28,920 nucleotides of DNA, from positions 1 to 28,920 of IMG/VR virus record IMGVR_UViG_3300037524_000136; one strand, 5' to 3'. This document shows, in pieces, positions 1-28,920 of this stretch. The stretch's first letter is position 1. Each line of letters opens with the position of its first letter. The position numbers and the translations under genes are program-made. The notes under the pieces are model-generated. The model made no database searches. It was given only the letters and a program-made list of their open reading frames with translations, and was not told where the DNA came from. This DNA comes from a virus. Lineage: Duplodnaviria > Caudoviricetes.

Positions 1-1
1 C

Positions 2-715
2 GGCCATCATGCAGTGTCGTGCGACCTCCTGCCAACCGAAGCGCCGGGCCTGCACTATTCCGGCGATGTAACGCATTTGCTCGATGGTTGGGAGCCGGTG
101 CAGTACACCGCCGACTGCGATCCTGACGGCGATGGTTGGTGCCAGACCATCGACGGCGATCCCTGCGAGTGCCAGTGCATCGGGCCAACGATGGAGGATG
201 ACGACATCGAATACATGGAGCGCGACGGCGTGCTGTTTGGTAGGCCGCGCGCATCGCCGCACTGGGATCTTATGGTTGCCCATCCCCCGTGTACATTTTT
301 GTGTAGCAGCGGCCTTCACTGGAACAAACGTAGACCGGAGCGATCGCAACAGACCGAGACCGCGCTCGACTTCGTTCGGCTGTTGATGGCGGCGCAGATA
401 CCGCGCATAGCGATCGAGAACCCTGTCGGATGTATCGGAACGCGCATTCGCAAGGCCGATCAAATCATCCAGCCGTACCACTTCGGCCACGATGCCAGCA
501 AGCAAACGGCGCTATGGCTCAAGGGACTACCGCCGCTGCGACCGACTGCGTTTATCGAGCCGCGCATGGTCAACGGAAAGCCGCGCTGGGCAAATCAAAC
601 CGACAGCGGACAGAACAGGTTGCCGCCAAGCGATGACAGGTGGAAATTACGCGCCGAGACCTACGCCGGGATCGCGGCCGCAATGGCGCAGCAATGGGGC
701 GGGCAATGTTCCTGA
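2..715 (+). CDS. Phage-type DNA cytosine (C5) methyltransferase-like protein, 5'-truncated by the window edge
   Basis: Frame is open from position 2 (GHHAVSCDLLPTE...HYSGDV). Motif IV-like WDLMVAHPPCT, motif VI-like IAIENPVG, then QPYHFGH...KQTALWLKGLPPL and C-terminal R.ETYAGIAAAMAQQWG, typical of the short phage Dcm-like family. Carries an extra ~58-aa insertion (see findings). Confidence 0.75.
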   Translation, partial: GHHAVSCDLLPTEAPGLHYSGDVTHLLDGWEPVQYTADCDPDGDGWCQTIDGDPCECQCIGPTMEDDDIEYMERDGVLFGRPRASPHWDLMVAHPPCTFLCSSGLHWNKRRPERSQQTETALDFVRLLMAAQIPRIAIENPVGCIGTRIRKADQIIQPYHFGHDASKQTALWLKGLPPLRPTAFIEPRMVNGKPRWANQTDSGQNRLPPSDDRWKLRAETYAGIAAAMAQQWGGQCS

Positions 716-745
716 CCGCTCCTGACCTCGTCGCTTTGCCCCGGA

Positions 746-1015
746 TCAGTCGTACAAATCCGGCCGATATTGCCAGTGCGGCGGGCGCCAATCCGGCGAC
801 CAGCCGTCAGGCTTGTTCTTGTTCCAATCGATGCCGGCACCATTCGGCCACAGCGACTTGAACGCCCCGGCTGGCAACGGCCTGCCGACGTACTGCGGCG
901 GAATGTAGGCGTTGGCGAGCTCGTCAGGCACTGGCCGCACCGAATGCCGAAAGCCGGTGTAATCGTGGATGCCGGTCGCCTGCGCGGCGATGGTCATGCG
1001 CGGATCGTGGTCCAT
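746..1015 (-). CDS. Hypothetical 89-aa Pro/Trp-rich protein, paralogous to the C-terminus of the 8515..9438 protein
   Basis: Start re-assigned to ATG at 1015 behind TAAGGAG (6-nt spacer). 29/51 ungapped identity to the C-terminal region of ORF 8515..9438, counted by hand. Confidence 0.8.
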   Translation of the reverse strand: MDHDPRMTIAAQATGIHDYTGFRHSVRPVPDELANAYIPPQYVGRPLPAGAFKSLWPNGAGIDWNKNKPDGWSPDWRPPHWQYRPDLYD

Positions 1016-1025
1016 GCTCTGCTCC

Positions 1026-1403
1026 TTACGGGTTGATGGATTCGAAGTACGCCCAGTCGGCGTACCAGCCATAGGACGAAGGCAGGTTGTCGATCAGCCA
1101 CCGCGCCCAGTTGCCACGGTAGATGGCGCCGTCGCCCGTCGGGCCGGCGACCAGCGTGCCGGGGATCGCCGCCTGCACCGGAAAGTCACGCAGGCCCAGC
1201 GCGCCGGATGCGATGTCCCGGTAGATCTGCGCGTTGACCATGCAGACGACCTCGTCGGCGTTGCCGAACGTCGCCATGTTCGCCGGCCGCGGCTGGGCGA
1301 TCTGCCAGCCCAGCGTTTCGCCGTTGCTGTTCTTGCACCATAGGCCGGCGTGCGCCGTTGCGGTCAACAGGCACGCCACTACTGCCACTGCGAATTTCAG
1401 CAT
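1026..1403 (-). CDS. Hypothetical exported protein (125 aa) with Sec signal peptide
   Basis: ATG at 1403 behind AAGGAG (6-nt spacer). N-terminus MLKFAVAVVACLLTATAHA|G has a basic residue, hydrophobic core and AxA cleavage site. Confidence 0.75.
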   Translation of the reverse strand: MLKFAVAVVACLLTATAHAGLWCKNSNGETLGWQIAQPRPANMATFGNADEVVCMVNAQIYRDIASGALGLRDFPVQAAIPGTLVAGPTGDGAIYRGNWARWLIDNLPSSYGWYADWAYFESINP

Positions 1404-1567
1404 CTCGGACTCCTTGGTTGGATGTTGCACTTCGACTCGCGGAAGAACTTGCGCTCCGCGTGCTCGGCCTTTTTCCCGACGTTGAAGTACGCGACGGGGC
1501 GGTGATAGCCCATCACGCGGGTGAAGATTTCGCACGGTTGCCGCTCGCTGTCGTCAAGCGTGATCAT
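1397..1567 (-). CDS. Stand-alone 56-aa protein resembling the C-terminal glycyl-radical motif of class III ribonucleotide reductase NrdD
   Basis: Not in the supplied ORF track. Hand translation: MITLDDSERQPCEIFTRVMGYHRPVAYFNVGKKAEHAERKFFRESKCNIQPRSPRC. The RVMGY..P...FN.GK.AE..ER pattern matches the NrdD C-terminal signature. Overlaps both neighbouring genes. Confidence 0.8.
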   Translation of the reverse strand: MITLDDSERQPCEIFTRVMGYHRPVAYFNVGKKAEHAERKFFRESKCNIQPRSPRC

Positions 1568-1733
1568 TGGAGCCGCCCAGGATCGGAAAGGTCATGTTGA
1601 TCCGCTTGCACATGGCGACCGCGCTGCGGCGCGCGGCGTAGCCCTGAGCCGAATCGGCGATGATCAGCCCGTTTCTAGCGCGCAGCGTCCAGCGCCACGC
1701 GCCTGCCTTGTCCTGCCATACCGTGAACTTCAT
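1554..1733 (-). CDS. DUF1508/YegP-family small protein (59 aa)
   Basis: MKFTVWQDKAGAWRWTLRARNGLIIADSAQGYAARRSA fits the F.i..d..G.wrw.L.A.NG.iIadS..gY pattern. Start at 1733 forms an ATGA overlap with the endolysin stop. Confidence 0.8.
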   Translation of the reverse strand: MKFTVWQDKAGAWRWTLRARNGLIIADSAQGYAARRSAVAMCKRINMTFPILGGSNDHA

Positions 1734-2947
1734 TGGCTTGTTCCCTTTCCCTGCGCGATGTTGCGCAGCGCCTCTCCACTTTGCCGGCTGGAACTCGACG
1801 AGCCGAAGAAGTAGCTCACCACTTGCCCCAGCATGGCGATTGCCGCGCCGACGATCAGGCCGCGCGTCGTCTGATCCGTTGTCGCAAGCTCGGCCAGCCG
1901 CCACAACATCCACCCGGCGCCAACGATGATCAGGATCGACAGCAGCCCGATCAGCGCGCCGAAGCCGATCCCGGCCCAGCCTTCCTTGCCCAGCATCCGC
2001 TCGCCGAAGCCGCGCGCGTCGGCTACGCTCTTTTCGCCCCGCTCCCAGTTGGCGGCGTCCTGCTCCTTGGCATAGGCCAACAAGTCGAAAAACTGCGACC
2101 GCAGCGCATCCTCTGCCTTCCTAGCTGCCGCCGGGTCCTGCTGGATGATCTCGACCGCCTGTTGCTGATTGACGGCGCCCACCGTCGTCGCAACCACGTC
2201 CAGCACCTTGGATGCGACGTTGATGTTCTGCGTGGCGGTACTCTGCGTTTTGTCGCCCTTGATCTGCGCGATGACAGGCAACACGGACGCCGCGGCTTGG
2301 ATAAGCCCGAGGATGATGGCAGGGATAGGCATAGGCGACTCCTTCGGTGGTTCCTGCGGCGCGTGGCCGGTCGACGGCGTAACGGCGTCCAGCGTGCGAT
2401 CTTCGATAGGCGCGGCGGGCTGGATCAGGTCTGCGTTGGATAGCCAACCGCCATACTGCAGGAAAACTGCCCGCAGCTTGTCGATCGTCGTTGTCGGCTG
2501 GCCGTAGCGCCCTGGCGGGAAGCTCGCCCACTCAAACGAGCATAGGGTCACGGCGCGCTCGAGGTCGCCGTCGATCACCGCCTGGAGTGCTCCGCGACGG
2601 CGAATGCACCACACGCAGAACGCATCCTGCGTCGACTGGTCGAACGGCATCGCCTCGACCGGCACGCCTAGGTCACGACAGAAATCGCCCCAGGTATCGG
2701 TCTGCACTCGCCCCGGAACCGCGCACATTGCTTGATAGGCCCCTGCGGCGCTCGTATAGCCCCAGGGTGACACTTTGGCGATGCGCGGGTGGCAGGATAG
2801 GTCGGTGACCTGTTCGCCGCCGTAGAGCGTCCTGTAGGCGCTCCCGTCGTCCTTGTTGTTGGATTCCGCGCTACGGACGCAGCGGGCGAACGCCTGGACG
2901 TTTGGATGCTGAAATTGCGCCTTCAGACCTTCCAGAGTGAGGGTCAT
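1730..2947 (-). CDS. Endolysin (lambda R-type lysozyme/transglycosylase) fused to a C-terminal holin-like membrane domain
   Basis: N-terminal NVQAF...AE...Y.TLYGG, SAAGAYQ, TW, QD...IRRRGAL..V..GD...A......EWASFP..RYGQP are lambda-lysozyme motifs. C-terminus has two hydrophobic helices ending VVSYFFGSSSSSRQ, seen in phage holin-like proteins. Confidence 0.85.
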   Translation of the reverse strand: MTLTLEGLKAQFQHPNVQAFARCVRSAESNNKDDGSAYRTLYGGEQVTDLSCHPRIAKVSPWGYTSAAGAYQAMCAVPGRVQTDTWGDFCRDLGVPVEAMPFDQSTQDAFCVWCIRRRGALQAVIDGDLERAVTLCSFEWASFPPGRYGQPTTTIDKLRAVFLQYGGWLSNADLIQPAAPIEDRTLDAVTPSTGHAPQEPPKESPMPIPAIILGLIQAAASVLPVIAQIKGDKTQSTATQNINVASKVLDVVATTVGAVNQQQAVEIIQQDPAAARKAEDALRSQFFDLLAYAKEQDAANWERGEKSVADARGFGERMLGKEGWAGIGFGALIGLLSILIIVGAGWMLWRLAELATTDQTTRGLIVGAAIAMLGQVVSYFFGSSSSSRQSGEALRNIAQGKGTSQ

Positions 2948-2980
2948 GGGTGTAGGATCAGTTCTTTAGGAGCAGCGATC

Positions 2981-3178
2981 ATGCCGTCCTTTAAGGTTAG
3001 GCCCGCGCACCTGTCGCCAGAACACGCCAAGCAAGCGGAGCGGTTCACCGGCTATCCGCATGACCCCGTCGGTGACGCCGCCGGGAAGTCATGGGCACTG
3101 TTCAAGCAATACGAGCATCAACTGCACGCTAGTCATAACTCGGCTCGCCATACAGCTTCCCGTAAATCGAAGCGATAA
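2981..3178 (+). CDS. Possible small antisense protein (65 aa)
   Basis: TAGGAG at 2967-2972, ATG at 2981. Fills the gap between the endolysin and the 515-aa gene and overlaps the latter's 3' end by 50 nt. Confidence 0.45.
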   Translation: MPSFKVRPAHLSPEHAKQAERFTGYPHDPVGDAAGKSWALFKQYEHQLHASHNSARHTASRKSKR

Positions 3179-4676
3179 GCGGGCTTGCCAACAGCGACGA
3201 CATCAACGTCGCATCCCCAGCGCGCAGGCGCTTCTCCATCTCCTGCTGAGTGATCCCAAGGTGCTTCGCCTTGTCTCGGATCAACTCCTCGAAGTGGTCC
3301 GCGTAGGACTTGGAATCGCCAGTGATGGCGCTGCCCTTGAACTTTTGGCCGTATAGGTCGCTGTTGTTTTTGATGTGCTCGCGGATGCCGGTCCACACGT
3401 CTGCACTGAAGTTGCGCGGCTCCTGCCCCAAACGTTGCGCGTGTTCGCTGATCACGTCCTTGAGTGTCAGGTACTGCTTCCCAGGCTCAATGATTCCTTC
3501 CTGAGCCGCAGTGAAGATCCCCGCTTTCGGGTTCTCCGCTAGGCGCGCCCAGTGCCTATCCAGCACGACGGCGCCGGGATCGCCCATCATCGCCAGCGCC
3601 TCTTCTCGCACCTTGTCTTGCCGCAACTGATCGAGCAGCCCCAAAGAGGTCTTGTTCAGGTTGGCAGACCTCGACTTCTCCATCCCGATTTTCTTACCTT
3701 CCTGCCGCGTCATCTCGCCAGCCGGAACGCGCCATTCAGGCTGAATGACAGGCTCGCCTTTGATGTGCCGGCGCATGTACTCCGACATCGTCTGCAAGTT
3801 CTCGCGCGGAGCAGAATTCGGCGCCGTCGATGCAGTGAAGCCCGCCACTTGCGGCATGTTCTGCGTACCGTAGACGCGTTCAAACGGGCCGCCATGCATG
3901 TCCCACCACTGCCCTTCATTCGGGAACTGGTTGAGGTAGGCGCGGCCTTCCTGGGCCATGTCATCAAGCCTGCCGGCAAACTCCGGGGAGCGCACGAACT
4001 CGTTCCAGTTGCCTACCGGAAACGATGTTTGTTTGCCGACGTTGTAACCGGCCAATTGTCCGGTGCGCTCGCCAAACTTGGTCGCTTGCCGCAAGTCTTT
4101 CTCTGGAAACAGGCGAGAGATGTCGACGTACGTCTTCCCATTGTCAGGATTCACCCAAGTGCCTAAGTACTTGCTCTCGGACGAAAGCGGAACCTTGTTC
4201 GTTTCGGCGAACTGCTCAAGCAAAGTGCGCTGTAGTTTGTCAGCGACAAGGTTGCGCGGATCGCTGTTGCGATAGACGCCCATCATCAACCCCTCCGACG
4301 GGATAGCGCCCGTTGGTAGATTGACCGAATAGCCTTTGTTGGCCTTGGTCTTGTTGATGATGCGCCCAGGGGTCGTTGTCTCGAACTGCCCCAGCAACCC
4401 TTGCTTTACGAATGGCGCGATCTTGGTGCCGGCCACTTGCATCGAACCGCCAAGACCCCCTAGTTCCATTCCGCCGCGACTGAATTCGTCCACCGCCCGT
4501 TCCTTTACTTCGGGCACCACTGACTTCATGTCGCCATAGTTGTCGAGCGAGTCCTGTCGATACTTCTTCATGTCCTCGCTCAGTTGCGACCACAGCAATC
4601 CCGGCTGCTGCGCGTTGGCGACAACGTTGCGCTTCTTCTGATCCAGCCACGCGCCGAATTCTTCTAGCAGGCCCAT
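3129..4676 (-). CDS. Multi-domain (polyvalent-type) phage protein, 515 aa; possibly virion-delivered
   Basis: Start re-assigned to ATG 4676 (MGLLEEF..., RBS GGAAGGA). Middle domain with LGTWVNPDNGKTYVDIS...KFGERTGQLAGY. C-terminal domain with ASTAP...N, DKV, VVLDRHW.R, Y...and ADVW..IR, resembling helical DNA-glycosylase-like phage domains. Confidence 0.7.
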   Translation of the reverse strand: MGLLEEFGAWLDQKKRNVVANAQQPGLLWSQLSEDMKKYRQDSLDNYGDMKSVVPEVKERAVDEFSRGGMELGGLGGSMQVAGTKIAPFVKQGLLGQFETTTPGRIINKTKANKGYSVNLPTGAIPSEGLMMGVYRNSDPRNLVADKLQRTLLEQFAETNKVPLSSESKYLGTWVNPDNGKTYVDISRLFPEKDLRQATKFGERTGQLAGYNVGKQTSFPVGNWNEFVRSPEFAGRLDDMAQEGRAYLNQFPNEGQWWDMHGGPFERVYGTQNMPQVAGFTASTAPNSAPRENLQTMSEYMRRHIKGEPVIQPEWRVPAGEMTRQEGKKIGMEKSRSANLNKTSLGLLDQLRQDKVREEALAMMGDPGAVVLDRHWARLAENPKAGIFTAAQEGIIEPGKQYLTLKDVISEHAQRLGQEPRNFSADVWTGIREHIKNNSDLYGQKFKGSAITGDSKSYADHFEELIRDKAKHLGITQQEMEKRLRAGDATLMSSLLASPLIASIYGKLYGEPSYD

Positions 4677-4677
4677 G

Positions 4678-5178
4678 TCATTTGTCCTTCCCGTCAAGTA
4701 TCCGCAGAGGGATCACATCGTAGGAAATTCGATCGGTGCGGATGGGGTTGGTGCGGATGATCAGCCACTGGTGCAGACCGAAGTCTCGACTTGGCGAACT
4801 CGAAGGTATTTCTACAGCGATGCTCTGCGCCCAGCAGCCGCCCCGCCCCGCGCTGGTCAACGGCAGGCTCGGCGCATTCCAAACCATCGCGCTGCCCACC
4901 CATGCTCGATGGCTCTCTCCGTCATGGATCGGACGGTGCACGCACGCTTCGACGTAGCGCCACAGCGTCACCCCACCGACGCTCTCGCTGACGTAGTACT
5001 TGGCTGCCTCTTCGCGCGTCCGCGCCGGATGCGACAGCAGCGCCGGCGCGACGTAGTTGATCGTCACCGGCACCGGCTCGAACGTCCACCAGAGCAGCAC
5101 CGGAGCGCCCAGCAGCAGCAGCCCCCACGGCAGCATCAGCACCACAAGCCGCGTCCAGTTGGCGACGATGGCGACCAT
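4678..5178 (-). CDS. Hypothetical membrane-anchored protein (166 aa)
   Basis: ATG at 5178 overlaps the upstream stop (TGATG). N-terminal hydrophobic segment LVVLMLPWGLLLLGAPVLLWW followed by a soluble domain with two Cys. Confidence 0.7.
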   Translation of the reverse strand: MVAIVANWTRLVVLMLPWGLLLLGAPVLLWWTFEPVPVTINYVAPALLSHPARTREEAAKYYVSESVGGVTLWRYVEACVHRPIHDGESHRAWVGSAMVWNAPSLPLTSAGRGGCWAQSIAVEIPSSSPSRDFGLHQWLIIRTNPIRTDRISYDVIPLRILDGKDK

Positions 5179-5414
5179 CAGGGACCGCCCCATATCTTGT
5201 TCACCATGATGGCGACCAGGCCCGTGGCGAGCAGCAGCACCAGCCCGTACACCGCGGCCTCGATCGGACGAAAGCGCGCGATGTGCACCAGCTCCTTCAT
5301 CCGCGCGCGGATCTCGGTCATGTCTTCGTCCCGCTGCCGATCAGACCTCGCTTGCTCCTCGCGAATGTGATCCAACCGCTCCTTCAGAACCGCGATCATC
5401 TGCGTGTCGTCCAC
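5178..5414 (-). CDS. Small coiled-coil plus C-terminal TM protein (holin/XhlA-like architecture), about 78 aa; start uncertain
   Basis: IAVLKERLDHIREEQARSDRQRDEDMTEIRARMKEL (coiled coil) then AAVYGLVLLLATGLVAIMV (TM). Start is GTG 5414 or ATG 5399. Confidence 0.65.
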   Translation of the reverse strand: MDDTQMIAVLKERLDHIREEQARSDRQRDEDMTEIRARMKELVHIARFRPIEAAVYGLVLLLATGLVAIMVNKIWGGP

Positions 5415-5438
5415 TTCTTGGCTTTCTTGTGTCGGGCG

Positions 5439-5444
5439 TATACT
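5439..5444 (+). promoter_or_regulatory. Candidate sigma70 -10 box (TATACT) for a leaderless antisense transcript
   Basis: TATACT lies 6 nt before ATG 5451, in the only intergenic gap of this region. Confidence 0.35.
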
Positions 5445-5450
5445 GCCCCG

Positions 5451-5579
5451 ATGGATGACCTTGAAAAGTGGCTCCAGTGGCTCGGGTTCGCCGCCGGGAT
5501 GTGGTTCATCGCTCACATCAAGGCGAAGGCCCGAAAGCCGCCAAGCTCCCAGGGACAAGGTAAGGCGAAAGTTCCTTGA
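5451..5579 (+). CDS. Possible small antisense membrane peptide (42 aa)
   Basis: MDDLEKWLQWLGFAAGMWFIAHIKAKARKPPSSQGQGKAKVP: hydrophobic helix followed by a basic tail. Overlaps the 3' end of 5518..7101 by 62 nt. Confidence 0.4.
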   Translation: MDDLEKWLQWLGFAAGMWFIAHIKAKARKPPSSQGQGKAKVP

Positions 5580-7101
5580 TCCGCTCGCCGACGGCGCGCA
5601 CCGCATCGGGCCGCCGAGCCAGCGCCGCCACCGTTGCCGCCCGCCCGGGCGCGGTGTAGGGCAGCATCGCCGCCAGACCCGTCGTCGCGATCGTCGGCTC
5701 GATCGCCCCGCCCAGGATCGCCGCCGCCATCGCCCGGTAGGGCGTGCCGCTGTCTGGCACCGTGCGGCCCAGCACCGACAAGGCATCGTCGGCGAGCTCC
5801 TGCCCGATCGCCTTGCCCTTGCTCACCGCCTTCTTGGGCGCCATCTTGTGCACCGAGACGTTGAACGCCTCGGGGGTGAAGATGCCCTCGCGCGATCCGA
5901 CCTTGCTGGCCGCGTCTTCGATGCGCAGAAACTCCGACCACGCCTTGTTCGCGTCCTGCAATTGCTTGGCCCGCATCGGCCCTGCCGATCGCTCTACTGC
6001 GCCACGCAGGGACGACTGCACCTCGCGGATCGCCTTGCCTAGCTCGCGCTGCGTATTGTCGGCACTGCGCCGCAACGTGGCCGCAATGGCGCCCAGTTCG
6101 CTTTCGGCCACTTTCATCGTCTCGGCCGACATGGTCCCGGCCGGCGTCATCTTGTCGATCACGCGCCGCTTGACGATCGCCTCGAATTGCGGCGCCACGC
6201 CCAGGTCGTCGGCCATCGAGTACAACTTGCCGACCTCGTTGCGGAAAGCCTGATCGATGTTCACCCGCTTGATCTGGTCAAGCACGGCGTTGTAGCGGTC
6301 GGAGATCTTCTTGCTCACCGCCTCGACGCCGGCATAGCCCACCGGGTCGGCCTTGGTCACCTTTTCCCCGATCGGCCGCAGCGCCTGGTTGTACGCCATC
6401 CGGTTGAAGTCCTCGGCGGCCGTCCGACGTGCGCCCTTGATCGCGTCACCCACCACCGGCACGCTCATCACGCCTTCCTCGAGCCGCCCCAGCCATCCGC
6501 CCGCGGCCTGCCCCGGCGAAAGACGCACGTCGCCCTCGAGCAGCGCTTGCGCCGCCGGTCGCGTCTCCGGGGCCAGCACGCGCCCTGCGCCATACCCGAG
6601 CCCGCCCATGCCGGCACCCAACGCCACGCCCGTCCCGACCTCACCCGCCTTCTTCCTCCAGAAGTCGTCTCCAGCGTCATAGATGGGCGTAAGAGCGCCC
6701 GCCAGCCCGCCAGTGACACCACCCATGCCGATTGCTCGCGGCAGCGTCGTAACGGCCGCTGCGGGCGTCAGCGGGGCCATCAGCAGCGCCTGCCCGCCGC
6801 CACGCGCCAGCCCAGCGCCAGGACGGCTCGCCGGGTCGGTCGATTGGTAGGCGTCCATCGTGAACTGGTTGGCCGCCTCGGTATCCTGCACGCCCCAGCC
6901 GGTCGCCCGCGCGGCCATCTGCGCCGCTGCGTCGAGCGTCTGCTTGGCGCCCATGATGGCGTCAATGCCGTACGCGCCGGCAATGCCGGGCATCGATGCG
7001 CTGATGATCTCGGACATGCGCGTGCGCTTGCGCGGCGCAGCCTCGACGATGGGATCGTCCTGCCAGCCGCCGCCGACTACCGGGTCGTCTTGCCAGCCCA
7101 T
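5518..7101 (-). CDS. Putative DNA ejection/internal virion protein (527 aa)
   Basis: Ala/Gly-rich amphipathic N-half, helical middle, conserved-looking V.DSGT..R near the C-terminus. Last of the ejection-type genes. TGATG coupling with the upstream gene. Confidence 0.7.
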   Translation of the reverse strand: MGWQDDPVVGGGWQDDPIVEAAPRKRTRMSEIISASMPGIAGAYGIDAIMGAKQTLDAAAQMAARATGWGVQDTEAANQFTMDAYQSTDPASRPGAGLARGGGQALLMAPLTPAAAVTTLPRAIGMGGVTGGLAGALTPIYDAGDDFWRKKAGEVGTGVALGAGMGGLGYGAGRVLAPETRPAAQALLEGDVRLSPGQAAGGWLGRLEEGVMSVPVVGDAIKGARRTAAEDFNRMAYNQALRPIGEKVTKADPVGYAGVEAVSKKISDRYNAVLDQIKRVNIDQAFRNEVGKLYSMADDLGVAPQFEAIVKRRVIDKMTPAGTMSAETMKVAESELGAIAATLRRSADNTQRELGKAIREVQSSLRGAVERSAGPMRAKQLQDANKAWSEFLRIEDAASKVGSREGIFTPEAFNVSVHKMAPKKAVSKGKAIGQELADDALSVLGRTVPDSGTPYRAMAAAILGGAIEPTIATTGLAAMLPYTAPGRAATVAALARRPDAVRAVGERIKELSPYLVPGSLAAFGPSP

Positions 7102-8513
7102 CACCGCTTCCTTCGCGTCTTGCCATCCGGCCCGACATAGGTATCGCCGGGCTTCAACTGGTCATACCCTGGCGGCGGCGCTGCGGCTTGTCCTGCCGGC
7201 GCCTGCCCGATCGGGCTCACCGCTCCAGCCGCCGTGCGCTCGCGGATCATCGTCGCGAGGCTCTTTCCCATCGCCAACTCGGACTGCACCTGGGTGAGCT
7301 CGCGCTCCAGGTTGTTGAGCTTGATCTGTGCCGCCTCAGGCGTGTCGCGAGCGGACGGGATGAAGACCGCCAAGCGCGGGAACTCGGACACGGTCACCGC
7401 CGCACCGGACAGATCGTGAATCTTCTGCGCGCCGATCTTGCCCACCACCGAGCGCGTATCGACCCCCGACGGGTCAATACGCTGCATCGCCAACTCGGGC
7501 AGGAAGTTCTTCAGCCCCAACGCCTCGGGATTGTCATTGACCAATTGCCGCGCCCGCTGAATCTCGGCCAGCGCCGTCTCGTTCTGCGCCAACTTCTGCA
7601 GCGTCGTCTCGCTCACCTGCGGCGCCGCCTTGATCGGCTGCCCGCCCAACGTCGCCGGCTTGGCATTGCCGGCCCGGTCGAACAGATACATCGCATCGCC
7701 GACCATCTGCGGGCGCAGCGCGTTGGCATTGGCCTGCGCCACGCCGAGATTGCCGCGTGATACCTGCAACTGCGCTTCCTGGTTCGCCTTGCTGGCGGCA
7801 TCCCGCGCCGCCGTCTGCCCCTCGGTGGTCAGGTTGTGCCGCCCCGTCTCCTCCTGCGTCATCCGGTCCTTGATGTCGTAGAACATCGACGCCATCGCCG
7901 ACAGGTTCGACTTCGCTTCGTCGGGATTGGCCCACGATTGGAACGGTACCTGCCCCAGGATGCCCTGCACCCCGTTGGCCTCGAGCGATTGCGCGAACTT
8001 CTGCACTTGCTGCGGGGTCGGCGTGCCCTTAGCCAAGTACGCGGCCTGGTTGGCGAACTTCTCCGCGATCTTGAGCCGCTTGTCTTGAATGTCCGCTTCG
8101 ATCTTGGTCTGCTCGAGCTTGGCCTTGTTGCGCTTGTCGACCATGTCGAGGATCGGCAGTGCCGCCCCCGGGGCCTTCTGCACCGCACCGGCTACCGCCT
8201 CGGGCGCGAACTGGGCCTTGATCAGTTCCGGCAGCGCGGCCTCGAGCGCCCGCGCTTGCGCGTTCTGGCGCTGCAACTGCTCCATCTGGTAGCCGGCCAC
8301 CATGTCGTCTCGCGCCGCATCGGCTGATCGCCCCCGCGAGCCCAGCGCCGCCAGCCCGCCCGCGCCCAGCGCCTGCGCAAGGTTGTTGCGACCCCCGCTC
8401 GCCATCAGCATCGCCGCGCCCGCAGCCAGTGCCGCATCGCGTCTGCGCCGGGCATCGAGCTCCTCGAGCGTCGGCGGGACGTATTGATTGATCGCCTGTC
8501 CGTATGCGTCCAT
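7101..8513 (-). CDS. Putative DNA ejection/internal virion protein (470 aa)
   Basis: Gln/Ala-rich helical protein with N-terminal LAAGAAMLMASGG...LGAGG and C-terminal YDQLKPGDTYVGPDGKTRRK. Position matches podovirus ejection genes. Confidence 0.7.
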   Translation of the reverse strand: MDAYGQAINQYVPPTLEELDARRRRDAALAAGAAMLMASGGRNNLAQALGAGGLAALGSRGRSADAARDDMVAGYQMEQLQRQNAQARALEAALPELIKAQFAPEAVAGAVQKAPGAALPILDMVDKRNKAKLEQTKIEADIQDKRLKIAEKFANQAAYLAKGTPTPQQVQKFAQSLEANGVQGILGQVPFQSWANPDEAKSNLSAMASMFYDIKDRMTQEETGRHNLTTEGQTAARDAASKANQEAQLQVSRGNLGVAQANANALRPQMVGDAMYLFDRAGNAKPATLGGQPIKAAPQVSETTLQKLAQNETALAEIQRARQLVNDNPEALGLKNFLPELAMQRIDPSGVDTRSVVGKIGAQKIHDLSGAAVTVSEFPRLAVFIPSARDTPEAAQIKLNNLERELTQVQSELAMGKSLATMIRERTAAGAVSPIGQAPAGQAAAPPPGYDQLKPGDTYVGPDGKTRRKR

Positions 8514-8514
8514 C

Positions 8515-9438
8515 TCAACCCCCTAGCTGCCGCGGCGCGGCTGCCGGTCGCCAATTCGGCCCCCAATCAGGCGGCGGCGTCTTTACCCATCCGGTACCGT
8601 CGCTGTTGGGAAACAGCGAGGTGAAAGCGCCCCCGGGCAGTGCGTGCCCGACATACTGCGGCGGGATGTAGTAGCCGGCCCATTGCGGATCGACCGGCAC
8701 AACCTCGTTCACCCACTGCTGCGTACCGTTGGGCAGCGTCACCGTCCGCCGCACGTTCTGTCCCGTCGCCTGCGAAGTCGTCGTTCCACCCGTCACCGTC
8801 TGCGTCGGCAGCAGGAACTCGGCCTGATTGGGCGCCTCGGTCAGGACGGGCGCCCTGCCTGTTCCGGTCACTGCCGGATTCGGGATCCGCGTCTCGCCAC
8901 CACCGCCGATGTAGGGCGGCGGGACAATTCGCGGGCGCGGGCCCGATGGCGGGGTCGATGTCCCGCCGTTGCCGATCGTATTGGGCAGCACGTTGGGCGC
9001 CCCGCCACCAGGCACCCTCCCGCTTGGCGCCAGCGCGCCGAAGATGGTTCCGAAGCCCAGGTTGGTCCCGCTGCCCGGAGTGCCACCGCTCACGTTGCGA
9101 ATGCCGGGAAAGTACGAGGCCGGATTCGGGCGCGCACCCGTCCACTGCGCCGCTGGCTGCTGCACCGCCCAGTTGGGCATGTACTGCTTGGCCTTGAAGG
9201 CATTGGTGACGCGCTCGTTCTCGGCCGCCTGCGCTGTGCGCTTGGCCATGAAGTCGGCCCCGGGCTTCAACTGGTTGCTGTACGGCTGGCCGATCGCGTT
9301 GGTGCCGCTGTAGCGTGGCAAGCCGAACAGCGCGCCCATCGCCTGCGCCGCTGCGGCCATTTGGGCCGCTTGGGTCGCTGGATCGACCGGAGCGGTCGGC
9401 ACAACAACGCTGGGATCTTCCCCGCCTGCACTGCTCAT
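8515..9438 (-). CDS. Pro/Gly/Thr-rich protein (307 aa) in the ejection module, with a C-terminal Pro/Trp module
   Basis: Fills the gap between 8513 and 9440 with 1-nt spacing on both sides. C-terminal 51 aa are paralogous to ORF 746..1015. Confidence 0.75.
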   Translation of the reverse strand: MSSAGGEDPSVVVPTAPVDPATQAAQMAAAAQAMGALFGLPRYSGTNAIGQPYSNQLKPGADFMAKRTAQAAENERVTNAFKAKQYMPNWAVQQPAAQWTGARPNPASYFPGIRNVSGGTPGSGTNLGFGTIFGALAPSGRVPGGGAPNVLPNTIGNGGTSTPPSGPRPRIVPPPYIGGGGETRIPNPAVTGTGRAPVLTEAPNQAEFLLPTQTVTGGTTTSQATGQNVRRTVTLPNGTQQWVNEVVPVDPQWAGYYIPPQYVGHALPGGAFTSLFPNSDGTGWVKTPPPDWGPNWRPAAAPRQLGG

Positions 9439-9439
9439 G

Positions 9440-9964
9440 TCAGTACCCCCTCAGGCTCATCAGCAGCCGCTTCAACTCTTCGTTGTCAATGCCCAGCATC
9501 TCCGCACTGCCTGCCGGCCGGCGTTGCGCCGCGCCGCCATAGTCGATTGCTACCGGCTGGGCCTGCTGCTGTTGCCCGCCCATGCGCGGGCTGCCCGCCT
9601 GGGGTATCGGCTGCTGCTTTTCGTCCATCATCTGCTGGCCCATCTGCCCGGCGAGCTTTGGCCCCATCTTGTTCAACATGGTGCCCATCTTGTCAGCCCC
9701 GGCAACGCCACCTGTCCACCCAGCAAGATCCATTGCCGCCGGGCCGAATCCAGCGCTGCCCGCTTCTATCGCCAGCGGGCTCATGGCGCCCACCATCCCG
9801 CCGCCGGCCTCGAGCGCCAATGGACTCAACGCCGCCGCAGTTCCTGCCGCCCCGGCCGCGCCTTCCGCCAGCGCTGCTCCCGCTGCTGCTGCCGCCGTTT
9901 CCGCGGCCAGCGCCTCGGGCGCGAACATCGCAATCGCCGTCCCCATCGTGATCGGATCTGCCAT
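9440..9964 (-). CDS. Ala/Gly-rich putative internal virion protein (174 aa)
   Basis: MADPITMG start behind GGGAG. Low-complexity Ala/Gly N-half typical of small ejection proteins. Confidence 0.7.
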   Translation of the reverse strand: MADPITMGTAIAMFAPEALAAETAAAAAGAALAEGAAGAAGTAAALSPLALEAGGGMVGAMSPLAIEAGSAGFGPAAMDLAGWTGGVAGADKMGTMLNKMGPKLAGQMGQQMMDEKQQPIPQAGSPRMGGQQQQAQPVAIDYGGAAQRRPAGSAEMLGIDNEELKRLLMSLRGY

Positions 9965-9973
9965 CGCCGCTCC

Positions 9974-10960
9974 CTACATCATCCCGTAAGCCATCAGGCC
10001 ACCACCCAGCAACGCACTGGCCGGGTTGATGCTGTTGTTCTGCGTCGTCGTCTGCGTGTTCGTACCGAACCCGCCAGAGGCCCGAATCAGCGTGTTCAGG
10101 AACGCATCCAGTTGCTGCTGCGGGTAGGCTTGGCTGCGCGCCCATTCGTTGGCCAGATCGTCGTACACCGTCTGCTGTTGCTGCTGCAGCGCGTCGCCCA
10201 CCCCGGTCAGCGTCTTGGCGCTGTTGAGGTCGTTCTGGTACAGCCCCAGCGCTTGCGGCACACTGGCCATCTGCCGGGCCCGCTCCGACTCCCAGGCCCC
10301 GCTCGCACTCGCCCGATCGGCCTGCTGCGCCTGCACGCCACGGTCAAGCGCCGACTCAGCCAGCCCGGCGCTCTGCTGGTAGGCCATGTTGCCGTAGTTA
10401 CTCTCCACTCCCTGCAGCGCCTTCAGCAGTTGGTCCTGGTTCATCTGCGTGGCCTGCTGGTGCGCGGATCCACCGTAGTTGCGACTGAGCGCAGCCATCG
10501 CATCGTTCTGCGGTGCGGTGCCGAAACGGTACGCCTTGGCCAGATCCTCCTGCCCGCTCTGGATCATCCCGCGCAGGTAGGGGTTGTTGATGCCCATGAA
10601 GTCGTTCTGCCCAACCGCCGTGGTGCCGGTTGCGAACGGGTTCTTGTACCCACCCGTCAGCGTGTTCAGCGTCATGTTGCCCGCGGCTGCCGTGGCCGGG
10701 CTTCCGCTCCGCGACAGGTCAGCGGCGTACTGGAGCCCCTCCAGTTGCGTGCTGTTCATGTCCGCTACCCGGTTGTACGGGTAGGGATCGTATGGCTGAG
10801 AGGACAATTCTGCGGCATTGCTCACCACCTGCTGGTGGTATGGGCGCAACTCATCGAGCGGCTTCCACTCGGTTACGTTGGAGCCGCCACCGCCACCGCC
10901 GCCGATGCCAAACCTAAGCGGCCAGCGCAGGATCGAGAGCAGGAAGTGGATCATATTCAT
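9974..10960 (-). CDS. Putative DNA transfer/pilot protein (P22 gp7-like position), 328 aa
   Basis: Hydrophobic leader, then GGGGGGGS, a Gln/Ala-rich body and hydrophobic C-terminus ASALLGGGLMAYG. Directly follows the acetyltransferase-like gene, as in P22-like gene orders. Confidence 0.7.
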   Translation of the reverse strand: MNMIHFLLSILRWPLRFGIGGGGGGGSNVTEWKPLDELRPYHQQVVSNAAELSSQPYDPYPYNRVADMNSTQLEGLQYAADLSRSGSPATAAAGNMTLNTLTGGYKNPFATGTTAVGQNDFMGINNPYLRGMIQSGQEDLAKAYRFGTAPQNDAMAALSRNYGGSAHQQATQMNQDQLLKALQGVESNYGNMAYQQSAGLAESALDRGVQAQQADRASASGAWESERARQMASVPQALGLYQNDLNSAKTLTGVGDALQQQQQTVYDDLANEWARSQAYPQQQLDAFLNTLIRASGGFGTNTQTTTQNNSINPASALLGGGLMAYGMM

Positions 10961-11366
10961 GGTTCGTTTCCAGGTTGTGTTCGTACAGCGTCTCGGCCAC
11001 TCGCCAATACCCTTGCGTGGCCCGCTCCCAGCCCTTGCGCGGACTGCGCATCCGCAACCGCTTTGCGCCGATCATTCGGGCGATACCTTCCAACTGCCTT
11101 TGCAACTCGAGCACTTGATCGCGCATCGGACCAACGGCAAGCCAGATGAAGCAACTCGTCGTACCGTCAAGCTCCACCACCTTCTGCGCGACAAAGACGC
11201 CTGCACCGTCGCCCGCCAAGTACAGTCCCGCCATGCCCTGCCGCAGCGCATAGTAGATCTCCTCGGGCGTGTTCCTCTCCCCTAGCTTGTCGTTCGCGTG
11301 CTGGATGTGCTGTCGCACCACCGGCCACACTCGCGACAACTGCGAAACGGGAATGAAGCGCAGCAT
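10914..11366 (-). CDS. GNAT-fold-like virion assembly protein (150 aa)
   Basis: Start re-assigned to ATG 11366 (TGATG overlap). W..V......A...GE, FIWLAVG, IARMIGAKRL....RKGWER pattern common in podovirus genes preceding ejection proteins. Confidence 0.65.
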   Translation of the reverse strand: MLRFIPVSQLSRVWPVVRQHIQHANDKLGERNTPEEIYYALRQGMAGLYLAGDGAGVFVAQKVVELDGTTSCFIWLAVGPMRDQVLELQRQLEGIARMIGAKRLRMRSPRKGWERATQGYWRVAETLYEHNLETNHEYDPLPALDPALAA

Positions 11367-12316
11367 CACAGAATCTCGTACTGGTACGAGTAGCGGACCA
11401 CGATCGCCGACCCGGCATTGTTGCGAAAGCGCAGCAGCACGCGATTGTTGGTCGTGTCCGCAGACACGGTGCCGGTATTGGTCGACGTGTTCGACCCCGT
11501 GTCCTGCCCGACCATCACCCCGCAAGCGTGGTAGGTTTCGGTGAAGTCAGACGCGATCGGGATGGTGAGGTAGAAGATCGTGTCCGCACCCGACCCGGCC
11601 GTCGGCGTCACCGTCGCCGTTCCGGTCACGCTGACCACGTTGCCGACGCGCGACCACTTGCCGCCGGCCACCGAGTCGCAACTGGTCACGTTGGTGCTGG
11701 CCTCGGCCGTCGGCGTGAACGTGCCGCTGGCCAAGTATTGCTTGGCAGTGCCGGTCACCGTGCCGACGTTGTGCAAGTTGGTCCCGTAGACGCGGCCGTC
11801 GATTTCGATGCCCCACTGCGTCGCCCCGGATACCTTGAACAGCATCGGCACATAGGTGGCAGTGCCGGTGATGCCCGACTCGACCGTCACCTCGCTGGCG
11901 GTGAAGCAGCCGAAGATGCCGCGCACGCAGTCGGTCGCGTCGGGATCGCCAAAGACCTGGAACGACGCCGTGGTGCTGGTCCCGTTGGGGATGATCCCCA
12001 GGTTGCTCGAGCCATTGCTGATGCTGGTCTGCACCATCGTCCGGTTGGCCACCGTGGACGCCGACAGGTCCGCAGTGATGCGCTTGGCCGAACCGCTGAT
12101 CGCCAGATTGGCGTCGGACAGGTTCACCGTGCCGGTGAAGAACGGACTCGCCAGCGTCGCCCGCAGCAGGATGTCGTCGTAGTTGGCGCGGATCAGCGAC
12201 GCATGAGCGCGCAGGTAGTCGTCGGGCCCGGTGCTGGAGCCGATCGTGTCCGCACCGGCCGGCGAATTGCTGGCCGCGGTGGCCGAGAGATCAGTGCGCG
12301 CGGTAGGTACGCCCAT
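11366..12316 (-). CDS. Tail fibre/tail-associated protein (316 aa)
   Basis: N-terminal LSATAASNSPAG...DDYLRA anchor-like segment. Thr/Gly/Ser-rich beta-type body. C-terminal GTFTPT...GKWSRVGNVVSV...LTIPIA..Y.Y motif typical of fibre tip domains. Confidence 0.75.
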   Translation of the reverse strand: MGVPTARTDLSATAASNSPAGADTIGSSTGPDDYLRAHASLIRANYDDILLRATLASPFFTGTVNLSDANLAISGSAKRITADLSASTVANRTMVQTSISNGSSNLGIIPNGTSTTASFQVFGDPDATDCVRGIFGCFTASEVTVESGITGTATYVPMLFKVSGATQWGIEIDGRVYGTNLHNVGTVTGTAKQYLASGTFTPTAEASTNVTSCDSVAGGKWSRVGNVVSVTGTATVTPTAGSGADTIFYLTIPIASDFTETYHACGVMVGQDTGSNTSTNTGTVSADTTNNRVLLRFRNNAGSAIVVRYSYQYEIL

Positions 12317-12323
12317 GCATGCC

Positions 12324-13064
12324 TCACTTCGTGGTTATCGACCTGCTGCCCAGCGTGTTCTTCGCGATGTGCGTGTCGAAGCTGCTCACTGCCGCCGTCG
12401 CTGCGACCGGATCCGCGCCGGCAAACACGCCGCTGGTATTGGCGTTGTCGCGCAGAATGCGGTATTGAATGATGTCGCTGATCCCGGCTCCGGTCGGGGG
12501 CGTAATGCCCGCAGCCGTGGTGAACAACTGATGGAACGTGCCGCTGCCGGGGTAGGTGAAGACCGCCGTGTTGCACTTCAGGTTAGTCCACGCCGTCACC
12601 TTGGCAGCATTCATCTTCTGCCAGCGATACTGCAGCAGCCAATTCGGCGCCGCCGACGTGGTTTGCCACGCATGCAGGTGCGGGTAGATGACCCCGCCAT
12701 CCCAAGCGTGACTCAACTGCTGCGAGTCGAGCAGGTAATCGCTCAGGTTCGCCGCAGTCGTGAACTCAACCTGATTTTCGGCCAGGTTGCTGCTGACGCC
12801 CGGGCCTGACTGCTGCAGGTTGACTGCGGCGCCCAGCAAGTCATCCCACACCGTGGCATCGCCTTCAAACACCAGCGTGCCATCGGCCTCGAACTGGGCA
12901 TGATTGGCTGCCCCGCCCACCTGCAGCGTACCGTTGACCACCACGTCGCCGGTCAGCATGCTGTTGACCGTGCGCGCCATGTCGCGCAGAACCTCGGTCA
13001 AGTGCCGCGCCATGTCCGCGCCAAAGGCCAGCGGCAGCACGATCATTTCGTTCAGGCGTCTCAT
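12324..13064 (-). CDS. Putative tail/virion structural protein (246 aa)
   Basis: Start re-assigned to ATG 13064 (ATGA overlap with the nozzle stop). Short helix followed by a beta-rich domain (VWDDL...QLSHAW....IYPHLH.W). Confidence 0.65.
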   Translation of the reverse strand: MRRLNEMIVLPLAFGADMARHLTEVLRDMARTVNSMLTGDVVVNGTLQVGGAANHAQFEADGTLVFEGDATVWDDLLGAAVNLQQSGPGVSSNLAENQVEFTTAANLSDYLLDSQQLSHAWDGGVIYPHLHAWQTTSAAPNWLLQYRWQKMNAAKVTAWTNLKCNTAVFTYPGSGTFHQLFTTAAGITPPTGAGISDIIQYRILRDNANTSGVFAGADPVAATAAVSSFDTHIAKNTLGSRSITTK

Positions 13065-14512
13065 TCGCGCCCCTGCGGCACCGCGTCCACCGTGATCCCG
13101 GCCAGTTCGGCCGTGCCCGTCGTCTGCATCGCCACCGCGTGCCAGCGCGCAGAACGCAACAGGTCGAACCGCTTCTGCGTGTTCATCGCCGTGGTCGCGC
13201 CCTCGGTCAAGGCACTGCCCGGCGTCATGGTGTAGTAGTTGATCAGCGTCGCCGACGTTGGTGCAGTCAGCCATCGCGGCGCCACCCGGCGCAACAACGC
13301 CACCTGATCCTCAGTGCCCACCCGACCCGTGGTGAAGCTCGAGCTCCCCGACACGCCAGACAGATAGGCCAGTTTGTGCTCAGTGGTCATCACTGCCGGA
13401 TAGGGACGCGCCGTGGCCAGCGTGCCGATGTCCCACGTCGAGGTGGCCGTGTACAGCGCATCCCAGGTCGACGTGCCGGCCCAACTGTCCCACGTCGTGG
13501 TCGGCGTCAGCGCCTCGGCCGCCCACTCGATTGCCAGCGAGCCCGCGCCCCAGCGCTGCGTCATCACGTTGTAGACGATGAACTTGGTCAGCGCCCCCGC
13601 CCCGCCAGGCACCGGATAGAACCAGTACACCAGCCCGTGATCGCGGTCATACAGGCCCTGGATCTTGGACAGGTTGGCCCGATCGACATCGCGGAAGAAC
13701 CACTCCCGCACGCCAGCACCAATGCTCTGCGGCACCGAGCCGTTGAACATCCACAGGTCGTTGTAGCCGACGAAGAAGTGCGCGTAACCGACATCGACCA
13801 CCGACTCCTGGCTGACCGCGCCGATGTCGGCCGAGAGCAGCCGGTAGACCCAGAAGTACGGGCCCTGCCCCTGATAGACGCCCAGATACATGGAGCGCTG
13901 CTTGTACGCGACCACCTGCTCGTTGATGGTCCGCAGGGCCGTGATCTCGCCCGGCGTGTCGAGCAGGCGGGTGAAGCCGCACTGGGTCGCCACGTCAGCC
14001 GTCCAATCATCGGCGTTGAACTGCGCCGACCAATAGACGCCATCTGGCGTTGCCGTGCCGTCGTCGTAATTGGCCGCGATCAGGAACCCGAACGAGGTCG
14101 CCAACAGCGCTGCCTTGGGCGCCTCGGTCACCGACGAGAACTCGGCCGTGGTCGCCTTCAGGATCTTGTTGTAGATATTGCTGGCGTAGGTGACGTTGCC
14201 CAACGTGGCAAAGCGCCAGTTCACGCCGCTGGTCAGCGAGGCCCCGCCGTCACGATCGGTCCACGTCGTACCGGAGAGCTCGAACAGTCCCGTCGCCGTG
14301 CCGGCATAGCACTTCGCCGTGCCGTCGGTCAGGCGCGAGAAGTAGAACCCGGTGCAGGTCGCGCCAAGCGCGGCGTAGCCGGCGTCGGACGCCCCGTAGG
14401 CCGTGCGCATGCCCTTCTGGCTTGGGATCCAGCCATTGCAGTCCAGCAGCACGCCCGGCGTGGTTGGGTCCGCATCGGGCACGAAGCCTGCCAGTTGCAG
14501 GAATTGCGCCAC
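13061..14512 (-). CDS. Tail nozzle / packaged-DNA stabilisation protein (beta-propeller type), 483 aa
   Basis: Beta-rich protein with WS...W, G.ITAL, IGAVSQESVV...FF.G...F.G, SIG..V..WFF and YN...RW motifs. Lies directly after the adaptor. Confidence 0.75.
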   Translation of the reverse strand: MAQFLQLAGFVPDADPTTPGVLLDCNGWIPSQKGMRTAYGASDAGYAALGATCTGFYFSRLTDGTAKCYAGTATGLFELSGTTWTDRDGGASLTSGVNWRFATLGNVTYASNIYNKILKATTAEFSSVTEAPKAALLATSFGFLIAANYDDGTATPDGVYWSAQFNADDWTADVATQCGFTRLLDTPGEITALRTINEQVVAYKQRSMYLGVYQGQGPYFWVYRLLSADIGAVSQESVVDVGYAHFFVGYNDLWMFNGSVPQSIGAGVREWFFRDVDRANLSKIQGLYDRDHGLVYWFYPVPGGAGALTKFIVYNVMTQRWGAGSLAIEWAAEALTPTTTWDSWAGTSTWDALYTATSTWDIGTLATARPYPAVMTTEHKLAYLSGVSGSSSFTTGRVGTEDQVALLRRVAPRWLTAPTSATLINYYTMTPGSALTEGATTAMNTQKRFDLLRSARWHAVAMQTTGTAELAGITVDAVPQGRE

Positions 14513-14513
14513 G

Positions 14514-15122
14514 TCAGAACTCGGTCGGCACCACGCGGCCCAGGCTCAACGCCCGATCGCGCTGCAGGATGACGCCGTCGAGCGTGTCGACCTCGGCCGC
14601 GCGATACACCGCAGCGCCCTGGTCATCACGCAGCGTATTGGCCGCCAAGTCAACCTTGGCCCGATGCCGGATCAGGTCGAGCAGGTCATTGGTCCACCCG
14701 GTAGAGTCCGATGCCCCGGTGGGCGCGGCCAGCGCCTGCCAGTAGTAGACCGTCACGATGTATACCGCGTCGGGGATCGGATAGAGCCGCAGCTTGTAGT
14801 TGCGGTAGGCGTACCGATCGGGCTCGCTGCGCAGGCCGGTGATGTCCAGCGCGGCCAGCACGTCGTAAAGCTCGGGGTCGAGCGTGTAAGTGCCGTTCGT
14901 GCTCGCAATCTGCACGAAGTCGATAGCCAGAAAGTCGGACGAAAGCGCGTACTCAGCGGTGCCGGCTACGGTGCTGATGCTTTGCGTGCTTTGGCCAAAC
15001 AGAGATAGTCGGCGCTGGTAGTGCCTGATTGCGGCCAGAATCGCCGTCTGAATCGGCGCGGTCAGGTCTGTCCGCGCAAGCTCGGTCGCTATCTGGGACT
15101 GCAGGTCGCTGTAGGTTCCCAC
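14514..15122 (-). CDS. Head-tail adaptor (tail tubular A-like), 202 aa
   Basis: TYSDLQSQIA.EL.RTDL, TVAGTAEYAL..DF, P..YA....LRLYPIPDAVY motifs typical of podovirus adaptors. Confidence 0.8.
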   Translation of the reverse strand: MGTYSDLQSQIATELARTDLTAPIQTAILAAIRHYQRRLSLFGQSTQSISTVAGTAEYALSSDFLAIDFVQIASTNGTYTLDPELYDVLAALDITGLRSEPDRYAYRNYKLRLYPIPDAVYIVTVYYWQALAAPTGASDSTGWTNDLLDLIRHRAKVDLAANTLRDDQGAAVYRAAEVDTLDGVILQRDRALSLGRVVPTEF

Positions 15123-15161
15123 TCACCGCCCCCAGGATTTGTCTGCGTCGCATACGGTAGC

Positions 15162-15192
15162 GGGAGAGGGCCGGCGAACCGGCCCCCGTCCC
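15162..15192 (-). terminator. Strong GC hairpin with UUCG loop after the capsid/decoration genes; no U-tract
   Basis: Minus strand GGGACGGGGGCCGG-TTCG-CCGGCCCTCTCCC gives a 13-bp stem (one G-U, one bulge), 7 nt after the decoration-gene stop. Confidence 0.5.
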
Positions 15193-15199
15193 TTGGCTC

Positions 15200-15634
15200 T
15201 TAGGCCAATTCCTCTTCGATGATGTAGTCGATCTTCAGACCCACCATCTGCGTGGTGCTGGCGCTGCCGGCCGATGCCGCCTGCGGGGTGACATCAATCC
15301 GCGTCGCCGCGGTGGTCTTCCAGTTCATCCCGGTGGTGACCACCAGCGCAGTCGATACGCCGCCCGCCTGACCGATCGTCGCTCCGGTGATGAGCCGGTT
15401 GTCGTCCGCCGAGTCGCCGACATCGAGCGTCAGCGAGGTGCCGGTATCGCAGTCGTTGGCGAACAGCGTGACTGCCAGAACGCGGGCGTTCTTGGGCAGT
15501 GTCGGCCCGGCCAGGACATCGGCCGTGCCCAACGTGATCGACGGGATGTCCCAGATGGCGCCAACGGAGTTGACGCCGCCGCCGACGTATTCGGCATTGC
15601 TGCCGACTTTGGTGGTGGGCTGGTAGGTTGCCAT
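15200..15634 (-). CDS. Capsid decoration/cement-like protein (144 aa)
   Basis: Immediately after the MCP with strong RBS (TAAGGAGAG). LPKNARV...LTLDVGDS.D..R motif typical of jelly-roll decoration proteins. Confidence 0.7.
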   Translation of the reverse strand: MATYQPTTKVGSNAEYVGGGVNSVGAIWDIPSITLGTADVLAGPTLPKNARVLAVTLFANDCDTGTSLTLDVGDSADDNRLITGATIGQAGGVSTALVVTTGMNWKTTAATRIDVTPQAASAGSASTTQMVGLKIDYIIEEELA

Positions 15635-15646
15635 GTCTGTCTCTCC

Positions 15647-16714
15647 TTAGTAGAGGCTGTAGGACGAGATGACGATGGACCCGAAGTCCTTGCTGTTGAA
15701 GATGGTCTTCTTCAGCCCGGCAATCGTGCCCGCGGCAACGCCAAGTTGGTTCTCGTAGTCGAACAGTTCTTCCGTCCACGAAAACTTGTTCTCGCTGCCG
15801 CCTTGCCCGAAGGCCATCGTCGCCGCCTGCGCGCCGCACAGGATTGCGCGGCGAGTGTTCGCCACTTCGACCAGCGTGGTGCTGTTCTGGCCCTTCGGAA
15901 CCCGCGTCGATTCGTGCAGGATCACGCCGTTGTAGACGCCCAACGCGCCAGTGAAGAGCGGGTTGTTCTTCACGTCCCCGCCCATCATCGCCGCCTTCTG
16001 GATGTCAGCCCACTCCATCGACGTGGTGTCGGTGCGCAGCGAGTAGACCTGGCCCGGGTGCAGGAAGCAGACGTAGTACTCGCCGCCGTTGACGCGCACC
16101 GGGCGCAGCATCGGCGAGTTGGTCTTCGCCAGCACCACGGCCTTGTTGAGCGCTGCGAGCGTGAAGTTGTCGCCGCTCGAGTCGAGCGTCTCGTCAGTGG
16201 TGTGATCAGCCGACGCCCAGAGGTGATTGGTCGTTGCCGTCGGCACCACGGCGGCATTGTTGCCGGTCAGGCGCGTGTCGGTGACGCCGCTCTTGCCGCC
16301 CATCTGGTTAAAGAACCAGGTGTCATAGCGGTCCATCCACCAATCCTTGAGCCCGGCATACGCCTCTTCGCGCACGCTGAACGGCACGCGCTGCTCGGAC
16401 ATCTTGCCGCCCGAACGCACCGCATGGCGCAGTTGGTCGAGGATGACGGCGTCGCTGTACGTTGCCAGCGCTTCTTCGTTGCCCTCGAGCGTGTTGTCGC
16501 CCTGGATGCCGGCGCCGGTCAGTTGCATGCGCAGGCCGAAGGTGACCTTGTCGCCAGCGCTCTTGCTGGCTTCGGTCTTGACCTGAATGAGTGAATTGCT
16601 GCCGGTGCCGGTGAACTTGCCGACGTAGCACTCCTTGAGCGCTTCGACGGCCAGTTTCTTCGACCACAGCTTGACTGCAAGAGCGTTGTTTACGCCCCAG
16701 CTAGAAACGGCCAT
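15647..16714 (-). CDS. Major capsid protein, N4-gp56/DUF4043 type (355 aa)
   Basis: VKLWSKKL..E, K.AGD.VTF.LR..L.G.G..GD..LEGNEE.L, IDQ.RHAV-like, NPLFTGALG.YNGVILHE, RAILCGAQA...AFG, DFG.IVI. Confidence 0.92.
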   Translation of the reverse strand: MAVSSWGVNNALAVKLWSKKLAVEALKECYVGKFTGTGSNSLIQVKTEASKSAGDKVTFGLRMQLTGAGIQGDNTLEGNEEALATYSDAVILDQLRHAVRSGGKMSEQRVPFSVREEAYAGLKDWWMDRYDTWFFNQMGGKSGVTDTRLTGNNAAVVPTATTNHLWASADHTTDETLDSSGDNFTLAALNKAVVLAKTNSPMLRPVRVNGGEYYVCFLHPGQVYSLRTDTTSMEWADIQKAAMMGGDVKNNPLFTGALGVYNGVILHESTRVPKGQNSTTLVEVANTRRAILCGAQAATMAFGQGGSENKFSWTEELFDYENQLGVAAGTIAGLKKTIFNSKDFGSIVISSYSLY

Positions 16715-16862
16715 GATTGGATCCCTTGAACGGTTGGAAAGTCAGGACGCATTTCGTCGCGTCATCACGATCCAGATCCGTTCACGCAGGACCAGCCACG
16801 CACCGCCCACTATCGCTCGGGCGCCTCGCTCCGCTGTCGGGGGAGAACCGAATCGAGCCTAC

Positions 16863-17771
16863 CTACTCGCCGAAGAGCCTTCTGAAAGCCTTCTCGTCGC
16901 TCGAGATCTTGTAGAACTCGTCATCAGACATTTCTATCAAAGACTGTATCCCGATAGTTTTTGATTGTCTACCGGCCACATTGTCGATTCCTGATGCGGC
17001 CTTGCTGCCCGCTTCGAGCTTCTGCATCCGCTGCTCGGCCGGCGGCTCGACTGCCTTGGGCGCAAACCCGCGCACGCGCGACAGGTTGTACAGCGTCTCG
17101 GCCGGATTGCGCCCCGAGCGCAGGGACTGCTCGAGTACCGCGGCCCGCTCCTGCTGCATGACTTGCAGGATCTGCGGGCCCTGATAGCCCAGCGCCTGGA
17201 GCTCGCTCGCCCGCGTCTTGACCAGATGCTCGATCGCCTGGTCGTAGTCGGGCGCGGACTTCTTGAACGCCGTCTCGGCCGCGATGGCCGCGTGGGTGAG
17301 TTGCTGTGCCCGCTGCGCCTGCTCCTGCTCGGCGCGCATGCTGTTCACCTGCTCCTCGAGCGACTGCACCGCCTTGCCCGTTTGCTCGAACCCATAGCGG
17401 GTGGCCGCGATCGGGTCGTCGTCGAACTGCGGCGGCGGCGCTTCCTGGCGCTGCTGCATCGATCGGGCGATGATATCCATCCGTTCCTGCAGCCGGGCCT
17501 TGTCCTCGGCCCACTTGATCCGCTCCTGCTCGAACTGCTCGCGCTGCGCCCGCGCCTTGTTGCGCTCCTCGAGCAGCACCGGCAGCGGAACATGCTTGTG
17601 CGGTTCCTGCGCCTTCTCGGGCTCGGCCACGGGCGTGTCGGCAGAAGCCTCGAGTACAAGCTCGGGCTCAGGCTCGACCGCGGGTGTCTCAACGGGCGCT
17701 TCCGGGGCGGCCTCGCCGCCAGACTCGAAGTACTGCTGTTCCTGCGGGGTCAGTGCGTCAATGTCAGCCAT
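16863..17771 (-). CDS. Scaffolding protein (302 aa)
   Basis: Acidic Pro/Glu N-terminus, VPL..L.EER.K motif, coiled coil, PDYD.A, NPAE..Y, C-terminal L.EMSDDEF. Directly upstream of the MCP. Confidence 0.8.
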   Translation of the reverse strand: MADIDALTPQEQQYFESGGEAAPEAPVETPAVEPEPELVLEASADTPVAEPEKAQEPHKHVPLPVLLEERNKARAQREQFEQERIKWAEDKARLQERMDIIARSMQQRQEAPPPQFDDDPIAATRYGFEQTGKAVQSLEEQVNSMRAEQEQAQRAQQLTHAAIAAETAFKKSAPDYDQAIEHLVKTRASELQALGYQGPQILQVMQQERAAVLEQSLRSGRNPAETLYNLSRVRGFAPKAVEPPAEQRMQKLEAGSKAASGIDNVAGRQSKTIGIQSLIEMSDDEFYKISSDEKAFRRLFGE

Positions 17772-18323
17772 CTACTCTCCTGTCGGGTTGTCACGATAGC
17801 CGACCGCCACGAGTGTGAACTCGTCGCCGGCCTGCATCTCCACTCGCTCAAAACCGGCCGCCAGCAGCGCTGCGCGCAGCGACTCTCGGCTGAACCCGGT
17901 CTTGTGCGAGAAGTACTGCTTCCCGGCCGCCACCATGTCGGCGCGCCCGTAAACCATCTCCAAAGCCGTGATCGGCCCGGCCGGCGAGTCGTACAACACA
18001 CTGTCTACGCCCTGCTCGACGATCGCCCGCGCCGCTCGACCCAGATCAGGCACGGCAATTACCGCGAATCCGCGCGGCTTGAGCAGATGTCGCATGCCGC
18101 GCAGCACCACCGCCACTTCGTGCGGGTGAAAGTGCTCCAGATTGTGCGAGCAGTAAACGGCGTGGACCTGCTCGCCTTCCTGGTTGATCATGTCGCGCGC
18201 ATCGCCGACGATGTCGGGCTCGGTAGCCGGGTCGATGTCGAGCCGGATCTGCTCCCAATCGGCAAACAGCGCAGGAAGCGCGATGCTCTTGTGCGAACTG
18301 CCGACGTTGAGCACCTTCGGCAT
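17772..18323 (-). CDS. Class I SAM-dependent methyltransferase (183 aa)
   Basis: KVLNVGS, RLDID....PDIVGDA, VYCSHNLEH, LKPRG...IAVPD, HKTGFS..SL...L..AGF. Start ATG 18323 via TGATG overlap. Confidence 0.85.
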   Translation of the reverse strand: MPKVLNVGSSHKSIALPALFADWEQIRLDIDPATEPDIVGDARDMINQEGEQVHAVYCSHNLEHFHPHEVAVVLRGMRHLLKPRGFAVIAVPDLGRAARAIVEQGVDSVLYDSPAGPITALEMVYGRADMVAAGKQYFSHKTGFSRESLRAALLAAGFERVEMQAGDEFTLVAVGYRDNPTGE

Positions 18324-18964
18324 CACGCCGCCCCTTGCTGCGTCCACTCGAAAACGTGCTCGCCAATGTGGCCGACCATCTTGCTGGCATCGTGATCAAC
18401 CAGCACTTGAAAACCGGCCTCGCGCACCTTTTCACAGAACGGCCAATCCTCGGTAGTGTAGGACTTCGACTCCTCGCGCCAGCGCGGTAGGAACCACGGC
18501 TGGGGTACCTTCTCGAATACCTGGCGCTCGATCAACGATAGGCCGAAGCCGGTATAGCCTGCTTCCTCGAGCCCCTCGCTTTGCTCGTTGGTAACCATCG
18601 GCGTGACCATGTCCAACGCACAGGCGGTAAACTTGATCGGCAACAGTCGCCGCGGATAGTTGCAGGCTACGAACGGCTGCTTGCGTCCGAGCAGCACCTC
18701 CACCGCCTTGGGGTTGAAGCACATGTCATCGTCGATGAACAGGACATGCGTGGCGCCCCACTCCAGCGCTTGGGCGACCAGCACCTCGCGGTTGGCATGA
18801 ATCACGCTGCCGACCCGCACGAACTGCTTGCGCACCAACGTGCCCGCGTCCGGTCGCGATCGGGTCCAATGCTTGTACTGAAACAGTTGCCCGTAACTTT
18901 GGGCGAAAAAGGTCTTGCACAGGCCGCTGGAGAGCACCAGCACTGCCACGCGAAGGTCGATCAT
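18323..18964 (-). CDS. GT-A fold glycosyltransferase-like protein (213 aa)
   Basis: GS.I..NRE.LV..AL..GATHVLFIDDDM (DxD), GFGL.LI.R.VFE....PWF, EDW.FC......GF.V.VD...S..VGHIG. Confidence 0.85.
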   Translation of the reverse strand: MIDLRVAVLVLSSGLCKTFFAQSYGQLFQYKHWTRSRPDAGTLVRKQFVRVGSVIHANREVLVAQALEWGATHVLFIDDDMCFNPKAVEVLLGRKQPFVACNYPRRLLPIKFTACALDMVTPMVTNEQSEGLEEAGYTGFGLSLIERQVFEKVPQPWFLPRWREESKSYTTEDWPFCEKVREAGFQVLVDHDASKMVGHIGEHVFEWTQQGAA

Positions 18965-18977
18965 CGGATCCTTGTCG

Positions 18978-20630
18978 TCATGCCGTCAGAAGCAGGATCG
19001 CTTCTTCTTCCTGTCGTCGCCGCCGCAGACCCGTAAGGCCACGCATCGTCCCCTGCGGAGCGCGTAGAGCCTCTACCGCGCGATAGAAGTCGGCAGTGAG
19101 GGGGGAGGTAGCCTGTGCCCGTTGCTGCGCCGCTGCACGGCCCCAGAACTCCTGCGGCAGCCAGTACTCGCGCCCGTCATCGTCAGCCCGGCGCGGCTTG
19201 GCGACCGGCTTGGCGCGCTCCTTGGTGACCTCGCGCACGTCGCCCAGGTCGACGCCTGCTCCTTTGGCCGCTGCGATCACATCGGCCGGGTCAAGGTCGT
19301 CGTAGACGCGGTCGCGGATGAGGTAGCGTTTGCGACGGCGGATGGGCGTGCCGCCCAGGCCCGAATCCGGCCCCTGGTACAGCGCTTCTCCGGCCAACGC
19401 GAAACCGCCGCTAGGCAAGTACTCGAAATCAGTCGCGGCCGTGCTGGTGAACGAGCTCGCCGCCGTGCCGGCAATGACGATGCCGCCGGATACCGGGGCG
19501 ACGTAGAACTTGGTTGCCGTGGTCGTCGCTGTCCCGGCCAGCGCAATCCCGCCGGTTGGCTGGTATGGGTAGGATGTTGCCCCCGCCACGTTGTAGGACG
19601 TGGTCGCAGCCCCGGCCAGGGTCATCCCGCCGGATGGACCGTAGATCTTGCCTTTGAGCAGATCAGCCGCGCCGGCGATCGTCACCCCACCCGCGGTCGT
19701 GTAGACCTTGCTCCTCAATAGCGCAGCCGCACCAGCAATCGTTAACCCGCCGCCGGGAGCGTAGGCGTAGTTGTGCTTGCCGTCCGTTACCGCTAACCCG
19801 GCCAATGCCACGCCACCCGACGGCGCGTAAATCTTTCCTCTCAGCAGGTTGGCGGATCCACCAAGAGCAATTCCGCCGCTCGGCGTGTACGTCCACGTCG
19901 TCTCCGCCCCCCCCGTCGCTCCCGCTCCGAAGTAGAGGCGGCGGGGATCCCCGCGATAGATTTGCCACGGGTTGCGGCCAATCTCTGCCATTTCGCCAGC
20001 AGAAAATTGCCGGTGGAAGATGTGCAGGCAATATCGACGCTCGCCGTTGCGCCGACCCAAAACCGGGTAGCCAAGACCAAACCCGGCGCTTGTTTGTGTC
20101 CGCGTAATTGTGCTTGAATCTGCAAGCAACAAATTGCCGTTTACCCAAATTTGTCGGCCCAGTGCGCCGCCCGCAGTAACAGCTACTACATCATCCCCGC
20201 CGCCAGTGTACGCAACATCAATCCCTGTACCATTGCCATAGCGCCAATACAATCGACCAAAATATGGCGCAAAAATATGGCATTCGGACGTTGTTTCCGC
20301 TGGATCTCCGGCCGACAACAAAGCAGAAGCGCCATCAAGCCATTTGGAATAAATGACTATCGTGCAGGGCCCGGTCGGCAAAACCGTCGATGAGTCCGAC
20401 GCAAGAATCGGACAATCGTTGCCATAGATGTAATTTGTAAGCCCGCGCCCGCCAACGCCTACGTCGTAAACCGCCTCTCCCGGGACAATCGGTGTACCGC
20501 CGATTATTTCGTTGGGCTGAGAGAAGCACCAAGTTGCTTTCAGCCCAAGTGAAAGCGGATTCGACCAATCAACGCGCACCGCCCCCTGCGGCTGGCGCGT
20601 CCTGCGGCTGGGAAGAATGATGTACGACAC
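18978..20630 (-). CDS. Putative virion fibre protein (550 aa): LamG/lectin-like N-domain, Gly-rich repeats, charged C-terminus
   Basis: QPQG...VDWSNPL..GL, IWVNG, R..SA.E..EI..NPWQI (LamG-like ends), eight YxPxGGxxxAG repeats, C-terminal RRRRQEEEAILLL. Confidence 0.7.
   Translation of the reverse strand: MSYIILPSRRTRQPQGAVRVDWSNPLSLGLKATWCFSQPNEIIGGTPIVPGEAVYDVGVGGRGLTNYIYGNDCPILASDSSTVLPTGPCTIVIYSKWLDGASALLSAGDPAETTSECHIFAPYFGRLYWRYGNGTGIDVAYTGGGDDVVAVTAGGALGRQIWVNGNLLLADSSTITRTQTSAGFGLGYPVLGRRNGERRYCLHIFHRQFSAGEMAEIGRNPWQIYRGDPRRLYFGAGATGGAETTWTYTPSGGIALGGSANLLRGKIYAPSGGVALAGLAVTDGKHNYAYAPGGGLTIAGAAALLRSKVYTTAGGVTIAGAADLLKGKIYGPSGGMTLAGAATTSYNVAGATSYPYQPTGGIALAGTATTTATKFYVAPVSGGIVIAGTAASSFTSTAATDFEYLPSGGFALAGEALYQGPDSGLGGTPIRRRKRYLIRDRVYDDLDPADVIAAAKGAGVDLGDVREVTKERAKPVAKPRRADDDGREYWLPQEFWGRAAAQQRAQATSPLTADFYRAVEALRAPQGTMRGLTGLRRRRQEEEAILLLTA
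19389..19889 (-). repeat. Eight degenerate peptide repeats, consensus YxPSGG(I/V)(A/T)(L/I)AG, spaced about 21-26 aa
   Basis: YTPSGGIALGG, YAPSGGVALAG, YAPGGGLTIAG, YTTAGGVTIAG, YGPSGGMTLAG, YQPTGGIALAG, VAPVSGGIVIAG, YLPSGGFALAG. Confidence 0.85.
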
Positions 20631-20641
20631 GGCGCGCTAGG

Positions 20642-21163
20642 TCAGGTGTACTGGGCGACGACCGGCGTGTAGTAGATCGCATGGCCGCTGCTGGACCACC
20701 CGTTCGTGCTTGACTGGATAGCGTGCGTCACGAACACGACCCACTGATCCGGCACTGAGCCGCCGAACAGCGATGCCACCGATACAGGAGCGAATGAATA
20801 CACCCGGTCATTGGCGCTGTCGCCAGCAACGACCGCCGCCAGTCGTCCGCACGCCATCAGCACGTTGCGACTCGTCACCGTTTCCGTGCTGGCCGTGCCG
20901 TCGAATACATCCGGCCACGTCGGCGTGTCGTTCTCTGAACCGATGACCCAGACTTCGATGTTGCCGGCGTTGTGATTGCTGGCGGCCGCCTTGAAGTGTC
21001 CCGAGAGCAGGAAGTCTAGGCACGGCCCGCCTGTGTATCCGCCGTTGTCAACGGCGTTGGTTTCGTAGCCGCCGACGTAGGTTCCGCTTGCCGCCAAGCC
21101 ATTCAGACCGCTATCAGCCAGCGTGACACTTGCCAGTAGTTTTTGCTTGATATCGCCGGCCAT
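20642..21163 (-). CDS. Hypothetical beta-rich virion-associated protein (173 aa)
   Basis: Closely packed in the operon. Composition (Ser/Thr/Gly/Val, SVASLFGG..P..W..FV.H) suggests a jelly-roll domain. Confidence 0.7.
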   Translation of the reverse strand: MAGDIKQKLLASVTLADSGLNGLAASGTYVGGYETNAVDNGGYTGGPCLDFLLSGHFKAAASNHNAGNIEVWVIGSENDTPTWPDVFDGTASTETVTSRNVLMACGRLAAVVAGDSANDRVYSFAPVSVASLFGGSVPDQWVVFVTHAIQSSTNGWSSSGHAIYYTPVVAQYT

Positions 21164-21165
21164 GA

Positions 21166-21651
21166 TTAGCTCGTCCGCGCTTGTTCAACGTCCTGCCACG
21201 AGATCGCGCCCTCGAAACTCATCGTCGCCGGGGCCGCATCGCTGCCGATTCCCGTCGCCAGCAGCTTCTCCACGCGCGACGCCAACCGCTTGCAGTGCGT
21301 GTAGATCGTCGCCCGCACTGCGAGGTCCGCGGCCGTGCCCACCCACGCCGCGTCGATCCCGGCGCGGATGTTGGCCTTGCTGGCGTTAAGCGTACCAAGC
21401 CGCGTCATCCAATCCCAGATCCGCGCCTTGCCGACGGTGAGGTTGTCCACGCGCGCCCAGTCCATTCCATTGCGCATGATTTCGTCTACCGACACGCTCG
21501 ACTTCCATACGATGAAGTCGGGCGATGCCTGCTGGTTCAGCAGCGCCGCGATCTCGTAAGCGCCATCGGAACCCGCCGGGAATGCGGCCAGCACTGCGTC
21601 GGCCAGAATCGCCGCCTTCAGTGTCGCCTTCTGCTCAGTCGTCAATGCCAT
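21166..21651 (-). CDS. Hypothetical protein (161 aa)
   Basis: GAGGAG RBS and TGATG overlap. MALTTEQKATLKAAILAD...IAALLN...KRLASRVEKL. Confidence 0.8.
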   Translation of the reverse strand: MALTTEQKATLKAAILADAVLAAFPAGSDGAYEIAALLNQQASPDFIVWKSSVSVDEIMRNGMDWARVDNLTVGKARIWDWMTRLGTLNASKANIRAGIDAAWVGTAADLAVRATIYTHCKRLASRVEKLLATGIGSDAAPATMSFEGAISWQDVEQARTS

Positions 21652-21872
21652 CACAATCTCCTCAAATGCGCCCCGTACACATCGCCCAGCTTCAGCACCT
21701 CGGCCATAGCCGGCGTGCAGCGCAGGCGCAATTCGCCTTCAATGCCGTGCGCGCCGTCGATCTCTAGCTTGATCTCGCACCGCTGGCCGGCGTCGAACTC
21801 GCAACTGATGCTCGAGAGCGTCATCAGCAGGATAAGGTCGTCGAGCCAGTGCTGCGGTTCATGCACGATCAA
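21651..21872 (-). CDS. Hypothetical protein (73 aa, TTG start)
   Basis: Exactly bridges the two neighbours, with TTGA and TGATG overlaps. Confidence 0.55.
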   Translation of the reverse strand: MIVHEPQHWLDDLILLMTLSSISCEFDAGQRCEIKLEIDGAHGIEGELRLRCTPAMAEVLKLGDVYGAHLRRL

Positions 21873-22273
21873 TCACAAGTAATGGTCGGCGTGATCTTGA
21901 TGTTGTCGCCGTTGTTGGTGATCGTGTACGGGCCGTCCGAGAAGCGCTCGGCCCACACCAGTTTTCCGCTCGTCCGCTGCTTGATGTAGTAGCCGTAGAT
22001 CGGTTGATTCTGCGACCCAGCGCTCGAGGTGAATGTCTGCTGCGCGTAGGCGGCGCTGGTCGGCGCTCCTTCCGTAATCGTCCAGCTTGCCGCCGTCAAC
22101 TGGATCACGCTGTAGCCAGTGAAATCTGCCGCAGTCACGTTCGCCTCGGTAGTTCCCTCGACCGGGGTGTAATCGTTCTTGTACAAGCAGAGGTCAAGAT
22201 CCTGCGGCGCGGTCTTGTTCAGCAACGCACCGAGCGCAATCGCCTCGCCCTGGTTGGGGGTCAACAGTGCCAT
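21869..22273 (-). CDS. Small beta-rich virion/fibre-associated protein (134 aa)
   Basis: AGGAG RBS. L.LYKND.TP......A...EA/ADFTGY....L....W, Y..QTFT, IYGYY, L.WAERF...P.....GD.I.ITP pattern seen in phage structural proteins. Confidence 0.75.
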   Translation of the reverse strand: MALLTPNQGEAIALGALLNKTAPQDLDLCLYKNDYTPVEGTTEANVTAADFTGYSVIQLTAASWTITEGAPTSAAYAQQTFTSSAGSQNQPIYGYYIKQRTSGKLVWAERFSDGPYTITNNGDNIKITPTITCD

Positions 22274-22288
22274 TTCGTTCTCCTGTCT

Positions 22289-24565
22289 TTATTGAATGCC
22301 GACGATGCGACCATCGGGTGCGCGCACCACTGGCCGTCCGTTCATGCTCACTACCAGCCCGTCGTTGCCGTACTCGAGCGTCTTCGGCTTGTTGAGCTCG
22401 GCGCGCACCATCGCCATGATCTGCTCGGCCATCGGCGCGATCGCCTGAGACACGATCTGCTCCATCTCGCCACGCTGCTTGAACTCGACCGGCTTCTCGA
22501 GCAGCATGCGCACCTGCTCCAGCAACGCCGCCGTCTTGTCTCTTTCGCTTGCCATCGTGATCTCCCGCGTGTCATCGGCGTTCTGCGCGTCGAGCGCCAA
22601 GCGCAGCCGCTCCGTTTCGGCCTCGAACTCCTTGACCTTGACCTCCTGCGCCTTGATGGTCGTCTCTAGCGTCTTGACCTGCGCGTCCTGGGCGTTGATC
22701 GTGCCCTGAGCCTTGGCGGCGTCCAGCGCCAGTTGCGATCGCATCAGGTCGGCCTGCATCTTCTGCAGTTGCTGATCACGCTGCTGCAGCGCCTGCCCCA
22801 TCTGGGCGATCTGCTGCTGCCCCTGCTGGATCTGCTCTCTCAGTTGCGGCGGGATGTTGTCGCCACCGAGCATCTGCTGCCACTCGGTCGCCAGCGACTC
22901 GGGGATCGGCAGGTACTTGAGCACACTGGGCGGCACCGGCATGCCCATCTTGAGCGCCGCGGGTAGGAACGCCTGCAGCGTCTCGAAGGTCTGCTGCTTG
23001 ACGTTCACGCTGGCCGGCGCGCTATCGACGATCACGTCGTACTCGAGCGTCTCGTCCATCTGCACCAGCGGCGCATACTGCGGGCCGTTCTCGGCGTCGA
23101 TGCGGATCAAGCGCCCGTCGGCAAGGTATTTCTGGATGAACTGGTAGAGCATCCGCCCGTGCTCGCGCCGATACGCGCGCAAGGCGTCGAACCAGCCGGC
23201 CAGGATGGTCAGCGCCGCCTGCTTGCGTTGCGACTCCAGCACGCCGGCCTGCTGCCGATCGGCGAGGCCAAGGATCTCCAGATTGACGCCGGTCACGTCG
23301 CGGATGGAACTCACCGCGAACTGCATCAGGTTGTCCAGCCCGGCCGGATAGGTGATCGGGGCTCGCTGCTGGATTTTGCCGATGCCGCCAGGGGACGCGC
23401 GCACCCATGCGTCGGGCTTGGCCCATTCCTTCTTGGCCTCGCCGGGATTGTCGAACGCGCCGGCCTCCCAGATGATCCCGCCCTTGGCGTTGCTGTTGAT
23501 GATCGACATGATCTGACTGAGCCACTTGTTAGCCCAATCCTGCGGATCCTTCATCGACCGCACCAGCCCGTAGAAAATGCGCTCGTTCCTGTCCCTCACT
23601 CCGGTGATGAACTTGTAGCTCGAGCCCGTATCGCACGGCGCGGGCCCGTCGTCGAGCAGCACCTCGCCGCAGACGATCGCCCGTCGCCATGACCACTTGC
23701 GCGCCTTCACTGCCCGGGGCGGAGGCACGCCGGTAGCCTGCATCGCCTTGGTGATCTCGGCCCAGCGCTTGACATCGACATCGACCACCTTGCCGGTCTG
23801 CGGATCCAGCACCCGGTAGTAGGTCTGCGGCTCGCGCCACTCGCACTGGATCAGGCGGTACTCGTTGGTGCGCGGCCGATAGTGCGCGTTGGTATCGTCC
23901 TGGTAGTCCTGCTCGTTGGCGTCGACCGGGCTTGACGGCTGGTCGGCGCCGCGCGACTCCTGGGTAAGCTCGCCGGCCTGCTCGGGCCACTCCTCTTGCA
24001 GGTCGGGGCCGCTGATCCAGCGCTCGGCGATGACGTAGCGAGCATCGACGAAGTTACGCTTGCGGCTGGCCGGGTCGGCGTAAACCTCAAGCGGATCCTG
24101 GCGCTCGATTTCGATGTCGCCATCGGGGTTGCTGGCGTAGCTGACACGGGTGACGGTGCAGCCGATGCCGCAGATCAAGCTGTCGCGGAAGGCTTCGTTT
24201 TCCTCGATGTCGGCGTTACTGCGATCGCGCACCCAGGCAGCGGCGCTGTTGAGCAGCGTGGCCACGCCCACGTCCTCCATGCCGCGCGGCTGGTACTTGA
24301 TCGCCTGCCGGTTCTGCGCTTCGCTGCCGCAGACGGCGTCGATGGTCGGCGCGACCCGGTTGAACGTCACCGGCGGCCGGCGTTGCTGCTTGAGAAGCTC
24401 GAGGTCGTCCTCGTCCCACTGCCGGCCGGCGACGATGTCGTAGGATTGTCTCGCCTCGGTGCGCCAATCAGACCAGTGGTCGCGCACTTCCTTCCAGCGC
24501 TTCTGCACCAGTGCCACCACCTCGTCGGGGTCGCGGGTGTACTCGTCCTTTACACGCTCATCCAT
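22289..24565 (-). CDS. Portal protein, P22-like, with long C-terminal coiled-coil barrel (758 aa)
   Basis: W..EA...Y....G.QW, RPP.TFN...P.ID.V.G.E.QNR, AF.D..ICG.G, YGLVR.MKDPQ...NK..S, YDV.VD..P.S. Gln-rich coiled coil at the C-terminus. Follows TerL. Confidence 0.92.
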   Translation of the reverse strand: MDERVKDEYTRDPDEVVALVQKRWKEVRDHWSDWRTEARQSYDIVAGRQWDEDDLELLKQQRRPPVTFNRVAPTIDAVCGSEAQNRQAIKYQPRGMEDVGVATLLNSAAAWVRDRSNADIEENEAFRDSLICGIGCTVTRVSYASNPDGDIEIERQDPLEVYADPASRKRNFVDARYVIAERWISGPDLQEEWPEQAGELTQESRGADQPSSPVDANEQDYQDDTNAHYRPRTNEYRLIQCEWREPQTYYRVLDPQTGKVVDVDVKRWAEITKAMQATGVPPPRAVKARKWSWRRAIVCGEVLLDDGPAPCDTGSSYKFITGVRDRNERIFYGLVRSMKDPQDWANKWLSQIMSIINSNAKGGIIWEAGAFDNPGEAKKEWAKPDAWVRASPGGIGKIQQRAPITYPAGLDNLMQFAVSSIRDVTGVNLEILGLADRQQAGVLESQRKQAALTILAGWFDALRAYRREHGRMLYQFIQKYLADGRLIRIDAENGPQYAPLVQMDETLEYDVIVDSAPASVNVKQQTFETLQAFLPAALKMGMPVPPSVLKYLPIPESLATEWQQMLGGDNIPPQLREQIQQGQQQIAQMGQALQQRDQQLQKMQADLMRSQLALDAAKAQGTINAQDAQVKTLETTIKAQEVKVKEFEAETERLRLALDAQNADDTREITMASERDKTAALLEQVRMLLEKPVEFKQRGEMEQIVSQAIAPMAEQIMAMVRAELNKPKTLEYGNDGLVVSMNGRPVVRAPDGRIVGIQ

Positions 24566-26922
24566 GATCCCTCAGTCGCGGCTCGGCGCCCGTAGCGCTC
24601 GCGGCGCTCGGTCGGCTGGTGATAGGTGCGCAGTCCCTGCCCGAACAGGCGCGTGGCGACGTACTGCAGGGCGTCGTGGCAGTTGCCCACCAGGACGCCG
24701 GCAGCGTAGAAGCAATGTGCGTCTTCTACGGTCAGGTCATATACGCGCGCGCATGGCGCGCTGACGTAGCGCTTCTCGACAAGCGACGGTCCCGCAGGAC
24801 CGGGTCTTACTGTAGCGGTTGACGGTGAAGGCGGCGCCGCAAACGGCACATGTTCGCTGCTCGTCATCGACTCCGCTGGCTCGCCGCGCCGCAGATTGGC
24901 AGGCAGGAGAGCAGAAACCGCGCCTCGCAGTACCGACCAAAGCCGCGTACCTCTTCCCGCAGTGGGCGCACTTCCTGCGCTCTGTTGCGCGCCCGTCCCA
25001 GGTCGCCTTGCCGTGTTCGCGGTGCCACTCGATACCTTGTGCGGAACCGTGCCACGCACTAGCCGCGGGCCGAATTTGCTCCATGTGACGCTTGGCGAGG
25101 TCCGATCCCTTGGGAAGTTTCTCCCGGCCATGCTTGCCAGCGTGATCGCCGCCGGCCATGCACTCGAGGTTAGCGATGTCATTGTTGCTACGGTCACCGT
25201 CCCGATGGTGTATGTGGCAACCGTCGGGAATTGGCCCGTGATGAAACGCCCAAACGACGCGATGCATGTACTCATTGTGCTTGCCGCCGCGGCCATCGCC
25301 CTTGTAATAGCCAGGCGGCTTGCGGTAGTACCTGACGCCGTTGAACTCCTGCACCGGCCACTTGCTGGGTCGTACCATGTTTTCTCTCCGATGGATAACA
25401 ATACGTCATCGTATTGTAACGCATCGGCCAACACAATGCCCCTGCTGGTATGTATCGGGTGGTCCTTGGTGCACACAAACCCGCGCCCGGTGGAGAACGA
25501 GAGGTCGATCAGGTCGCCGGCCACGCTCGACATCGTCGCGGTGATCCGCTTCGCCCCTGCCGGCGTCAGCACGCGGTCGCCAACGCGCAGGGTTTCGATG
25601 CCGCGCTCGCCCTTGGGCGTCGCCACCATCGTCCCGGCGACGAAGCAATGGGACCAGGCGTTCTTCTCGGGCTGGTCGGTGTACCGCTCGGCGGAGGTTT
25701 GCATCCGCGCATAGCGGTAGCGGCCCAGGAAGCCGCGCCTGAGCGTTTCGCAGCGCGGGTGGAGGGCGAAGGTGGGCTTGCCCTCAGCCAGCGTCCCCAG
25801 TGGCCGTTTGACGCTCTCCAGGCGCATCGCCAAGTCCTGCTGCCCGGCGCTGATCAGGATGCCCTTGGCCTGCAGGATCTGGAAACAGGTCTTCTCGTCG
25901 GTTTGGGCGCGTTGCTCGCCGGCCGGGTCGCCCACGTCCTCGCACTTGGCGCCGGGGTAGCGCTCGGCCATGCGCTGCAAGACGCGATCGGAGAAGCGAT
26001 CGATGCCGACGTTGTCGGCGACGAGCTCGTCGAACACGAGCCAGCGCCCGGATGCGGTCAGGTGGCTGAACACGCACGCTGGGGTGAGCCCGAAGTCCCA
26101 GCCGCGGTAGACGGTGGCGCCGGGGATGAACTCGGCCTTGTCGGTGCAGTGCGTTTCGTCGAGGTACTCGGGGAAGACCGGCTTGCCGTCCTGGACGTAG
26201 CCGTAGCGGCCCTCGACGTGAACGCGGCACCAATCCACCGAGTTGATGGCGGTGAGCCCTTCGTAGTAACCCGGCTTTAGGTTGGGCAGGTTTTCCGCGC
26301 TAGGCGCCAGACCCGAGGGTTGCCGGAACAGAGCCACGTTGGGTGGCTTGTCGATCTCGAAGAGCTTGAACCACCAACTATCGTCACTCGGCGGATTGGT
26401 ATCGAGGATGAGGCCCGACCACAGGGCCCCGCCGTCCTGCTGGCGCGGGAAGCGCCCGCAGCGGCCGTAGAGCGCCTGCACGATCGCCCAGTCGATCTCG
26501 CGCGCCTCGTTAATCCACGCGCCGGTGAGCTCGAGCGAGAGCAGGTTGCCGACCTGATCGGGGCGGTCGAGGGCGCGGAACATGATCTCCGCTTCCACGT
26601 CGTTGACCTTGAGCAGGAAGGTGTGATCGTTCGCGCGCCACTCGCCGAGGATGCCCGGCTGCAGCCACTGGTGCACGGTCTTGATCGTCGTGTCGCGCAG
26701 TTGCGGGTAGCTGTTGCGGACGCACGCCCAGCGGGTGCGGCGCACGCCATCCCGCCCAGGCGGCTGGGCGATGGAGCGGCGAAGGATTTCGATGACGCAG
26801 CCGCTGCTTTTCCCACTGCCGAACGGTCCAAGAAGACCGCGGATCTCGGCGTTGCTACGGGCAAAGTCCCGAATGGTGGGAACTGGCCCGTAGCTGTAGC
26901 GGACGCCGAGGTCAGGCTCCAT
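24550..26922 (-). CDS. terL: Terminase large subunit, intein-containing (790-aa precursor; 468 aa after splicing)
   Basis: Walker A GPFGSGKS, Walker B AWINEARE, motif III DTNPP, nuclease GWDFGLTPA and GDPAG, and the C-terminal KNAWSH|CHDALQY motif split by the intein. Confidence 0.95.
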   Translation of the reverse strand: MEPDLGVRYSYGPVPTIRDFARSNAEIRGLLGPFGSGKSSGCVIEILRRSIAQPPGRDGVRRTRWACVRNSYPQLRDTTIKTVHQWLQPGILGEWRANDHTFLLKVNDVEAEIMFRALDRPDQVGNLLSLELTGAWINEAREIDWAIVQALYGRCGRFPRQQDGGALWSGLILDTNPPSDDSWWFKLFEIDKPPNVALFRQPSGLAPSAENLPNLKPGYYEGLTAINSVDWCRVHVEGRYGYVQDGKPVFPEYLDETHCTDKAEFIPGATVYRGWDFGLTPACVFSHLTASGRWLVFDELVADNVGIDRFSDRVLQRMAERYPGAKCEDVGDPAGEQRAQTDEKTCFQILQAKGILISAGQQDLAMRLESVKRPLGTLAEGKPTFALHPRCETLRRGFLGRYRYARMQTSAERYTDQPEKNAWSHCFVAGTMVATPKGERGIETLRVGDRVLTPAGAKRITATMSSVAGDLIDLSFSTGRGFVCTKDHPIHTSRGIVLADALQYDDVLLSIGEKTWYDPASGRCRSSTASGTTASRLAITRAMAAAASTMSTCIASFGRFITGQFPTVATYTIGTVTVATMTSLTSSAWPAAITLASMAGRNFPRDRTSPSVTWSKFGPRLVRGTVPHKVSSGTANTARRPGTGAQQSAGSAPTAGRGTRLWSVLRGAVSALLPANLRRGEPAESMTSSEHVPFAAPPSPSTATVRPGPAGPSLVEKRYVSAPCARVYDLTVEDAHCFYAAGVLVGNCHDALQYVATRLFGQGLRTYHQPTERRERYGRRAATEGSWMSV
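24682..25647 (-). mobile_element. Intein in TerL (aa 426-747, 322 aa)
   Basis: Block A CFVAGTMVATPKG..IETLRVGDRVLT, block B CTKDHPI (TxxH), block F VYDLTVEDAHCFYA, block G GVLVGN followed by +1 Cys. Confidence 0.93.
24737..25378 (-). CDS. HNH homing endonuclease with two C-terminal Cys4 zinc-finger-like motifs (213 aa), nested out of frame inside the intein
   Basis: HRVVW..HHGPIPDG..IHHRDGDRSNNDIANLEC....H (HNH_3-type). CAHC...FCSPAC and CAVC...CGTVAC. Own RBS GGAGAG-AAAAC-ATG and TGA stop. Confidence 0.92.
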   Translation of the reverse strand: MVRPSKWPVQEFNGVRYYRKPPGYYKGDGRGGKHNEYMHRVVWAFHHGPIPDGCHIHHRDGDRSNNDIANLECMAGGDHAGKHGREKLPKGSDLAKRHMEQIRPAASAWHGSAQGIEWHREHGKATWDGRATERRKCAHCGKRYAALVGTARRGFCSPACQSAARRASGVDDEQRTCAVCGAAFTVNRYSKTRSCGTVACREALRQRAMRARI

Positions 26923-27169
26923 CGATCACGATCGATATCTTGGCGCCGTTCTGGCCGGTGAGCTCGGTGCGGCCGAGCTTGGGGACGTGGTACTCGATCG
27001 CGCGCAGGTAGAGGTCCATCTTCTTGGCCGGGTCTTCGATCGCGTCGAGCCATTCGCCCATCTTGTGCACGTTGGCGGACGCGAAGGCTGCGATGGCCTC
27101 GCGCACGTCGACGGTTGCTTTGTTGGGCGTTCCTTTGGTTCGACCGCCCGCTTTGAATCCGCGTGGCAT
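26912..27169 (-). CDS. terS: Terminase small subunit-like protein (85 aa)
   Basis: GGRTKGTPNKAT N-terminus, EY..PKL...ELTG..G..I C-terminus. Directly upstream of and overlapping terL. Confidence 0.75.
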   Translation of the reverse strand: MPRGFKAGGRTKGTPNKATVDVREAIAAFASANVHKMGEWLDAIEDPAKKMDLYLRAIEYHVPKLGRTELTGQNGAKISIVIDGA

Positions 27170-27190
27170 GACTATTGCCGACTAGTTTGG

Positions 27191-27259
27191 TCAGCAGCCC
27201 CTGCCCTTGCCGGGTTGCTTTTTCCCGGGCATGGGCGGCGGTCCTTTTTGCTTTTTCAT
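27191..27259 (-). CDS. 22-aa basic peptide MKKQKGPPPMPGKKQPGKGRGC
   Basis: Hand-translated. TAGGAG-CAGAGG-ATG provides a good RBS. Lies just upstream of terS. Confidence 0.5.
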   Translation of the reverse strand: MKKQKGPPPMPGKKQPGKGRGC

Positions 27260-27314
27260 CCTCTGCTCCTAGGGCTGAACTGGAGCGGAGAGTAGTGCGG
27301 GGGAATTGCTTTTG

Positions 27315-27632
27315 CTAGGCGGCGGATGGCTGCTTTTTGTTGCGCGGCGAGGCGTACTCGCCGGCATAGGCGGAGAGGATGTCGTCGGCCACGTCCTCGA
27401 GGATGGCGCGGCGGTCGTAGATGCCGACGAGGATGTAGCGGAATGAGTCGTTCCACCACTCGGGGAAGTCGATGCGGTGGGCTGGGGTGACGCGGCGGAT
27501 GACGAATTCGCCGTTGTGCCAGAGGATGGCGTGGGGGGCGCGGTACTTGGTGATCTTGACCATCATGGCCCGGGCGACCGAGCGGGCGAACATGGGGGTC
27601 ACGGCCTTGGAGTCGTTGACGACCTTGGTCAC
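27315..27632 (-). CDS. Hypothetical protein (about 105 aa)
   Basis: 3' half of the 216-aa track ORF. GTG 27632 forms a GTGA overlap with the upstream stop. LVGIYD motif. Confidence 0.6.
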   Translation of the reverse strand: MTKVVNDSKAVTPMFARSVARAMMVKITKYRAPHAILWHNGEFVIRRVTPAHRIDFPEWWNDSFRYILVGIYDRRAILEDVADDILSAYAGEYASPRNKKQPSAA

Positions 27633-27835
27633 GGTGCCGGCTCCCAGTATTGGGCGTCGGGGCCGCAACCGACGTTGCCCCACCAATGCGGATCGCGCAT
27701 GGTGACGATGGAGGGGGTGGGGACGGCGTGGCGGCCGTAGGTGACGCCCCGGCGGCATTGCGGATCTACGTCGGGCCGGTTCTCTGGTGCCGGCTCGTAA
27801 TGCTTGCACTCGCAGCAGAATGGGGGTTGCAGCAT
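27629..27835 (-). CDS. Small Cys-rich hypothetical protein (about 68 aa)
   Basis: FCCECKHY...C...R......CGPDAQYWEP, a small phage metal-binding type protein. Start uncertain. Confidence 0.6.
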   Translation of the reverse strand: MLQPPFCCECKHYEPAPENRPDVDPQCRRGVTYGRHAVPTPSIVTMRDPHWWGNVGCGPDAQYWEPAP

Positions 27836-28004
27836 GGCTGGCGATGCAGAGTCTTCGGCATATTGCACGGCTAGATCCTCCGCAAAAACCTGCGTTTATC
27901 ACGGCGATAGCGAATCCATTCGTACGCCATCCCAATGCCAATGCCAACCATTCCGAGCAAAACACCGATAAAAAAAGTACCTACTAGCATTTCAATGCTT
28001 GGCA

Positions 28005-28328
28005 TCAGATCCTCTGGGCTCGTTCGTTGGAAGATTGGGTGCGCCACGCCTCGATCCGTGCCGCAGCAGCTTCACGAAGGAAGCGGCGGCGGAAGTCCTC
28101 GGTAACGGCGGCTTTGTAGGCAGACAGCGCCCGCAGGTACTCGGGGTGAGACTCGGCGACATCTCTGGCGGCAGCGTTGCTTAACCCGGCTTGGGCGGTG
28201 GTGAGCCTTGCCCGCTCGCTTTTGATCCACTCGGCCAGATAGACGGCGTCGGCCCGAGCCTGGGCGTCGGCAGTGGCGTTGTCGCGCAGGTAGTCGAGCG
28301 CCGACTCCACTTGTGCGTCCGTGATCAC
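28005..28328 (-). CDS. Conserved helical phage protein (107 aa; loosely UvsY-like helical hairpin)
   Basis: GTG start in GTGA overlap. VE.ALDYL...A..HPEY...L...AARIEAWRTQSSNER. Confidence 0.7.
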   Translation of the reverse strand: MITDAQVESALDYLRDNATADAQARADAVYLAEWIKSERARLTTAQAGLSNAAARDVAESHPEYLRALSAYKAAVTEDFRRRFLREAAAARIEAWRTQSSNERAQRI

Positions 28329-28828
28329 ACTCGCGTCCGGTAGTAGTAGTCGCGGCGCCTGCTCTTCTCGCAGAGCTTGCACTCGGACGAATAGGTTCCG
28401 TGGCCGTGATCCTTGCGCCGCCGGTATGCCGTTTCCAGCGGGCGCCACTCCTTGCACATCGCACAACATCGCTGCTGTACGCCGTCCACTACCCGGTATA
28501 TTTCCTCCTTTGTCGCCCGTGCCTTTTTGGGAACCGGCGCTGACGGTTCGTCGTCCTCCTCCCGGGCGAAGTTCTTGTGCCGGTAGGTGACGGCGCCCAG
28601 GGACGGGATCACAGCCGGCGGATAGCCCATGATGGCGGTGAGCTCCAGCATAGCCTCGCCAGACCGCGCAAACGGCTCTCTGGCGACCGGGGGCTTGGGT
28701 TGCCTACCCCTGTGACTCCCCTCCCGTTTGGCGCGCTCCACGGCCCGCACAGTGGCCTCTGCGCCCCTGTCTGCGTACGCTACGGCAGTCTGGCCGTTGT
28801 TGAGGTTGATGCCGTCGGGTTTAGCCAC
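28325..28828 (-). CDS. Hypothetical protein with C-terminal CxxC...CxxC zinc finger (about 167 aa)
   Basis: CCAMCKEWRPL..Y.......YSSECKLC. Likely start GTG 28828 behind GGGAG, overlapping the upstream stop. Confidence 0.6.
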   Translation of the reverse strand: MAKPDGINLNNGQTAVAYADRGAEATVRAVERAKREGSHRGRQPKPPVAREPFARSGEAMLELTAIMGYPPAVIPSLGAVTYRHKNFAREEDDEPSAPVPKKARATKEEIYRVVDGVQQRCCAMCKEWRPLETAYRRRKDHGHGTYSSECKLCEKSRRRDYYYRTRV

Positions 28829-28919
28829 GGGCCTGCTCCCAGAGCACTTTGGGCGATCGGTTGCTGCTGTTGGCGGGGGCATAGCCGCAGGAGCGGATGG
28901 CCCCGCGGTGCCGGGCCAG
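28821..28919 (-). CDS. 3' end of a gene entering from beyond the window
   Basis: Open frame LARHRGAIRSCGYAPANSSNRSPKVLWEQARG*, whose stop overlaps the next gene's start region. Confidence 0.45.
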   Translation of the reverse strand: MARHRGAIRSCGYAPANSSNRSPKVLWEQARG

Positions 28920-28920
28920 T

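Follow-up and report, generated by a model that had tools for sequence, protein, structure and literature searches.

The window, the whole stretch of DNA analysed here, is 28.9 kb (28,920 nucleotides) of GC-rich phage DNA that carries P22-like portal, capsid and ejection genes according to Pfam and PHROG matches, and DNA near-identical to it occurs in wetland metagenome runs. On its minus strand, to which all features given below belong, terL (24550..26922) encodes a 790-aa large terminase precursor (phrog_2, E 2e-25) composed of a 425-aa N-extein, a 322-aa intein and a 43-aa C-extein; the predicted TerL length after intein removal is 468 aa. The 3' end of terL is overlapped by a P22-like portal gene (22289..24565; Pfam P22_portal, E 3e-110) and its start by an 85-aa ORF (26912..27169), a putative small terminase gene whose identity is suggested solely by its position and which has no Pfam or PHROG match.

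The intein (24682..25647; TerL aa 426-747) begins with Cys1, ends with Gly-Asn and lies between the His and the Cys of W-S-H|C-H-D-A-L-Q-Y. The features of a class 1 intein are present: Cys1, a block B of the TxxH type (T-K-D-H, 25459..25470), block F (VYDLTVEDAHCFYA, 24703..24744), a terminal Asn and Cys+1, the latter followed by His and Asp+3 (24673..24681), where the Asp is the presumed metal ligand of the terminase nuclease. The penultimate residue is Gly in place of the usual His, a residue that is common but not universal at this position in class 1 inteins. Among the 102 listed embedded members of the family described below, the terminal pair is HN in 66, SN in 18 and GN in four; Cys1 is found in all 102 and the +1 residue is Cys in 94 and Ser in eight. 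Hint/intein profile matches are confined to the two ends of the intein. Between blocks B and F, where a canonical bifunctional intein would carry its nuclease, the intein frame contains no endonuclease domain, and the part that overlaps the nested gene reads as an Ala/Thr/Ser-rich sequence (33/28/28 residues), in agreement with the first-pass annotation, which had described intact splicing blocks around a Ser/Thr/Ala-rich linker. The intein frame is continuous, not two ORFs around a nuclease as in a fractured gene. A group I intron was considered and rejected, Rfam giving no match at the gathering score in the window or in six loci. AF2 modelling of the intein from single-sequence input gave a pLDDT of 36.6, too low to be informative.

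Entirely within the intein, a 213-aa HNH endonuclease gene (24737..25378) is read in the -1 frame ('frame 3', offset 2) and begins at terL offset 1544. A Shine-Dalgarno sequence, GGAGAG (25384..25389), lies 5 nt upstream of its ATG, and its TGA is contained in GTA TAT GAC of block F, where the Tyr and Asp codons form the stop; the stop falls at the same block F position in 37/102 listed relatives. The ORF matches Pfam HNH_3 (PF13392; E 1.4e-17, 63.5 bits against a cut-off of 24.8) and phrog_15471 HNH (E 1.5e-37). The complete HNH ORF, its start signals and its stop inside block F all stand as first annotated. The HNH_3 nuclease core (aa 37-74; 25157..25270) contains H39, H57, H58, N66 and N70, which are invariant in 16 relatives. 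Both of the annotated zinc-finger-like motifs have four Cys: those of finger 1 (24899..24970; C137, C140, C156 and C160) are likewise invariant in 16 relatives, and finger 2 (24779..24850; C177, C180, C195 and C200) is absent from some. The AF2 model of the HNH protein has a mean pLDDT of 90.6. Its best match among solved structures is I-HmuI (PDB 1U3E), a weak one (E 0.007 and 0.06), and Foldseek with the model returned no match at E 0.001. I-HmuI, which is intron-encoded, also has an N-terminal HNH_3-type core; the difference lies in the C-terminal part, which in the window's HNH consists of the two zinc fingers.

The family was surveyed with a DNA pattern for one HNH motif, blind to context, which recovered at least 120 viral loci and 34 genome loci; about 460 IMG/VR stretches are estimated to carry this motif. 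Protein searches found relatives, 33-56% identical, in which the frames are arranged in the same way. The closest non-identical HNH is 53% identical (aa) to that of the window. We counted 114 listed loci with flanks, leaving out 40 viral loci of ~640 bases (L183-L222) and dropping the truncated L010 and L195. A contiguous intein with a -1-frame HNH occurs in 93/114 (91 in the automatic class, plus L131 and L227 by manual reading), the other shifted frame in three (L106, L113, L117) and an in-frame HNH in none. In four the intein is split, with the HNH between its halves (L123, L152, L157, L249); the rest comprise L230 with a single stop, two truncated loci, the odd intermediate L111, nine free-standing copies and one locus without a profile match. 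Longer in-frame fused proteins were also absent from the results of one protein search, a weak one. Since no listed locus is in frame, the out-of-frame state appears to be stable rather than a brief intermediate. After removal of duplicates at 90%, 102 embedded members remained among the matches listed. Their N-exteins match the PHROG large terminase in 93 of the 98 cases tested, and of the five without a match three resemble matched ones by BLAST, L134 and L149 staying unplaced; median extein identity across listed members is only ~16%. The layout is also carried by four cultured phages, Tetrasphaera phage TJE1, Highwayman, phiCDHM19 and Rhodobacteraceae phage LS06-2018-MD07, whose records annotate terL alone across the HNH. 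The out-of-frame HNH in a terL intein is thus a genuine layout that is widespread in phages, and the composite element of two frames proposed at first, with the HNH as a separate gene with its own start, is supported.

These data also dispose of the suspicion that two compensating assembly frameshifts converted an in-frame HNH intein into this layout. A second assembly (L001/L018) aligns with the window without gaps and agrees with it at every position of terL, and Logan contigs from runs X1, X3 and X4 (of which X1 and X3 may be where the window's DNA comes from) cover the intein piecewise with no gaps and no other letters, so that the compensating indels for which the first-pass annotation had asked the HNH region to be checked were found in neither. 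Together with the four cultured phage records and the 93 listed loci, this leaves the artefact, in favour of which nothing was found, a negligible chance, and the family data refute it.

What maintains two open frames over the same DNA? Ten disjoint pairs of family members, taken from 19 pairs at 70-99.5% nucleotide identity, gave median dN/dS values over the overlap of 0.18 (HNH frame) and 1.37 (frame of the intein), the HNH-frame value being the lower in 10/10 pairs, and substitutions at HNH codon positions 1/2/3 numbered 162/119/377. This is the pattern that had been predicted, purifying selection in the HNH frame and not in the intein frame, and it supports the view that purifying selection over the overlap is confined to the HNH frame. 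The first 65 intein codons, which form the N-terminal splicing part, have a pooled pN/pS of 0.21. Synonymous resampling leads one to expect 4.5 stops in the intein frame and 15.8 in the other shifted frame; the -1 frame is favoured because the HNH protein places 3-4x fewer stops in the resulting intein frame, and the ~16 stops that the other frame would hold account for the frame bias of 93:3. An open intein frame would arise under such resampling with a chance of ~1% in the family and ~4% in the window, and it is therefore the family evidence that lifts the layout above chance. Freedom from stops is part of the definition of the embedded class, but among free-standing copies the intein-equivalent frame is open in 0/12. 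A stop is forced wherever K, N, T, I or M comes after Met, and this is seen at 0/147 positions in embedded members (33 expected) vs 17/65 in free and split copies. Selection, like the homing discussed below, is a result for the family and not for the window's own copy, because the closest non-identical relative of the latter is so distant.

How the HNH would be expressed is suggested by predicted signals. We scored promoters with E. coli sigma70 weights and found -35/-10-like boxes across the family upstream of the HNH, in the final codons of the N-terminal splicing half. Scores of at least 8 were obtained in 58/102 listed members vs 4/102 and 6/99 control windows, and the score exceeds synonymous resampling in 85/102, although the p-values are inflated because the weights are those of E. 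coli and the sequences are related. This family-wide internal promoter signal had been missed by the first-pass annotation. Among 74 sites scoring at least 6, 21 end exactly 6 nt ahead of the HNH start; a Shine-Dalgarno sequence is present at 0/25 near-start sites vs 29/42 farther ones, the remaining seven having no called start. This points to two modes of HNH expression, leaderless and leadered. In the window, the predicted sigma70-type promoter TTGTGT-17-TACGAT (25408..25436) lies within intein codons; with a score of 8.0 and a per-sequence p of 0.11 it is weak by itself, its register is shared with L013 and L168, and a strict sigma70 scan of 24400-27400 found no sites. On the long terL transcript, a predicted RNA hairpin (25388..25427; z -4.09 over 78 nt, -2.15 over 106 nt) takes in the -10 box together with the two leading bases of the Shine-Dalgarno sequence. 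Hairpins ahead of the start reach z < -2 in 12/28 Shine-Dalgarno-led members vs 1/28 controls. The accessibility of the window's Shine-Dalgarno sequence is about equal in the long (0.59) and short (0.62) transcripts, a comparison confounded by length.

The nuclease might instead be made as a TerL-IntN-HNH fusion by -1 ribosomal frameshifting rather than by internal initiation. The HNH frame is indeed open for some codons upstream of the ATG (nine in the window, and a family median of 16 upstream of the profile start). A slippery heptamer, however, is present in just 4/102 listed members and absent from the window, and the conserved start with a Shine-Dalgarno sequence or a leaderless -10 box argues for internal initiation, so that we regard frameshifting as very improbable.

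The position of the intein gives splicing its importance. The intein divides the active-site motif of the TerL nuclease, H|CxD, near the TerL C-terminus; among the 102 listed members the Asp of the C-extein stands at two residues in 49 and at three in 41, and is absent in 12. Relative L005 aligns with the solved terminase 5oe8 at the QNDH-xx-DA motif, and in the G20c terminase the equivalents of the His and Asp, H427 and D429, are catalytic according to the accessible account (PMC5389553), so the unspliced precursor is likely to be inactive. By comparison, all seven mycobacteriophage terminase intein sites are placed in the ATPase domain in the text available of Kelley 2016 (PMC5050341). Purifying selection on the N-terminal splicing half in the family and the downstream Asp make it likely that the intein of the window is self-splicing.

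Evidence for mobility comes from comparisons of inteins with their hosts. The inteins of L086 and L089 are 98.5% identical in nucleotides, their distant flanks being at 51-64% and their N-exteins at 41% (aa); those of L143 and L144 are 99.7% identical, and L251 and L246 share 80% in the intein and 32% (aa) in the exteins. Near-identical inteins with sharp borders in divergent terL genes point to homing and to a probably mobile intein-HNH element, which lends support to the selfish element first proposed. A Mantel test at deep distance did not separate the association of the HNH with the splicing domain (rho 0.25) from that with the extein (0.29). The +1 residue is never Cys, Ser or Thr among 67 intein-less terL relatives, in which it is mostly Pro, Val or Ile, and five of the 67 have a Cys at +2; in runs X1 and X4, joints without the intein carry Val and Pro at +1. 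Homing into such alleles would, we infer, require co-conversion of the +1 codon.

Alternatively, the HNH could be no homing enzyme but a domesticated protein that assists the terminase in packaging. HK97 gp74 (cited in PMC10448857) is an HNH that acts in this way, and the HNH family is nearly always found within or adjoining terminase genes. Against such a role, no HNH match lies in the fetched flanks of any of the 67 intein-less terL relative loci, which is not what a fixed partner of terminase would show, the near-identical elements recur with sharp borders in divergent terL genes, and HNH loss and decay are tolerated; these observations make domestication improbable. Slightly less improbable, though still unlikely, is that the window's copy splices and no longer homes, either because HNH decay has barely begun or because its promoter has degenerated. 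The weak predicted promoter, the existence of decayed relatives (L017, in which the HNH is deleted, L098 and L099) and the want of a close pair for gauging selection on this copy are consistent with lost homing. Against this, the copy has kept every invariant residue of the HNH and of the zinc fingers, the ORF, Shine-Dalgarno sequence and start are intact, and GC3 over the overlap is higher in the HNH frame (0.71) than in the intein frame (0.64).

We thus consider it probable that the window carries a homing intein in a phage terL with a separately expressed HNH nuclease. The terL mRNA would yield the 790-aa precursor, from which the intein with its junk loop of 200 aa would be spliced out to restore the H-C-x-D nuclease motif. 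A sigma70-type promoter within the codons that end the N-terminal splicing half would drive the HNH's own expression, from a start that would use a Shine-Dalgarno sequence in the window and be leaderless in many relatives, and the hairpin may damp HNH translation from the long mRNA. The I-HmuI-like HNH would then nick or cut, close to the insertion site, the terL of a prophage or co-infecting phage that lacks the intein, and repair would copy the intein, probably together with the Cys+1 codon that close intein-less alleles lack. Homing would depend on the nuclease, translated separately, and the terminase would be rescued by splicing.

The arrangement may have originated through the invasion of a mini-intein by a free-standing HNH, as had been proposed. 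In a quick HNH tree (unrooted and poorly resolved, with 19/125 branches at or above 95), free-standing relatives are scattered: 12 changes are required to place the 13 free-standing copies, and strong branches force six or more of these changes. L105, L247 and L111 have a duplicated terL 3' tail downstream of the HNH, L239 has one at the protein level, and L111 also retains a remnant resembling IntN, along with an intein-equivalent frame that is open for 362 codons. For these copies, the duplicated tails and the remnants in L111 make repeated escape from the intein at least as likely as repeated entry, and some free-standing HNH copies look derived from the intein-embedded form.

A broader reading, which we advance tentatively and judge to have somewhat less than an even chance, is that this widespread family (~460 IMG/VR stretches by the one-motif estimate, in all kinds of terL) is a three-layer code. 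The intein codons for [VL]D-x5-D-I-[IL] would serve at the same time as a sigma70 promoter, and the HNH would be read one base away from the intein frame and would often take its stop from block F, making expression of the nuclease independent of the late packaging operon; the elements would cycle between contiguous, split, decayed and escaped forms, and non-permissive terL alleles would be converted by an imported Cys+1. If true, the family would be a living series for the gain and loss of homing endonucleases by inteins. The contiguous, split and free-standing forms make the scheme in which a free nuclease enters an intein, stays out of frame and later fuses or splits testable. Published cases are few and without mechanism; the terL family adds scale (102 non-redundant members listed, with the HNH unannotated in four cultured phages), evidence for selection and homing, predicted signals and intermediates. 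Such nucleases are overlooked by gene callers, and what passes for a 'mini-intein with a long linker' may be mobile.

The first-pass annotation could name no description of this architecture in inteins. Such layouts have in fact been described, in the accounts accessible of Tevdoradze et al. 2015 (PMC4422536) and of Gosselin, Arsenault and Gogarten 2025 (bioRxiv 10.1101/2025.01.02.630785). The former reports an out-of-frame, intein-encoded HNH gene in a brucellaphage terL, and the Brucella phage Tb record JN939331 annotates both genes (ORF07/ORF08). From what is described, Brucella phages Tb and Pr share with the window the TerL host, a contiguous class 1 intein and a same-strand out-of-frame HNH gene with zinc fingers. 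The Tb intein differs in its site, RAD|C...N|CVIIDD in the ATPase half (read here as the Walker B region), whereas that of the window lies in the nuclease active site; the Tb HNH is read in the +1 frame and has its zinc fingers ahead of a terminal PF01844 core, whereas that of the window is in the -1 frame with HNH_3 first, and the two HNH proteins share 27% identity over 56 aa only.

In its main text, the 2025 preprint describes non-canonical actinophage inteins with an EndoVII-like endonuclease in frame 3, as well as antisense LAGLIDADG and VSR-like ones, proposes the same origin by invasion of an intein by a nuclease and gives evidence of continued transfer. The same-strand frame-3 nuclease in a contiguous intein and the unstructured in-frame linker are as in the window; the window's nuclease is set apart, by description, by HNH_3 and zinc fingers and has no EndoVII Pfam match at E 0.1. 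Of the 28 phage records matched by one actinobacterial family member, none belongs to a Gordonia phage. The words 'promoter', 'start codon' and 'leaderless' do not occur in that main text.

Fractured genes, as presented in the available text of Dassa et al. 2009 (PMC2677866), have a free-standing endonuclease between split-intein halves, with hairpins and promoters. They resemble the window in that the nuclease has its own start, overlaps IntC at its 3' end and is preceded by a promoter and a hairpin where blocks B and F would join; in the window the intein frame is unbroken, the nuclease is HNH rather than GIY-YIG/Vsr-like and the predicted promoter is sigma70-like rather than T4-late. Seven split relatives overall (L008, L093, L097, L123, L152, L157 and L249) share the layout described there. 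The ShiLan insertion, an out-of-frame HNH within a phage methylase according to the accessible text of Arsenault et al. 2025 (PMC11855218), is alike in its frame-3 HNH with zinc fingers, its ~200 stop-free dual-coding codons and the suggested leaderless initiation; it differs in having no splicing domain, another host gene and a central HNH. A literature search, which extended to sources other than subscription journals, found no paper on the nuclease-site HNH_3 intein family or its promoter. The general layout is therefore already published (2015, 2025), and what appears new in the window's element is the type of nuclease, the insertion site and, relative to Brucella, also the frame.

The terL relatives L106, L113 and L117 harbour unbroken inteins in which an HNH gene of the same family sits in the other shifted frame, a layout that requires evading about 11-15 expected stops; strong promoter-like TTGACA-18-TACAAT sites are predicted in L113 and L117. 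In locus L002, the N-terminal nuclease domain of the embedded HNH ORF (2300-3187 of that locus) is duplicated in tandem, and the frame of the 402-aa intein stays open despite this duplication. Decayed copies of the HNH-intein occur in L017 (2912-3403), L098 (phiCD119) and L099 (BL3), where either the HNH has been internally deleted, leaving a near mini-intein, or the frames are broken.

The family uses two neighbouring insertion sites in terL, one codon apart: H|C-x-D and H-x|C-D (the bar marks the insertion point). Users of the two sites are intermixed across the HNH tree, a quick, unrooted and poorly resolved reconstruction. In the terL relatives L051, L052, L080, L083 and L084, the N-extein region contains about 1 kb of additional DNA, probably representing other inteins at other sites.

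HNH genes are also found outside inteins. In L100 (Exiguobacterium phage vB_EauM-23, 2204-3177), the HNH precedes the terL C-terminal motif (CDATRY...) and intein halves are absent around it; its flanks might be intronic, and they gave no Rfam match at gathering score. In L105, L111, L239 and L247, the free-standing HNH gene has a version of the terL 3' tail on each side. The free-standing members of L102 (Salmonella phage Shemara, 2471-3061) and L092 (BP10, 2483-3124) are placed between terL and portal in antisense, or 5' of terS.

Finally, terL inteins are split, with the HNH between the halves, in L093 (Lactobacillus phage CL2), L097 (Vibrio phage 1.238.A), L008, L123, L152, L157 and L249; these are candidate natural trans-splicing inteins.
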